Below, piece after piece: positions 1 to 64,000 of a stretch of DNA of 64,000 nt; position 1 is the first letter of the stretch, and every line of letters begins with the position of its first letter. Position numbers and translations under genes: made by a program. The DNA is taken from the NCBI GenBank assembly GCA_963674695.2, contig CAXXGI010000003.1, positions 608,001 to 672,000 on the forward strand, written 5' to 3'. Under the pieces are notes generated by a model. That model ran no database searches. It had not been told where the DNA came from and saw nothing but the letters and a program-made list of their open reading frames with translations. The stretch is from a bacterium (GTDB lineage: Bacteria > UBA10199 > 2-02-FULL-44-16 > JAAZCA01).

Positions 1-1546
1 CCCGACTCTTGAGCACCTGAGCGATGTTGAGCTTGTATTTGCGACAGGCTTTTTCGAGCAGCTCGCGCCCGACGGCGGCGCTCTTGTCGCGGTCCTCCAT
101 GCGCAGGAAGGAACGAATCTTGGTCTTTGCGCGCGAGGTCTTGACGAACTGCAGCCAATCCTTGTGGGGATGCTTGCGCTTTCCGCGCAGAATCTCCACC
201 GAATCGCCACTGCGCAGTTCATAGCGCAGGGGGACGATCTTTCCATTCACCTTGGCCCCGGTGGTGGAATGCCCCACATCGGTGTGGATGGAATAGGAGA
301 AATCGAGCGGTGTCGATCCGCGCGGAAATTCGAGGAGTTCCCCCTTTGGGGTGAAGACATAGACGTCATCGGCAAAGAGGTCGAGTTTGACGGTATCGAG
401 AAACTCAGCCGGATCGGAGAGCTCATTCTGCCATTCGAGCAGGCGCCGGATCCATTTAAATTTCATCTCATCCTTATCATCGATGAGGCGTCCTTCCTTA
501 TACTTCCAGTGAGCGGCGATGCCGTGCTCGGCGATATCGTGCATCTCTTCCGTACGAATTTGAAACTCAACGCGTTCTCCTTGCGGCCCGATGACGGTCG
601 TGTGCAGCGAGCGATAGTTGTTCGCCTTGGGCATGGCGATGTAGTCCTTGAACCGCCCCGGCACCGGTTTCCACTGTGCATGAATACAGCCAAGCGCTTC
701 ATAGCAGCGCTGAATCGATTCGGTTACGATGCGGAACGCAACGATGTCATGGATCTGGTCGAACGGGATGTGCTGCGCCTCCATCTTGCGCCAAATGCTG
801 TAATAATGCTTGAGCCGGCCGTACATCTCAAAGGGAATGCCGTTTTCCTGCATCTTCTCCCTGATGATCCGATGCACCTCGGCAATGTATTTATCGCGTT
901 GTCCCCTTCGCTTGCGCACCTGTTCGTCGATCATCTGAAAGATGTCGGGCTTGAGATACCGGAGGCAGAGATCCTCCAACTCGATCTTCATCTCCTGCAT
1001 GCCGAGCCGGTTGGCGATCGGGGCGTAGATGTCGAGTGTCTCCTGAGCGATGGCCACCTGGCGCATCTCGGGCATGTGGATAAGCGTGCGCATATTGTGC
1101 ACGCGGTCGGCGAGTTTGACGAGAATGACCCGGATGTCCTTGGCCATGGCCATGATCATCTTGCGAAAGTTCTCGGCCTGGCGCTGTTCGGAGGTGGTGA
1201 AATGGATCTTGGAGAGCTTGGTAACGCCATCGACCAATTGTCGCACATCCGTACCGAAGAGCTGCTCGATCTCCTCGACGGTGGCCACAGTGTCCTCGAC
1301 CGTGTCGTGCAGGAGCGCGGTGGCGATCGACGGAACATCGAGCTTCATCTTCGCCAGGATCCCCGCCACCGACATGGGATGGATCAGATACGGTTCGCCG
1401 GAGCGCCGCGTCTGCCCCTGATGGGCCTTGGCCGCGAAGACATAGGCCTTTTTGATGAGATCGACGTCGGCGTCGGGATTATAGGTTGTGACGATATCGA
1501 GGATATCGTTCAGGCGAATCATGGATGTGCTGTCGTCTGATGCCAT
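1..1546 (-). CDS. spoT: Bifunctional (p)ppGpp synthetase/hydrolase RelA/SpoT, 3' end beyond window start
   Basis: Manual translation from ATG 1546 (GGAGG upstream): MASDDSTSMIRLNDILDIV...KAHQGQTRRSGEPYLIHP...ALLHDTVEDT, an RSH HD domain. Absent from the ORF track because no stop falls inside the window. Confidence 0.95.
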   Translation of the reverse strand, partial: MASDDSTSMIRLNDILDIVTTYNPDADVDLIKKAYVFAAKAHQGQTRRSGEPYLIHPMSVAGILAKMKLDVPSIATALLHDTVEDTVATVEEIEQLFGTDVRQLVDGVTKLSKIHFTTSEQRQAENFRKMIMAMAKDIRVILVKLADRVHNMRTLIHMPEMRQVAIAQETLDIYAPIANRLGMQEMKIELEDLCLRYLKPDIFQMIDEQVRKRRGQRDKYIAEVHRIIREKMQENGIPFEMYGRLKHYYSIWRKMEAQHIPFDQIHDIVAFRIVTESIQRCYEALGCIHAQWKPVPGRFKDYIAMPKANNYRSLHTTVIGPQGERVEFQIRTEEMHDIAEHGIAAHWKYKEGRLIDDKDEMKFKWIRRLLEWQNELSDPAEFLDTVKLDLFADDVYVFTPKGELLEFPRGSTPLDFSYSIHTDVGHSTTGAKVNGKIVPLRYELRSGDSVEILRGKRKHPHKDWLQFVKTSRAKTKIRSFLRMEDRDKSAAVGRELLEKACRKYKLNIAQVLKSR

Positions 1547-1624
1547 TGCGAGCGTTTATCCTCCCCAGCGATCAGCCTAAGCTATCGGAAGGATTGCGCC
1601 TTTTCAAGCGCCTTTTGCCATTCC

Positions 1625-2191
1625 TCACGCTTTTCGGGTGGCTTCATCGACCAGGGCGATGAGTTCGTCGGCGGCCTGCTCGATGCGATCGTTGACGATC
1701 GTGCGATCATAGCGGTCTTTGAAGGCGAGCTCACGCTGGGCATTGGAGAGGCGCAGCGCGATCTGTTCGGGGCTATCCGTTGCCCGGCCGGAGAGCCGCC
1801 GCTCGAGTTCCGCCATGTTGGGAGGGAGCAGGAAGACGGTGATGGCATCTGGAAAGGCGCCTTTGATCGCCATCCCCCCCTGCACGTCGATGTCGAGCAA
1901 GACGTCATCACCCGCTGCGAGCATCGATTCGAGCTTGGCACGGGGGGTTCCATAGCGCTCGCCATGCACCTCGGCCCACTCGACGAACGCCCCGTCGTCG
2001 ATCATCTGCTGGAATGTCGACCGATCGACGAAGAGATACTCGCGGCCATCGACCTCCCCCTTCCGTTGGGGGCGTGTCGTGGCGGAAACAGAAAACCACA
2101 TGTCCGGCCGAAGCTCCTTGAGGCGAGCCAAGACCGTGGATTTTCCCGTTCCCGATGGGGCAGAGATGATAAACAATCGCCCTTTATTCAT
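1625..2191 (-). CDS. gmk: Guanylate kinase
   Basis: ISAPSGTGKST P-loop, SVSATTR, EVDGREY, YGTP, LDIDVQG. Confidence 0.97.
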   Translation of the reverse strand: MNKGRLFIISAPSGTGKSTVLARLKELRPDMWFSVSATTRPQRKGEVDGREYLFVDRSTFQQMIDDGAFVEWAEVHGERYGTPRAKLESMLAAGDDVLLDIDVQGGMAIKGAFPDAITVFLLPPNMAELERRLSGRATDSPEQIALRLSNAQRELAFKDRYDRTIVNDRIEQAADELIALVDEATRKA

Positions 2192-2207
2192 CTGCACCTA
2201 CTCAGTT

Positions 2208-2301
2208 GCTGGGACGATGGACGAAAAAGCCCTTTCGTCCTAGATCCCGGAGGGATCGATCGTCCCTCGTCCTAGCGAACAACATTCGCGATCGTCCATC
2301 G
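2208..2301. repeat. Dispersed ~94-bp intergenic element built from TCGTCCN heptamers plus small hairpins (copy 1)
   Basis: Colinear, highly similar copy at 61141-61234 (shared AGATCCCGGAGGGATCGATCGTCC and GCGAAC..TTCGCGATCGTCC). Confidence 0.85.
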
Positions 2302-2311
2302 CATCATTGAC

Positions 2312-3187
2312 CTATTCGACATTCTGGATCTGCTCGCGCAAGCGCTCCAGCTCGCTTTTGGCATCGACGACGAGCTGAGAGATCTTGGCGTCGGAACCCT
2401 TTGAGCCGATGGTGTTGATCTCGCGGTTCATCTCCTGCAACAGAAAGTCGAGCTTGCGCCCAACCGGCTCTTTCTGGTCGATGAGCTTGGCATACTGCTT
2501 GGCGTGGCTCTCCAAGCGGACAAGTTCCTCGGCGATATCTTGACGGCCGGAAAGATAGGAGACTTCCATCTGGAGACGCTGTTCACCCGCTTCTTTTGCT
2601 CCTCCCATCCCCGAGGCCTTCTTCCGCAGGCGCTTGAGATGGGCATCGAGCGCATGATCCGACTGCTTTCGAATCGCACGCGTCACCCGGCGAATGTGAT
2701 CGAGCCGCTGTTTCTGGTCACGTTTGATATGCGCCCCTTCCTGCACGCGCATCTTGTTGGCACTGGTCGCGGCTCGCTTGAGGAGGGTTGCAATCTGCCC
2801 CCAGAGACGTTCATAGGAGCCTTCACGTTCCTCCACGCGCAGGATGCGATCCAACCCCACGGTTCCCAGAAAGGATGGCTCCTCTTTGAGTTTGAGCTCC
2901 CGCTTGAGCGAGCGCAGCATCGTCCGATAGCGCTGGGCCAGTTCTTTATCGATCGAGATCGTGGTGCCGCCGAAGAGCGATTCCTTTTCCCGGAAAAAGA
3001 CATCTACCTTGCCTCGCCGATAGAGCGGAGTGAGCACCTTGCGAATGCGCGCTTCAAGCACGCCCATTCGTGATGGAATCTTGATGCTGAATTCACTGAA
3101 GCGATGGTTCACACTCTTGATCTCGACGAAGAGTCGCCCCTTGCCGACCTTCCCCTCCGCCGTTCCAAAACCCGTCATCGATTTCAT
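2312..3187 (-). CDS. yicC: YicC/YloC family endoribonuclease
   Basis: MKSMTGFG, EIKSVNHRF, EELVRLESH, GRKLDFLLQEMNREINTIGSK, EQIQNVE. Confidence 0.95.
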   Translation of the reverse strand: MKSMTGFGTAEGKVGKGRLFVEIKSVNHRFSEFSIKIPSRMGVLEARIRKVLTPLYRRGKVDVFFREKESLFGGTTISIDKELAQRYRTMLRSLKRELKLKEEPSFLGTVGLDRILRVEEREGSYERLWGQIATLLKRAATSANKMRVQEGAHIKRDQKQRLDHIRRVTRAIRKQSDHALDAHLKRLRKKASGMGGAKEAGEQRLQMEVSYLSGRQDIAEELVRLESHAKQYAKLIDQKEPVGRKLDFLLQEMNREINTIGSKGSDAKISQLVVDAKSELERLREQIQNVE

Positions 3188-3238
3188 ATTTTCCGCCTTT
3201 TGTTGTTTTCACGTAACTATTCAGGTGCTTCTTTGAGC

Positions 3239-3326
3239 TGTCATCCTGAGCGAGTCCGGGACGGACGAGTCGAAGGATCTCATGAGATCCCTCGATTACG
3301 CCCTCCGGGCTTCACTCGGGATGACA
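3239..3326. repeat. REP-like palindromic element (GTCATCCTGAGCG...GGATCT / AGATCC...CTCGGGATGAC type)
   Basis: Terminal TGTCATCC...GGATGACA inversion with internal hairpins, intergenic. Confidence 0.7.
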
Positions 3327-3342
3327 CATTTTTCAACTGCTC

Positions 3343-3987
3343 TCACCCTTCATACGTTACCGTCGTTTCGCCAAATTCGATCGCGTCCCCGCGACTGAGC
3401 AGCGTTGATTCAATTTCGTTCCCATTGACGAACGTGCCATTCTTGCTGACCAGATCAAGGATGCCAACTGCACCCTCCTCGGCAAAGACCATCGCATGCA
3501 GTCGTGAGAGGCTCGAATCCGTGAAGACGATATCCGCCGCGCGCCGAAAAATGCCGAGTTCCGAGCCGCCTGCTGGCGTAGTCCCCGTCGCCTTCTGAAA
3601 CTGTCGGCCGATGTACTGCAGGATGAGGCTTTTGGTGCTCTCGTCGAGCTCCAAGCTGATGTCGACATTGAAGACGGAGGTCTTATTCGGATCGACCTGT
3701 GCACGACCGATAGCCCGGCACGTGCCCTGCTCGACCTGAAAGCTCATATTGATGTCGGGTCCCTTGATCACCCGAAAGCTGACGCGAGGCAGTCGCACCG
3801 ACCCGCTCCCCCCGCGTGTTCCCGGGCGCAGCGCTTCTTCGACCGTCATGATGGGGATACCGTCTCGAATGGGATACTTGATCTTGCAGCGCTCGCAGGA
3901 AAGTGATTGACCGCCGTCGATATTTTTCACCTTTCCCTTGCATTGAGGACACGCCAGGATGTCGATCAACTTCGCGTCGAGCGCCAT
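3343..3987 (-). CDS. Trm112/YcaR-like zinc-ribbon domain fused to an FHA domain
   Basis: LIDILACPQCKG...CERCKIKYPIRDGIPIM (UPF0434). C-terminal IGR...SLSRLHA...SKNGTFVNG...LSRGDAIEFG (FHA). Confidence 0.8.
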   Translation of the reverse strand: MALDAKLIDILACPQCKGKVKNIDGGQSLSCERCKIKYPIRDGIPIMTVEEALRPGTRGGSGSVRLPRVSFRVIKGPDINMSFQVEQGTCRAIGRAQVDPNKTSVFNVDISLELDESTKSLILQYIGRQFQKATGTTPAGGSELGIFRRAADIVFTDSSLSRLHAMVFAEEGAVGILDLVSKNGTFVNGNEIESTLLSRGDAIEFGETTVTYEG

Positions 3988-3989
3988 AA

Positions 3990-4559
3990 TCACCTCTTTT
4001 TTCCGCGGTGTCGGGCATTGTACTGTGCGATGACCCCATCCGTCAAATCCCGGCTGTTCGGAGCATAGAGGACAATATCCTGCGATTTCTCGAGGATGAG
4101 GGTATATCCTTGCTTCTCCCCCAACTCGCGGACGATCGTGCGCAGTCGGCTCAGGATATCATCCGTGAGCTGTTCCTCTTTGAGCGACATCTCCCGCTGA
4201 AAGGATGCCAGCCGCTGTTGGAGCTCGAGATACTTCTGGCTATAGCGCTCCTCACGACTTCTGATGACTTCCACCGGAGCCGAAGCCCGATCGTCGTCGA
4301 TCGCCTCCTGTTGTGTGCGGAGTTCCTTCTGCAACCGGGTGAGGACGGCCTGCTTCTCCTTGAATTCATCTTTCAGGCGCTGTTTCGCAGCACGGCCATC
4401 GGTCACCTCGTTGAGTGCCCGCTTGAAATCAACATATCCGATCGTCGCTCCAGCGTCGCCCGTGGGTGCCTTCGCTTCCACCGCATGCGCGGCAACCGGA
4501 ACCAATAGGGCTATGGCGCAGAGAAAACCGAGTGATGCGCGGAAGAGACCTCGATACAT
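3990..4559 (-). CDS. skp: OmpH/Skp periplasmic chaperone (paralog 2)
   Basis: Signal peptide, IGYVDFKRAL, coiled coil, GYTLILEK..VLYA..DLT. Start chosen at MYRGLF after GGAGG. Confidence 0.88.
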   Translation of the reverse strand: MYRGLFRASLGFLCAIALLVPVAAHAVEAKAPTGDAGATIGYVDFKRALNEVTDGRAAKQRLKDEFKEKQAVLTRLQKELRTQQEAIDDDRASAPVEVIRSREERYSQKYLELQQRLASFQREMSLKEEQLTDDILSRLRTIVRELGEKQGYTLILEKSQDIVLYAPNSRDLTDGVIAQYNARHRGKKR

Positions 4560-4650
4560 GCGTACCTCCATTGCCGACAGGTAGACAAACGCGGAACGCA
4601 TCTGATGAGAGCCTCATGCGTTCCGCGCTTGTCCTCGTCTGCTTCCCCGC

Positions 4651-5187
4651 TTACTTCTTGTTATATTTTGTGATCACCTGGCTGGTCAGATCCGTTCCTG
4701 GAGGGGCATATAACGCCATCTCACGTGGGACGATGATCGCATAGCCATCCTTCTGGCCGATATCCTGGATGATCTTCTGAATCTTTTCGCTGATCGGCTT
4801 GATGAGGCTGGCTTCCTTCTCAGAAAAGGATTTTTCAAAATCGACGCTCATGCGCTGCAGCTCCATGAACTTCTGCTGAAACTGCATCTCCTTCTCCTTG
4901 AGCGCTTCCGCCGAATAGGTCAGGCGCTGCTTCTCAAGGTTCTCCTTCATCTTCTTCAATTCGTTCTGCAGGATCTCGAGCTTCTGGCGCTTGGCCTTTC
5001 CGTCCGCTTCGAGTTTGGAGCGAGCCTGCTTGCCTTCGTTGACCTCATTCAGACAGCGATTGAGATCGACATAACCGACTTTCGATGCCGTACCCGCTGC
5101 CGCAGAGGCCTGCGCCTTCGCGATCTGGACCGTCGTCACCGCAAGCACCAGTAGAACCACCGCCATCACTGAAATTGCTTTTTTCAT
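4651..5187 (-). CDS. skp: OmpH/Skp periplasmic chaperone (paralog 1)
   Basis: Signal peptide, KVGYVDLNRCL, GYAIIV..ALYA..DLTSQVI; directly downstream of bamA. Confidence 0.92.
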   Translation of the reverse strand: MKKAISVMAVVLLVLAVTTVQIAKAQASAAAGTASKVGYVDLNRCLNEVNEGKQARSKLEADGKAKRQKLEILQNELKKMKENLEKQRLTYSAEALKEKEMQFQQKFMELQRMSVDFEKSFSEKEASLIKPISEKIQKIIQDIGQKDGYAIIVPREMALYAPPGTDLTSQVITKYNKK

Positions 5188-5272
5188 CTTTTCACCTCCT
5201 GATGTGTGTTTTGAGCCTCAAGGAATTTGGAGCCTATAGAATAAAGAGCCTTGGAAGACAAGGGTATTCTTG

Positions 5273-7599
5273 TCAGAAGAAGTTTCCGATCGTGAAGTTG
5301 AAGACCACCGAATCCTCTCCTGGACGACGCTCGATCGGGATGCCCCATTCGAACCGAAGCGGGCCCATCGGCGAGTTCCAGCGCACGCCAAAACCGTAGT
5401 CGAGCCGGAGGTTGAGGAGGTTGTAATTCTGGTTCTCCGAAAAGGAATTTCCGGCGTCGAAGAAGACTACGCCGCGAACGCCCGCCTTGTCATAGATCGG
5501 AAACTCCACCTCGGTGACAAACAGCATCAGCTTGTCGCCGCCGTAGACGAAGTCCTCGTCGCGGCCGGAGGGGGTGCGCGGAATACGCAGCTTCGGTCCC
5601 ACGGAGTTCGGATAGTACCCGCGAAGGCTGTTCACACCACCGGTGAAGAATCGCTCGTAGAGCGGCACCGGTTTATTGTTGAGGCTCTTGATGTAGCCGA
5701 TGCGGAAGAACTGCCGGAACGTGATCGTCTTCCAGATCGGCTGATAGACCATCGAACGAAAGTTGACGCGGTAGAAATCGTTGTCGCCACCGAGCTTGCT
5801 GCCGCTGATCTCCTGCCCCAGGAGATGATAGAGACCTTTGCTCGTCGTGATCCGGTTGTCACGCGTATCGCGCGCGAGGGTGAGGCTGATCGCCGACGTG
5901 ATGCCGCTGGCATCCTGCCGGAAGAGCTGCGGGACGATGTAGCTGAAATCGCCCACCTTCACCTGCTCAAACTGATAGCCGATGTTGGCTGTGCAGTATT
6001 CGAAGAAGCGGTGACCGATATTGAGTTCGCCACCGGTCGCTTCACGCCGGAAGTCGGTATAGCGATAAGCCGATCGATATCCAGAGACGCCGACGATCCA
6101 CTTCGTATCGAGAAAGTAGGGGTCGGTCAGCGACAGCATGAAGAGCTGGCGTTTCTTCGACAGCTCCGTTGAAATCGATCCACTGATGCCATAGCCGAAG
6201 AAGTTCTCCTTCTGCACGGAGGCGTTGAAGATGAAGTGTTCTGCCGAGGAGAAACCGGCGCCGATATTGAAGCTGCCGGTTGACTTCTCCTTCACCTCGA
6301 CCTTCAGGATCATCGTATCATCGCGACTTCCGCGCGGAGTGGCAAAGTTCACATCCTCGAAGTACCCCAGCCGCATCAGGTTCTCTTTGCTTTTGCGCAG
6401 TAATCGCTCGCTGTAACGATCGTCTTCCATCAACTCCATCTCACGCCGAATGACCTTGTCGCGCGTGGTCGTATTGCCCGTGATGATGATCTTCTCGATG
6501 TTGACGCGTTTGCCCTTCGTCACATTGAAGTCGATGTCCACGGTCAGGTCTTCATCGTTCGGGACGCTCCGCGGAACGATGCTGGCGAAGGCATACCCTT
6601 CATCTCCATAGGTATCGGTCAGACGCATCACATCCTGATCGAGGGTTCGCTGCACATAGATGTCGCCCGGCTTCGTCCCGAGCTCACTCATCAGTTCTTC
6701 GCGTGTGGTGAGGATGTCGCCGCTGATATCGACTTTGCCGATGCGGTACTGTTTGCCCTCGTGGACCTGGAACGTGACAAAGATATAGCGTCGGTCCTTG
6801 GAGATCGTCGTGCGCGGCGGTGCCACCTTTACCTTCAGGTATCCGTGATTGAGATAGAAATACGTGAGCATGAGCACATCGTTGCGCAACATCTCCTCAT
6901 CGTATTTCCCGGTGTTGGTGATGAACGAGAAGACACCCTTTCGCCTCGTCCGAATGTTTTCGCGCAGCTCGTCATCGTCGAAGACTTCATTTCCAATGAA
7001 CTGAACACGGCGAACCATCACGCGCTGATTCTCGCGAACATCGAAGATCAGCTTGGCCTCGCCCTCCTCCTGTGTCTCGAGATGATAGTCGACGCCGGCC
7101 AGATAATAGCCCTTCTTCGCATACGCCTCGCGAATCTTCTGCATCGATTCAGCCACATCTTCCTCATCGAGCACCGAAAAAGCGCGCTGCACGACCTCGG
7201 CGCGCAGATCATCCGCCTTGATCTTGCGGTTTCCGGAAAACTCGATCTCGGAGATGAGCGGTTTTTCGATGAAGATATAGGTGATGCGCGTGCCACCGGG
7301 AACGGCGGTGCTGTCGACCTGCACGTCCTGAAACTGCCCGAGCTTGTAGAGCGCCCTGATGTCGTTGTCGATTTGTTCGAGATTCAGCGGTGCCCCGACG
7401 CGCGTAGTGATGTTGTTCGTGACCGCCCCTTCCGGCGTGCGCACGAGGCCCTTAAAGGCGACCTCCGTGACGATGGACGAAGCCGCCAGCGCGGTCGCAT
7501 ACCAGAGCACCACCGCGACGATGAGCGCTGTTCCTGTGAGATATCTCCGCATGTTCCCCCGAAATGACATGAAAGTGCTCTTTCTGAATGCGCTCTGCA

Positions 7600-7603
<4 letters not shown>
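5273..7603 (-). CDS. bamA: Outer membrane protein assembly factor BamA (start may be 7552)
   Basis: POTRA repeats (GNTTTRDKVIRRE), SLRGY motif, GFGVRWNSPMGPLRFEWG, C-terminal Phe. Confidence 0.97.
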
Positions 7604-8289
<686 letters not shown>

Positions 8290-8323
8290 GAAATCCCTTT
8301 CTCCAACCCGCGCTTGCCGGGCC

Positions 8324-9589
8324 TTATCGATGCAACCCCTCGATGATCGGTGCACGAACGAGCTTGCGCGCAGCCACCTGTGAGGAAAGCCAAACGACCC
8401 CCAGACAAAAGAGCGCCAAAGTGCCGCATATCATTGGGGAAATGTCAATAGGCAGCCGATCGACGAGATAGATCTCCGGCGCCAGCGGCACGACATCGAC
8501 ATACTTTATGATCAAGGAGATGGCTACCCCAATCGCCATGCCCACGGCAATTCCCCACAGGCCGATGCGTAGGCCCGCACGGACGAGCAGCCCTCCGATG
8601 ACGCGATCGGGAATGCCGAGCGATTTGAAGATGCTCACCTCCCGATAGCGACGGATGGTCATCAGCGTGAGACAGGCGATGATGTTGAGCGCCGCGACCA
8701 CGACCATGAGGCTCATGACGATGAGCAGTAATAACCGTTCGAGTCGCACGGCCGAGAGCAGCTCGCTGTTGAGCTGATCCCAGGTGATGAGCTGATACGG
8801 AGGCCCCATCGCCCCCTCGATGGCACGAGCCATCGCTCCCGCGTCCATCGGGTCGTCCAGATCGATCTCCACTCCGGTGATGGCATCGGCATCGGTTCCA
8901 AAGAGCTGACGAACCGCCTGCATCGGCATCATGAGAAATTGGGTATCAAAATCGTGCATCCCGGAGGCAAAGGTTCCCACGACGACCGCTTCGACCAGAC
9001 GATGACGAGACGCCCCCTCCGCTTCCGATCCGGGGATCATCAGGCGAAACGAAGCCGGCCCACCGAGTTTCTCCGCGAGCGATCGACCCACGATGACCGG
9101 ATAGGCATCGCGCCCCTTGCGCTGAAACGGTTCGGCGAGCGTCGGAACGTCCGCCGTCAGGCGCAGGCGCGCGCCGCTGACCGCGCCAAATCCCTTCGGA
9201 TCGATCCCCTTGATGACCACGCCAAAGATGCGCCCCTTGCCGAGGGCCAGTCCCTCGCGATAGAGAAACGGCGAAAGACCGGTGACGCGCCCCTGTAGCG
9301 GCCTGCCCTTCTCGGCACCCAGCTCTTCGAGCACGCGTTTGAGTTCATCCACATCATCCATGCTGCTCGTCCCCATGAGGACGACATGGGCATTAAAACC
9401 CGTGAGCGCCTTGGTATAGCTCTGTTCGAAACCGCGGCCGATCGCGCTGGCGACGGTGAGCGCGGCCACCGCGACGGCGAGTCCCGCGATGGAGACGATG
9501 CGCATGGCGCGCACCGAACGCGGAAGCGCCGCATGCGACTGAAACCGCTCGCTGATAAAGGTGATAAGAGGTGTGCAGGAGCTACTCAT
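8324..9589 (-). CDS. LolC/E-family ABC permease (FtsX/MacB type)
   Basis: N-terminal TM, periplasmic domain, VVAALNII, EIYLVDRLP; context lysS-lol-bamA. Confidence 0.85.
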   Translation of the reverse strand: MSSSCTPLITFISERFQSHAALPRSVRAMRIVSIAGLAVAVAALTVASAIGRGFEQSYTKALTGFNAHVVLMGTSSMDDVDELKRVLEELGAEKGRPLQGRVTGLSPFLYREGLALGKGRIFGVVIKGIDPKGFGAVSGARLRLTADVPTLAEPFQRKGRDAYPVIVGRSLAEKLGGPASFRLMIPGSEAEGASRHRLVEAVVVGTFASGMHDFDTQFLMMPMQAVRQLFGTDADAITGVEIDLDDPMDAGAMARAIEGAMGPPYQLITWDQLNSELLSAVRLERLLLLIVMSLMVVVAALNIIACLTLMTIRRYREVSIFKSLGIPDRVIGGLLVRAGLRIGLWGIAVGMAIGVAISLIIKYVDVVPLAPEIYLVDRLPIDISPMICGTLALFCLGVVWLSSQVAARKLVRAPIIEGLHR

Positions 9590-10835
9590 ACCGCAGCACC
9601 TCCGCAGGATCGAGACGCGTCGTCTGCCGCGCGGGAACGATCGAGGCGACGAGCGCGATGGCTATTCCCGCAAGCGCGAAGAGGAGCGCGGCCACGGGGT
9701 TCACCTCGACGGGCAAAAAATCCAGATAGTAGGAATCGGGCAACCGAACCGGCCAGAGGATCAGCGCGCCGATGATCCCCATCCCCGCGGCGAGACCGAT
9801 GAAGGAGCCGACCGCGCCGATGAGGGCCGCTTGCACGAGGAAGATGCGCTGTATGCCACGCCTGGTCATGCCGATCGCCTCGAGCAGGGCGATGTCCTTT
9901 CGTTTGGCCGCTCCCACCAGGAGGATGACGCCGATGATCGCACAGGAGGCGATGAGCACGACCAGGAAGAGGATCGCCCCCATCGCGGTGCGTTCCAGCG
10001 CCAGCGCGGCAAAGAGTTTTCGATTCTGTTGATGGATGCCCTCAGCCTCCCATCCTGCCGGAAGCTTTGGCGTGACCGCGGCGACCATTTCCGGCGCTGC
10101 GGTCGTGGTGTTCAGCCAGACATGCCAGCCCTCACGGGCCTGCTGGCCGAGCAATCGTCGGGCATCTTCGAGGGTGGTGAGGATCATCTTGCCGTCATAC
10201 TCATAGAGCCCGGTGCGAAAGAGACCGTTGAGAACGAATGGCCGACTCGAAGGAAGCAGCTCTCCGGTCGGTCCCACCTCGGCCAGCGGTGCGGTGAGCA
10301 TGAGCCTATCTTCGAAATCGGGGTGAACGGCAAGCTCTCCGGCCATCTCTCTGCCGATGATCGCCCCGGGGATCTCCTCGCCCGCGCGCGGCGCAAGCGG
10401 GTCTGACGCATCGACCGATTCCGGCAGGACGAGCCCGAGGCCGGCGATGCGCTCGAGGGAAGAACGGTCGATCCCGCGCACGCGGCCGCCCATGGCGATG
10501 GGATCGCGAGCCACATTGGACTGGACGATGACCTCCCCCTCGACGAAGGGACTCACATCCCGCAGCGCGCCGTTGGGAAAAAGCGCGCGCACCTGATCGG
10601 CATCGAGCAACGCCCCTTCATCCGTACGCGTCAGGGTGACGGGGGCGTTGAGCGCGGTCAGTCGCGTTGAGAGCTCTTCGCGAAAGCCACGCATCACACC
10701 CATGACCACGGTGAGCGCACAGATCCCCATGGCGACACTCAGAAGAGCGGTCACCTTGAGCAACGGCGCAAAACGTCCCGTGTGAGGAGAACGCAGAAAA
10801 CGTCCGGCGATCCAGGAAGAAAGGTTCATCATCAA
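9582..10835 (-). CDS. LolC/E-family ABC permease
   Basis: VVMGVMRGF, NRKLFAALALE, KRKDIALL, YYLDFLP, LDPAEVLRYE C-terminus. Confidence 0.9.
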   Translation of the reverse strand: MMMNLSSWIAGRFLRSPHTGRFAPLLKVTALLSVAMGICALTVVMGVMRGFREELSTRLTALNAPVTLTRTDEGALLDADQVRALFPNGALRDVSPFVEGEVIVQSNVARDPIAMGGRVRGIDRSSLERIAGLGLVLPESVDASDPLAPRAGEEIPGAIIGREMAGELAVHPDFEDRLMLTAPLAEVGPTGELLPSSRPFVLNGLFRTGLYEYDGKMILTTLEDARRLLGQQAREGWHVWLNTTTAAPEMVAAVTPKLPAGWEAEGIHQQNRKLFAALALERTAMGAILFLVVLIASCAIIGVILLVGAAKRKDIALLEAIGMTRRGIQRIFLVQAALIGAVGSFIGLAAGMGIIGALILWPVRLPDSYYLDFLPVEVNPVAALLFALAGIAIALVASIVPARQTTRLDPAEVLRYE

Positions 10836-10836
10836 T

Positions 10837-10931
10837 CGTGAACCGTGAACCGTAAACGGTGAACGGTAAACGGCAAACAGAAACTGCCAGAACTGCCTTC
10901 TGTTTACCCCTCACTGTTCACAGCTTACCGT

Positions 10932-10943
<12 letters not shown>
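10837..10943. repeat. Inverted pair of heptamer tandem arrays (NGTRAAC x6 / reverse complement x6)
   Basis: CGTGAAC CGTGAAC CGTAAAC GGTGAAC GGTAAAC GGCAAAC ... GTTTACC CCTCACT GTTCACA GCTTACC GTTCACA GTTCACG. Confidence 0.9.
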
Positions 10944-12416
<1,473 letters not shown>

Positions 12417-12503
12417 AGGAAATATCCTCGATTCTGTCGAAATTTCGCCGAGTTATAGTGAAGATCGAGGGGAAGTCAAGTGCTAGGGTCTTCGGAAAAT
12501 CCT

Positions 12504-13442
12504 CTAGCCCGCAATCGGCGCGAATGAGGTGACGAGCATGCCGGAGAGGTAGGAGAGGTTGAAATCGACGTAGGTTTGATCCAGCCCATGATCGTCCGGC
12601 AGCATGCTCAGCTCGAAGTATCCCCCAGCGGAGATCTCTGCCCTGCCCTCCACGAGCACCCCTTCGTTCCTGTGCAACGGTTCGAGCAGGGTCTGGCGCA
12701 GCTGATCTTGGTGGAGAAAGAGCGATTGGGCCCCCTTGATCAGGATGCCATCGATCGATTCCAGCGGAGCGGGAACAGCATCGTTCCACCGAGTAGACGG
12801 AATGCGAATATGTGGCGTCTCCATCGGCGTGAAAAATGTATTGAGATAAAGGGCACGTTGCGTGCGAGCATCGGGCGATAGGGAGAAGGTGAGCAGACCG
12901 TGATTTGGCTGCACGCGATAGCGCCCTGTCTGATAGAGCTGGAGCGCGCCAGGATGTCCCCAGAAGACGCGCGCACTGTGAAAGACCGCGTCTGGATAGA
13001 CCGCGCGCATACGTCCCAACAGCAGCGGAAGCATGCCACCCTCCATACCGCATCGGTTCAGGATATGCTGCGCGTGTTCAACATTCCCGAGTACCGGATC
13101 GAGCCCCCGCCGAGCTTCATAGAAAATCGGATGCTCTCGATCTGACTCCGGATGGTTGAGAAAGGGGTGTTTATCGATCAGCAGATAGGTATCGGCATTT
13201 GGAAAAACGGCGAGCGCGTCTGTCAATCCGTATGCGGACAGGGGATAAAGGACATGATTCGGTCCGCTGCTCGACGGATACAATGCATCGATGTGCTCGG
13301 CACAGTGCGAACGCAGAGCGTGAAGCCACTGACAATAGCCATCGGTGCCGGAATACGGCATGGAACGATCAACGAACGCTTCGGCGGGGAGATCAATGCG
13401 GGTCGTGCTGAAGGCGTCGATCAGGTGAAGGATTCGTTCCAT
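12504..13442 (-). CDS. Hypothetical protein
   Basis: Long ORF co-oriented with neighbours, AAGGGGG RBS before MERILHLID; no family confidently recognised. Confidence 0.6.
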   Translation of the reverse strand: MERILHLIDAFSTTRIDLPAEAFVDRSMPYSGTDGYCQWLHALRSHCAEHIDALYPSSSGPNHVLYPLSAYGLTDALAVFPNADTYLLIDKHPFLNHPESDREHPIFYEARRGLDPVLGNVEHAQHILNRCGMEGGMLPLLLGRMRAVYPDAVFHSARVFWGHPGALQLYQTGRYRVQPNHGLLTFSLSPDARTQRALYLNTFFTPMETPHIRIPSTRWNDAVPAPLESIDGILIKGAQSLFLHQDQLRQTLLEPLHRNEGVLVEGRAEISAGGYFELSMLPDDHGLDQTYVDFNLSYLSGMLVTSFAPIAG

Positions 13443-13502
13443 TCCCCCTTTTCGCCTCCGGCCCGAAAAAGTTGCGTCATTTTTAACGGGCAAGAAAGCT
13501 CT

Positions 13503-15497
13503 TTAGAGCCCCTGAATCGTATAGACCAGCGCCACATCGCGGGGCATGCGAGCTGCTTCGATGCGCTCGGCGACGATGCCCAAACCCTCGGGGGCTCGCC
13601 CGGGATAGGTGACCGTCAGCTCCACCGCAGCATCCGCGTTTCCGGTCGCGATGGCGCGGACGATCCCCGCGAGCAAGCGCTCCAGGACCGGCTGCATGCG
13701 CTCGCTGTTGATAGCGAAGCGATTGCCGCGCTCCTTGAGCGCCCCATGCCAGGCCAGCGCGGCCAATTCCAGGCGCGCGGCGCGCGCCACCGGATGATCC
13801 GGGCCAAAGCGCAGGTTTCGGAAGAGATTGGCGATCCAGGTGGCATAGAACCGCTCACGACCGGAACGCGTGAGGATCCCCTTCTGCTCCAAGTGAAAGG
13901 CGGTCCAGGCCGCCATGACATCGCGCTGCGCGGCGGCGAGCGTGCGGGTACGGGTGGCATCCACCTTGTCGTCGGCAGGCATGGTTGCCTGCGGCCCCAC
14001 GCCGAAGAGCAGCGCCTTGAGCGTGGACAAGAGCACGAAGGCCCGCTCATCGATGCGCGCCAGCTCCTTCGGGTCGAGGGCGATCTCGGCGATCTGCTTG
14101 AGCAGCGGCAGCTTCGCCCGATGATGGTTGGCCATGATCACGCGCTTCTGTCGCCCCTCTTTGGCAGCCTTGCCCACGTTCGGAAGCATCGTTGCCAGAT
14201 GCGGCCCTTCGTCGCCCGCCGAAAAACCGGTGGCGAGGACCACATCGATGATCGCCATCGGCGGATCAGCGACGATCGGACGAGCGGCATAGGCCCCGCC
14301 GGAGAGATTATTGGAAAGCGTCGTCTCGACCTCGAGACGCAATCCTTTGAGACCGTCGGCGAGTGCCTGCAGCTTGTCGTTTCGCACGCCGAGAATGAAT
14401 TCATAGAAGGCTTTCGTCGCATAGGGATCGCGATCGGTCTCATACGGGCCAATGATCACCTCGAGCGGAGCGCGCGCATCGATCCAGGCCTGGTCGCTGT
14501 CGATGAAGGGATCGTCCGAACCGGGCGCGGCAAGCGCCTTGGCCTGAAGCGCAAGCTGATGGGCAAGCGAGGGATCCATTCCCGGGATCAGCGCGATCTC
14601 CTCGAGCCGGCGCACGATCGGACGCAGAATGCGGGCAAACGGCGGATAGCCCCCGTAAGGAATCGCCATCAACGCTCCGGCCTCGCTTCGCTTGACGACG
14701 GTGAAGGGACTCATGAGCCCATTCATCGGATCGGAGGCGAGCTGGGCGAAGAGCGATGCGTCCATTCCTTCGGGCCACATGATCATGCCGATCATCGGAT
14801 CCGGGAAGAACGGCATCGCATTGGCGAAGGGAAACGCTCCCGTTCGGAACGAGGTTGGACCACCCACTCGCTTGAAGAAACGAATGGAGGGCAGATCTCC
14901 CTCTTCGATGAGCGTGCGTTCGAATTCGAGCGAGAGCGGATGATTTTGCAATTTGTAGAGATCGTCGATGAGAAATCCCACTTCGACGAGCGCACGAACG
15001 GCCTTCTGATTCGGCTCGTCGAGTTGCGACAGATCAAACCGCGTAAAGGCCTCGAGTTCCTCAGCCAGCGCCGCATCGATGGCCGCGCGCCGCTTCTGCT
15101 CAAGGCGTTCGCGAACGAGTTCGATGGCCCGATCGAGCGTCGCCGAACGACGCAGCGCCCCATGCTCCGGTTGATCGAACCGCTCGCGCTGCGCACTCGG
15201 AATGACGATCTCATTCGCCTCCAGATCGATGTCGCCCAGTTCGCCCCCATCGCGCACCCAGCGCAGATCGAAGAGCGTCCCCGCCGTCTCGTTGAAAGCG
15301 CGGCGATAGTTCTCCGTGGTGATCGCGGGTTCGGTCCAGGCAATCGCGCTCACGCCGGCCTTGGGTGACGTGGCCGTCGTCCCCGACGTCGCATTCGAGA
15401 CATCGCCCTGTGGAACAGGCGACGTGACACGCTTTCGGCATCCAACGGCGAATAGAAGGATAACGATGGATAAAAATGCGATCAGAGGGCGCTTCAT
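13503..15497 (-). CDS. Lipoprotein with peptidase M49 (DPP III)-like domain, catalytic motif degenerate
   Basis: Lipobox FAVGC; IIGPYETDRD, KAFYEFILG, MLPN, LRFG motifs; KALLFGVGP in place of HExxHGxGP. Confidence 0.7.
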   Translation of the reverse strand: MKRPLIAFLSIVILLFAVGCRKRVTSPVPQGDVSNATSGTTATSPKAGVSAIAWTEPAITTENYRRAFNETAGTLFDLRWVRDGGELGDIDLEANEIVIPSAQRERFDQPEHGALRRSATLDRAIELVRERLEQKRRAAIDAALAEELEAFTRFDLSQLDEPNQKAVRALVEVGFLIDDLYKLQNHPLSLEFERTLIEEGDLPSIRFFKRVGGPTSFRTGAFPFANAMPFFPDPMIGMIMWPEGMDASLFAQLASDPMNGLMSPFTVVKRSEAGALMAIPYGGYPPFARILRPIVRRLEEIALIPGMDPSLAHQLALQAKALAAPGSDDPFIDSDQAWIDARAPLEVIIGPYETDRDPYATKAFYEFILGVRNDKLQALADGLKGLRLEVETTLSNNLSGGAYAARPIVADPPMAIIDVVLATGFSAGDEGPHLATMLPNVGKAAKEGRQKRVIMANHHRAKLPLLKQIAEIALDPKELARIDERAFVLLSTLKALLFGVGPQATMPADDKVDATRTRTLAAAQRDVMAAWTAFHLEQKGILTRSGRERFYATWIANLFRNLRFGPDHPVARAARLELAALAWHGALKERGNRFAINSERMQPVLERLLAGIVRAIATGNADAAVELTVTYPGRAPEGLGIVAERIEAARMPRDVALVYTIQGL

Positions 15498-15509
15498 ATC
15501 GGGGACTCC

Positions 15510-16614
15510 TTAGGAGGTCGCACTCATCAACAGGAGGTACGAACGAATAAAATCGTCGAGGTCGCCGTCGAGGACGGCGTCGACATTTCCCTTTTCGACA
15601 TCGGTGCGATGATCCTTGATCATGCGGTAGGGTTGCAGGACATACGAGCGAATCTGCGAACCCCATTCGATCTTCTTCTTGTCCTTCGTGAGTTTGTCCT
15701 GTTCGGCCTGCTTCTTCTCCAGCTCCAGCTCATAGAGCTTCGCGCGCAACAGGCGCATGGCCGTCTCTTTGTTCTGATGTTGGCTGCGCTCGCTCTGGCA
15801 AGCAACGACCGAATTGGTCGGAAGGTGGGTGAGCCGCACGGCGGAATCAGTCTTGTTGACGTGCTGTCCGCCCGCACCGCCCGCGCGATAGGTATCGACG
15901 CGAAGATCTTCGGGGCGAATCTCGATCTCGATGTCATCCTCGATCTCCGGCAGGACGAAGACCGAGGTAAAGGAGGTATGCCGACGCTTGGCGGCATCGA
16001 ACGGCGAAATCCGCACGAGCCGATGCACGCCGTTTTCCGCTTTGAGATACCCGTAGGCATAGGGTCCGCTGACCGTAAGGGTCACGCTGCGAAACCCCGC
16101 GCCGTCGCCCGCGGTGAAATCGACGACCTCGTTCTTATACCCTTTGGCATCGGCCCATCGGCGATACATGCGCAGCAGGATCTCGGCCCAATCGCAGGCC
16201 TCGGTACCGCCGGCACCGGCGTTGATGAAGAGAATGGCGTTGGACTCATCCTGTTCGCCCGAGAGCATGCGCTTGAATTCCATGTCGTCGAGGACGCGCT
16301 CGACTCCGGCCAGCGCCTCCACCGCCTCGACCATGAACTCCTGAGCATCATCTTCCTCAGCCAGATCGAGCGTCGCTTCAACATCGCTGAGCGCACGCTG
16401 CTGCACGTCGACGGACTCGAGCAACTGCTTGAGCTCCTCGCGTTCACGGGTGAGCTTCGTGGCGGCCTGGGAGTCGTTCCAGAATTCGGGTTGGCCGGAG
16501 ATGGCGTCTATTTCAGCGATGCGTTTCCGCTTTTCATCACAGTCAAAGATGCCCCCGGATGTCGTGGAGCTTTTGCTGTAGCGCTTCAAACTTCTCCTTC
16601 AATTCTTTGCTCAT
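15510..16614 (-). CDS. prfB: Peptide chain release factor 2 with programmed +1 frameshift
   Basis: MSKELKEKFEALQQKLHDIRGHL, then CTT TGA C at 16548-16542; SPF and GGQ motifs in the second frame. Confidence 0.97.
16542..16557 (-). promoter_or_regulatory. prfB frameshift site (internal SD-like CGGGGG, CAT, CTT TGA C)
   Basis: Matches the canonical RF2 autoregulatory slippery site at codon 23. Confidence 0.95.
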
Positions 16615-16636
16615 GTTGGGTCTCCGTGTTTCGACA

Positions 16637-16732
16637 ATTCCCTCCCCTTTGTAAGGGGAGGGTTAGGGTGGGGTAGATCGCGGAAGTTCCATGATCTACC
16701 TCCCCTAGCCCCTCCTTACAAAGGAGGGGAAT
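16637..16732. repeat. Palindromic intergenic element (CCCTCCCCTTTGTAAGGGGAGGG...CCCCTCCTTACAAAGGAGGGG type); supplies the lnt stop codon
   Basis: Two inverted hairpin modules; lnt ends KYSPPL* inside the element. Confidence 0.8.
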
Positions 16733-18293
16733 ATTTGAAGCGCCGCCATAACACAACGATCAGGCCCAGCGCAACATAGGCGGCGCAGGCGATGGCGAAC
16801 CAATCGCCCGTTTGGGCATAGACCGACAACCCCTCCATGAGTGGAACGGCTGCGACGATGACCGATGGCTCGAAGATGCCGGATTCGACGACCATCGCGC
16901 CCGTCGGCGTGATCACCGCGGAAACGCCCGTGTTGGTCGCGCGGACGAGAGAGCGCCTGCTCTCCACCGCGCGGAAGGCCGATATCGCCAGGTGTTGAAA
17001 CGGCGCGGAACTGTGGCCATACCAGGCATCGTTCGTGAGATTCACCAGGAGATTGGCGCCGCGCCGGGTCTGCTCGGCGGCGATCTCCGGGAAGACATCC
17101 TCATAGCAGATGAGAATCCCCAACTTTGCCGCGCCGGCAATGATCGGATCGAAACTCTGGCCGGGCAGAAAGTTCCCGATGGGTTCTGTGAGCTTCGAGG
17201 CGAAGAAGAGCAGTTTCTTGTAGGGCACATACTCGCCGAACGGAACGAGGTGCGCCTTATGGTAGAGCCCCATGCGCATGCCCTGAGCATCGTAGAGCAG
17301 AGCGCTGTTGTGAAAGTTCCCATCCGCGCGTTCGATGATTCCGCCCAAGAGCGTGTAGGGCGCCGGGCCGAAGTGTTCGTCGAAGAGGCCGATCACTTTG
17401 GCGTCGACCTGAAGCTCCCGCTCGGAGATCGTCCAGGGGATCGCTGATTCCGGCCAAATGATGAGATCGATCGGCGTGCGCTCGAGCTTGTGTGCCATCA
17501 TCCGATGCGCGTCGAGATTTGCCACGGCCCGATCCTGCGCCCACTTCTCATCCTGCGGGATGTTGGCCTGGATCATGCCGATTTGAATCGTCGGGGCTGC
17601 GTCCACGATCTTGGGCACCGTGTGCAGACACACGATTCCATAGATGAGTGTGGAGCCGATGAGGAGAATCGTGACGACGATCTTTGCCGGAAGGAAGGTG
17701 ACGCGCTCGCCGGAGAGCCGTGCGATGATATCAGCAATGAAGGCGTTCATCCAGACGACGAGAAAGGTCACCCCATAGATGCCGACCAGATCTGCAATCT
17801 GAATGGCCGGCAAAAAACGCCACTGCGACATGGCGATATTGCCCCAAGGAAATCCATTTGCAGGACCAAGGTTTCGCATCAGCTCAAGTGCAGTCCACGA
17901 GACCGCGATCCAGACGATGAACTCCCCGCGCCAACGCAGCTGGATGAGGCGTGCCAGCAGAGGTGCGAGCGCCATGATGGCCGCTTGGATGACGATAAGC
18001 AGGACGAGCACGGCGACGCTGATGCCGGGCGAGAGATGGCCGAAGTGATGGATGGCCCCATAGAGCCAGAAGAGCGAGACGCTGAAGCAGACAAGCCCCC
18101 AGAGAAACGCGAGCAAAAATGCACGCCGCGGTCCGACGGATCGAATGACAAAAAAGAGCGGCACCAGCGCCACCCACCCGAGCCACCCCAGCGCTGGAAA
18201 AGCCACGCCCGCGATCATCGTCGGAAACGAGAACGCGACGAGAACGCCGGAGAGGACGGCGAGTGCGATTTGGATAATGGGTTTCATGGTCAT
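16716..18293 (-). CDS. lnt: Apolipoprotein N-acyltransferase
   Basis: GFPW, QANI, IWPESA, KAHLVPFGEYVP, ICYEDVFP, TNDAWYG, RATNTGVSA. The ORF-track N-terminal extension is REP-derived. Confidence 0.96.
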   Translation of the reverse strand: MTMKPIIQIALAVLSGVLVAFSFPTMIAGVAFPALGWLGWVALVPLFFVIRSVGPRRAFLLAFLWGLVCFSVSLFWLYGAIHHFGHLSPGISVAVLVLLIVIQAAIMALAPLLARLIQLRWRGEFIVWIAVSWTALELMRNLGPANGFPWGNIAMSQWRFLPAIQIADLVGIYGVTFLVVWMNAFIADIIARLSGERVTFLPAKIVVTILLIGSTLIYGIVCLHTVPKIVDAAPTIQIGMIQANIPQDEKWAQDRAVANLDAHRMMAHKLERTPIDLIIWPESAIPWTISERELQVDAKVIGLFDEHFGPAPYTLLGGIIERADGNFHNSALLYDAQGMRMGLYHKAHLVPFGEYVPYKKLLFFASKLTEPIGNFLPGQSFDPIIAGAAKLGILICYEDVFPEIAAEQTRRGANLLVNLTNDAWYGHSSAPFQHLAISAFRAVESRRSLVRATNTGVSAVITPTGAMVVESGIFEPSVIVAAVPLMEGLSVYAQTGDWFAIACAAYVALGLIVVLWRRFKYSPPL

Positions 18294-18310
18294 AACGTGC
18301 CCCTCTTGAT

Positions 18311-18488
18311 TGTCATTCCCGCGCAGGCGGGAATCTCGCTTGAAGGCACAAATCGAGATCCCCGCTTTCGCGGGGATGACACCCCTTGGATTGTCATTCC
18401 CGCGTGCTTGAGGCGGGAATCCAGCCAAATGCTTTTGTTGTACGACTTTCCAAGACTGGATCCCCGACTACACCACTCGGGGATGACA
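18311..18488. repeat. REP-like cluster GTCATTCCCGCG..GCGGGAATC / GATCCCCG..CGGGGATGAC (two doublets)
   Basis: Same motif recurs at about 9 intergenic sites in the window. Confidence 0.9.
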
Positions 18489-18492
18489 ATCA

Positions 18493-18951
18493 TCACAACA
18501 CCCGCATCATGCCTTCGAACTCCAGTCGCCGCATGTCGCACCAGTCGCGCCAGGTTTCATCCCCCTGCCCTCCCACGTGCAACAGGCCGTGGAGCATGAG
18601 GAGAAGGAGTTCCTGATCGAGCGGAACCCGACGCTGGCGTGCCTGACGCCGTGCCGTCTGCACCGAGATGACGATATCTGCAATTGGATTGCAATCGGCG
18701 CCATAGACGAATGCCAATACATCGGTGGCGTGCGCTCGCCCTCGATAGCGACCGGAAAGCTCCGCAATGGTCCGGTCGTCGGTGAAGAGGATGTCGACGT
18801 GACGTCTTCGCGGACGAGGAACGATGCGCTCGATCACACGCCGCAGACGAGCCAGGTCATCGCTCTTTGACAGTCGGCTCGTCGTCAACCGAATCTTCGC
18901 GGACGGAATTTTCGTCGATGACGCTGATCTCCGGCTCTTTGTCATGTTCAC
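18493..18951 (-). CDS. ybeY: rRNA maturation RNase YbeY (true start probably downstream of 18951)
   Basis: YRG..ATDVLAF, ADIVISV..ARRQA, LHGLLHVGG; phoH-HD-ybeY-lnt context. Confidence 0.88.
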   Translation of the reverse strand: MNMTKSRRSASSTKIPSAKIRLTTSRLSKSDDLARLRRVIERIVPRPRRRHVDILFTDDRTIAELSGRYRGRAHATDVLAFVYGADCNPIADIVISVQTARRQARQRRVPLDQELLLLMLHGLLHVGGQGDETWRDWCDMRRLEFEGMMRVL

Positions 18952-21289
18952 TGTCCTTCGGATATTCGATGCGCTGGTGATAGATGCCGAGCAGAATGCG
19001 CGTAAAGGATCGCGCGATATCGTTCAAATCGCGCAGCGTCAGATCGCATTGGTCGAGCTGCGATTCGGCAAAGATGTCGTTGATCCCCCGCTGAACCGTC
19101 TGTTGAATACGCGTGCTCGATTTTTCCTTGAGCGCGCGCACCGAGGCTTCCACCGTGTCGGCCAGCATAAGGATGGCCGCTTCGCGCGTCTGCGGCTTGG
19201 GGCCCGGATAGCAAAACTCCTTTTCGTCTATCTTTTGGAGGTCCGGATCCTCATTCCCCTTCGCTTTCTCATAAAAGAACTTCATCATGCGTGTACCGTG
19301 ATGCTGCGGAATCATGTCGGTGATCACCTTAGGCAAACCCGCCGACTGCGCCATCTCGATCCCATCCTTGACGTGCGCGGCGATAATGAGTGCCGACATA
19401 TGTGCGGAGAGTCGCTCGTGCCGGTTATCGCCCCCCTTGATGTTCTCGACGAAGTACTGCGGCTTCTTCATCTTGCCGATGTCATGGTAATAGGCGCCCA
19501 CACGGACCAACAGCGGATTGGCGCCGATGGATTCAGCGGCAGCCTCACCGAGAACGCCCACGAGATGGGAATGATGATAGGAGCCCGGAGCCCGCACGAT
19601 CAACTCGCGCAGCAGCGGATGGTTCAAGTTGGCCAGCTCCAGGAGTTTGATATCAGACGTGTAGCCGGAGACCGACTCGACGATCGGTGCAGCGATCATC
19701 GTGAAGATAGCCGCTCCAATTCCCGCCAAGAGCGCGCAGAACATCGCGACGATGGTATTCTGCACCGTCACATCGGAAGCGACGGTGGCGACCGCGAAGA
19801 GTTGAACGGCCAACACCGTCAACGCCGCGATGCACCCCGTGATGACGCCGGCTCGAATGATCGCCGTGCGCCGATCGGCATTGGAGATCGAGACGATCGC
19901 CGCGAAATTGACGATGAGCGCATACGCCACAAACGAGACGTTCGACTCGACGAGCATGCCGGAGAGCGCGCTGATGGAAACCGCAAAGACCAGCGTAATT
20001 TCAGCGCCGAGGAAAAGGCGCAGCAGCATCGTGCCGCCCGCAACCGGAAGGAGATAGGCTAAAAGACTCGTGGGCATGTCGAGCATGAAGGCTTCCTGGA
20101 CCCCCGGCAGGAGGATCAGAGAAAGGCGCATGATCAGCAGCAACGCCAGGCCCACCAGTGACATCAGGTAATGATCATTGCGATTCGGACGCACACGGTG
20201 AAAGAAACGTTCTCCCACATAAAATGGCACGACGAGCACGAGCAGCACGAGCATGAACGTGCCGGAAAACTGAACGGCATAGCTGGTGCGTCGCCGCTCC
20301 TTTCGGATGCCGGACAGAATCTTGATGTGACGCGGCTGATAGCGATCGCCGTCGCGGATGATCATCTCTCCGGCCTTGATCTTGATGATGACATCCTTGA
20401 GATTGCTCGATGCCGCCTCCTGGCGTTTTTCAAATTCGGTTCGGTTGAGCGTGCAGTTAGGCTCGACCAGCTGCGCGGCGATGTTCTTGATCACCTTGGC
20501 CGTCTCCGGCGCGCGCAAGCCCGTCGTCGAAATCGCCTCATCCTGGATCTTTTTGCGCAGTTGTTCGGTGGAGAGAATCAGATTCACATCGGCGAGGTGC
20601 TCTTCAACCGGTTGGACCTCCGTGCTTTCCTGTCCCGTGATGCGCCGAACGACGATACCGCGCTCCTTCTCGGCATCGAGTGCGGCGCGCTCGGCCACAA
20701 CCGGACGCTTCATCGCCCTGGTGAGCGTCTCGATCAGCCGATCCTGAACCACGCGCCCAAAGCGCTCTTTGACGAGCAGGTTCCACTGCGTGGGCGTCGG
20801 CGTGATGCCCAGTTTCTCGCTGAAGATCTGCTTGATCTCGGCGGATTCATCCTTCGAGAGGGGGTCGCGACGTCCGAGTCTTCCCTTTCCCCTCGCGCGC
20901 TCCGCATAAATGTCACTATACCGATCGCGTGCGGCTGAGAACGCATCATGCACGCGCGCCGCAATGCCGTCCACGACGCGAACGTCGAAATCGTAGACCG
21001 GCAGCACCTCCATGCGCGCTTCATCTCGAAACTTCTGCGTCGACCCCTCATCGATGATCTCGTAGTTTCGATTCGATTTCACATCGCGCGAGGCAATCAT
21101 GCCTTCTTGCAGCACGGTCGGGATCTGGTCGATGGAGACGGTGAGGATGAGCGTCACCGTCACGGACAACGCGACGAGCATGATCCAGGAGAATGCGGCC
21201 GAATGAAAGAAACGCGGAAAGCTCTCGAAGTCGCTGCGTTTGATTCGTCCGAAGAAATCGCGAAAGCGTTTGATGGCTCGATCAGGCAT
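18857..21289 (-). CDS. 7TM-HDED/7TM/HD phosphohydrolase (PgpH-like)
   Basis: Extracellular domain, 7 TM, APGSYHHS, AYYHDIGK, QHHGT, YPGPKPQTREAAILMLADTVEAS. Confidence 0.92.
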   Translation of the reverse strand: MPDRAIKRFRDFFGRIKRSDFESFPRFFHSAAFSWIMLVALSVTVTLILTVSIDQIPTVLQEGMIASRDVKSNRNYEIIDEGSTQKFRDEARMEVLPVYDFDVRVVDGIAARVHDAFSAARDRYSDIYAERARGKGRLGRRDPLSKDESAEIKQIFSEKLGITPTPTQWNLLVKERFGRVVQDRLIETLTRAMKRPVVAERAALDAEKERGIVVRRITGQESTEVQPVEEHLADVNLILSTEQLRKKIQDEAISTTGLRAPETAKVIKNIAAQLVEPNCTLNRTEFEKRQEAASSNLKDVIIKIKAGEMIIRDGDRYQPRHIKILSGIRKERRRTSYAVQFSGTFMLVLLVLVVPFYVGERFFHRVRPNRNDHYLMSLVGLALLLIMRLSLILLPGVQEAFMLDMPTSLLAYLLPVAGGTMLLRLFLGAEITLVFAVSISALSGMLVESNVSFVAYALIVNFAAIVSISNADRRTAIIRAGVITGCIAALTVLAVQLFAVATVASDVTVQNTIVAMFCALLAGIGAAIFTMIAAPIVESVSGYTSDIKLLELANLNHPLLRELIVRAPGSYHHSHLVGVLGEAAAESIGANPLLVRVGAYYHDIGKMKKPQYFVENIKGGDNRHERLSAHMSALIIAAHVKDGIEMAQSAGLPKVITDMIPQHHGTRMMKFFYEKAKGNEDPDLQKIDEKEFCYPGPKPQTREAAILMLADTVEASVRALKEKSSTRIQQTVQRGINDIFAESQLDQCDLTLRDLNDIARSFTRILLGIYHQRIEYPKDSEHDKEPEISVIDENSVREDSVDDEPTVKER

Positions 21290-22265
21290 GATGCTCCTCT
21301 TCGCGCTCAAAGGCGCGTACGATATCCCCCACCAGCGGGTGGCGCACAACATCGCCGTCGTCAAAACGGTGAAAGGCAATCCCCTTTGTTCCTTCGAGAA
21401 TACGCCAGGATTCCAGCAATCCTGAGCGCTGTTCGGCGGGAAGATCGATCTGCGTAACATCCCCCGTGATGACCATGCGCGAATTCACCCCGAGACGCGT
21501 GAGACACATCTTCATCTGTTGATAGCTACAATTCTGGGCCTCGTCGACGATGACGAACGAACGATGCAACGTGCGACCCCGCATGAAGGCCAGCGGCGCA
21601 ATTTCGATGATATCGTCAGCGATGAGTTCTTCGACGCGCTCGACCTCGAGCATGTCGTAGAGGGCGTCATAGAGCGGGCGCAGGTAGGGGTTCACCTTGG
21701 CCTGCATATCGCCCGGAAGAAAGCCGAGTTTCTCGCCCGCCTCGACCGCAGGGCGCGCCAAGACGATGCGCTCGTACTCGCGTTTCATGAGCGCGGCCAC
21801 TGCCATGGCGACGGCCAGATAACTCTTTCCCGTTCCGGCCGGACCGATGGAGAAGACAATATCATGGTTGCGCATCCCCTCGATGTAGCGGCGCTGATTG
21901 GGCGAACGCGGAACGATGACGCGACGCCTGGCCGGCACGACGATGGCGTCGGAAAAGAGCGATTCCAGATCGGCGTCGCCATCGCGCGAAAGCAAGCGGA
22001 TGGCCTGTTCGATATCGCTGCCGAGGATCGGATACCCCTTCTTGAGGAGTTTATAGAGCTGATTCAGAATGCGCTCGCCGACGCCAACTTCATGTTCAGA
22101 CCCGGAGAGTTTCAGATCCGCACCACGGACATGGATCTCGATGCCCAAACTCGCTTCGATCGAGTGGAGATGAATATCCTCAGCGCCGAAGAGATCGCGC
22201 GCGAGCGCGTTGTCCTCGAACCGCAAACTGACGACCTTTGGCGATGTCTTCTTTTTTCGTGTCAT
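21282..22265 (-). CDS. phoH: PhoH-like ATPase (YbeZ)
   Basis: GPAGTGKSYLA, RPAVEAGEKLGFLPG, APLAFMRGRTL, DEAQN, GDVTQIDL. Confidence 0.95.
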   Translation of the reverse strand: MTRKKKTSPKVVSLRFEDNALARDLFGAEDIHLHSIEASLGIEIHVRGADLKLSGSEHEVGVGERILNQLYKLLKKGYPILGSDIEQAIRLLSRDGDADLESLFSDAIVVPARRRVIVPRSPNQRRYIEGMRNHDIVFSIGPAGTGKSYLAVAMAVAALMKREYERIVLARPAVEAGEKLGFLPGDMQAKVNPYLRPLYDALYDMLEVERVEELIADDIIEIAPLAFMRGRTLHRSFVIVDEAQNCSYQQMKMCLTRLGVNSRMVITGDVTQIDLPAEQRSGLLESWRILEGTKGIAFHRFDDGDVVRHPLVGDIVRAFEREEEHHA

Positions 22266-22296
22266 CGTGAGTATCGCTGTTTCGCCCCTCGGCCCT

Positions 22297-22764
22297 TTAC
22301 CGTCCCCTCGGTTGCTGGGCGCGCCCGGCTTGTTGCTTCGCCTTCTCGCCGCCCTCGCCCATCACCTGCACGGCAAACTCCCGGCGTCGGCCACCCTTTT
22401 CCAGATCGATGAGGATGATCTCTTCGCGGGGTCCCAGGGCGAGCTTCCCGGCGGAGAAGGGAACCGTCAGCGTCTTGCCGATCATGGCCCCCACGACGCG
22501 AGGTCCGACCGCAATCTCCTCCTTGCGCCGATTTTTGATCTGTTCATCCTGCCCCGGAAAGACGGCAAGGGCAGCCTTGAGGTGCTCCACCACATCCGGC
22601 AAAGGCTCGATGATCGTGATCGCTCCGCCCGGCGCGGGAACCGAGACGGTCACGAGTCCTTCGCTTGCACCCGCCTCACGGAGCGCGCGGTTCACCTCGT
22701 GGATGATGGAGCGCACGTCCACTTCCGATGTCGTCGGGATAAAGTAATTCCTGAAGAAAATCAT
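22297..22764 (-). CDS. YjbQ/UPF0047 family protein (divergent)
   Basis: GLVTVSVP..GAITIIEP, IG.TLTVPFSAGKLALG..EEIILID...RRRE. Confidence 0.75.
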   Translation of the reverse strand: MIFFRNYFIPTTSEVDVRSIIHEVNRALREAGASEGLVTVSVPAPGGAITIIEPLPDVVEHLKAALAVFPGQDEQIKNRRKEEIAVGPRVVGAMIGKTLTVPFSAGKLALGPREEIILIDLEKGGRRREFAVQVMGEGGEKAKQQAGRAQQPRGR

Positions 22765-22861
22765 AGTGCTCGGACTCTACGGTTGGACTGGGAGGATTGC
22801 AACGGCAAAAAAAGACCGGAATTGGACTGCGGATACCTCTAAAAACTGCGTTTTTTGGTTT

Positions 22862-22981
22862 TGTCATTTCCACGAAACCAAAGTTTGTCATTCCCGCGTA
22901 GGCAGCCTGCCCGCCGGTTGTGTGGCGGGGGAATCTCGCTTGTAATGGCCAATCGAGATCCCCGCTTTCGCGGGGATAACA
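22862..22981. repeat. REP-like doublet with nested 24-bp insertion
   Basis: GTCATTCCCGCGTAGGCAG[CCTGCCCGCCGGTTGTGTGGCGGG]GGAATCTCG...CGAGATCCCCGCTTTCGCGGGGATAAC. Confidence 0.85.
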
Positions 22982-23005
22982 ACGGCAGGGTTTGTCAGCA
23001 GTCTG

Positions 23006-23035
23006 AAGGCCCCCATCGCGGGGGTCTTTTTGTTT
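23006..23035. terminator. Putative intrinsic terminator hairpin
   Basis: AGGCCCCC-ATCGC-GGGGGTCT followed by a T-rich run, next to the HAD gene stop. Confidence 0.5.
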
Positions 23036-24218
23036 AGGGAATGGATGTCGGCACAAACCCGCGGGCGGGGCCTTTGGAGATGCCGACCTGAACGGTGGTC
23101 TTGGCCTTGAGGCCGATGCTCGGAAACTGGGCGACGAGCGTCTTGAAGTTTTCATAGTGTTTCCGCTTCTTCTCGAGATCGATCTTCCCCTCCGTCATCA
23201 CCGCGCGATAGATGTCGATGACGAGGCCGCCGTCGATCATCGGCAGTGCGCGCAGCATGCCCTGGTCGTTGCCGACTTCGCGCGGATTCGCCCGAGGCAG
23301 ATCCGCGAACGGTCCGAAGTTGTCGCCGATGACGCCGGCCAGGCGCATCGCGCCGATCGAGAGTTTCTGCTGCTTCGTCGTATCCGCGTTCCAGCGCACG
23401 ACCCGGCGTGCGGCGATCGAGGCGCCGCCAGTAGCCTTGCCCTCGCGGGCGTTGGCAATCTCGACCGGGCGCGGCTGAATGACGGCGTGTCCATATCGCT
23501 TGAGCACCTCCTTCCAGCTTTCGATGCCGTTCGACTGGATGAGGTTTGAGAGCAGCACGGGCTTATCCGGATGCTTTGGATCGGCGACATAGGCGTCGAT
23601 CCCCTCCACGGCCCAGAGCGGAGCACCATATCCGACCTGTTCGAGCATGGGGGCCACGAGAAAGAAGGGGCTGGCCGAGACAAACCCCGTCACAATTCCG
23701 CGCGTACGCAGGAATTGGGTGAGCGCACGTATTTCGGCATAGACCTGAGGAAAATCCTCGCGCTTGGACGACTGCCGAAAGAGCCGATCGACCTCCTTGA
23801 GCGTGAGGCCGGAAAACGCAAGGCTCGCATAGGTATACGCGACGATCGGGTCGATGCCATAGAGGTGTTCATAATAATCGAACGGCGTCTTCCCCTCGCG
23901 AACGAAGGGGAAGCCCTCCAGGAGCGGCGCCGTCTTCCAGGTGATGGCCCCTTTCTTCACGCCTTCATCGAAGACGACATCGGCGATATCCCCCGCCCAA
24001 GCGGTGTTGTCGCAGTCGATCAGCAGCAGGAGCGTCTCCGGTTCATGGCGCGCCAGTCGCGACAGCCAATCGGAGAGCTCTTTATAGGCGGCATCGTTCC
24101 ACGCACCGCGCGCCGGCAGGGCGTCGGCATTGCGCGGGTGGAAGGACTGCGCAGATGCCGACGATACGAACAGCATCAGACAGGACAGCACTATCAGGAC
24201 ATATCGTCTTGCAGACAT
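23034..24218 (-). CDS. Secreted HAD-like hydrolase
   Basis: Signal peptide, LLIDCDNTAW (DxDxT), FVSAS, EGK, IGDN..GND; start MSARRY after GGAGA. Confidence 0.75.
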   Translation of the reverse strand: MSARRYVLIVLSCLMLFVSSASAQSFHPRNADALPARGAWNDAAYKELSDWLSRLARHEPETLLLLIDCDNTAWAGDIADVVFDEGVKKGAITWKTAPLLEGFPFVREGKTPFDYYEHLYGIDPIVAYTYASLAFSGLTLKEVDRLFRQSSKREDFPQVYAEIRALTQFLRTRGIVTGFVSASPFFLVAPMLEQVGYGAPLWAVEGIDAYVADPKHPDKPVLLSNLIQSNGIESWKEVLKRYGHAVIQPRPVEIANAREGKATGGASIAARRVVRWNADTTKQQKLSIGAMRLAGVIGDNFGPFADLPRANPREVGNDQGMLRALPMIDGGLVIDIYRAVMTEGKIDLEKKRKHYENFKTLVAQFPSIGLKAKTTVQVGISKGPARGFVPTSIP

Positions 24219-24242
24219 AGCAAATCTCCATTGCACTTCTTT

Positions 24243-24411
24243 TGTCATTCCCGCGAACGCGGGAATCTCGCTTTTAATAGCAGATCGAGATCCCCGCGTT
24301 CGCGAGGATGACAAAAACACAGGTTTGTCATTCCGCCTGCCCGCCGGTTGTGTGGCGGGGGAATCTCGATTTTTCAAGTACTTCGAGATTCCCGATTCCT
24401 CGGGAATGACA
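24243..24411. repeat. REP-like cluster (two doublets), second with nested 24-bp insertion
   Basis: GTCATTCCCGCGAACGCGGGAATCTCG...; insertion at 24336-24359. Confidence 0.88.
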
Positions 24412-24436
24412 ACAAAAGCTCTTTTCCCGACAACCT

Positions 24437-26299
24437 CTATTTATCATTCACCACCGCATCGATGGCGCGGCGTTGATCGATGATGCGACCGTAGAACGGC
24501 GCCGGGATCGGATCGCCCGTCTTCCAGAGGATCTGCTTCACCTCAACGGGGGTGAGTTTCGGATCGAGGGCGAAGAGCTTGGCGGCGGTGTTCGTCGCAT
24601 TGGGTGACGCCATCGATGTGCCGGACAGCGGCACCGTCTTCCCGCCCGGAATGATGCTCGGCACGGTCACGCCCCAATCGAAGAGCTTCACGAGTTTGCG
24701 ATTGGAACTGGTGAATCGCGCCCACCTTCCGAAGGGATCGACCGCACCGATCGCCGCGACGTTAGGCCGCTCGATGCCGGAGGAGACGGTTTCGAACTCC
24801 ACGACGTCCTTGTTGTCGTTGCCCGCGGAGACGAGAAAGAGCGTGTCGGGACAGTGGTCGAAGACATAGCTCCAGACCTTGCGGCGCCAGGCCTGGACCT
24901 TGTCGGCACGGCGCTCGGCCTTCTTCGGATCGGTGTAGGTCCCTTCCTTCAGGATCGCTTCGAGCACATAATCGCGATCGAAACCCAAGCTCGCATTGAC
25001 CACGCGGATTCCGTGCCGGTTGATGAACGCGGCGATCGCCTTGGCGTTTTGCATCTCGGCCTTGAGCTCCGCATCGGTCGGGCCCCGCTCGTGATAGATG
25101 CGGCCCTCGCCCGCCCAGGCCGAACGAAACGGCGCGATGCGGATGAAGGGATTGCCCTTGGCGGCGATGCCGGCCACGTGCGTGCCGTGGGCCCACTCGC
25201 CGATCATATCGAGGTTGAGCAGGAACGCGCGACGCGCATCGACGGTTTTGACCGCTTTATAGGTGGTGATCAGGTGACGTGCCTCGGGCGTGTTGCTCAT
25301 GCCGGCGCGGATATCCATGATCCCCTTCAGAAACTGGCCGTACTGGGCGATGACCGCTTCGCCCGGATCATAGAGGAGGCGATCGTTGATCGAGGCCTGA
25401 TCGGGATCGGCGGTGTCGTGCGCAAGCCCATAGATATCGTCGATCTGGCCGTTGCCGTCGTCGTCGCGACCGTTCTTGATCTCGCCGGTGTTGACGAGCA
25501 GGCGGTCCTCGAACTGTGTCGTATCCACGCCGCAGTCCCAGATGCCCACGCCCACGGGCCAAGCCTTCTTTCCCGCGATATCGACGTTCTGAAAGGCATA
25601 TTTCTTTGGATCGCGCTGACGTGCGTAATAGGGCTTGAGCTGCGCAAACGCACGCTCATAGGTCTTCATGTTGTCGGCCACAGCGCCGCGAAAGCGCGTG
25701 TCCTTGAGGTATTCAAACGCCGTCATCGGCGTGAGCAGCGACTCGCGGTCCATCTTTCCCGCGAGCTCTACGAGCCGCTTGGTCGTCGTGAGGTAATAGG
25801 CCATCTGCCCGTTGAAACGCCCCTTGGGAAGCTCCTTGAAGGCCGCCACCAGCGCTGCGACCTGCTTGGGCTTGCTGTCTCCCGCCAAGACGCGGCGAGC
25901 TTCAGCGCGCAGCTTCGGGGCGAAGAGAAATTTGTTCGGATTATTCGCCCGCGCGCGCATGATCGTCACCATCTGATCGGCGCGCTCGGCCTTTCCTTCG
26001 ATCTGGAAGAGATAGCCGAGCGTTTCGAGCTGCTCCATCGCGCGATCGGGGATGAGCGGAAGCAGGTTCGGATCGGCCGCATAGGCCTCGAATTGGTCGC
26101 ACTTGAATGCCGGATAATATTTTTTGAGCTTCGCCTTCACGTCGGCTTTCACCAATGCGATCAGGTCCGCATCGCTCTTGCCCTTCCAGGAGGGATTCAT
26201 CTTTGACGTCCCTTCGACACCATCCGCGGCGAAAGTCGGCGGCATCAAAGCGATGGAGAAGAAAAAGACGATGATGGTGATGAGATGTTTGCGCGGCAT
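24437..26299 (-). CDS. Secreted S8 family (subtilisin-like) serine peptidase
   Basis: Signal peptide; triad IWDCGVD, HGTHVAGIA, SGTSMASP; SAGND; DDDGNGQIDDIYG. Confidence 0.92.
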   Translation of the reverse strand: MPRKHLITIIVFFFSIALMPPTFAADGVEGTSKMNPSWKGKSDADLIALVKADVKAKLKKYYPAFKCDQFEAYAADPNLLPLIPDRAMEQLETLGYLFQIEGKAERADQMVTIMRARANNPNKFLFAPKLRAEARRVLAGDSKPKQVAALVAAFKELPKGRFNGQMAYYLTTTKRLVELAGKMDRESLLTPMTAFEYLKDTRFRGAVADNMKTYERAFAQLKPYYARQRDPKKYAFQNVDIAGKKAWPVGVGIWDCGVDTTQFEDRLLVNTGEIKNGRDDDGNGQIDDIYGLAHDTADPDQASINDRLLYDPGEAVIAQYGQFLKGIMDIRAGMSNTPEARHLITTYKAVKTVDARRAFLLNLDMIGEWAHGTHVAGIAAKGNPFIRIAPFRSAWAGEGRIYHERGPTDAELKAEMQNAKAIAAFINRHGIRVVNASLGFDRDYVLEAILKEGTYTDPKKAERRADKVQAWRRKVWSYVFDHCPDTLFLVSAGNDNKDVVEFETVSSGIERPNVAAIGAVDPFGRWARFTSSNRKLVKLFDWGVTVPSIIPGGKTVPLSGTSMASPNATNTAAKLFALDPKLTPVEVKQILWKTGDPIPAPFYGRIIDQRRAIDAVVNDK

Positions 26300-26412
26300 G
26301 ATACCCCCCTTTGCCCTGGACATATCGGCTTCAAGGATACCCCGCAAGGGGAAAGCGAACGAAATAATCCTGGATGGTTGACGAATCCGTGGCGCTCCCC
26401 TATTTCACCCTC

Positions 26413-27186
26413 ATGCCAAAGACCGGAGCAAAGTTCGAGAAGCTGGTGGCAATCATGTCGCGTCTGCGCGCACCCGATGGCTGCCCGTGGGACCGGAAGC
26501 AGACCTATCGCGACATCGCGGCGCACACGCTCGAAGAGACGCATGAGGTGATGGAGGCGATCGATCGGGAGAACTTCACCGATCTCTGCGAGGAATGCGG
26601 CGACTTAGTCCTGCAGGTCATCTTCTATGCCCAGATGGCGCGAGAGGACGGACACTTCACGATCGACGACGTCATCGATGCGATCACGAAGAAACTCATC
26701 CATCGCCATCCGCACGTCTTCGGCGAATCGAAGGTCGCCGATTCGAACGAGGTGGAGGAGCGCTGGGAAGAACTGAAGATGGCCGAGGGAAAAAAGTCGG
26801 TCGTGGGCGGCGTGCCCAAGAACCTTCCCGCGCTGCTCAAGGCGTTTCGCCTGGGCGAGAAGACCTCGCGCGTCGGCTTCGACTGGGGCGATGCCGAGGG
26901 GATCCTGGCCAAGGTCGAGGAGGAGACGCGCGAGTTGCACGAGGCGAGCCAGTCCCAGGATCGCGAGGCGATCGATCACGAATACGGCGACCTGCTCTTC
27001 ACGCTCGCCAACCTCGGCCGATTTCTCGGCCTCGACCCCGAGGGCAGCCTGCGCCGCGCCACCGAACGCTTCAGCGCGCGATTTCAACACATGGAGCACC
27101 AGTGCGAAAGCGACAACAAGAAACTCCAAAAACTCACGCCGGAGGAATGGGATACGCTGTGGGAACAGGCAAAGAAACAGGTATGA
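26413..27186 (+). CDS. mazG: Nucleoside triphosphate pyrophosphohydrolase MazG
   Basis: LRAPDGCPWDRKQT, EETHE, EECGD, HRHPHVFG, VGFDW, EYGDLLF. Confidence 0.96.
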   Translation: MPKTGAKFEKLVAIMSRLRAPDGCPWDRKQTYRDIAAHTLEETHEVMEAIDRENFTDLCEECGDLVLQVIFYAQMAREDGHFTIDDVIDAITKKLIHRHPHVFGESKVADSNEVEERWEELKMAEGKKSVVGGVPKNLPALLKAFRLGEKTSRVGFDWGDAEGILAKVEEETRELHEASQSQDREAIDHEYGDLLFTLANLGRFLGLDPEGSLRRATERFSARFQHMEHQCESDNKKLQKLTPEEWDTLWEQAKKQV

Positions 27187-27266
27187 ATTATGAATCGACT
27201 GCTGCAATAGTCACAATATGATCGCACAGAAGAAATGAGTGGTTGCGATATCATCACACAATTGTC

Positions 27267-27318
27267 TTCCGATTTCTGATGATGATCTTGATCTTGATGT
27301 TGATTTCTGATTACCGGC
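27267..27318. repeat. Degenerate hexamer array directly after the left four-helix gene stop
   Basis: GATTTCTGATGATGATCTTGATCTTGATGTTGATTTCTGATT. Confidence 0.7.
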
Positions 27319-27651
27319 TCACCTGAGCCGGTAGAGCATCCGGCTGATTCGATCTGCCCTTTCCTTGTTCTCCATTTCACATCGTGCCGGAATCAAGGAG
27401 AATGCGGCGGCCAGATCGATGCAGGCCGACACCTCCGCGAGCGAAGCCCTGGAGATCTGAAAGAAGCGCTTTCGTTCCCCCTTGCCCATCCGAGCATTGC
27501 CCTCCGCCAAGTTGAGCACGACGGAAGCCATGGCCCTTCTGAGCTGATCGACCAGATAGCCGTACCCACGTGGCCATCCACCGGAGAGCCCCCCGAGCTC
27601 CTTCGCCAGAGTGATCGATTCCCGGTAACAGTCCAGTTTTTCATGTAGCAT
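27319..27651 (-). CDS. Four-helix-bundle protein (TIGR02436 / 23S rRNA IVP family), copy A
   Basis: HEKLDCY, LVDQLRRAMASVVLNLAEG, RKRFFQISRASLAEV; RBS CAGGGAGG. Confidence 0.92.
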   Translation of the reverse strand: MLHEKLDCYRESITLAKELGGLSGGWPRGYGYLVDQLRRAMASVVLNLAEGNARMGKGERKRFFQISRASLAEVSACIDLAAAFSLIPARCEMENKERADRISRMLYRLR

Positions 27652-27655
27652 TTGA

Positions 27656-27731
27656 GCCTCCCTGTGGTGGTTAATTTTTTTTGCCCCCCGACCGGGCGAG
27701 GGGCAAAAAAAATTAACCACCACAGGGAGGC
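27656..27731. repeat. Perfect inverted repeat, 32-bp arms and 12-nt spacer, between the divergent four-helix genes
   Basis: GCCTCCCTGTGGTGGTTAATTTTTTTTGCCCC / CCGACCGGGCGA / GGGGCAAAAAAAATTAACCACCACAGGGAGGC. Confidence 0.97.
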
Positions 27732-27734
27732 GTC

Positions 27735-28070
27735 ATGAATCATGAAAAACTGGACTGTTACCGGGAACTCATCATGGTCTCGAAGGAGCTCGGGGGGCTC
27801 ATGAAAGGATGGCCGAGAGGCTCTGGCTATCTGGTCGATCAGCTCAGAAGGGCCATATCGTCTGCTGTGCTCAACTTGGCGGAGGGCAACGGCAAGCGGG
27901 GGCAACCACGTGAACGAAAGCGCTTCTTTCAGATCTCGATGGGATCCATCGCGGAGGTGGCAGCGGGCCTGGATCTGGCCGCCGCATTCTCCTTGATTCC
28001 GGCACGAGTACAGGAGGAGAATAAGGCGATTCTGCGAGCAGCATACAACCGGATCAGGAGACTCTCCTGA
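27735..28070 (+). CDS. Four-helix-bundle protein (TIGR02436 / 23S rRNA IVP family), copy B
   Basis: HEKLDCY, LVDQLRRAISSAVLNLAEG, RKRFFQISMGSIAEV. Confidence 0.92.
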   Translation: MNHEKLDCYRELIMVSKELGGLMKGWPRGSGYLVDQLRRAISSAVLNLAEGNGKRGQPRERKRFFQISMGSIAEVAAGLDLAAAFSLIPARVQEENKAILRAAYNRIRRLS

Positions 28071-28140
28071 TCCGGCTCCGTTATCGATATCTCGAAGAAT
28101 CGGTTTCTCCCAATCGGTTCTCGGTTTTCCGTTTCGGTTT
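28071..28140. repeat. Degenerate ~6-mer array directly after the right four-helix gene stop
   Basis: TCCGGC TCCGTT ATCGAT ATCTCG ... ATCGGTTTCTCCCAATCGGTTCTCGGTTTTCCGTTTCGGTTT. Confidence 0.55.
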
Positions 28141-28222
28141 GAAATGTCAGGCGGGGTGATAACGGCACATTGTTGTTGTCAGATCCAATAGTGATCACTA
28201 CAATTCACTTCATTCACCACTT

Positions 28223-28549
28223 ATGACCTACAATCGTTGGACAACCGCCATCATGCTCAACGCCTTCGTCTTTCCCGGTGCCGGGCATTGGCTCATCGGT
28301 CGTCGCCTTTCCGGCGTGATCATCGGCGTGCTCGCCGTTATCTTTTTGATGACACCGCTAGCGGCCTACACGCGGACCACACTGCACCTCTTTTCACTCC
28401 TGAAGTACAAGGGCACCGGTCTTTCGATGATGGGCCAGGCGTGGACCATGAACCAAGACCTCATCCTCTGGTGCCTGGCCGGCCTCGTGATCACCTGGGG
28501 ATTTGGAATTCTGGATCTGGTGGTGAGGCGGCGACGCCGTGAACAGTGA
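28223..28549 (+). CDS. Small membrane protein of unknown function
   Basis: LNAFVFPGAGHWLIGR motif plus 2-3 hydrophobic segments. Confidence 0.7.
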   Translation: MTYNRWTTAIMLNAFVFPGAGHWLIGRRLSGVIIGVLAVIFLMTPLAAYTRTTLHLFSLLKYKGTGLSMMGQAWTMNQDLILWCLAGLVITWGFGILDLVVRRRRREQ

Positions 28550-28572
28550 ACCGTAAACGGTGAACAGCAATC
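28538..28572 (+). repeat. Heptamer array (same family as 10837-10943)
   Basis: CGTGAAC AGTGAAC CGTAAAC GGTGAAC AGCAATC. Confidence 0.8.
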
Positions 28573-28624
28573 CATTCGATATCACACCACCTCACCAACT
28601 CAAAACCGCCTTAGATGAGATATA

Positions 28625-28676
28625 TTGACAGTATCGGTGTAATGTCCTACACTCATCGGTGTAAGCACATACACCG
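28625..28676 (+). promoter_or_regulatory. Sigma70 promoter overlapped by two tandem palindromic operators
   Basis: TTGACA-17-TACACT; CGGTGTA-N6-TACACTC (28635-28654) and CGGTGTA-N6-TACACCG (28657-28676). Confidence 0.8.
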
Positions 28677-28682
28677 CCCATT

Positions 28683-29222
28683 ATGCTCAACTTACGTTCC
28701 AAAGTCGCGCGCGAACTCTTGAGTTTCTTCTTTCTCCACGAGGAGGAGGGATACTATGTCAATGAACTCGCGCGCCGTCTCAAACTCGACAAACGCAACA
28801 TGGCCAAGAAGCTCGCCGAGTTCGAAGCGGATGGGCTCTTTCAGTCCACCCTGTCCGGACATCAGAAGTACTATTCGCTGAACCGCTCCTTCCCCCTCTA
28901 TCAGGAATACCGTCAGTTCGTCCTCAAGACAGCCGGTCTGGAGGCACAGCTTCGCGAGGCACTTCGAGAGATCCCAGGCATCTCGCACGCCTACCTGTAT
29001 GGTTCCTACGCCTCAAACCGCATGGACGCATCGAGTGACATCGACCTCATCATCATCGGCGACCACAAGGTCATCGAAGTTCAGCAGGCCATAGCCGCAT
29101 TGCAGAAGAAGCTCGATCGCGAGATCAACCTGGTCAACCTGAGCGAAGACGAGTTCCGTGCGAAGGCCGACGATCCCTTCCTCGTCGACATCATGAAGAA
29201 CGATCGACTGCAGCTCATATGA
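28683..29222 (+). CDS. wHTH-fused minimal nucleotidyltransferase (MNT antitoxin-like)
   Basis: YYVNELARRL wHTH; AYLYGSYA...SSDIDLIIIG; REIN. Confidence 0.88.
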   Translation: MLNLRSKVARELLSFFFLHEEEGYYVNELARRLKLDKRNMAKKLAEFEADGLFQSTLSGHQKYYSLNRSFPLYQEYRQFVLKTAGLEAQLREALREIPGISHAYLYGSYASNRMDASSDIDLIIIGDHKVIEVQQAIAALQKKLDREINLVNLSEDEFRAKADDPFLVDIMKNDRLQLI

Positions 29223-29310
29223 CAACATTCGAGACAAAATATTTTCGGAATATCTCGAGTATATCGACGCCATCATCACACAGATTGAAGCTCGCATTGA
29301 CCGGGATTGA
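29219..29310 (+). pseudogene. Internally deleted HEPN-type toxin remnant
   Basis: ATGA overlap with the MNT stop; MTTFETKYFR joined out of frame to EYLEYIDAIITQIEARIDRD*. Confidence 0.6.
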
Positions 29311-29316
29311 TCGATG

Positions 29317-29356
29317 CTTGAGCCATCTCACCATCCAGCCATCTCACGATCTCACC
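29317..29356 (+). repeat. Octamer array (ATCTCACN family)
   Basis: CTTGAGCC ATCTCACC ATCCAGCC ATCTCACG ATCTCACC. Confidence 0.75.
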
Positions 29357-29369
29357 AAAGGAGCTCATT

Positions 29370-29573
29370 ATGCCCGAATGCAACAAAGCCAAGAACATGA
29401 ACCATTGCACCTGCACGTATGACCCCTGCTCCCACAAGGGCGTCTGCTGCGAGTGTCTGCAATTTCACTGGAAGAACAAGGAACTCCCCGGCTGCCTCTT
29501 TCCCGAAGACTCCGAACGCAGCTACGATCGCTCGCTGAGAAACTTCATTGAGGTGTGGCAGAAAAGGCTGTAA
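29370..29573 (+). CDS. Small Cys-rich protein (DUF6485-like)
   Basis: CTCTYDPCSHKGVCCECLQFH...LPGCLFP..ERSYDRS; AAAGGAG RBS. Confidence 0.82.
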   Translation: MPECNKAKNMNHCTCTYDPCSHKGVCCECLQFHWKNKELPGCLFPEDSERSYDRSLRNFIEVWQKRL

Positions 29574-29670
29574 ACTGTTGTTCGTGAACGAGAAAGACCG
29601 GACAACGCTGCATGACGCCGTACAGTCGCTGGTCTTGCGCGAACAGTGACCGACGCAGCGGGAGGCTTCC

Positions 29671-30810
29671 ATGAAAATCGAGCAAAAACAATGGACGACG
29701 GTCGATGGCTGGACGGCGTGCTGCGGCGGGTTGGAAGGAGGAACAGCCGAGCTCGTCCTCGTATTCGGAGCGACGGCGCTGCTCAAGGAGAAAAGTCTGC
29801 TGGAGGAAATCTCCGGGATGTATCCTGAGGCCCATGTCTGCGGCTGTTCGACGGCCGGCGAGATCTGCTGCACGGACGTTCGCGACGATTCCCTCGTGGT
29901 GACGGCTATCCATTTTGAGCGGACACAGGTGCAACCGGCTTCGATATCCATGAAGGAGGTCCAAGACAGCCGCGAAGCGGGAGAGCGACTCGCGCGACTG
30001 CTCCCGAAGGAGCAGCTGGTTCACGTCTTTGTCCTTTCCGACGGCCTGGCCGTCAACGGGAGTGACCTGGTCAGGGGAATGACGGAGCATCTGCCGCCGT
30101 CGGTGACGATCACAGGTGGTTTGGCTGGAGACGGAGCACGTTTTCAGGAGACACTCGTGCTGAGCGACGGAGCGTCGGTTTCCGATGTCATCACCGCCGT
30201 CGGTTTCTACGGGGATGGCCTCAAGGTCGGTCACGGATCTTTCGGAGGATGGGATCCCTTCGGCCCCGATCGCCTGATCACGCGATCCAAGGGAAACGTG
30301 CTCTTTGAAATGGATGGCACATCGGCGCTCGTGCTCTACAAGGAGTACCTCGGCGAATACGCCGATGATCTTCCGGCAGCGGGATTACTCTTCCCCTTGA
30401 GCGTCCGAGAACAGGGAAGCGAAATCAGCTATGTCCGCACCCTCCTTGCGGTGGATGAGGATGCGGGGAGTCTGACATTTGCGGGCGACGTGCCCCAAGG
30501 CGCTACGGCTCGCCTTATGAAGGCGAACTTCGATCGTTTGATCGACGGGGCCGTCCAAGCGTCACATGCCGGTTTGGAGATGGTCGGTTCAGTGCCGCCC
30601 GACCTGGCGATACTCATCAGCTGCATCGGTCGGAAACTCGTTCTCAAACAGCGGGTTGAGGAGGAAGTCGAGGGTGTTCGCGACGTACTGGGAGGGCAGT
30701 GCTTTCTGACGGGTTTTTACTCCTATGGGGAGATCGCCCCTGCCTTGTCCGGAATCCCCGCAGGGCTTCATAACCAGACCATGACGATCACGACGTTATC
30801 GGAGAAATGA
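29671..30810 (+). CDS. FIST-domain (NosP-like) sensor protein
   Basis: GCSTAGEI, FVLSDGL, TGGLAGD, GGWDPFGP, LISCIGRK, GFYSYGEI, LHNQTMT. Confidence 0.93.
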   Translation: MKIEQKQWTTVDGWTACCGGLEGGTAELVLVFGATALLKEKSLLEEISGMYPEAHVCGCSTAGEICCTDVRDDSLVVTAIHFERTQVQPASISMKEVQDSREAGERLARLLPKEQLVHVFVLSDGLAVNGSDLVRGMTEHLPPSVTITGGLAGDGARFQETLVLSDGASVSDVITAVGFYGDGLKVGHGSFGGWDPFGPDRLITRSKGNVLFEMDGTSALVLYKEYLGEYADDLPAAGLLFPLSVREQGSEISYVRTLLAVDEDAGSLTFAGDVPQGATARLMKANFDRLIDGAVQASHAGLEMVGSVPPDLAILISCIGRKLVLKQRVEEEVEGVRDVLGGQCFLTGFYSYGEIAPALSGIPAGLHNQTMTITTLSEK

Positions 30811-31505
30811 TGCCAGTCACTCATACCCTTCTCAAACGGCAATTGCGGAAGATCTTCGGCGAGGGATATGAGATCCCCGAGCCAATGCGGCCATTGATCG
30901 ATGCGGTGGACGAGGCCTACCAGAGCTTCGACGCCGATCGCCTCCTCCTCGAGCGCTCGCTCGACCTGACCTCACGCGAAATGTCCGAACAGAAGGAATC
31001 GCTCAGGCGACTCGCTGATGAATGGCAGACGACCTTCGACTCGGACAACGACCTCATCCTGGTCATCAGCCATGACCAGCGCGTCATCAGGATCAACCGC
31101 GCCACCTGTGCGTTTCTGGAAAAACCGGCCGAGGAGATCATCGGCAAGCATTGCTGGGAACTCTTTCACGGCACGAAGGCCCCGCCGGACTTTTGTCCCT
31201 ATCGGCGCGTACTCGAGAGCAAGCAGCGCGAGTCGGCTGAGCTCCATCTGAAGGAGAAGAATATCTGGATCTCCGTCGTCGTCGATCCCATCCTCGACGA
31301 GCAGGACGACGTAGTCGGCGCGGTCCAGATTTCCAGAGACGTCACCGAACGCAAGCGCACAGAGCAAGATCTCGAAGCGAAGATGAAGCAACTTGCGAAG
31401 CTCAACGAGATCATGTTGACGCGAGAAATTCGTGTCGTCGAGATGAAGGAAGAGGTCAACACCCTCCTCAAAGAACTTGGACGAAAACCGAAGTACGCGG
31501 GGTAA
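30807..31505 (+). CDS. PAS-domain protein with no recognisable output domain
   Basis: HTLLKRQL N-terminus, EWQTTFDS, IIGKHCWELFHG..CP, RDVTERKR, terminal coiled coil. Confidence 0.85.
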   Translation: MMPVTHTLLKRQLRKIFGEGYEIPEPMRPLIDAVDEAYQSFDADRLLLERSLDLTSREMSEQKESLRRLADEWQTTFDSDNDLILVISHDQRVIRINRATCAFLEKPAEEIIGKHCWELFHGTKAPPDFCPYRRVLESKQRESAELHLKEKNIWISVVVDPILDEQDDVVGAVQISRDVTERKRTEQDLEAKMKQLAKLNEIMLTREIRVVEMKEEVNTLLKELGRKPKYAG

Positions 31506-31533
31506 CGGGATAAGCACTTCAACAGTGAACAGC

Positions 31534-31565
31534 AAAAGGCCGGGGTTGCCCCCGGCCTTGTTTTT
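31534..31565. terminator. Bidirectional intrinsic terminator between convergent genes
   Basis: AAAAGGCCGGGG-TTGC-CCCCGGCCTTGTTTTT. Confidence 0.8.
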
Positions 31566-31586
31566 CATCTCATCCACCATTTCTAC

Positions 31587-34500
31587 CTACTCCGGAACGG
31601 TGATTTCGATCATCTCTGAATCTTCACCCTCAACTCCAACACTATTTTTCGTTCCGATGACGAAGATGTGCTCCGATCCTGGAGTCCAATCGGTCGGACA
31701 GTAATTGTCGTAGGAAAAGGACGTGGTTGTCACAAGTGTCGTCGTCACATAATTCCCATTCCCATCGATATATGGTTCTCCATCGATACCAAGGCCAACG
31801 CTCTTGATCAGATATCGATCTGCCAACGCAACGGGTCGCCAAGAAAATGCAATGCACCCATTCGCATACACGACCGACACCTCCGTCGGTGCAGGCGGGA
31901 CGTCAGTGGACGTGGAGGTTCGAGGTGTTGCTTCGACCTCATCTTGCGTGAGACTTCGCTCACCGAACTGATTGACGGCAAAGACCCGATACCGCCAAGG
32001 CACATCATTGATGAGATTGCGGTGCATGTAATACGTGTCCTCGAGAAATTTCGTGGTTACCAGCGGCGAGAGAACGTCAATCTCGTACCATCTGGCTTCA
32101 TTCACCGAATCCCACTCGATGAGGATCTGTTCATCTCCTGCAGTCGCGCGCACGTTTTGGGGCACCGCCGGAATTGTACCGATGACATCGACAAAGAAAG
32201 GAACAACAGCCGACGGCGTCTCGCCGATCGTGTTTACAGCGGAAATGATGAAATAGTAGGTCGTCCCTGTCGTCGTATAGTTAAAATACGTCGGTGAAGA
32301 GACGCCAGTACTCTTCTCTGCATGCTGCCCATCCTCGATGGAGAGCGATGGATCATCGGACCAGTAGAAATTGTACGAACTTGCTGCTGCAACCGGATTC
32401 CAGGTCAAGTACAGCGCCTTATTCGTCGGCACGCCGGATTGCTGAACCGTCACCACAGGGGCCATGGGGGCTTGCGTCGCCGCCGTCGGCGTCGCCTCTA
32501 CTATATCCGACGGCGCACTTTCATCGGTGATGGTTGCTCCATCGGTGATGAGCGCCATCACCTGAATGTAATAGAGCTGATCCTCCTGCAAACCCCACAG
32601 GCTCGCTGGGGAACCGCTAACGAGACTTCCCGTATAGGCCGTCCGCATCAGGGGAAGTTTCGTATCGAAGTAGATCTTGTATCGCGTCGCATTGGGGACA
32701 GGATCCCAAAAGACATTCAGTTCATCGGATCGAGAGCCCTGCTGCACACGGACATTCCCCGGGGTCAAGAGCGTTGAGGATGTTCTTTCGGGCGTTGCCT
32801 GAAGTCTCTGTTGACTGCAGTACGGCCAGCTCTCCCGAGTATCCTGCTCGGCGGTGATGCAATAGTAGTAGGTCGTTCCGTTCGTGAGTTCTTCGTGAAT
32901 ATAGTGGAAATTCGAGATACCCTCGATCTTCGTAGAACCTGGAACCGTACCGTGGCCAGTTGCCGAAAGGGGGCTTGTAGCCCAGAAGATGTTGAACGTC
33001 GCGGCGCCATTCGCATCATCCCATTCCCAACCGATCGTCGCCTTCCCGTCATCGGCCTGTACTTGAGCAGAGCTGACACCCGGAATGGCGTCCAACGGCG
33101 TTGCATGAACCTCATCCGAAGGTCCGCTCTCACCCTGCGCGTTTTCGGCCGTGACGACATAGTAATACGTCGTGCCATTGATCAGGCTGAAGTGTTGAAA
33201 GGGCGAAGCCGTACGCGTCACCGGCGTTCCCGCTGTTCCTCGCCCTGCCTCCGTCGACCAATAGATATTGTATTCGGTGGCTTCAGCAGATCCCGTCCAG
33301 GATACGGTCGCACTCCGATCTCCCGCCTCGGCGCTGACATTTGTGGGTACAGGCGGAATCTCCGCGGCCGCCTGAGGCGTAGCGGTGACCTCATTCGATG
33401 GCGCGCTTTCATTATCCTGCGCATCGAGGGCGGTGACGACGAAGTAAATGGGGAAAGCATTTCCGAGACCGTTCACTTGACACTGCGAGATGATGCCCGA
33501 ACAGGTCGTGTCGTAGGTGCCTTGTGCTCCGATCACTACGGGGCTCGTCGACGACCGGTATATCTTATGCTTCGTCAATCCATCCTGATCCCAAGCGATC
33601 ACCACATGCGCATCACCAGCGGTGACAACCTGTACGTTTTGCGGTGTCGGAGTTGTCGCTATCGGCGTGCCGCTCACTTCATTCGAGGCCACACTCTCGC
33701 CGTTTCCGTTCTTTGCCGTAACGATGAAATAATACGGCGTACTGTTGACGAGCGAAGTCACCGTTCCGGTGTGAGCACCCGTCACCTCCTGATGATCGGG
33801 CGAACTCACCGTCACGCCCGCAGTCGTAGACCAATAGATCGTATAGGCATTGGCATTCGTTACTTCCTCCCATGCCAATGAGATCAATCCATCACCTTCC
33901 GCTGTTTTTCGAAGATTCAGCGGAGCCGGAAGCGGCATAACCGCATCAACCATCGTCGTGAGGAGATACCCCAATTCCCCATCTGAATCGACGGCGCCAA
34001 CTTGATAGAAACAACGCATCCCCTGCCCGCATGCATGCGACACCTGCGTTCCCGAAGGCACATCGATGAACTGATTCAGATCGATCGTTCCCGTCATCGA
34101 CCAAAAGAGTCGATAACTCATAGCATTGACAACAGCATCCCAGCTCACATCGACGTTGTTCCCATTCACAATAGCAGCGACATTCAGCGGAGACGCGAGC
34201 CGGAGTTTTGCCTCCGCTTCATCCGACGGCACACTCGATCCGGCGCCATTGTGAGCAACGAGACGATAGTAGTAACGCTTTCCCCCCTCAAGATTCATAT
34301 GTTCAAAGGAATTGCCCGTTACGTCGACAATTTGTGAACCGTTCGGGTGAACGTTCGGCGTATTGCCCCAATAGATCGTGTAGTTATTGGCTGCGGTATC
34401 AGAACTCCAACTGAGTTTGATCTGCCCTGGAAATGCGGTCGCGACCAATCCCGTCGGTTTCTGCGGGGGCTGTGTCGCAGCGACAGGCGTTGCATTCACC

Positions 34501-35546
34501 TCCACTGACGGCAGGCCTTCACCGACTGCATTCATTGCCGTTACGACATAGTAATAGGTGGTTCCGTTTGTAAGCGATGTATGGATGTATGGATTCGAAA
34601 CATTGACGATCGGTGAACCGTTCTGCGGCGTCACCCCACTCATCTCTGAAAAATAGAGATTGGAGGACGTCGCCCCATCGACCGCATCCCAGCTCAATTC
34701 GAGCTGTGCATCGCCCGCTTCAATTATTACTCCATGAGGCGCATCAGGAGGAGCTAGCGGCGCCATGGGCATTGCACTCACCTCATCCGAGCGCTCGCTC
34801 TCACCGGCCGCATTGACCGCAATGACCGAATAGAAATAGGTCACGTCGTTGGTCAGATTCGAATGCACGAACGGCACCGGCCGATCCGTTAACCGTATCT
34901 CAGCTGGCAATTCACTCGTGTGATAGATGATGTCATAGGAATCTGCCGTAGTCGCCGGGGACCAATTGACGGTCACCATTGCATCGCCTGGGGTAGCGGT
35001 GACATCCTCCGGTTTTTCCGGAACGGCATCAGGCTCTTCCTGTTCCTTCGTCTTAAAATTCCAGATCTCCTCCTGGCCAAGCCGGTTTCCGGATCGATCT
35101 TTCACCGATGTGCGAACGATTGCCGTGTAGCGTGTGTCGTGATCGAGCCTCTCCATGGGGCGCAGCGAGGCACTGCGATCGGTCGCCGTGACGGTCGAGC
35201 GCAATTTTCCGGAGGGCCCAATGAGAAAAAAGGAGTTTTCGTTAACACTCGAATCCCTGAGGGTGCTGCTGAAACGCGCGGTCACATAGGTGTCGATGTT
35301 CACCTCATCCGCGCCATCGCTCGGCGTGACCTCCACGACGGACAAAGATGCCGTCTGATTATCGTCATCTCCCCCACCACCGCCGCGGACTTCGACGCCG
35401 TCGTCTTCGCTCCACCAGGTGGACCAGCTCTCGGAGAGGTCGTCGAAGACGGTGCCGGAATCATCCATACGCTTATGGCATCCGGTTGAACCGATGAGCG
35501 CGATGCAAGCGATTGCAACGATGGTCACCAGACGTGTGCGTGTCAT
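31587..35546 (-). CDS. Large lipoprotein: SbsA-type Ig-like domain plus about 12 fibronectin type III repeats
   Basis: Lipobox GSTGC; VTPSDGADEV...TARFS; repeated P..P.V.A.AGD...SW...Y.IYW...L.NGTTYYY.VTA.N..GE. Confidence 0.88.
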   Translation of the reverse strand: MTRTRLVTIVAIACIALIGSTGCHKRMDDSGTVFDDLSESWSTWWSEDDGVEVRGGGGGDDDNQTASLSVVEVTPSDGADEVNIDTYVTARFSSTLRDSSVNENSFFLIGPSGKLRSTVTATDRSASLRPMERLDHDTRYTAIVRTSVKDRSGNRLGQEEIWNFKTKEQEEPDAVPEKPEDVTATPGDAMVTVNWSPATTADSYDIIYHTSELPAEIRLTDRPVPFVHSNLTNDVTYFYSVIAVNAAGESERSDEVSAMPMAPLAPPDAPHGVIIEAGDAQLELSWDAVDGATSSNLYFSEMSGVTPQNGSPIVNVSNPYIHTSLTNGTTYYYVVTAMNAVGEGLPSVEVNATPVAATQPPQKPTGLVATAFPGQIKLSWSSDTAANNYTIYWGNTPNVHPNGSQIVDVTGNSFEHMNLEGGKRYYYRLVAHNGAGSSVPSDEAEAKLRLASPLNVAAIVNGNNVDVSWDAVVNAMSYRLFWSMTGTIDLNQFIDVPSGTQVSHACGQGMRCFYQVGAVDSDGELGYLLTTMVDAVMPLPAPLNLRKTAEGDGLISLAWEEVTNANAYTIYWSTTAGVTVSSPDHQEVTGAHTGTVTSLVNSTPYYFIVTAKNGNGESVASNEVSGTPIATTPTPQNVQVVTAGDAHVVIAWDQDGLTKHKIYRSSTSPVVIGAQGTYDTTCSGIISQCQVNGLGNAFPIYFVVTALDAQDNESAPSNEVTATPQAAAEIPPVPTNVSAEAGDRSATVSWTGSAEATEYNIYWSTEAGRGTAGTPVTRTASPFQHFSLINGTTYYYVVTAENAQGESGPSDEVHATPLDAIPGVSSAQVQADDGKATIGWEWDDANGAATFNIFWATSPLSATGHGTVPGSTKIEGISNFHYIHEELTNGTTYYYCITAEQDTRESWPYCSQQRLQATPERTSSTLLTPGNVRVQQGSRSDELNVFWDPVPNATRYKIYFDTKLPLMRTAYTGSLVSGSPASLWGLQEDQLYYIQVMALITDGATITDESAPSDIVEATPTAATQAPMAPVVTVQQSGVPTNKALYLTWNPVAAASSYNFYWSDDPSLSIEDGQHAEKSTGVSSPTYFNYTTTGTTYYFIISAVNTIGETPSAVVPFFVDVIGTIPAVPQNVRATAGDEQILIEWDSVNEARWYEIDVLSPLVTTKFLEDTYYMHRNLINDVPWRYRVFAVNQFGERSLTQDEVEATPRTSTSTDVPPAPTEVSVVYANGCIAFSWRPVALADRYLIKSVGLGIDGEPYIDGNGNYVTTTLVTTTSFSYDNYCPTDWTPGSEHIFVIGTKNSVGVEGEDSEMIEITVPE

Positions 35547-35587
35547 ATCGGGCTCCTTTGGGCGATTCCCCACCAAGTCTCTATTTG

Positions 35588-35603
35588 TGCAAGGGTTATA
35601 CCA
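35588..35603 (-). promoter_or_regulatory. Putative sigma54 (-24/-12) promoter of the FN3 lipoprotein
   Basis: Minus strand TGGTATAACCCTTGCA (GG-N10-GC), about 40 bp upstream of the ATG. Confidence 0.65.
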
Positions 35604-35640
35604 GAAATCGCTTTGAAATCAAAACTATAGCGACGTTTTT

Positions 35641-35757
35641 TCATCCTCCGGCTTGACCGGAGGATCCCGTGAAACCAATCGAGATTGCCCGATCAAGTCG
35701 GGCAATGACAAATATTATCAACAACCTGGATCCCCGATTACACCCTCGGGGATGACA
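35641..35757. repeat. REP-like cluster (GGCTTGACC / CCGATCAAGTCGG subtype)
   Basis: TCATCCTCCGGCTTGACCGGAGGATC...GAGATTGCCCGATCAAGTCGGGCAATGAC; related copy at 58424-58495. Confidence 0.85.
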
Positions 35758-35763
35758 CTCACT

Positions 35764-37335
35764 CTAGGCGGCAATTCTTTTCTGCCGACGGACCATCCCC
35801 ATGACCGCGCTGAACTCCTCGCGATTGATGAGCTTTGTCACGATGAGGAATGTGGCCATCCCCACACCGATGAGGCCGAAGAGCCAGACGGCGCGTTGCC
35901 AAAACACAAGTTCTTCCACCGGACCCATGAGCCACCGCCCGATCAGGAGCAGCCCCGCCATGAGGACCGTCGCGATACAGGTCTTTCCGATCGATGCGCC
36001 CAAACGCCGGATACCGATCGGGCCGACCTTGTGGCGAAACCAGATGAGCAGGATGAAGAAATTGGCGATCGAAGAGATGACCAGAGCGATCGCCAACCCG
36101 ACGTGTTTGAGTGGCCCCATGAGCAGGAGTGCGGCGACGGCGTTGACGGCCACCGCAATGGCGGAGACGATCACGGGGCGACGGGCATCCTTGAGGGCGA
36201 AGAACGCCGGCACGAGATTGCGCACGCCAGAGACGAACGGAATTTTGATCGCAAAGGCCGCCAGCGCGCCTGCCGTTGCCAGCGCAGTCGCCTCATCGAA
36301 CGCCCCGCGCTGGAAGAGGACCGAAACGGTGGGCAGTGCCAGGAGATAGAGCCCGACCGCCGAGGGGATCGTGATGAGGAAGGCCAGCCGCAGGCCGTAG
36401 TTCATCGTCTCCTTGAGGGCCTCGATATCCTTGGCGGCGGCATGATCCGACATGGTCGGCAATATCGCCGTAGCGATGGCGATGGCGAAGATCCCCAGCG
36501 GAAACTCGGAGATCCGATCGGCATACCAGAGGTAGGAGACGCTCCCGTCGGGCAGAAACGATGCCAAAAGCGTCACGATCAGGACGTTGAGCTGATAGAC
36601 CGCCGCGCCGAAGGCCGACGGGATCATCAGGAGCAAAAGCCCCTTGAGCGCGGGATGACGCCAGTTGAAGTTCAGTCGCGGCAGCATCCCCTCACGGACC
36701 AGCGACGGGATCTGCAGCGCCAGCTGCAAGATACCGCCGATGAGGACACCGATGGCCAGGCCGATCACGGGCGGATCGACGAACCGGGAGAAGACAGCCG
36801 CTCCCGTGATGATGCCCACATTGAGCAGTATCGGGGCGGCAGCCGGGGCGGCAAAGCGCTTGAGCGAGTTGAGAATGCCCATGGACAGCGCCACGAGACT
36901 GATCAGGAAGATGTAGGGGAACATCAGCCGTGTCAGAAAGACCGTCAGCTCGAATTTGCCGGCTTCCTTCGCAAACCCCCAGGCGATCAGCTTCACGAGA
37001 AAGGGGGCGAACAGGACCCCCAAGACGACCATGGCCACCAGGACGAGCGAGAGATAGGTGAAGACGATCGAGGCGACGCGCCGCCCCTCTTCCCGGGATT
37101 TCTTGAGATATTCCGTATAGATCGGAACAAAGGCGACCGTGAGCGCCCCCTCGGCCACGAGACGACGCAGGAGGTTCGGAATGCGGAAGGCTACATAGAA
37201 GGCATCGGCCATGCGGCTGGCCCCGAAGGCCCAGGCCAGCACCGCATCGCGGACGAGACCCAAAATACGGGAGAGAAAGGTATAGAAGCTGACGGTTCCG
37301 ATGCGGCGGCTGATCTGGTGCGTCTCTTCGCTCAT
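35764..37335 (-). CDS. murJ: Lipid II flippase MurJ
   Basis: SRILGLVRD, ADAFYVAFRIPNLLRRLVAEGAL, YADRISEFPLGIF, LFQRGAF. Confidence 0.97.
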   Translation of the reverse strand: MSEETHQISRRIGTVSFYTFLSRILGLVRDAVLAWAFGASRMADAFYVAFRIPNLLRRLVAEGALTVAFVPIYTEYLKKSREEGRRVASIVFTYLSLVLVAMVVLGVLFAPFLVKLIAWGFAKEAGKFELTVFLTRLMFPYIFLISLVALSMGILNSLKRFAAPAAAPILLNVGIITGAAVFSRFVDPPVIGLAIGVLIGGILQLALQIPSLVREGMLPRLNFNWRHPALKGLLLLMIPSAFGAAVYQLNVLIVTLLASFLPDGSVSYLWYADRISEFPLGIFAIAIATAILPTMSDHAAAKDIEALKETMNYGLRLAFLITIPSAVGLYLLALPTVSVLFQRGAFDEATALATAGALAAFAIKIPFVSGVRNLVPAFFALKDARRPVIVSAIAVAVNAVAALLLMGPLKHVGLAIALVISSIANFFILLIWFRHKVGPIGIRRLGASIGKTCIATVLMAGLLLIGRWLMGPVEELVFWQRAVWLFGLIGVGMATFLIVTKLINREEFSAVMGMVRRQKRIAA

Positions 37336-37442
37336 ATCTCCCTTTCTGCGCTATTAGTGGAGCGATTTCCTTGACATGCCGCCGAACCTTATGCTAGCCA
37401 CGGTCTCCCCTCGAGGCACCCGGTGAGGGAAGGAGAATCATA

Positions 37443-37724
37443 ATGGCTACAGATCGTTTACGCAAGAAGATCGGCGTCGGCAGACACGCCTCATCCATCA
37501 AGCGCGACCGCCAGAACGAAAAGCACAACGCGCGCAATCGTCATGCGCGTTCCACCATGCGCACCATCATTAAGAAGGTCCGCCAGGAGCTCACGCTCGA
37601 CACGCTCAAGGCCAGTACGCCGGTCATCGCCAAGGCGGCCAAAAAGGGTCTGATCCACCGGCGCAAGGCCTCGCGCATGATCTCGCGCCTGACCAAAGCG
37701 GTGAACAAGGAAAATGCGTCGTAA
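37443..37724 (+). CDS. rpsT: 30S ribosomal protein S20
   Basis: HASSIKRDRQN...RN...RSTMRTIIKKV, KGLIHRRKASR. Confidence 0.93.
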   Translation: MATDRLRKKIGVGRHASSIKRDRQNEKHNARNRHARSTMRTIIKKVRQELTLDTLKASTPVIAKAAKKGLIHRRKASRMISRLTKAVNKENAS

Positions 37725-37752
37725 ACGGCACCCATCCACAGATCGCAATACC

Positions 37753-37787
37753 AACAGCCGCTTCTCTCCGAAGCGGCTGTTTTTTTT
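37753..37787 (+). terminator. Intrinsic terminator after rpsT
   Basis: AACAGCCGCTTC-TCTCC-GAAGCGGCTGTT followed by a T run. Confidence 0.88.
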
Positions 37788-37797
37788 GAGATATGGG

Positions 37798-37866
37798 TGT
37801 CATTCCCGCGAACGCGGGAATCTCGCCGTTTTTTCAATCGAGATCCCCGTTTTCACGGGGATGACA
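37798..37866. repeat. REP-like doublet
   Basis: TGTCATTCCCGCGAACGCGGGAATCTCG...CGAGATCCCCGTTTTCACGGGGATGACA. Confidence 0.9.
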
Positions 37867-37900
37867 AACAAGAGTACCGGGGTGAGCTTCTCTGAAGCGT

Positions 37901-38905
37901 TCACTTCTTCACGATTTCGATGAAGGCGCGTTCGAGGATACGCAGGGAGGAGACGCGACTCGACTTGAGCTCGCGGTCGCATCGGTGCAGAACGCGGAAC
38001 GCGCGCTTGAGCTCGCTCATGGAGAAGTTGCGCGACTGTCCCATGTAATTCTTTGCATAGAAGGGATGCACGCCGAGATACTTGGCGATCTGGGCGTTGT
38101 CGTTCATGCGCCCACCGACCTCGCGCGCCTTGATGAGAATTCGGAAGTGGCGCGCCAGCATGCGCAGGATCATGAGGGGATGTTCCCCGCCGCTCAGGAT
38201 GTTTTCCAGATATCCCATCGCCTTGGTGAGCTTGCGCTGTCCCACCGCATCGGTCAGCTCGAAGATCGTGTGCTGATGCGTCTCCGCGACCGATTCTTCG
38301 ATATCCTTGAGATCGATCACCTTCCGATCACCGATGTAGATGGCCACGCGTTCGATCGCTTGAATGAGCTGCCCCAGATCGTTTCCCACCAGGTCGGACA
38401 AAAAACGCGCCGCTTCCTGTGAGATCTGCAGGTTGCGGCGACGCACCTCCATGTTGATCCAGCCGGGGATCTGGTTGTCATAGAGCGGCTTGCACTCGAC
38501 GATGGCGCCCTTCTTCCGCATGGTCTGCATGAAGCGCGTGCGGCCATCGAGTTTCTCCGCCTGAACGACGACCGTCGATCCCTCGGCAGGACTGGCGAGA
38601 TAATCGGTGAGCGCTTCAACGGTATCTTTCGGGAGTTTCTCCGCATCGCGCAGTACGACCAGCGTACCTCCGCCCCCGAAGAGCGAGACGTTGCGCAGGG
38701 CACTCATGACCGCCTCCGCCTTCGCCTCGCGCCCGTCGTAGACATGACGCATCGATTCCCCACTGGAAGCCGTTTCTCCCTTGGTGACGGTCTCCTGAAT
38801 GCGCCGCATCGCCCCCTGGGCGAGATACGCCTCGGCGCCGACGACCGCATAGGCGGGTCGAATCGTTCCTGCGCGCAGTTCCTTGTCGAGTGCCGTGATA
38901 TCCAT
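37901..38905 (-). CDS. holA: DNA polymerase III delta subunit
   Basis: PAYAVVGAEAYL, SLFGG, LVGNDL, IFELTDAV, LGVHPF, DRELKSS. Confidence 0.93.
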   Translation of the reverse strand: MDITALDKELRAGTIRPAYAVVGAEAYLAQGAMRRIQETVTKGETASSGESMRHVYDGREAKAEAVMSALRNVSLFGGGGTLVVLRDAEKLPKDTVEALTDYLASPAEGSTVVVQAEKLDGRTRFMQTMRKKGAIVECKPLYDNQIPGWINMEVRRRNLQISQEAARFLSDLVGNDLGQLIQAIERVAIYIGDRKVIDLKDIEESVAETHQHTIFELTDAVGQRKLTKAMGYLENILSGGEHPLMILRMLARHFRILIKAREVGGRMNDNAQIAKYLGVHPFYAKNYMGQSRNFSMSELKRAFRVLHRCDRELKSSRVSSLRILERAFIEIVKK

Positions 38906-38930
38906 ATGGGTACCTCTAGTTTTTTGGGTT

Positions 38931-39094
38931 TGTCATTCCCGCAGAAGCGGCCTGCCCGCCGGTTGTGTGGCGGGGGAATCTCGCTTTTTACGAAACATCG
39001 AGATCCCCGCATTCGCGGGGATGACACAGCCAAGTCCACCGAGATTCCCGCTGGAGCCTGTCCCCGAATGATTGAATCGGGGGCGGGAATGACA
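38931..39094. repeat. REP-like cluster with two nested insertions, filling the leuS-holA gap
   Basis: 24-bp insertion at 38951-38974; CCTGTCCCCGAATGATTGAATCGGGG inside the last unit. Confidence 0.85.
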
Positions 39095-39130
39095 AAAATC
39101 GGCACAATCGCCTTTTCCTGACAGGGACTA

Positions 39131-41560
39131 CTACGCCACGATATTGACGAGTTTGCCCGGCACCACGATCACCTTTCGCGGTTCGCCGTTCAGATGCGCT
39201 TGCACCTTCTCGCACGCGAGCGCCTGCGCCTTCAACTCCTCCTCGGAGATATCCGACGGGACTTCGATTCGATCGCGCAATTTCCCCGAGACCTGCACGA
39301 TGATCGTCATCGTATCGCTCACGAGCCACTTCTCCTCGAAGACGGGCCACGCTTCCTCGAGCGTGGAGCGCGTGTGCCCGAGCGCACGCCAAAGCTCTTC
39401 CGCCGCATGCGGTGCAAACGGCGAGATGAGGATCACGAGCATCTCGATTGCCCCACGTGAAATATCCGTGCGTTCGAGCGTGTACAGAAAGTTCACATAC
39501 TCCATGATCGCCGCGATCGCCGTGTTGAAATGATAGCGCTCGATATCCTCGGTGACCTTCTTGATCGTGCGGTGACGCATGCGCAGCTCGTCCTCGCATT
39601 CGCCCGCATCACCAGGCAACTCCATCCACCCGGCCACTATGCGCCAGACGCGCTGCAGAAACCGATAGGCCCCCTCGATTCCCTTGTCGTTCCACTCCAG
39701 GTCCTTCTCGGGGGGAGCGGCGAAGAGCGAGAAGAGGCGCACCGTGTCGGCACCGTTCTTCTCGATCATCTCGTCCGGATCGACGACGTTCCCCTTCGAC
39801 TTGCTCATCTTGGCGCCGTCTTTGTAGACCATGCCCTGGGTCATGAGGTTCTTCACCGGTTCATCGATATCGATGAACCCCAGGTCGCGCAGGATCTTCG
39901 TAAAATAGCGACAGTAGATGAGGTGCCCCACGGCGTGCTCGATGCCGCCGATGTATTGATCGACCGGCATCCAATAGCGCACCGCCTTCGAATCGACCGG
40001 ACCGGTGTCACACTTCGGAGAGGTATAGCGCAACATATACCAGGAGGACTCGACGAAGGTGTCCATGGTGTCGGTCTCGCGCCGCGCCTCTTTGCCGCAC
40101 TTCGGACAGGCGGTGTTCACAAATGACGCCACCTGTGCGAGCGGCGATCCCCCCTCGCCCGTGAGCGGCACGTCCATGGGGAGCACGACCGGGAGGTCGG
40201 CCTCAGGTACGGCAACCGCGCCGCACGCATCGCAATGGATGATCGGAATCGGTGCGCCCCAATAGCGCTGCCGCGAAATACACCAATCCTTCAGCCGAAA
40301 GGTCGTGGTCGCCCCGCCGATGCCCTGTTTTTCGAGATCGGCCGCGATGGCGTCGATCGCCTTTCGGTTCGGCATGCCGGTAAAATCGCCCGACTCGACG
40401 AGGACGCCCTCGCCCTCCCAGGCCGCCGTCATCGTCTTCGCATCGAGCGCCTCGCCATCCGGCTGGATGACCACCTTGATGTCGAGGCCGTACTTTTTCG
40501 CAAACTCGAAGTCGCGCTGGTCATGTGCCGGAACCGCCATGACCGCACCCGTGCCGTATTCCATCAGGACGAAGTTGGCGGCATAGACCGGCATCTTCCA
40601 TCCGGTGACGGGGTTGATACAGTACGCGCCGGTGAAGACGCCGTCTTTTTCGTAGCTCCCCTCGAGCCATGCCTGGTGATCGATCTTCGCGGTCCGCGCG
40701 ATGAACGCCTCGATCGCCTCCTCCTGCCCGTTGGCCTTGGCCAGCGCGCGCACCATCGGATGCGTGCAGGCCAGGCTCATGAACGTGGCGCCGAAGAGCG
40801 TGTCGGGGCGCGTGGTGAAGACGCGGATCTTCTCCTCGCTTCCGTCGATCGCAAAATCGATGTTGGCGCCATGGCTCTTGCCGATCCACTCGCGCTGCAT
40901 CGTGCGCACGCGCTCGGGCCAGCCCTCGAGTTTGTCATCGATGTCGGCGAGCAGCTCCTCGGCATAGTCGGTGATGCGCAGATACCACTGCGACATCGAG
41001 CGCATCTCCACCTGCGAATCGCAGCGCCAACACTGCCCGCCCTCGACCTGCTCGTTGGCCAGGACCGTATTGCAGGTCGGGCACCAGTTGATCGGCGACT
41101 CCTTCTTATAGGCTGCTCCCCGCTCGAAGAGTTTGGTGAAGACGAGCTGTTCCCATCGATAATAGTCGGGATCGCACGTGGCGAACTCGCGGCTCCAATC
41201 GTAGGAGAGCCCCAGGCGTTTGAGCTGCGCGCGCATCGTGTCGATATTCTCATGTGTCCACTGCGCCGGATGTACGTTGTGCTTGATGGCGGCGTTCTCC
41301 GCGGGCATGCCAAAGGCGTCCCAGCCCATCGGATGGAGCACCTTCACGCCCTCCATCATGCGAAAGCGCGCGGCGACATCGCCGATGGTATAGTTGCGCA
41401 CATGCCCCATGTGGATGCGCCCGGACGGATATGGCAGCATCTCGAGGAGGTAGTACTTCTCCTTCCCCGGCTCCTCGTCGACGGCAAACGCGCCCGACTC
41501 CTCCCAATGCTTCTGCCACTTGGGTTCGATGGTCTTTGGATCGTAGGTCATTTCGGTCAT
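39131..41560 (-). CDS. leuS: Leucine--tRNA ligase
   Basis: HMGH and KMSKS motifs, [22 protein letters not shown]. Start MTEMTY after GAGG. Confidence 0.98.
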
Positions 41561-41608
41561 GATGGTCCTCGTATAGTGTGTCGAACCTGTCCGGAAACTG
41601 GTTTTTGC

Positions 41609-41721
41609 TGTCATTCCCGAGGAATCGGGAATCTCGACGTGACTCGAAAATCGAGATTCCCGCCTTCGCGGGAATGACAAAAAACAGTTCCATCACCCCC
41701 GATTAACCCTCGGGAATGACA
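41609..41721. repeat. REP-like cluster
   Basis: TGTCATTCCCGAGGAATCGGGAATCTCG...GAGATTCCCGCCTTCGCGGGAATGAC...CGGGAATGACA. Confidence 0.88.
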
Positions 41722-41739
41722 AACGCATGTTCTCCCTTT

Positions 41740-43614
41740 TCATCCCCACCGCTCGAGCCACTGTTCGAAGATCAGCAGCGTCCAGATCTTCTTGCGATTG
41801 TCCACGCGACCCGCAAAGTGATCGTCGAGCAGACTCGCGATCGCTTCGGGGCGGAAAAAGCCTTCGCGGCGAATCTTGTCCGGTGCAAAGAGATCGCAGA
41901 CCATCGATTTCAGCGGCCCCTTGACCCACTTCGCAACCGGAATGCCAAACCCCTTCTTGGAGCGATGCGCGATCCCCTTCGGCAGCAGCGGATCCATGGC
42001 CTTCTTCAATAGATATTTCATCGTCGTGCCGTGCAGTTTAAAGGCATAGGGGAGTCGCGCCACGAATTCAACCACCTCATGATCGAGGAACGGCGCGCGC
42101 GCCTCGAGCGAACACCCCATGGAGGCGCGATCGACCTTGGTGAGGATATCCTCGGCGAGATAGAGCTTCATATAGGCATAGAGCAGCCGATTTCCCGGCG
42201 ATGCGGTCAGCGCACGACGTTCGATGTTACCCAAATCGTCGAAGATATCCGCATGCGGATCGAAGGCGAGCAATGTGGCCTGTTCGGCCGGCGCGAACGA
42301 TCCCATCCAGAAAAAGTGTCGCGCCATTGCTTCGATGTTCGCCCCTTTGAGAAACTGCTTCACCTTGAAGTCGAAGCTGATGTTCTCGTCGGAGACGGGA
42401 AGTCGACGCGCGATCGGCTCGATGCATCCGCGACGCAGAAATGCAGGCAACCTTCGATACGTCGCCGCATACTTTTCCGCCTGAAACGTGGGATAGCCTG
42501 CGAAGAGTTCATCGCCCCCATCGCCGCCGAGCGCCACGGTCACATGCTCGCGGGTGAAGCGCGCCAACGCAAACGTCGGGATGATCGAGGCATCGCCGAG
42601 CGGTTCGTCGAGGAATGCCATCACCTCGGGGAGCAACCCCTGCAACTCGGCGGGCGTCACCGTGCGCTCGCGATGATCGGTGCCGAAGTGTTCGGCGACC
42701 TGGCGCGCGAAGCTCGATTCATCGAAGGATTTTTCCGAGAAGGCGATCGAAAAGGACTTGATGTCCTGAGGGGGCATGAAGCGCGCCATCATCGCGCAGA
42801 TGCTCGATGAATCCAGCCCGCCGGAGAGAAAGAGACCCAACGGCACGTCCGAGAGGAGCCGACGCTGAACCGAGAGCGCCATGAGGCGTGTGAGCTCCTC
42901 GGCTGCCTCGTCCACCGTGATGCCATGCGCTTCGTATCCGGTGGGCACGTCCCAATAGAAACGCGTGCTGATCACCCCGTCGCGCAGGACGAGCAGCTGC
43001 CCGGGTTCGAGCTTGAAGATCCCCTCGCAGATCGTGTGCGGCGCGGGAACGTATTCATACGCCAGATATTTTGCGAGATTTGCGCGATCGACCGATCGAT
43101 CGACGCTCGGATGCGCGAGTATTGCTTTCAGTTCCGACCCAAAGAGGAAGCGCCCCTCCTGCTGCGTCCAGTAGAGCGGCTTCTGGCCCATGCGGTCGCG
43201 CGCGATGAGCAGCGTGCGCGTGCGCTTATCCCAGAGGGCGAGCCCAAACATGCCGTTCAAACGCGCGACGAAATCGGCGCCCTCCTCCTCATAGAGGTGC
43301 GGCAGGATCTCCGCGTCCGAGCGCGTCGTGAAGACGTGCCCCTTCGCTTCAAGTTCTTCGCGAATGGATTGAAAGTTGTAGAGTTCTCCGTTGCAGACGG
43401 CGACGATGCTGCCGTCTTCGGAGATCATCGGCTGCTGACCGCCGCTCACATCGATGATGGACAGGCGCCGCATGGCAAGCCCCGCGCCCTGATCGAGAAA
43501 AAAACCTTCGTCATCGGGACCACGGCGCACGAGCGTCCGGTTCATCGCCGCGAGGACCTCGCGATCGACGGGGCGCGATAAATCATGATGGATGATACCG
43601 CAGATTCCACACAT
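41740..43614 (-). CDS. asnB: Asparagine synthase (glutamine-hydrolysing)-family amidotransferase
   Basis: MCGICG, RGPDD, RLSIID, NGELYN, LSGGLDSS, GDGGDELFAGY, LEARAPFLD. Confidence 0.95.
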   Translation of the reverse strand: MCGICGIIHHDLSRPVDREVLAAMNRTLVRRGPDDEGFFLDQGAGLAMRRLSIIDVSGGQQPMISEDGSIVAVCNGELYNFQSIREELEAKGHVFTTRSDAEILPHLYEEEGADFVARLNGMFGLALWDKRTRTLLIARDRMGQKPLYWTQQEGRFLFGSELKAILAHPSVDRSVDRANLAKYLAYEYVPAPHTICEGIFKLEPGQLLVLRDGVISTRFYWDVPTGYEAHGITVDEAAEELTRLMALSVQRRLLSDVPLGLFLSGGLDSSSICAMMARFMPPQDIKSFSIAFSEKSFDESSFARQVAEHFGTDHRERTVTPAELQGLLPEVMAFLDEPLGDASIIPTFALARFTREHVTVALGGDGGDELFAGYPTFQAEKYAATYRRLPAFLRRGCIEPIARRLPVSDENISFDFKVKQFLKGANIEAMARHFFWMGSFAPAEQATLLAFDPHADIFDDLGNIERRALTASPGNRLLYAYMKLYLAEDILTKVDRASMGCSLEARAPFLDHEVVEFVARLPYAFKLHGTTMKYLLKKAMDPLLPKGIAHRSKKGFGIPVAKWVKGPLKSMVCDLFAPDKIRREGFFRPEAIASLLDDHFAGRVDNRKKIWTLLIFEQWLERWG

Positions 43615-43618
43615 AGTT

Positions 43619-43692
43619 CGTGAGATGGCAAGATTGCGAGATGGTGAGATCGCTCAATCGATTCAACGATCTCACAAAACCACAATGCTACA
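43619..43692. repeat. Inverted octamer arrays (NGYGAGAT / ATCTCACN)
   Basis: CGTGAGAT GGCAAGAT TGCGAGAT GGTGAGAT CGCTCAAT cg ATTCAACG ATCTCACA AAACCACA ATGCTACA. Confidence 0.8.
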
Positions 43693-44677
43693 CCCTTTCA
43701 ATGTTGATCGTCTTCTTCACCAGATACGTCGCCTTGCCCTGGGACTCGTGGTAGGTGCGCACCAGAAGTTCGGCGATGAGCCCCATGAGGACGAGCTGCA
43801 CGCCCAGAAAGAAGAGAAAGACGGCCAGGAGCAGGAACGGGTTTTTGTGGGCGTAGGTGCCGGCCACCAGCTTCTCGACGATCACCTCGATGGCAGAGAG
43901 TACCCCTGCTATACAGAGCACGGAACCCACGCCGCCGAAGAGATAACTCGGCTTCTTGGCAAAACTGAAGAGGAACTTCACCGTCATCAGGTCCATGAGG
44001 ACCTTGAAGACGCGCGTCAGCCCATACTTCGACGTGCCGCGCGTTCGGGCGCGATGGTTCACCGGCAGCTCCACGACGCGCGCGCCAGCCATGTGCGCAT
44101 AGGCCGGGATGAAACGGTGCATCTCGCCATAGAGATCGATGGAATCGATGTATTCGGCGCGATAGGCCTTGAGCGAACAGCCATAGTCGTTCAGGTGCAC
44201 GCCCGTCACCCAGGAGAGGAGCCGGTTGGCGATCTGCGACGGGATGCGGCGCGTGACGAGCTTGTCCTTGCGATCCTTGCGCCAGCCGCTGGCGACATCG
44301 AACCCCTCGTCGAGCCTGGCCAGCAAGCGTGGAATATCGGCCGGGTCGTTCTGGTTGTCGGCATCCATGGCGATATAGATGCGCCCCTGCGCGTGCTTGA
44401 AGCCCGCGGCCATGGCGGCTGTCTGGCCGAAGTTGCGCGTGAACTGCACGAGCTTCACCCGCTCGTCCTTCTCGGCCAGCTCCCGGATGAGGGCAGAGCT
44501 GCCGTCGGTGGAGCCATCGTCGACGAAGACGATCTCGAAGGATTTTCCGGTGGGGTCGAGCGCAGCGCAGACCTCTTCATGGACCTGGCGCAGATTCTCC
44601 CGTTCGTTGAGAAACGGAACGACGACGGAGATGTCGAAGGGCCGCGTGCTGGTATCGACGATATTGTCTCGTGACAT
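43688..44677 (-). CDS. GT2 polyprenyl-phosphate glycosyltransferase (ArnC/DPM1-like)
   Basis: VDDGSTD, RNFGQTAA, MDAD, LYGEMHRFIP, two C-terminal TMs. Confidence 0.92.
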   Translation of the reverse strand: MSRDNIVDTSTRPFDISVVVPFLNERENLRQVHEEVCAALDPTGKSFEIVFVDDGSTDGSSALIRELAEKDERVKLVQFTRNFGQTAAMAAGFKHAQGRIYIAMDADNQNDPADIPRLLARLDEGFDVASGWRKDRKDKLVTRRIPSQIANRLLSWVTGVHLNDYGCSLKAYRAEYIDSIDLYGEMHRFIPAYAHMAGARVVELPVNHRARTRGTSKYGLTRVFKVLMDLMTVKFLFSFAKKPSYLFGGVGSVLCIAGVLSAIEVIVEKLVAGTYAHKNPFLLLAVFLFFLGVQLVLMGLIAELLVRTYHESQGKATYLVKKTINIERV

Positions 44678-44708
44678 GATAAACGTCCCTTCTCGGTGTT
44701 TCGTAACC

Positions 44709-44902
44709 ATCGAGATTCCCGCCTCCGCGGGAATGACACCCCTTGGATTGTCATCCCCGTGAAAACGGGGATCTCGCTCGTGAAGATCTCAATCGAGATT
44801 CCCGCGTTCACGGGAATGACACCCCTTGGATTGTCATCCCCGTGAAAACGGGGACCTCGGTGTTTCGTGATCATCGAGATTCCCGCCTCCGCGGGAATGA
44901 CA
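44709..44902. repeat. REP-like cluster, five units with repeated CCCCTTGGATT linkers
   Basis: Alternating GAGATTCCCGC..GCGGGAATGAC and GTCATCCCCGTGAAAACGGGGA units. Confidence 0.9.
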
Positions 44903-45042
44903 CCAACCCGACACTGCACTGGGCGGCTATCACAGGCCCGGATGCGTGTCAAAAGCAAAGCATTTTCAGCGAGTTCGCTGCACTTCGATCCGCGAACGCT
45001 GCTTGACAAATTCCCCCGATTTCCGCGATATGCTTCACCAAG

Positions 45043-46626
45043 ATGACCCAACACCTCAACCGATATCTCATGGCGGCAATCCTGCTCCTGGTCGTCATGC
45101 TCCTGCGCCTTCCCGCCTTTTGGACGCCGATCATCGATGTGGATGAATCCCAGTTCGCAGGGTTTGCGGGCACCCTGCTCGACGGGGGGCTCCCCTATCT
45201 GGCCTCGGTGGACACCAAACCCTTGGGGATCTACGCCTTCTTCGCGGCGATCTTCGCCCTCTTCGGTCGCAACAACATGATCGCCGTGCATCTGGTCACC
45301 GCACTCGTCGTCTGGCTGACCGCGATCTATATCTTCCGCATCGGACGACGGACCGGAACGATTCGCGCAGGCTGGATCGCTGCCTTTCTCTACGCGATTT
45401 TCTCGACCTGTTACATTCCAAAATTCATCTCGACCTCGATCACCATCATCATGATGCTGCCGCTAGCGATGAGCATCTTTCACGTCGTCATCTGGGAGGA
45501 TCGACGCCATGATCGCTCGCTCGTGGCCGCGGGGTTGCTCTTCGGCGTGGCGTGCCTCTTCAAATATCAGGCGGGGATCAATCTCTTCATCATCGCCTTC
45601 TATTTTCTCATCTTCTCCCCTATCTATTTCCGCCACGAGAAAGAACGTCTGCGCTTCTACCCGTTTCTCGTTTTCACACTCGCCGGGGTCGTCGTGGGGC
45701 TCGCCTTCATGGTCTACCTGAGCAGCGTCGGCGTCTGGGACGAGTTTCTCTTCTGGTCGCTGGGGGGATCGGCCGCCTATATCGACGCGGGATCTACGAC
45801 CACCGACTTCGGGCATCGCCTGCTCGTGCGCGGCGGCGCATTCGTCGCATCGACCGCGCTCATCTGGGTCTTCGGCGTGCGCGAGATCATCTCACTGGCC
45901 TCGCACCTCCATCATCCGAAGCATCACAGCAAGCGCCGCCTGGAGGAGTTTCTCATTCTCTTCTGGTTCCTCATCTCGATCATCCCGGTCCTCATCGGCG
46001 GTCGGTTCTTCGGGCACTATTTCATCCAACTGCTGCCGCCACTGTGCATCCTGGCCTCGCGTCCGCTCGATCGGCTCATCACCAGACGCTCGAAGACTCT
46101 CTGGCGTCGTCGCGTGTTGGCCGGAATCATCACGCTGGCGATCGTCGTCCCCGCCACGGGCTTCTTTCTCGCACGGCTTCATGCCGATGCCATCTACACG
46201 AACCTCAAGGAAGATAATGCGGAACTCTATCGCCCGCTTGCAGGATATGTGCACGCCAACACAAAACCGGATGAGACGATCTTTGTCTGGGGATTTGCCA
46301 CACCGATCTACTTCTTCGCCGAGCGACGTCCCGCCTCGCGCTTTCTCTGGAGCGACTGGCTCACGGGTCGCATCCCGGGCTCACCCACCGCGCAGGATCC
46401 CCTCTTCGACACCAAGCCCTATGCCACCAAGGGGGCGTGGGACATGCTCTTCGACGACTTGCAGAAGAATAAACCGCGCTACATCATCGACACGTCACCG
46501 GGCAACTATCACGACTACGGCAAATATCCGATCGCGCAATACCCGCAACTGGCCCACTATCTCGAACAACACTACACCCTCGAAGGCCGCTTCCACGACG
46601 CGGATTTTTACCGGCGGAAGGAGTGA
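45043..46626 (+). CDS. GT-C (ArnT/PMT-like) membrane glycosyltransferase
   Basis: DVDE loop, PY...DTKP, many TMs, HYFIQLLP, periplasmic C-terminal domain. Confidence 0.82.
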   Translation: MTQHLNRYLMAAILLLVVMLLRLPAFWTPIIDVDESQFAGFAGTLLDGGLPYLASVDTKPLGIYAFFAAIFALFGRNNMIAVHLVTALVVWLTAIYIFRIGRRTGTIRAGWIAAFLYAIFSTCYIPKFISTSITIIMMLPLAMSIFHVVIWEDRRHDRSLVAAGLLFGVACLFKYQAGINLFIIAFYFLIFSPIYFRHEKERLRFYPFLVFTLAGVVVGLAFMVYLSSVGVWDEFLFWSLGGSAAYIDAGSTTTDFGHRLLVRGGAFVASTALIWVFGVREIISLASHLHHPKHHSKRRLEEFLILFWFLISIIPVLIGGRFFGHYFIQLLPPLCILASRPLDRLITRRSKTLWRRRVLAGIITLAIVVPATGFFLARLHADAIYTNLKEDNAELYRPLAGYVHANTKPDETIFVWGFATPIYFFAERRPASRFLWSDWLTGRIPGSPTAQDPLFDTKPYATKGAWDMLFDDLQKNKPRYIIDTSPGNYHDYGKYPIAQYPQLAHYLEQHYTLEGRFHDADFYRRKE

Positions 46627-46630
46627 GCTG

Positions 46631-49600
46631 TCATCGGAACAAGCCGCGCATGCGCTTATAGACCCTGTCCACGATTCCGGGTTTTACTGCCCCCTGACTC
46701 CCACAACAGTATCCGCGCTTCACATTGAAGGCCGCCATGCCATTCCGGACGCCCTCGAATGTCACGCAGAGCTTATGGCGAGCAATTGCCGTCGTTGTCT
46801 GACCCTTTTGCAGAACGATAACAGCCCTGTCACCACCCTCAAGAGCCCTCACCTCAACTCTTGCTGAGGAAGATCCCCGAGCCCCCTCTGCATACTTGAG
46901 CAATCGAATACGATACCGTTCATCGATCAGCGAGACAGTGGTTGCAGACTGATAATTATTGATGCTCAACAGTGCCTTCTGCTGTGCGCATCGCACGAAC
47001 TCAGCGCTGCCGCCTCGACACGCCGGATCGCTTTCCGCCTGCGCTTCGTTGCACGCGATGCAACTCATCGTCCCACCGGTCCAATACGAGCGAGGTTGAC
47101 ACTGCGGCCTCGTGAAATAGGGGCAATCGTAATCCAGGATGTGCACTTCCCTTCCATCGACGCACCTCACTTCACCATCAATCTTGCACTGATTGCGATA
47201 GGACCTCGGCCATCCATCATCAATTCCACCCATGCAATCATTGTCGATGCCATCGCAAATCTCTGGCCCCGTCGGCGTGCATTCATCAACATCCGGCTTG
47301 CCGGTACCACACACCAGTTCTCCATCGACACACTGATACACCGTTCGTGCGGCAAGATTCCCGCAGGTCTTTCCCGCTTCGGGATCGGTAACATCGTTAT
47401 CGATTACGCCGTCGCAGTCGTCGTCCAGTCCGTTACAGACCTCTGCACTGCTATAGACGAGACACTCCCCATAGGTGCCATTCGAGCAGTACCGCGTTCC
47501 CCCGCGCGAAGCATCACCGCAGGCTTTGGAACACGCTTGCTGCAATGGATTCCCCTCGGCATCGAGGTCAACCGTCCCATCACAGTCGTTGTCCACGCCA
47601 TCACAGGTTTCAGCAGTTCCATCGGCGGGCTGTGCATTACAGATAGGCGTTCCGGCCGCACTACAGATACGTTTCCCGGCCACCTGACATGCCCCCTCTC
47701 CCGCAGAACAGTCGCCTGCAGGGCGGCCTTCGCTGTTACAGCTACTCCACTCGCTCCACGTGCCAGCGGAACCACAACGTTGTCGTCTCTTTTGCCCAAC
47801 GCACGGACCACTTCCGCAACTCATATCATCGACTAGTAGTTCCAGCGCTTGAGCGTCACAGATGACGCCGTTCCCTTCTGTGTTGCAAACATAGCGTCCT
47901 GTAACGGCACACACATCCTCCCCAACGGTACATGATTCACCAACACTGAAATCTTCATCGACCTCGCCATCACAATCATTATCGATTCCATCGCACGTTT
48001 CCTCTGATGAAATACATTCTTCTTCTTCACACGTTATACCATCGAGGTCATGAACAGGAACTGGTCTATTACTGTCACTTGTAGAATCATTCCCAAGCTC
48101 ACCAGAATCATTATTCCCCCAGGCATCGATTCTGCCATTATCTGTAAGCGCTAAGACGTACAAATTCCCTGCAAATACCGCTTTAATGTCATCCACATCT
48201 TGCGACCGAATAGGTACAGTGCTGCTGGTATACGAACCATTTCCAAACTGACCCGCCTGGTTATCCCCCCACGCATAGAGGTCGCCATCTCCTGTAAGCG
48301 CTAAACTATACACACTTCCAGCAGATACAGCTTTAATATTCCTTAATCCTTGCACCTGAACGGGTACATGACGATCACTTGTCGTACCATCACCAATCTG
48401 ACCGTTTTCATTCTCTCCCCACGCATAAACTTCACCCGTATCTGTAAGTGCGAGACTGTGATGAGATGCAGTAGATATAGCTTTAATATTACTCAATCCT
48501 TGCACCCGAACAGGTTCACTACTATCACTTGACGAATTGTTACCAAGCTGACCGGAGCGATTCATCCCCCACGCATAAATCTCACCCGTATCTGCAAGTG
48601 CGAGGCTATACCGATATCCAGCAGATATAGCTTTAATACGAGGCAAGCTCTCCACTTGCACAGGAACATTGCCATCATTTTCAGTGTTGCGCCCAAGCTG
48701 ACCATTGCCATTACTTCCCCATGCATAGACCTTGCCATCTTTTGTGAGAGCTAAACTGTGAGAACCACCAGCAGATATAGACATAATATTGTTTAAGCCT
48801 TGCACCTGAACTGGAATATGACTATCACTTCCCGAATTGATACCAAGTTGACCACTATCATTCCTTCCCCATGCATAAACCTTCTCATCCCGACCAAGCG
48901 CTAGACTGTGCTCATATCCAGCTGACACAGCGCTCATGTTTGTCAGCGAACCAGCTCCATTAAGCCCAATCACTGAAACTGGAATATAACTATCCGATGT
49001 CGAGTTGATACCGAGTTGACCAAACTCATTCTTGCCCCACGCATAAACGCTACTCTCCTTAAGCACCAAGCTATGATTATCTCCAGCACTGACCACGCCT
49101 TCGCAATCCGATTCTTCCACTACGTCACACACACCATCTTCATCTATGGACCCGTCACAATCATTGTCGATTTCATCACAAATCTCTTCACTCGAAACGC
49201 ACTCCTCTTGAGCGCAAGCAACTTCGGCTAAACCATCAACTTGTACTGGAGTCATCCTGTTGTAATTTGTTCCATCACCGAGCTGACCAAAATAATTAAA
49301 TCCCCACGCATAGACGCTACCATCATGCTTAAGAGCAAGACCATGACCTCCTCCAGCCGACAGAGCTCTAATACTATCTAAATCCACTACCTGAATAGGC
49401 ACAAGACCATTAGAACTCCCTCCAACACCAAGCTGGCCATATTCATTATCTCCCCACGCATAGACACTACCATCATTGCTCATCGCCAGGCTATGGTGCT
49501 TCTTAGTAGATATCACTTTAATACCTGTTAAACCTGGCACCCGAACAGGAAGATAACTATCAGTTATTGAATTATTCCCAAGTTGACCATACTCATTATA

Positions 49601-50386
49601 TCCCCACGCATAAACATCACCATTTTCTGCAAGCGCTAAACTATGCTGCCTACCAACAGATATAGCTACTATGCCGCTTAATGCGCCATCTCCATCTGAA
49701 CCCTGCACCTGAACTGGCACATGACTCGTACTGCTCAACCCATTCCCAAGCTGACCATATTCGTTAAATCCCCACGCATAGACAAGCCCACCTTCTGTGA
49801 GAACTAGACTATGATTTCCTCCAGTCGATATAGCTGTAATATTACTTAAACCTTGCACCTGAACTGGTACATTACTACTGCCTCCAACCTGACCACGAGG
49901 AACATTATTCCCCCACACATACACCGTACCATCTTCTGTAAGAGCTAAACTATCATAACCACCCGCAGATATAGCTATAACATTATTTAAATCTGCCACC
50001 TGAAAAGGCACACGACTATTAACCCTCCCACCGTTACCAAGCTGGCCATGATCATTCCTTCCCCACGCATAGACAATCCCCCCCTCCGTGAGAGCCAGGC
50101 TATGGCCACTTCCAGCAGATATAGCTATGACATTATGTAAATTTGCCACCTGAACAGGCACACGACTACTAGATCTTCCTCCGTCACCAAGCTGACCATA
50201 ATCATTTTTTCCCCAAGCATAAACTGTTCCATTTTTAAGTGCTAAGCTATGATCGTATCCAGCACTGATCACATCGGCACAAGCTGGCTCTTCTTGCGTT
50301 TGCGCCCGCAGACCCGGCGACCAGCAGAGCACCGCCATGAATGTGATGAGAACGATCATTGAGAGATGGATGCGATTGGTCTTCAT
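46631..50386 (-). CDS. Secreted RCC1-repeat protein (two propeller blocks) with CDGxDNDCDG putative metal-binding repeats
   Basis: ISAG..HSLAL..G.VYAWG.N..GQLG repeats; five E.CDG.DNDCDG.VD-type motifs; signal peptide. Confidence 0.9.
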   Translation of the reverse strand: MKTNRIHLSMIVLITFMAVLCWSPGLRAQTQEEPACADVISAGYDHSLALKNGTVYAWGKNDYGQLGDGGRSSSRVPVQVANLHNVIAISAGSGHSLALTEGGIVYAWGRNDHGQLGNGGRVNSRVPFQVADLNNVIAISAGGYDSLALTEDGTVYVWGNNVPRGQVGGSSNVPVQVQGLSNITAISTGGNHSLVLTEGGLVYAWGFNEYGQLGNGLSSTSHVPVQVQGSDGDGALSGIVAISVGRQHSLALAENGDVYAWGYNEYGQLGNNSITDSYLPVRVPGLTGIKVISTKKHHSLAMSNDGSVYAWGDNEYGQLGVGGSSNGLVPIQVVDLDSIRALSAGGGHGLALKHDGSVYAWGFNYFGQLGDGTNYNRMTPVQVDGLAEVACAQEECVSSEEICDEIDNDCDGSIDEDGVCDVVEESDCEGVVSAGDNHSLVLKESSVYAWGKNEFGQLGINSTSDSYIPVSVIGLNGAGSLTNMSAVSAGYEHSLALGRDEKVYAWGRNDSGQLGINSGSDSHIPVQVQGLNNIMSISAGGSHSLALTKDGKVYAWGSNGNGQLGRNTENDGNVPVQVESLPRIKAISAGYRYSLALADTGEIYAWGMNRSGQLGNNSSSDSSEPVRVQGLSNIKAISTASHHSLALTDTGEVYAWGENENGQIGDGTTSDRHVPVQVQGLRNIKAVSAGSVYSLALTGDGDLYAWGDNQAGQFGNGSYTSSTVPIRSQDVDDIKAVFAGNLYVLALTDNGRIDAWGNNDSGELGNDSTSDSNRPVPVHDLDGITCEEEECISSEETCDGIDNDCDGEVDEDFSVGESCTVGEDVCAVTGRYVCNTEGNGVICDAQALELLVDDMSCGSGPCVGQKRRQRCGSAGTWSEWSSCNSEGRPAGDCSAGEGACQVAGKRICSAAGTPICNAQPADGTAETCDGVDNDCDGTVDLDAEGNPLQQACSKACGDASRGGTRYCSNGTYGECLVYSSAEVCNGLDDDCDGVIDNDVTDPEAGKTCGNLAARTVYQCVDGELVCGTGKPDVDECTPTGPEICDGIDNDCMGGIDDGWPRSYRNQCKIDGEVRCVDGREVHILDYDCPYFTRPQCQPRSYWTGGTMSCIACNEAQAESDPACRGGSAEFVRCAQQKALLSINNYQSATTVSLIDERYRIRLLKYAEGARGSSSARVEVRALEGGDRAVIVLQKGQTTTAIARHKLCVTFEGVRNGMAAFNVKRGYCCGSQGAVKPGIVDRVYKRMRGLFR

Positions 50387-50435
50387 AACGACCCCCATGT
50401 GGTAGACAGTCCTTTTCTGTACGACAGCCTATTTA

Positions 50436-50453
50436 TTGCACACACTGTGCCAA
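50436..50453 (-). promoter_or_regulatory. Putative sigma54 promoter of the RCC1-repeat gene
   Basis: Minus strand TTGGCACAGTGTGTGCAA (GG-N10-GC), about 40-50 bp upstream of the start. Confidence 0.65.
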
Positions 50454-50556
50454 TGAGCGTCAAAATAATGTCGCGTAATACCCACTTCACCCTGGTCGGC
50501 ACTTGCGCTTTCTCCCTGAAATCGCTATGGAATTGGAATCATCTGGGGGAAACGCC

Positions 50557-51327
50557 ATGAAACGAATCACATCACTTCTCATCACCATCTTCGTTCTCAT
50601 CAGCGCCGCAACGACCTTTGCCGCTGACCGGATCGTCTTCTGGTATCCGGGCGAGGCGGGCTCGACCTCCGAGGCACAGCCGGTGCTCGATCTTTTTTTG
50701 GATTACATCGATACGAAGGTCGACCCGATCACACTCGAAGGCCGCTACTTCAACACGGTGCAGGATGGGTTGGGATACATCCAGCGCATGAGCCCCGTCG
50801 TGGGAATCGTGAGCTTCCCGGCGTGGGCGCAGCATAAAGGGGAACTGGCAAAGGCATCCGTCTGGATGGCCACGCTTCCGCTTCCGGGAGGAAAGACGAC
50901 ACAGCAGTATGCACTCGTGACGAAGGGAAAGACGCTGCCGACCGGAGCGCCGATCCTCTCGAGCGAACCGCTTTCCAACATCTTTGTGCGCACACACCTC
51001 TTTCCGAAGATCGCTGCTGATGCGAAGATCGAGCAGACACCGCAGATGATCTTCCTCCTCAAGAAGATCGCCGACGGATCGAAAACCGCCGCGGCGATTC
51101 TCACGCCCGCCGAGGCCGCAACGCTTGCCCGCATCAGCGCGGACTGGGCTAAATCGCTCACGGTGATCGAGCAATCGAAACCCGTCCCGAGTCCGCGCGT
51201 GATCCTCTTTCAGCCGACGTGGAAAGGCGCGGAGTCGCTCAAGGCCGCACTCTTGAGCGCCGGTTCTGACCCACTGGCTGTCGATATTTTGACGGAGTTG
51301 CGATTGAAGGGATTTACCACCCCGTAG
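50557..51327 (+). CDS. Secreted protein, possibly periplasmic binding protein fold (PhnD-like)
   Basis: Signal peptide MKRITSLL..TFAA; weak resemblance only. Confidence 0.55.
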   Translation: MKRITSLLITIFVLISAATTFAADRIVFWYPGEAGSTSEAQPVLDLFLDYIDTKVDPITLEGRYFNTVQDGLGYIQRMSPVVGIVSFPAWAQHKGELAKASVWMATLPLPGGKTTQQYALVTKGKTLPTGAPILSSEPLSNIFVRTHLFPKIAADAKIEQTPQMIFLLKKIADGSKTAAAILTPAEAATLARISADWAKSLTVIEQSKPVPSPRVILFQPTWKGAESLKAALLSAGSDPLAVDILTELRLKGFTTP

Positions 51328-51331
51328 AAAC

Positions 51332-52291
51332 TCAGCTGATGACAGACAAGGCTTCCAGGGCGGCGCCGACGATGCCGGCGCTGCCGCCGAGCTGGGCGGG
51401 CACAATGGTGAGGCGTTCCACATTCTGCGGATAGGTGTGCCAGGCGACCTCCTCGCGCGTGGCATCGATGAAGAGATCGTAGGAGATCGCGATTCCCCCG
51501 CCGATGACGAAGGTCGTGACCCCGAGCACATTGACGAGATTGGCGATACCGATACCGAGATAGCGTCCGAAGGCGTTCCAGAGCTGCAGCGCGATCTCAT
51601 CCCCCAATCGGGCCCGATCGGCCGCCACCTTCGGCGTGAGACCGTCGAGCGTAACCCCAGCACGCGTGAGAAACGCCTCGCGCTCCTTTTCCGGAAGCGC
51701 CTCGGCATGCACGCGAAAGGCCCGAGAGGCGGCATAGTTCTCCCAGCCCCCCTTCCACGGAAGCCCGCAGGAGACGCCCTCCGGCTCGACGACCATATGC
51801 CCAACCTCTCCGGCAAAACCCGCCTCGCCGTGAAATACATTTCCATTCAAAACGAGACCGCCTCCAATACCGGTCCCGAGGGTGAGCAGAACCATGTTGT
51901 GACAGCCGCGCCCCGCTCCACAGCGTTGCTCACCCAGGGCGTGCATGTTGGCATCGTTGTCGAGGATGACGGGGAGTTCTGTGGCCTGCGCAATGCGTTC
52001 CCGGATGCATTCATTCTCCCAGTCCGGAAAATTGGGGGAGAGCAGAAGCATCCCCGCATCGATATTGACGATCCCCGGGACACCGCACCCGACGGCGATG
52101 GGCGCCGGATCCGATCCATCGGCCAGCGCGCGCACCTCGCGCGCCATGAGCGCGATGACGCCATCGGCGGAACGGTCGGTGATCGCAACCGCACGTTGCG
52201 TCAAAACGTTCCCGCTGCCATCGACGAGCCCCGCCTTGAAATTGGTCGCACCGAGATCGATGCCGATCGCCCGTTTGTCCGCTGTCGACAT
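51332..52291 (-). CDS. ROK family sugar kinase (glucokinase-like)
   Basis: IGIDLGAT, LDNDAN, LTLGTGIGGG, AGEVGHM, CG..WKGGWENYA. Confidence 0.9.
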   Translation of the reverse strand: MSTADKRAIGIDLGATNFKAGLVDGSGNVLTQRAVAITDRSADGVIALMAREVRALADGSDPAPIAVGCGVPGIVNIDAGMLLLSPNFPDWENECIRERIAQATELPVILDNDANMHALGEQRCGAGRGCHNMVLLTLGTGIGGGLVLNGNVFHGEAGFAGEVGHMVVEPEGVSCGLPWKGGWENYAASRAFRVHAEALPEKEREAFLTRAGVTLDGLTPKVAADRARLGDEIALQLWNAFGRYLGIGIANLVNVLGVTTFVIGGGIAISYDLFIDATREEVAWHTYPQNVERLTIVPAQLGGSAGIVGAALEALSVIS

Positions 52292-52303
52292 GAATACCCC
52301 TCG

Positions 52304-53074
52304 TCAATGCGCGCCGGTGACAGCCGCAGCAAATATCCCCCCCGCAATCATCATCCCAAAGAGAAAGATCGCGCCACAACAGATCATCGTGGGGAGAAAG
52401 ACGGCCAGGATCGCCCGCCCATACGTCGTCTCGTGTGTCACCTTGATGCCGATGATGATCAGGACCACCTGCCAGACCCAGGCGGCGAGCGCGCCGAGGA
52501 TCGGAATGATTTGGAGCAACTGCGGGCCGGTGGCGTAGCACGACACGCGAAACGTCGAGACGAAGGGCCGTCTGGCCGCGCCCAGGAGCATGAGGCAGAG
52601 GTGATAGATGCCCGCCTGCGCCAAGAGCGCGAGCGTGGCGAAGATGGGGACGAAGACCAGGGAGAAGGCCAGGATGAGAATCAGCGCCAGCGGAAAGGAG
52701 AAGGCAAAGATCGGCGACATGCTCTTGCGAACGGCATTGCCCATCTCCACGCTCATGGCCAGCGATTGAAATCCAACCTGATACGCGGCCGCTGCCAGAA
52801 AGACGATGAAGGCCACGATCAGCGCATAGATGAGGGGGCGCTTCCAATCGGAGCGTCCCGCGACCTCACGAAAGAAGAGCTCTGGCTGCATGAAGGAACG
52901 CTTGGCCGTCTCGATGAAGGCGCCCACCCAGTTGGCACGCTCTTCCCGATCCCACGCACACCCCTCCTCCACCGGAATCTCCACGCGCACCTGACCGTTG
53001 CAGGAGGGACACGTGACGATCCCGGCGGAATCGGATTGAAACTGCTTTTGGCAATGCGGACAGGTGAAGATCAT
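52304..53074 (-). CDS. Zinc-ribbon plus Yip1-like membrane protein
   Basis: CPHC...CPSC, WDRE, P.LFF, multiple TMs, YATGPQLL.IIP. Confidence 0.75.
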   Translation of the reverse strand: MIFTCPHCQKQFQSDSAGIVTCPSCNGQVRVEIPVEEGCAWDREERANWVGAFIETAKRSFMQPELFFREVAGRSDWKRPLIYALIVAFIVFLAAAAYQVGFQSLAMSVEMGNAVRKSMSPIFAFSFPLALILILAFSLVFVPIFATLALLAQAGIYHLCLMLLGAARRPFVSTFRVSCYATGPQLLQIIPILGALAAWVWQVVLIIIGIKVTHETTYGRAILAVFLPTMICCGAIFLFGMMIAGGIFAAAVTGAH

Positions 53075-53084
53075 GTTTGCCTCT

Positions 53085-53245
53085 GGTGAGATGGCGAGAT
53101 AGCTCAATAGTGAGATGGCTTAATGGCTTAATGGCTTAATGGCTTAATGGCTAAAACCAAAAGCCATCAAGCGATTCAGCCATCTCACGATCTCACTATC
53201 TCACGAATGAGCTATCTCGCTATTCAGCCATCTCACTATCTCACG
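53085..53245. repeat. Long inverted octamer arrays (9 units / 10 units) between divergent genes
   Basis: GGTGAGAT GGCGAGAT AGCTCAAT AGTGAGAT (GGCTTAAT)x4 GGCTAAAA ... ATTCAGCC ATCTCACG ATCTCACT ... Confidence 0.92.
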
Positions 53246-53296
53246 AGTGATTACCACACGCTGGACGCGCGGGTCAATTTATGATGAAGAGGAACC

Positions 53297-54154
53297 ATGT
53301 CAAAGATATGGAATATTCTCGCGTTGACCGTGGCCCCCTCCGATGCCGAATCGGCCAGTGCCCTCATCGCCGAACTCGACTGCAACGGCATCGAGGTCGA
53401 TGAGAGTGCGAAGGATGAACGCATTCGCCTGTTGGCCTACTTCGATCCGGCCGTCGAGGAGATCGGCACCATCGAGGGGCGCATCCGAGAGATGCTCTCT
53501 GCCTGGAAGATCCGGCCGCTGGCGCTGAGCCTCGACACCGCCGACCTCGACGACTGGCGTGAAAAGTGGCGGCAGTGGTTCCATCCCTTCGAGATCGCGC
53601 CGGGGATCATCATCGCCCCGAGTTGGGAAGCGCCGGACAATCCGAGAGAGGCCCACGTCATCACGCTCGACCCCGGCATGGCCTTCGGAACGGGCATCCA
53701 TCCGACCACGCGCCTCTGTGCTGAGGCGATCGCGACGAAGCGAGAGGAGGGCGGGATCGATTCGCTCCTCGACGTCGGCACCGGCAGCGGCATCCTCTCC
53801 CTGGTCGGTCGGGCGCTCGGCATCAGCCGCATCGCCGGCGTGGAGAACGACCCCGATGCGCTGACCGTCGCCCGCGAGAACTTTGCCATCAATGGCTGCG
53901 CCGACATCGAGACCGGATTGGATTTCACCTCGATCGATGGCACCTTCGACCTCGTCGTCGCCAATATCCTTTTGAGACCGCTCCTGGGCCTGCGCGATGC
54001 CCTGCTCGAACGGGTGGCACCCGGCGGCACCCTCATCCTCTCCGGCATCACCAACGACCAGGAGGAGGACCTCGCCGAAGCATTCGCCCCACCGTTGACG
54101 CTTGCAACGAAGACACAGCGCGAGGAGTGGAGTTGTTTGGTGTTTCATCGGTGA
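53297..54154 (+). CDS. prmA: Ribosomal protein L11 methyltransferase
   Basis: DW...W...F, LDPGMAFGTGIHPTT, LDVGTGSGILS, VVANIL, LILSGI. Confidence 0.95.
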   Translation: MSKIWNILALTVAPSDAESASALIAELDCNGIEVDESAKDERIRLLAYFDPAVEEIGTIEGRIREMLSAWKIRPLALSLDTADLDDWREKWRQWFHPFEIAPGIIIAPSWEAPDNPREAHVITLDPGMAFGTGIHPTTRLCAEAIATKREEGGIDSLLDVGTGSGILSLVGRALGISRIAGVENDPDALTVARENFAINGCADIETGLDFTSIDGTFDLVVANILLRPLLGLRDALLERVAPGGTLILSGITNDQEEDLAEAFAPPLTLATKTQREEWSCLVFHR

Positions 54155-54196
54155 CATCCGGGAATCACCTCGAGCGGCGCCATCGAGCGCTGACGT

Positions 54197-54267
54197 TGTC
54201 ATCCCCGCGAACGCGGGGATCTCGATCTATTATGAAAAGCGAGATTCCCGTTTTCACGGGAATGACA
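54197..54267. repeat. REP-like doublet
   Basis: TGTCATCCCCGCGAACGCGGGGATCTCG...CGAGATTCCCGTTTTCACGGGAATGACA. Confidence 0.9.
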
Positions 54268-54299
54268 CCTTATACATGAATGAAATCTCAGGAGAGTTC

Positions 54300-55037
54300 A
54301 TGCCGCAATTTTTTGTTGATGAAGAACTGACCGTCGGCACGGAGGTGACGCTTCGGGGAGCCGACGCGCGTCATGTGGCGAGCTCGCTGCGACTCGTCGC
54401 CGGCGATTGGATCGTCCTGGCCGATGCCACGGGGCGACAGTTTCGCACGACGATTATCGCCGCCACCCCCTCGAGCGTCTGCGTGCAGGTCGATCATCTG
54501 CTCCCCGCACGCAAGGGCCCGTCGCCCCCGATCCTCGCCCTGGCGATTATCAAGGCCGACCGATTCGAGTGGGCGCTCCAGAAAGTCGTCGAACTCGGCT
54601 GCCGGCGCATCCTCCCCTTCACGTCACAGCGGACTTCCGCGGTCGTCCCCGATACGCGCAAGCTGGCGCGCTGGCAGCGCATCGCCGTCGAAGCGGCCAA
54701 GCAGTCGGGGCTCCCCGTGCCGCCGACCATCGAGGCGACGATCGATTTCGACACCCTCTGCGAACGAGGAGGAGCACGCGACCGAGCCATCCTCTTCTAT
54801 GAAGGCGAGCAGACGCGCGGACTCAAGGAGATCCTCACCGATGCGTGCGATGAACCAGCGGGCGAGGCCCTCATCATCGTCGGACCGGAGGGCGGCTTCA
54901 CGCCCGAAGAGGTCGATCGGGCGCATGAGGCGGAGATCATCACCGTAGGACTCGGCCCCCAGATCCTGCGCGTGGAGACGGCCGCCATCGCCGCCATGGC
55001 GATCTGGCAGTATGCGACGGGGAATATGAATCCGTAA
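54300..55037 (+). CDS. rsmE: 16S rRNA m3U1498 methyltransferase
   Basis: H...LRL, QKVVELG, EAAKQS, VGPEGGF, LGPQILRVETAA. Confidence 0.95.
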   Translation: MPQFFVDEELTVGTEVTLRGADARHVASSLRLVAGDWIVLADATGRQFRTTIIAATPSSVCVQVDHLLPARKGPSPPILALAIIKADRFEWALQKVVELGCRRILPFTSQRTSAVVPDTRKLARWQRIAVEAAKQSGLPVPPTIEATIDFDTLCERGGARDRAILFYEGEQTRGLKEILTDACDEPAGEALIIVGPEGGFTPEEVDRAHEAEIITVGLGPQILRVETAAIAAMAIWQYATGNMNP

Positions 55038-55087
55038 TCATCGCCTCCTGCAAAATCGACATCCCCCTCTATGCGTGCTATACGACC

Positions 55088-55885
55088 ATGCGTATGGATA
55101 AACTCAATTTTACCTCCCTCACCGATGTCTCGCTTCCCCGGCGGGTTCCGCTGATCATCGCCCACCGCGGCGCCTGTCGCGAAGCGCCGGAAAATACGCT
55201 GCCGGCCCTCGAGCGCGCGCTCGCCATCGGAGCCGACGGCGTCGAGATCGACGTCATGCTGACGGGCGATCGCGTTCCCGTGCTCAGCCACAACGACGAC
55301 CTCTCACGCCTCACCCACTATCGCGGCTATCTTCATCAAACGCCATTCGCCACGGTTCATGCACTCGACGTCGGCAGCCACTTCAGCACGGCGACCGCCG
55401 GGATCACCATGCCGACGCTCACCGAGGCGCTCGAACTCCTCTGTCGCCACGAGATCCTCACCATCATCGAGATCAAGGCGCAGCCCGGCCTCATCGCCAG
55501 CGCCGCCGAACTCATCGGCGGCATCCTCGCCGACTTTCGCTTTCGCGGAGGGGTGATGCTCTCCTCCTCGAACGTACGCTTGCTCATGCAGCTCAAAAAA
55601 CGCCATCCACAACTGGCGCGCGCCCTCATCTTCAAGCGCCGGGCTTTTTCCTTTTGCCGTACGCGCCTTTTTGCTAAATTGACCGGGTTTACAGCCCTGC
55701 ATCCATCGGTGCGCACGCTGACGCCGGGGCTGGTGTCGCATATGCGTCGACGGGAATGCGCCGTGCACGCCTGGACCGCCAACACACCGGCCGAGCTGGA
55801 CCGATGCATGGCCATGGACGTCGATGGCATCATCACCGACGACGTCCCCTTCGCCCGGCGCTATTGCCGGGGAAACCCTGACTAA
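55088..55885 (+). CDS. Glycerophosphodiester phosphodiesterase
   Basis: IIAHRGA..APENT, EIDV, IEIK, AWTAN, DGIITD. Confidence 0.92.
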   Translation: MRMDKLNFTSLTDVSLPRRVPLIIAHRGACREAPENTLPALERALAIGADGVEIDVMLTGDRVPVLSHNDDLSRLTHYRGYLHQTPFATVHALDVGSHFSTATAGITMPTLTEALELLCRHEILTIIEIKAQPGLIASAAELIGGILADFRFRGGVMLSSSNVRLLMQLKKRHPQLARALIFKRRAFSFCRTRLFAKLTGFTALHPSVRTLTPGLVSHMRRRECAVHAWTANTPAELDRCMAMDVDGIITDDVPFARRYCRGNPD

Positions 55886-55900
55886 CGCGAGGTCACGATC

Positions 55901-57601
55901 ATGGCAGATGAACGCAGACCCATCGATTCCACCGATCTGATCGACGTCGGAGACATCGACCAGATCTTCGACGAAGACATTTCCGCCACGCAGATGGATG
56001 ACTCGCCTCCCCGACTCGGCGGGGGCATGCAGGAGGCGGAACGATCCGGCCCCATGATCGCGAGCCTGCGCGATCGTTTCGTAGCGCTGCTCATCGATGC
56101 GACCTTTCTCTATGTCCTCTACTGGGGACTCATGCTCGTCTATCGCGTGATCGCCTTCGGCGTCGCCGCCGGTCCCATTCCCGCTGCCGGCATGAGCGGC
56201 CTGATCTTCAACGGCATCTTCCTGCTCCTGGCCCTGCTCTGGTTCGTACTGCCGGAATTCATCTTTTCGGCGAGCATCGGCAAACTCTTCTGTCGACTCT
56301 CGATCCGCAGCGTGGACGGCTCGCCCCCTTCGTTTCTCTCCGCACTCATCCGCAACCTCCTGCGCCCGATCGATCTGCTCCTCTTTCCGATCCTGATCGT
56401 TGCGGCGATGATGGAATGGTCTTCATGGCACCGACGCATTGGCGATCTGCTCGGTGGCACGATCGTGTTGCGCACGCTCACGCGAGCGCCGCGCCAATAT
56501 GCCCTCTCGCTCGACATCATCGCCAGCACCTGTCGGCGCACGCTCGCCTTTCTCGTCGATCTCGCGCTCTTCGCTGCCTTTGCCGGCGGCCTGGCGCTGC
56601 TGCTCAACCCGGAGGAGCCGCTGGTCAGCATGCTGCTCCTGGTGCTCGCGCCGATCGCCCTGGGCCTCTTTTTCATCATGCCGGAGTGGTTCACCAAGAC
56701 CAGCCCCGGAAAATGGCTCTTCGGGCTGGCCGTCTGCCATGAGGACGGCACCGCCGTCGATCTGCCCGGCGCGACGGTTCGAACCATCTGGCGCATCATC
56801 GACACCAACCCCTTCGGATTCCTCACGAGCCTGTTCGGCCAGCGCAAACAACGACCGGGCGATTCCGCCGCGGGAACCGTGGTCGTACGCGTCCCGCGGG
56901 AATGGCGCGGGCTCGTCGGCCTGGCCGGCATCATCCTCATCTCCTTGGCCATCGCCTCAGCGGGCCTGCAGAACCGAGACAGCCTCCTCTCCTCCGATTT
57001 CGAGGTCAACTTCCTCCCCTCGATCGACATCCGTGGCATGCAGGCACGGAAGGCCCCCAGCGGCCCGGCGCACCTGGTGATCAAGAACTTCAGCTTTGCC
57101 GTCGGCAATCCCGATTCCCCCCGGCGCCCCTCCATCTTTCAACCGGGCGAGATGCTCTATCTGGTCTTTGATGTGAACGGCTTCTCCCGTGAACAGACCC
57201 AGGTCTGGCTGCAGGAGGATCTCTCGATCCGCTATCCGGACAATTCGGTCGGCCTCAAGCTGGAAAATGTGAATGATTTCAGGAAGGATCTGGATCAACC
57301 TGGCATGATTCGCTTTGAAAACAACATCTCGCTCCCGAAAAACGCGCAGACCGGGCGATATACCGTAACGATCACGATCCGGGATAAGCTCTCTCGGCGC
57401 GAGCTGAAGGAACAGCGCTTCTTCTATATCACGCCCCAGACAGCAACTGGCGCTAAAGCTGATACTTTACAGGGCGATAGCAAGGACACCTCAACCACAA
57501 CAGAAGGGGATGATCGAGAAGGTTCTGATATTGAAGAGGAAGATGTTGAGGATAGCGGTCCTGTAAGCCCCTTTGCCACCCCAGAAGAATTAGACGAATA
57601 A
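55901..57601 (+). CDS. Tandem RDD-domain membrane protein with C-terminal Ig-like domain and acidic tail
   Basis: Two ASxxxR..A.L.D...S.GK...R..D units; C-terminal beta-rich GRYTVTITIRD. Confidence 0.82.
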   Translation: MADERRPIDSTDLIDVGDIDQIFDEDISATQMDDSPPRLGGGMQEAERSGPMIASLRDRFVALLIDATFLYVLYWGLMLVYRVIAFGVAAGPIPAAGMSGLIFNGIFLLLALLWFVLPEFIFSASIGKLFCRLSIRSVDGSPPSFLSALIRNLLRPIDLLLFPILIVAAMMEWSSWHRRIGDLLGGTIVLRTLTRAPRQYALSLDIIASTCRRTLAFLVDLALFAAFAGGLALLLNPEEPLVSMLLLVLAPIALGLFFIMPEWFTKTSPGKWLFGLAVCHEDGTAVDLPGATVRTIWRIIDTNPFGFLTSLFGQRKQRPGDSAAGTVVVRVPREWRGLVGLAGIILISLAIASAGLQNRDSLLSSDFEVNFLPSIDIRGMQARKAPSGPAHLVIKNFSFAVGNPDSPRRPSIFQPGEMLYLVFDVNGFSREQTQVWLQEDLSIRYPDNSVGLKLENVNDFRKDLDQPGMIRFENNISLPKNAQTGRYTVTITIRDKLSRRELKEQRFFYITPQTATGAKADTLQGDSKDTSTTTEGDDREGSDIEEEDVEDSGPVSPFATPEELDE

Positions 57602-57668
57602 TATCGTCGCTCCGCGCAACTTCACCCCCCCTGCCTGCCGATAGTATCTATGTAAGGGGGCGTGTATT

Positions 57669-58391
57669 ATGAAGACGTCAAAACCAGACAGAGCAGCCGA
57701 TCCGGCTCAGGCCGAGGCGATCGTATCGCGGTATAACCGCTACGTCGAGTACCGCAAAACGGCCAAAAAGACGAATGAGACCTTCTCTTCAGAGCTCAAT
57801 CGTGTTGCCGAAAAACCAAAGCGTGGGCGCAGAGAGACCCTCCGCCAAGCCGATGAGTCCTCCAACCGCAGCGTCGAACCCGCTCAACTCCGCCCAGCGC
57901 CGCGCCTGGCTCGCGGACGCAAGATCACGAACACGCAGGCCAAGCGGCTCGCCCATCTCGCGCCGACAATCGAACAAGCGGCTCGCCGTCACAACGTGCC
58001 GGTCGAGCTGATCTGTGGCGTCATCCTACAGGAATCAGGTGGAAATAGCCGCGCTGTCTCCCATTGCGGAGCACGGGGCCTGATGCAACTCATGCCGGGA
58101 ACGGCAAAGCGCTTCGGCGTCAAAAACTCCTTCGATCCCGCCCAGAACGTCGAGGGCGGCACGAAATATCTCCGCTGGCTCCTGGACCGCTTCGACGGCG
58201 ATATCGAGCTGGCGCTGGCGGGCTACAATTCCGGCGAACATAATGTGGAAAAGTACGGCAACAAGATCCCGCCGTTCAAGGAGACGCAGAACTACGTCCC
58301 GAGCGTCCTCTCCTATACCCAATCGATGATCGACATCTTCACCGTGAAACTCCAGCACGCCTCCCTGCCCGGATATGCCCGCAAGGCCTGA
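57669..58391 (+). CDS. Lytic transglycosylase (SLT domain)
   Basis: [38 protein letters not shown]. Confidence 0.93.
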
Positions 58392-58423
58392 GTGGCATTA
58401 TTTGCACAATAAAATCACATATC

Positions 58424-58495
58424 TTATCCGCCTACGGCTTGACCGGAGTATCCCTTAAATCAACCGAGATTGCCCGATCAAGTCGGGCAATGACA
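58424..58495. repeat. REP-like doublet (GGCTTGACC subtype)
   Basis: CGGCTTGACCGGAG...GAGATTGCCCGATCAAGTCGGGCAATGACA, as at 35641. Confidence 0.82.
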
Positions 58496-58514
58496 GGAAA
58501 ACACCTTTTCCCCC

Positions 58515-58543
58515 TTGACCCTCACGTTAGCGTTAGGTATAAA
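58515..58543 (+). promoter_or_regulatory. Sigma70 promoter with a MerR-type palindromic operator in the spacer
   Basis: TTGACC-17-TATAAA; CCTCACGTTAGCGTTAGG (58520-58537, 14/18 self-complementary). Confidence 0.8.
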
Positions 58544-58549
58544 GGTGGT

Positions 58550-59047
58550 ATGGATAGTAAGTTAAACACTTACCGTATCGGCGACATCGCTCAGACGCTG
58601 GGGATCTCGCAGCGCACGCTGCGCTATTATGAGGAGCTCGGCTTTCTCACGCCCTCGCGCAGCGGTGGCGGCTTTCGGCTCTACTCTCAGCGCGATGTCA
58701 ATCTGCTGCGCATGATCCTGCGCTTCAAGGACCTGGGACTCTCCCTCGATCAGATCCGCACGCTGACCAAGCCTGAAACGCTCACTTCGGGAAGCGAGGC
58801 GGTGGACCATCTGCGCACCGCCCTTCAGGAGCGCCGCGCTGAGTTTCGGGAAAAGCTGCAAAAATATCGCGAAGGCATCGAACAGATCGAACAGGTCCTG
58901 CACATCCTCTCCGACTGCGCCACCTGCGGTTCCCCGATGCGCCGCGGTCGCTGTGAGGATTGTCTGCATCACCATGGGGCGGAGATCTCACCGCTGCTGG
59001 CGCCGCTGCTCAATGATGAGGAAAACACCGCGCCGGAAACACCCTGA
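58550..59047 (+). CDS. MerR-family regulator with C-terminal CxxC-x8-CxxC motif
   Basis: YRIGDIAQTLGISQRTLRYYEELG, RLYS, LGLSLDQI; CATCGSPMRRGRCEDC. Confidence 0.92.
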   Translation: MDSKLNTYRIGDIAQTLGISQRTLRYYEELGFLTPSRSGGGFRLYSQRDVNLLRMILRFKDLGLSLDQIRTLTKPETLTSGSEAVDHLRTALQERRAEFREKLQKYREGIEQIEQVLHILSDCATCGSPMRRGRCEDCLHHHGAEISPLLAPLLNDEENTAPETP

Positions 59048-59074
59048 TGCGATCCCGGCGCATGCGAGGTCATT

Positions 59075-59938
59075 ATGTGGAACTATTCTGATAACGTGGT
59101 CGATCACTTCCTCCATCCCCGCAACGTGGGGGAAATCGAAAACCCCGATGGCGTGGGTGAAGTCGGTTCGATGGCTTGCGGCGACATGCTGCACCTCTCC
59201 TTCAAACTGGACGACGAGGGCCGCATCAGTGATGCAAAGTTCAAGACCTTCGGCTGCGCCTCGGCCATCGCCTCGAGCTCAGCGCTCACCGAGATGATCA
59301 AGGGTAAGACGATTGAAGAGGCGCTGACCATCACCAATCGAGACATCGCCGATTACCTGGGCGGACTGCCCGATCAGAAGATGCACTGCTCGGTCCTCGG
59401 GCGTGAAGCGCTCGAAGCGGCGGTGCGCAACTATCGGGGTGAAGAGGAAGACGTAAAGCAACTCGAGGGCGAGGTGGTCTGCACCTGCTTCGGCGTCACC
59501 GATACCGAAATCCGAGACGTCGTCCGCGAAAACAACCTCACGACTATCGAAGAGGTGACGAACTTCACCAAGGCCGGCGGCGGATGCGGCCTCTGTCACG
59601 AAAAGATCCAGGAGATCCTGGACGAAGCCGGCGCTTCGAATGCGTTGCCGGCGAAGCATTCAACGGGCGCATCCAAAGCGAGCTCCGCCCATGAATTGAC
59701 CAATCTCCAGAAGATCCACCTGATCGAAGAGGTCATCAACGAGCGCATCCGTCCCGCGCTCCAGCACGATGGCGGCGACATCGAGCTGGTCGACGTCAAC
59801 CAGAACATCGTGACGGTCCGACTCAAAGGCGCCTGCGCGACCTGCCCCTCTTCATCGGTGACCATGCGGCAGTTCGTGGAGAAGGAGATCGACAAACTCG
59901 TCGCGCCGGACATCCGGGTCGAGGAGGCGCACGCGTGA
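59075..59938 (+). CDS. nifU: Fe-S cluster scaffold NifU (IscU-like, BFD and Nfu domains)
   Basis: ACGD, FKTFGCASAIAS, KMHCSV, VCTCFGV..GGCGLC, DGGDIELV, GACATC. Confidence 0.96.
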   Translation: MWNYSDNVVDHFLHPRNVGEIENPDGVGEVGSMACGDMLHLSFKLDDEGRISDAKFKTFGCASAIASSSALTEMIKGKTIEEALTITNRDIADYLGGLPDQKMHCSVLGREALEAAVRNYRGEEEDVKQLEGEVVCTCFGVTDTEIRDVVRENNLTTIEEVTNFTKAGGGCGLCHEKIQEILDEAGASNALPAKHSTGASKASSAHELTNLQKIHLIEEVINERIRPALQHDGGDIELVDVNQNIVTVRLKGACATCPSSSVTMRQFVEKEIDKLVAPDIRVEEAHA

Positions 59939-61086
59939 GAGCCGTCTATGTCGACAACAACGCCACCACCCGCGTGGCACCCGAAGTGATCGAGGCGATG
60001 CTCCCGTATCTGGCCGAACAGTGGGGAAACCCCTCGAGCATGCACACCTTCGGCGGGCAGGTCATGCACGCGGTGGATGCCGCGCGCGAAGCCACGGCTG
60101 CGCTCATCGGAGCCGAACCGCGCGAAATCATCTTCATGAGCTGCGGCACCGAGGCCGACAACACGGTGATCCATTCCGCACTCGCCGCCGCACCGAACAA
60201 GAGCCGCATCATCACCACAGCGGTGGAACACCCGGCCGTGCTCAATCCGATGAAGGAGCTTCAGAAAAAGGGATATGATGTCGTCTTCCTCCCCGTCGAT
60301 ACTGAGGGGCGACTGAACCTGCACGAACTGGAAGACGCGCTCGACGCGAATACGGCACTCGTCTCGGTGATGTGGGGGAACAACGAAACCGGCGTGCTCT
60401 TCCCGATCGAGCGCATCGCCGAGCTCTGTGCCATGCGGCACATCCCGCTACACGTCGATGCCGTCCAAGCGGTCGGCAAGATTCCGATCGACCTCGCCCG
60501 CGTCCCCATCACGTACCTGGCGCTGTCCGGGCACAAGCTGCACGCCCCCAAGGGGGTGGGCGCCCTCTTCGTCCGCAAGGGCACGCCCTTCACACCGCTC
60601 ATCAGCGGCGGCCATCAGGAACGCGGCCGACGCGGCGGAACGGAGAACGTCGCCTCCATCGTCGGACTGGGTCGTGCCTGCACGCTGGCGGGCGAACATC
60701 TGGATGAAGAACAGACCCGTGTGGCCGCCCTGCGCGACCGGCTCGAGCACGAGATCCTGACGACCATCCCCCGTGCCTTTCGGCAGGGCGATCCCGCCAT
60801 GCGCCTGCCCAACACGACCAACATCGGCTTCGAGGCGATCGAGGGCGAGGCAATCCTGCTCCTCCTGAACGAATACGGCATCTGTGCCTCGTCGGGGAGT
60901 GCGTGCACCTCCGGCTCGCTCGATCCATCGCATGTCCTCGTGGCCATGGGCATCCCCTTCACCCGCGCCCACGGCTCGATCCGGTTTTCCTTGTCGCGCT
61001 ACAATACGGACGCGGATGTCGACTTCATCCTCGAGAAGCTCCCCGGCATCATCGCTCGCCTGCGCGAACTCTCCCCGGTGCCTTGA
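59935..61086 (+). CDS. nifS: Cysteine desulfurase NifS
   Basis: DNNATT, GNPSSMH, NNETG, DAVQ, SGHK, SSGSACTS. Confidence 0.96.
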   Translation: MRAVYVDNNATTRVAPEVIEAMLPYLAEQWGNPSSMHTFGGQVMHAVDAAREATAALIGAEPREIIFMSCGTEADNTVIHSALAAAPNKSRIITTAVEHPAVLNPMKELQKKGYDVVFLPVDTEGRLNLHELEDALDANTALVSVMWGNNETGVLFPIERIAELCAMRHIPLHVDAVQAVGKIPIDLARVPITYLALSGHKLHAPKGVGALFVRKGTPFTPLISGGHQERGRRGGTENVASIVGLGRACTLAGEHLDEEQTRVAALRDRLEHEILTTIPRAFRQGDPAMRLPNTTNIGFEAIEGEAILLLLNEYGICASSGSACTSGSLDPSHVLVAMGIPFTRAHGSIRFSLSRYNTDADVDFILEKLPGIIARLRELSPVP

Positions 61087-61087
61087 G

Positions 61088-61234
61088 TGACGACCGTTCA
61101 CTTCGTTCCCTTGGGCGATAGACGACCGCGAGCGCTGCTCGCTGGGACGAGGGACGCAAAAACACCTTCGTCCGAGATCCCGGAGGGATCGATCGTCCTT
61201 CGTCTCAGCGAACGGTGTTCGCGATCGTCCTTCG
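61088..61234. repeat. TCGTCCN/GGACGA heptamer-hairpin element (copy 2, longer)
   Basis: 61141-61234 aligns with 2208-2301; extra GACGA units upstream. Confidence 0.85.
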
Positions 61235-61253
61235 TAAACGGCGGTCTTTTCCC

Positions 61254-61283
61254 TTGACGCGATACCCTCGGATCATATAGAGT
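61254..61283 (+). promoter_or_regulatory. Putative sigma70 promoter of rplM-rpsI
   Basis: TTGACG followed by TATAGA (16-nt spacer) or TAGAGT (18-nt spacer). Confidence 0.5.
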
Positions 61284-61342
61284 GCCGCGGCTTTACAGAC
61301 AAAACAAATTATCATTTTAAATCAACCAGTTGCGAGTACTCC

Positions 61343-61783
61343 ATGGACCACAAACAGACCACTTGGATTAATGCCGAAAACGCCGATCGCAGTTGGGTGC
61401 TCTTCGATGCAACCGACCGCATCGTTGGACGCGCCGCGACCCAAATCGCCGAGATCCTGCGCGGAAAGCACCGGCCGACCTACACGCCCAACGTCGACAA
61501 TGGCGACTTTGTCATCGTCATCAATGCGGCCAAGGTGCGGTTTACGGGAAAGAAGCTCAAGGGGAAGCACTACTATCATCATACGGGCTTCCCGGGCGGC
61601 ATCAAGGACATCACGGCTGAGAAGCAGCTCGAAAAGCATCCCGATCGCATCCTGCGCGATGCCGTCTGGGGCATGCTTCCGAAGAACCGTCTTTCGCGTC
61701 AATTGTTGACCAAACTCAAAATCTACCCCGGTGCTGAGCATCCGCATGCTGCTCAGAAGCCGGTGGCCCTGAACGTTGGATAA
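61343..61783 (+). CDS. rplM: 50S ribosomal protein L13
   Basis: GRAATQIA..LRGKHRPTYTP.VD.GDFVIVINA, HTGFPGG, HPHAAQKP. Confidence 0.98.
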   Translation: MDHKQTTWINAENADRSWVLFDATDRIVGRAATQIAEILRGKHRPTYTPNVDNGDFVIVINAAKVRFTGKKLKGKHYYHHTGFPGGIKDITAEKQLEKHPDRILRDAVWGMLPKNRLSRQLLTKLKIYPGAEHPHAAQKPVALNVG

Positions 61784-61787
61784 TCCT

Positions 61788-62228
61788 ATGACCGAGACCA
61801 CAACCACAACTGAAACCACGGCACCGGCACGCGAAAAGAAGCGGACCGAGTTCAACTCGACGGGCAAGCGCAAGACCTCCATCGCCCGCATTCGGTTGCG
61901 CCCCGGTGAAGGCGCGATCACGGTGAACGGCAAGGTGGCAAAGGAATATTTTGCGCGCCCCACGCTCGACATGCGCGTGAATCAGCCCTTCTCCGTTACG
62001 GGAACGGCCGGAAAATTCGACGTCTTCGCGAATGTCATCGGCGGTGGATGCTCCAGCCAGGCCGGCGCTGTTCGTCACGGCATTGCCCGCGCACTCATCC
62101 GGATGAATCCTGATCTGCGCAAGCCGCTCAAGACCGAGGGGCTCCTCACGCGTGACGCCCGCGAGAAGGAACGCCGCAAGGTCGGTTGCCGAAAAGCGCG
62201 TCGTCGTCCGCAGTACTCGAAGCGCTGA
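61788..62228 (+). CDS. rpsI: 30S ribosomal protein S9
   Basis: GKRKTSIAR, GGG..QAGAVRHGIARAL, LTRDAR.KER, PQYSKR. Confidence 0.98.
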   Translation: MTETTTTTETTAPAREKKRTEFNSTGKRKTSIARIRLRPGEGAITVNGKVAKEYFARPTLDMRVNQPFSVTGTAGKFDVFANVIGGGCSSQAGAVRHGIARALIRMNPDLRKPLKTEGLLTRDAREKERRKVGCRKARRRPQYSKR

Positions 62229-62252
62229 TTTGGCGATGGGATAAAAGATATC

Positions 62253-62290
62253 AAAAACGGGAAGCCGTCAGGTTTCCCGTTTTTCTTTTT
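62253..62290 (+). terminator. Intrinsic terminator after rpsI
   Basis: AAAAACGGGAAGCC-GTCA-GGTTTCCCGTTTTTCTTTTT. Confidence 0.88.
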
Positions 62291-62374
62291 CGACGCCTCT
62301 CATTTCCGATCGAGTTTTCCACAGGCAGCCAATGGGCATGTGCACTCCATTTGCATAAAAAATACCTCGGCTCC

Positions 62375-64000
<1,626 letters not shown>

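What the first reader, a model, noticed from the sequence alone, without database searches (positions are those of the whole stretch)
27187..28220. Fold-back cassette: head-to-head four-helix-bundle genes around a perfect palindrome
Seen: two divergent TIGR02436-type genes (27651-27319 and 27735-28070) are separated by a perfect 32-bp inverted repeat. It contains both RBSs (CAGGGAGG) and has a T8-GC hairpin-A8 core, the opposite polarity to a terminator. The whole ~750 bp could fold back as one hairpin. The cassette starts right after the mazG stop and carries no transposase, recombinase or RT. Established: this family occurs in 23S rRNA intervening sequences and is structurally related to the DGR accessory protein Avd; its function is unknown. 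Inference: a self-contained element with a hairpin/cruciform or ssDNA intermediate, or an invertible two-allele switch. This is the best candidate for an undescribed system here.
Basis: partly seen in the sequence, partly recalled or inferred. Interest (0 to 1): 0.88.

Follow-up and report, generated by a model that had tools for sequence, protein, structure and literature searches.

The report
Mobile head-to-head four-helix-bundle gene cassette
This is one copy of a 1-kb jumping DNA element, repeated through this genome and its relatives, that carries two old sister genes of the unexplained "23S rRNA intervening-sequence protein" family back to back around a hairpin, and I found no description of this layout.

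Summary
Genes 27651-27319 and 27735-28070 are both PF05635/TIGR02436. They flank a palindrome with perfect 32-nt arms and a 12-nt loop.

It is not a one-off or an assembly artefact. It is one of 7 such pairs, plus fragments, in this 3.03-Mb genome. After removing duplicates I collected 52 such cassettes, all from one small phylum.

The local family has 25-nt terminal inverted repeats. It has exact 7-bp target duplications in 2 copies and a 6/7 match in a third. It sits inside tight operons (mazG and its neighbour here; fliQ-fliR elsewhere).

Both genes are old paralogues (A and B) under strong purifying selection (dN/dS 0.02-0.13).

The spacer is 80-91 nt in 50 of 52 cassettes. Its stem is sharply 23 bp (94.6% Watson-Crick over positions 1-22, against 43% for shuffled partners), although its sequence differs between lineages. 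Its loop reads TCR...G on one strand in 50 of 52, and it faces gene A in 30 and gene B in 20.

My best reading is a non-autonomous mobile two-gene version of the IVS-type cassette, with the hairpin acting on RNA. The mobility and anatomy are shown; the mechanism is inferred. No transposase, RT or recombinase partner was found.

This scan had already noted single-gene cassettes of this family on other DNA. The head-to-head form is new.

The parts
27203..28202 (.). Whole mobile element (copy P1), from terminal repeat to terminal repeat, 1000 bp
   Evidence: The ends were set by aligning 6-8 copies. Relatives have mazG and the next gene adjacent.
27203..27227 (+). Left terminal inverted repeat, TGCAATAGTCACAATATGATCGCAC
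   Evidence: It differs at 2 positions from the family consensus. The left and right consensus sequences agree at 19 of 25 positions.
28178..28202 (-). Right terminal inverted repeat
   Evidence: It differs at 3 positions from the right-end consensus.
27271..27313 (.). Subterminal array of 6-7-nt repeats (ATCANN(N) in gene A's sense)
   Evidence: Read directly from the sequence. It is conserved in the other copies.
27312..27333 (-). 10-bp hairpin holding gene A's stop codon
   Evidence: repeat I15. Hairpins of different sequence sit at the stop codon in relatives of the same subfamily.
27319..27651 (-). Gene A, a PF05635 four-helix-bundle protein, 110 aa, pI 9.6
   Evidence: dN/dS between copies is 0.05-0.13.
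27656..27731 (.). Central palindrome: arms 27656-27687 and 27700-27731, loop 27688-27699. Both Shine-Dalgarno sequences lie in the arms
   Evidence: Covariation across 50 cassettes.
27735..28070 (+). Gene B, the paralogous PF05635 protein, 111 aa, pI 10.3
   Evidence: dN/dS between copies is 0.02-0.09.
28049..28075 (+). 13-bp hairpin holding gene B's stop codon
   Evidence: repeat I7.
28076..28142 (.). Subterminal array of CGGTT/CCGTT-type short repeats
   Evidence: The same repeat type forms the arms of the long central palindrome in copy P5.
28176..28204 (+). Outward-facing promoter-like site, TTGTCA-17-TACAAT (10 of 12), spanning the element's end and pointing at the host gene at 28223
   Evidence: This is a consensus match only.
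27187..27216 (-). Outward-facing promoter-like site at the left end, TTGTGA-18-CATAAT (9 of 12)
   Evidence: This is a consensus match only.
26374..27186 (+). Host mazG (upstream flank)
   Evidence: NF007113 at 321 bits.
28223..28549 (+). Host 108-aa membrane-protein gene (downstream flank). In relatives it lies directly after mazG

Best explanation
SHOWN. Window 27203-28202 is one copy of a roughly 1-kb non-autonomous mobile element that has spread through this genome. It has terminal inverted repeats and 7-bp target duplications. Here it has landed in the short spacer of a mazG operon.

Its conserved core is a two-gene cassette found in four families of one small phylum. Two anciently diverged paralogues (A and B) of the PF05635 / S23p / Avd-like four-helix-bundle protein sit head to head. 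They are 80-91 nt apart, around a stem of at least 23 bp with a loop of about 12 nt. The stem keeps pairing while its sequence changes. The loop keeps the motif TCR...G and can face either gene. Both proteins are basic, have strong Shine-Dalgarno sites and are under purifying selection.

INFERRED. The cassette is the two-gene form of the 'IVS-type' cassette. In that form a single PF05635 gene is enclosed by inverted arms, as in 23S rRNA intervening sequences. In the single form the purine-rich leader pairs with a downstream arm. Here each gene's leader pairs with the complement of its partner's leader.

I read the hairpin as acting in RNA that crosses the centre, for example read-through from the host operon. 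The element has no terminator in either direction. In such RNA the hairpin buries the downstream gene's Shine-Dalgarno site and offers a two-turn double-stranded RNA of the kind RNase III cuts in rRNA IVSs. Cutting or melting it would free an A-rich, U-poor leader for translation.

Having one gene in each direction would make expression independent of insertion orientation. The outward promoter-like ends would limit polar damage to host genes.

The basic A and B proteins, whose solved relative is a ring, probably bind the element's own nucleic acid (the loop and/or the short-repeat arrays). What they do for the element or the host is not known.
For: Copies and mobility
- 19 PF05635 matches in the genome, 14 of them in 7 divergent pairs. 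Copies are 84-91% identical over about 0.9-1.07 kb, and fragments also exist.
- It is the most numerous dispersed repeat of 400 bp or more in the genome.
- The terminal repeats agree at 19 of 25 positions.
- Target duplications at the predicted ends, with no shifting: copy P5 7/7, P6 7/7, P7 6/7. In the null test, which allowed 49 shift combinations, 7/7 arose in 0.5% of trials.
- A variant with both genes truncated sits at two loci that have different flanks and their own duplications. This shows mobilisation in trans.

Insertion
- In 9 of the 11 relatives with a mazG match, the homologue of the 28223 gene lies within about -18 to +17 nt of mazG. Here the gap is 1036 nt.
- Copy P5 lies between fliQ (PF01313) and fliR (PF01311).

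Conserved core
- 52 unique cassettes. The spacer is 80-91 nt in 50 of 52, and the loop is 10-14 nt in 51 of 52.
- Stem positions 1-22 are 94.6% Watson-Crick, against a mean of 43.1% (maximum 48.7%) over 200 partner shuffles. There are 3-4 pair types at most stem positions. Pairing is 41 of 50 at position 23 and 23 of 50 at position 24.
- The loop reads T1 C2 R3 ... G12 in 50 of 52. It is in gene A's sense in 30 and gene B's sense in 20, with flips inside single genomes.
- The 5' arm is 45% T and 10% A, mirrored in the 3' arm. A Shine-Dalgarno-like site follows the stem in 47 of 50.

Genes
- dN/dS is 0.02-0.13 at dS 0.12-0.48.
- The A/B labels need only 2 changes on the tree, against a shuffled mean of about 33.
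- The profile matches the solved XCC0516 structure, 2GSC, at E 5e-18; the entry holds five chains. PMC4990558 describes that protein as a homopentamer (passages read).
- pI is 9.6 and 10.3.

Link to the IVS type
- The three single PF05635 genes of this genome are each enclosed by inverted arms of 31-44 nt, 74-89% complementary.
- rRNA IVSs are stems cut by RNase III (PMC4990558, passages).
- The genome has an RNase III gene.
- No terminator-like site lies in the element, and the termini carry outward promoter-like sites (5 promoter-like sites found against 0.8 expected).

Range
- A strict head-to-head pattern hits 13 of 93 genomes of the phylum, with control hits in 0 of 93.
- A relaxed pattern hits only at control level in 401 + 401 genomes of two other phyla.
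Against: - No transcript data exist, so RNA-level action, the start sites and RNase III cutting are all untested.
- Mismatches in the stem give no strand-specific G.U signal: GT+TG 15, AC+CA 15, TC 15, GA 15, of 68 in total. This is equally compatible with pairing in DNA.
- An outer stem closing the whole two-gene cassette is not general. For 120-nt flanks the inverted alignment score averages 17.5, against 15.0 shuffled and 20.5 direct; inverted beats direct in 29 of 49 (Wilcoxon p = 0.14). Excision of the whole element as in an rRNA IVS is therefore not supported.
- At least one cassette (L023, pair 2) lies between genes that both read away from it. Read-through cannot feed that one, so internal promoters must exist there. 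I could find no sigma-70-like promoter in the palindrome (and reading).
- The terminal-repeat motif of this genome's family is absent from the cassettes of relatives. The transposon shell is therefore lineage-specific, and how the core cassette moves elsewhere is unknown.
- No transposase with matching ends is present.
- The conserved loop motif is not explained by an RNase III model.
Confidence: 0.5

Rival explanations
1. DNA-level hairpin. The palindrome extrudes as a cruciform, or folds in single-stranded DNA, and serves replication or transposition of the element (a fold-back or flip-flop intermediate).
For: - The arms are near-perfect, and stem mismatches show no G.U excess on either strand.
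- The loop is found in both orientations.
- Symmetric deletions centred on the palindrome recur: M1, L058, L092, L108, and a contig joint 27385->27981 in 3 runs. This shows the inverted repeat is active at the DNA level.
Against: - The mobile family here has ordinary terminal inverted repeats and 7-bp duplications, which do not need a central hairpin.
- Derivatives that lack the palindrome were still copied (P6, P7).
- The centre of the stem is GC-rich. From recall, this disfavours cruciform extrusion.
- The conserved T-rich 5' / A-rich 3' polarity and the Shine-Dalgarno placement are transcript-oriented features.
- Loop flips and arm homogenisation are expected by-products of template switching at any hairpin-forming repeat (recalled: quasipalindrome correction in E. 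coli; loop inversions in chloroplast hairpins).
Confidence: 0.15
2. Shared operator or bidirectional control region. The palindrome is double-stranded DNA bound by the A/B proteins or a host factor, and it sets transcription of both genes from internal promoters.
For: - The genes diverge at a fixed 80-91-nt spacing.
- The loop motif is conserved and works in either orientation, as a duplex site would.
- One cassette sits between outward-reading host genes and so needs its own promoters.
- The proteins are basic.
Against: - A stem of at least 23 bp whose sequence is free to change, provided the two arms stay complementary, is far longer and more variable than a protein operator. It would require co-evolving specificity in every lineage.
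- No sigma-70-like hexamer pair lies in the palindrome.
- Single-gene cassettes of the family pair an upstream arm with a downstream arm about 400 nt away, which an operator model does not explain.
Confidence: 0.15
3. Minimal invertible switch. The orientation of the 12-nt loop decides whether A or B is made, and the loop flips often within a population.
For: - The loop is asymmetric and conserved, and it faces gene A in 30 cassettes and gene B in 20, with flips between sister copies in one genome.
- In one subfamily the TCR strand gives a TTGTCA-16-CATAAA promoter-like match toward one gene only (my reading).
Against: - That promoter-like match is absent from most loops, for example TCACCCGGGCGG.
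- No recombinase lies nearby.
- A and B are co-conserved paralogues rather than alternative alleles.
- Flips are seen only between copies about 7-10% diverged, so they need not be fast.
- The loop strand shows no consistent link to the replication strand (3 lagging, 2 leading).
- The loop strand shows no consistent link to host transcription either: 4 antisense and 2 sense among the 6 cassettes with both flanks known.
Confidence: 0.08
4. Neutral by-product. An old inverted duplication has arms kept alike by gene conversion or template switching, and the hairpin has no function.
For: A versus B within one element has dS of only 0.56-0.83, and stretches reach 87-91% nucleotide identity. Conversion between the arms therefore does occur.
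Against: - Pairing stops sharply at position 23-24 in lineages whose stems differ in sequence, and is near random at positions 24-27.
- The spacer length and the loop motif are conserved in 50 of 52 cassettes.
- Conversion tracts would not end at one position everywhere.
Confidence: 0.07
5. The fold-back is an assembly artefact.
For: Short-read contigs of three runs break inside the element.
Against: - The same layout, with different sequences, occurs at 7 loci here and in assemblies of at least 15 other genomes.
- The two arms differ at 17% of positions and encode distinct, conserved paralogues.
Confidence: 0.01

Closest known systems
ORF-carrying intervening sequences (IVS) of 23S rRNA (Leptospira, Coxiella burnetii; S23p ORF)
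   Same: It has the same protein family (PF05635). The gene sits beside inverted repeats that form a stem. It has long been suspected to be a selfish or mobile element whose ORF might serve mobility (PMC4990558, passages). The single-gene cassettes of this genome have the same build.
   Different: It is not in rRNA; it lies between protein-coding genes. It carries two paralogous genes head to head, and the stem joins the two leaders instead of enclosing one gene. It is multicopy, with terminal inverted repeats and 7-bp target duplications. RNase III processing is not shown here.
Avd, accessory protein of diversity-generating retroelements
   Same: PF05635 is reported to resemble Avd, with a related four-helix-bundle fold (PMC10053308, passage). 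The pentameric, basic, nucleic-acid-binding character of Avd is from recall.
   Different: No reverse transcriptase or template/variable repeat lies nearby. The only RVT_1 match in the genome is at C2:707298-707929.
MITEs and other non-autonomous terminal-repeat transposons (and eukaryotic Foldback elements)
   Same: It has terminal inverted repeats, fixed-length target duplications and many copies with internal-deletion derivatives. It encodes no transposase.
   Different: It carries two conserved, translated genes under purifying selection. Its core cassette is conserved across families that lack these particular terminal repeats. No matching autonomous partner was found.
XCC0516 of Xanthomonas campestris (PDB 2GSC)
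   Same: It is the only solved structure matched by the A/B profile (E 5e-18 over residues 3-109). The entry holds 5 chains, and the protein is described as a toroidal homopentamer in PMC4990558 (passage).
   Different: XCC0516 is a single gene. Here two paralogues are always paired, and their stoichiometry is unknown.
Paired heptanucleotide-repeat sites of Geobacter metallireducens ('global regulator binding sites')
   Same: These are pairs of inverted arrays of about five 7-nt repeats (consensus MTYCTGA), scattered between genes (PMC2700814, passages). The subterminal arrays here are similar short repeats.
   Different: That paper does not link them to PF05635 genes, and I did not test the link. 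Its supplementary alignments were not read.

Membership tests
PF05635 / TIGR02436 (23S rRNA intervening-sequence protein, four-helix-bundle protein) | Profile score over the curated cut-off | tested here: met
   Gene A scores 71.8 bits (cut-off 33.8) and 61.9 bits (cut-off 24). Gene B scores 50.4 and 47.5 bits.
PF05635 / TIGR02436 | Conserved GxxRxxxSxxxNxxE motif (as given in PMC3936711, passage) | tested here: met
   R39, S43, N47 and E50 are invariant or nearly so across the 34 A/B proteins.
23S rRNA intervening sequence (IVS) | Lies inside a 23S rRNA helix | tested here: not met
   It lies between mazG and a membrane-protein gene. The other copies lie between protein genes or downstream of 5S rRNA.
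23S rRNA intervening sequence (IVS) | Terminal complementary sequences form a stem that encloses the ORF | tested here: inconclusive
   The terminal repeats agree at 19 of 25 positions here, but outer complementarity is not general across the cassettes. The strong stem is central and joins the two leaders.
23S rRNA intervening sequence (IVS) | Excised from the transcript by RNase III | not testable with these tools
   No RNA data. An RNase III gene is present.
Diversity-generating retroelement | Adjacent reverse transcriptase and template/variable repeat pair | tested here: not met
   No such ORF lies in 27187-28222. The only RVT_1 match is on another contig.
Terminal-inverted-repeat transposon / MITE | Terminal inverted repeats | tested here: met
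   25-nt ends agreeing at 19 of 25 positions between the consensus sequences, present on 5-6 copies.
Terminal-inverted-repeat transposon / MITE | Target-site duplication of fixed length | tested here: met
   P5 7/7, P6 7/7 and P7 6/7 with no shifting. P1 (5/7) and M1 (6/7) match only after shifting and are not significant.
Terminal-inverted-repeat transposon / MITE | A transposase, in cis or in trans, with matching ends | tested here: not met
   No further terminal-repeat copies lie next to a transposase. There is one partial rve match and one DDE_Tnp_1 match, neither with these ends. An IS110-like and three Y1/RAYT-like genes were read by eye only.
Site-specific invertible switch (fim/hin type) | A recombinase gene nearby, and both orientations present in one population | tested here: inconclusive
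   No recombinase lies in the element. Orientation within a population could not be read, because only contigs were available.

The most novel reading that the evidence does not exclude
PF05635 cassettes would be a class of mobile element in their own right, with the four-helix-bundle proteins as the element's own machinery. In this reading an A/B ring recognises the conserved TCR...G hairpin loop and the 7-nt repeat arrays. It then recruits host enzymes, such as RNase III or a polymerase, to process, copy or insert the cassette. That would explain why this gene family turns up inside rRNA genes, operons, CRISPR loci and DGRs without any canonical transposase. The head-to-head form would be its orientation-proof version.
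Probability: 0.15. Interest if true: 0.95.

Novelty: new variant of a known kind. Interest (0 to 1): 0.8.

Why it matters
The proteins encoded in 23S rRNA intervening sequences have been known since the early 1990s. Their function is unknown, and the proposal that they belong to a mobile element has not been settled (PMC4990558).

This is a form of the same gene family that shows direct marks of transposition. It has defined ends, 7-bp target duplications, filled versus empty operon junctions, and derivatives copied in trans.

It also carries an unusually clear comparative signal: a 23-bp stem that covaries across 50 cassettes, and a conserved loop that flips. Together these give concrete RNA or DNA targets to test against the proteins.

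The element inserts into tight operons (mazG, fliQ-fliR). That bears on how bacteria tolerate such inserts and on how intergenic repeat families are annotated.

My full-text searches found no description of head-to-head PF05635 pairs.

Tried and rejected
- Sequencing runs. No RNA holder was listed. The three holding runs are contigs that break at about 27327 and 28046, so they say nothing on expression or on loop orientation within a population.
- Metagenome pattern scans. One used the palindrome arms with a free 12-nt loop; the other used the conserved 27-nt N-terminal coding word. Both returned 0 matches.
- Complex prediction, A against B with alignments. No verdict (score 0.00).
- Rfam. Only sub-threshold chance hits.
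- Internal promoters. The scan found no sigma-70 hexamer pair in the palindrome. A sigma-54-like spacing fits one subfamily only (my reading).
- Strand-specific G.U test. The result is symmetric.
- Outer closing stem. It is not general.
- Loop strand against replication strand. 3 lagging and 2 leading in this genome.
- Loop strand against host transcription.
  - Picking the longest ORF was unreliable; it mis-called copy P5.
  - I then sent 84 of 155 candidate flank ORFs to Pfam. The remaining 71 were not sent.
  - Together with copies P1, P4 and P5, only 6 cassettes had both flanks resolved: 4 antisense and 2 sense. P4's flanks were read by eye.
- Search for an autonomous partner. No extra terminal-repeat copies exist, and the rve and DDE_Tnp_1 matches have unrelated ends.
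- The terminal-repeat motif was not found in relatives' cassettes.
- Target duplications could not be judged in other genomes, because the short-repeat arrays at the ends vary between sister copies.
- Careful tree. It did not finish in 300 s, so the quick IQ-TREE result is reported.
- One search was an over-long search term, corrected. One search gave a wrong handle type, corrected through.
Full report
WHAT IS THERE

Gene A (27319-27651, minus strand, 110 aa) and gene B (27735-28070, plus strand, 111 aa) both pass the curated cut-offs of PF05635 and TIGR02436. Between them lies a palindrome with perfect 32-nt arms (27656-27687 and 27700-27731) and the 12-nt loop CCGACCGGGCGA. Each arm ends in the Shine-Dalgarno sequence of one gene. 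The core reads T8-GCCCC, loop, GGGGC-A8, so on either strand the GC clamp is followed by A's rather than U's. The terminator scan finds nothing inside the element. As RNA the hairpin folds at -66.7 and -69.5 kcal/mol, z about -12. The coding arms are themselves 83% complementary inverted repeats. No Rfam family matches.

IT IS A REPEATED, TRANSPOSED ELEMENT

The window is G000:C3:608001-672000 in a 3.03-Mb genome of 3 contigs. That genome has 19 PF05635 matches, and 14 of them form 7 divergent pairs.
- Four further copies (P3, P4, P5, and P6/P7 in part) are 84-91% identical to this one over about 0.9-1.07 kb. P2 is a distant relative with the same layout. There are also fragments and a deletion derivative, M1.
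- It is the most numerous dispersed repeat of 400 bp or more in the genome.

Aligning the copies fixes the ends.
- The left end is TGCAGTAGTCACGATATGATCGCAC, and the right end (reverse complement) is TGCAGTGCTCACTATTTGATCTGAC. They agree at 19 of 25 positions.
- At these ends, with no shifting allowed, the 7 nt outside match 7/7 in P5 (TATAAAG) and 7/7 in P6 (CATCACA), and 6/7 in P7.
- The null test allowed 49 shift combinations and still gave 7/7 in only 0.5% of trials.
- P1 (5/7) and M1 (6/7) match only after shifting and are not significant.

P6 and P7 share a variant in which the palindrome and the first ~30 codons of both genes are replaced. They nevertheless sit at different loci, each with its own duplication. 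The element can therefore be moved in trans.

In this window the element spans 27203-28202.

EMPTY SITES

In 9 of the 11 relatives with a mazG match, the homologue of the gene at 28223 follows mazG within about -18 to +17 nt. In the other 2 no homologue was found in the fetched locus. Here the gap is 1036 nt. Copy P5 lies between fliQ (PF01313) and fliR (PF01311). The element therefore lands inside tight operons, in either orientation relative to host transcription.

THE CORE CASSETTE IS OLD AND CONSERVED

- In a sample of 41 genomes of the same class, 28 have PF05635, and I recognised divergent pairs in 12 of them.
- I fetched 29 regions and found 32 pairs.
- A scan of 185,579 species genomes gave 395 relatives. 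Of the 79 loci kept:
  - 34 held 35 real pairs, all from MAGs labelled Deltaproteobacteria, Myxococcales, Oligoflexia, Bdellovibrio, Pseudomonadota or simply 'bacterium';
  - 20 were cut by a contig end;
  - 3 were centre-deleted;
  - 21 had no partner, 16 of them from other phyla;
  - 1 showed only a spurious pair call.
- After removing duplicates there are 52 unique cassettes.
- A strict head-to-head DNA pattern hits 13 of the 93 genomes held for this phylum (4 of 24 families), and the backward control hits 0 of 93.
- A relaxed pattern hits 3 of 401 and 3 of 401 genomes in two other phyla. The control rate there is the same (3 and 2 genomes), and the hits do not look like the family.

Every cassette has one A-type and one B-type gene. 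On a quick maximum-likelihood tree the A/B labels need only 2 changes, against about 33 when shuffled. The A and B subtrees largely mirror each other. Between copies in this genome dN/dS is 0.02-0.13 at dS 0.12-0.48. A versus B inside one element has dS of only 0.56-0.83, so some conversion between the arms occurs. The A/B profile matches one solved structure, XCC0516 (2GSC, five chains), at E 5e-18. Both proteins are basic.

THE SPACER

- Its length is 80-91 nt in 50 of 52 cassettes, and the loop is 10-14 nt in 51 of 52.
- Counting out from the loop in 50 cassettes, positions 1-22 are 94.6% Watson-Crick. Arms paired with another cassette's arm give 43.1% (maximum 48.7% in 200 shuffles). Most positions show 3-4 different pair types.
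- Pairing is 41 of 50 at position 23 and falls to 23 of 50 at position 24. In this genome the stem is longer (31-35 bp).
- The 5' arm is 45% T and 10% A, and the 3' arm mirrors it. A Shine-Dalgarno-like site follows the stem in 47 of 50.
- The loop is asymmetric and conserved. On exactly one strand it reads T1 C2 R3 ... G12 in 50 of 52; among the 34 twelve-nt loops, T1, C2, R3 and G12 are present in 34 of 34.
- The first and last loop bases are therefore always a T.G (or C.A) transition mismatch.
- The TCR strand is gene A's sense strand in 30 cassettes and gene B's in 20. True flips occur between sister copies in one genome (L027 against L038; L070 against L087).

RESULTS THAT LIMIT THE READING

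- Stem mismatches are symmetric (GT+TG 15, AC+CA 15, TC 15, GA 15, of 68), so there is no strand-specific G.U signature.
- The outer flanks do not generally pair.
- The terminal-repeat motif of this genome is absent from relatives' cassettes.
- No matching transposase was found. The only reverse transcriptase match is elsewhere.
- The loop strand does not follow the replication strand. It also does not clearly follow host transcription: 4 antisense and 2 sense in 6 resolved cases, with only 84 of 155 candidate flank ORFs sent to Pfam.
- One cassette lies between genes that both read away from it.

HOW IT MOST LIKELY WORKS

The three single PF05635 genes of this genome are each enclosed by inverted arms of 31-44 nt. 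Earlier notes of this scan reported that layout on other DNA, and it is the build of the ORF-carrying 23S rRNA intervening sequences, whose stem RNase III cuts (PMC4990558, passages).

The family-wide constant is that the purine-rich leader of the gene is paired with a complement. In the two-gene form the complement is supplied by the partner's leader.

I therefore read the central hairpin as an RNA element of transcripts that cross the centre. It hides the downstream Shine-Dalgarno site. At 23 bp or more it has the length of an RNase III substrate (that length requirement is from recall). An RNase III gene is present.

The absence of terminators in both directions, the gene in each direction, and the outward promoter-like ends fit an element built to sit in operons in either orientation.

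All of this is inference. The loop motif is unexplained, and DNA-level or operator roles are not excluded. I put about 0.9 on the descriptive claims (mobile, multicopy, conserved two-paralogue cassette with a selected hairpin) and about 0.35-0.4 on the RNA mechanism.

LITERATURE

Full-text searches were run for PF05635, TIGR02436, 23S_rRNA_IVP, 'rRNA-intervening sequence protein', S23p, Xcc0516, Avd-like, HEPN with IVS, Leptospira IVS, and heptanucleotide repeats. I read passages of PMC10053308, PMC3936711, PMC10910872, PMC11637426, PMC4990558 and PMC2700814. None describes head-to-head pairs. Subscription-only papers, such as Ralph and McClelland 1993 and Lin et al. 2006, were not seen; they are cited only through PMC4990558. 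Supplements were not read.

Noticed in passing
G000 C1:749672-750421, C3:279280-280122, C3:473817-474515: Three genes about 84% alike that look like REP-associated Y1/HUH transposases (motifs read by eye, no family scan). One lies next to the single PF05635 cassette at C1:748913-749227.
   Followed up: partly
G000 C3:56665-56945, C3:796694-796980, C3:245797-245982: In three copies the palindrome and the N-terminal parts of both genes are replaced by about 260 bp. That segment contains a ~70-nt repeat found at 10 or more other places in the genome (C1:429k, C1:519-521k, C3:157-158k, C3:717k).
   Followed up: partly
G000 C1:1028100-1028508; loci L058, L092, L108; window joint 27385->27981: Symmetric deletions centred on the palindrome recur in several genomes. 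One such joined form is present in contigs of three runs.
   Followed up: partly
G000 C3:919020-919990: The distant copy P2 lies just downstream of a sequence I read by eye as a 5S rRNA gene with a terminator-like hairpin. This is of interest given the family's link to rRNA operons.
   Followed up: no
G000 C3, about 590-620 kb (start of this window): The GC skew changes sign here, as at a replication terminus.
   Followed up: no
window 28683-29222: An ORF with an HTH domain plus an MntA-like nucleotidyltransferase domain, the antitoxin type of type VII toxin-antitoxin systems. Its score is below NCBIfam's cut-off, but the Pfam NTP_transf_2 and Polbeta matches pass theirs.
   Followed up: no
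loci L023, L028, L031, L021: Two head-to-head cassettes of different subfamilies can lie within 0.4-2.7 kb of each other in one locus. In L021 the flanks repeat directly.
   Followed up: no
window 27312-27333 and 28049-28075; relatives: In the HEKL subfamily both stop codons sit in short perfect hairpins whose sequences differ between lineages. The HQKL subfamily lacks them and goes straight into 7-nt repeat arrays.
   Followed up: partly
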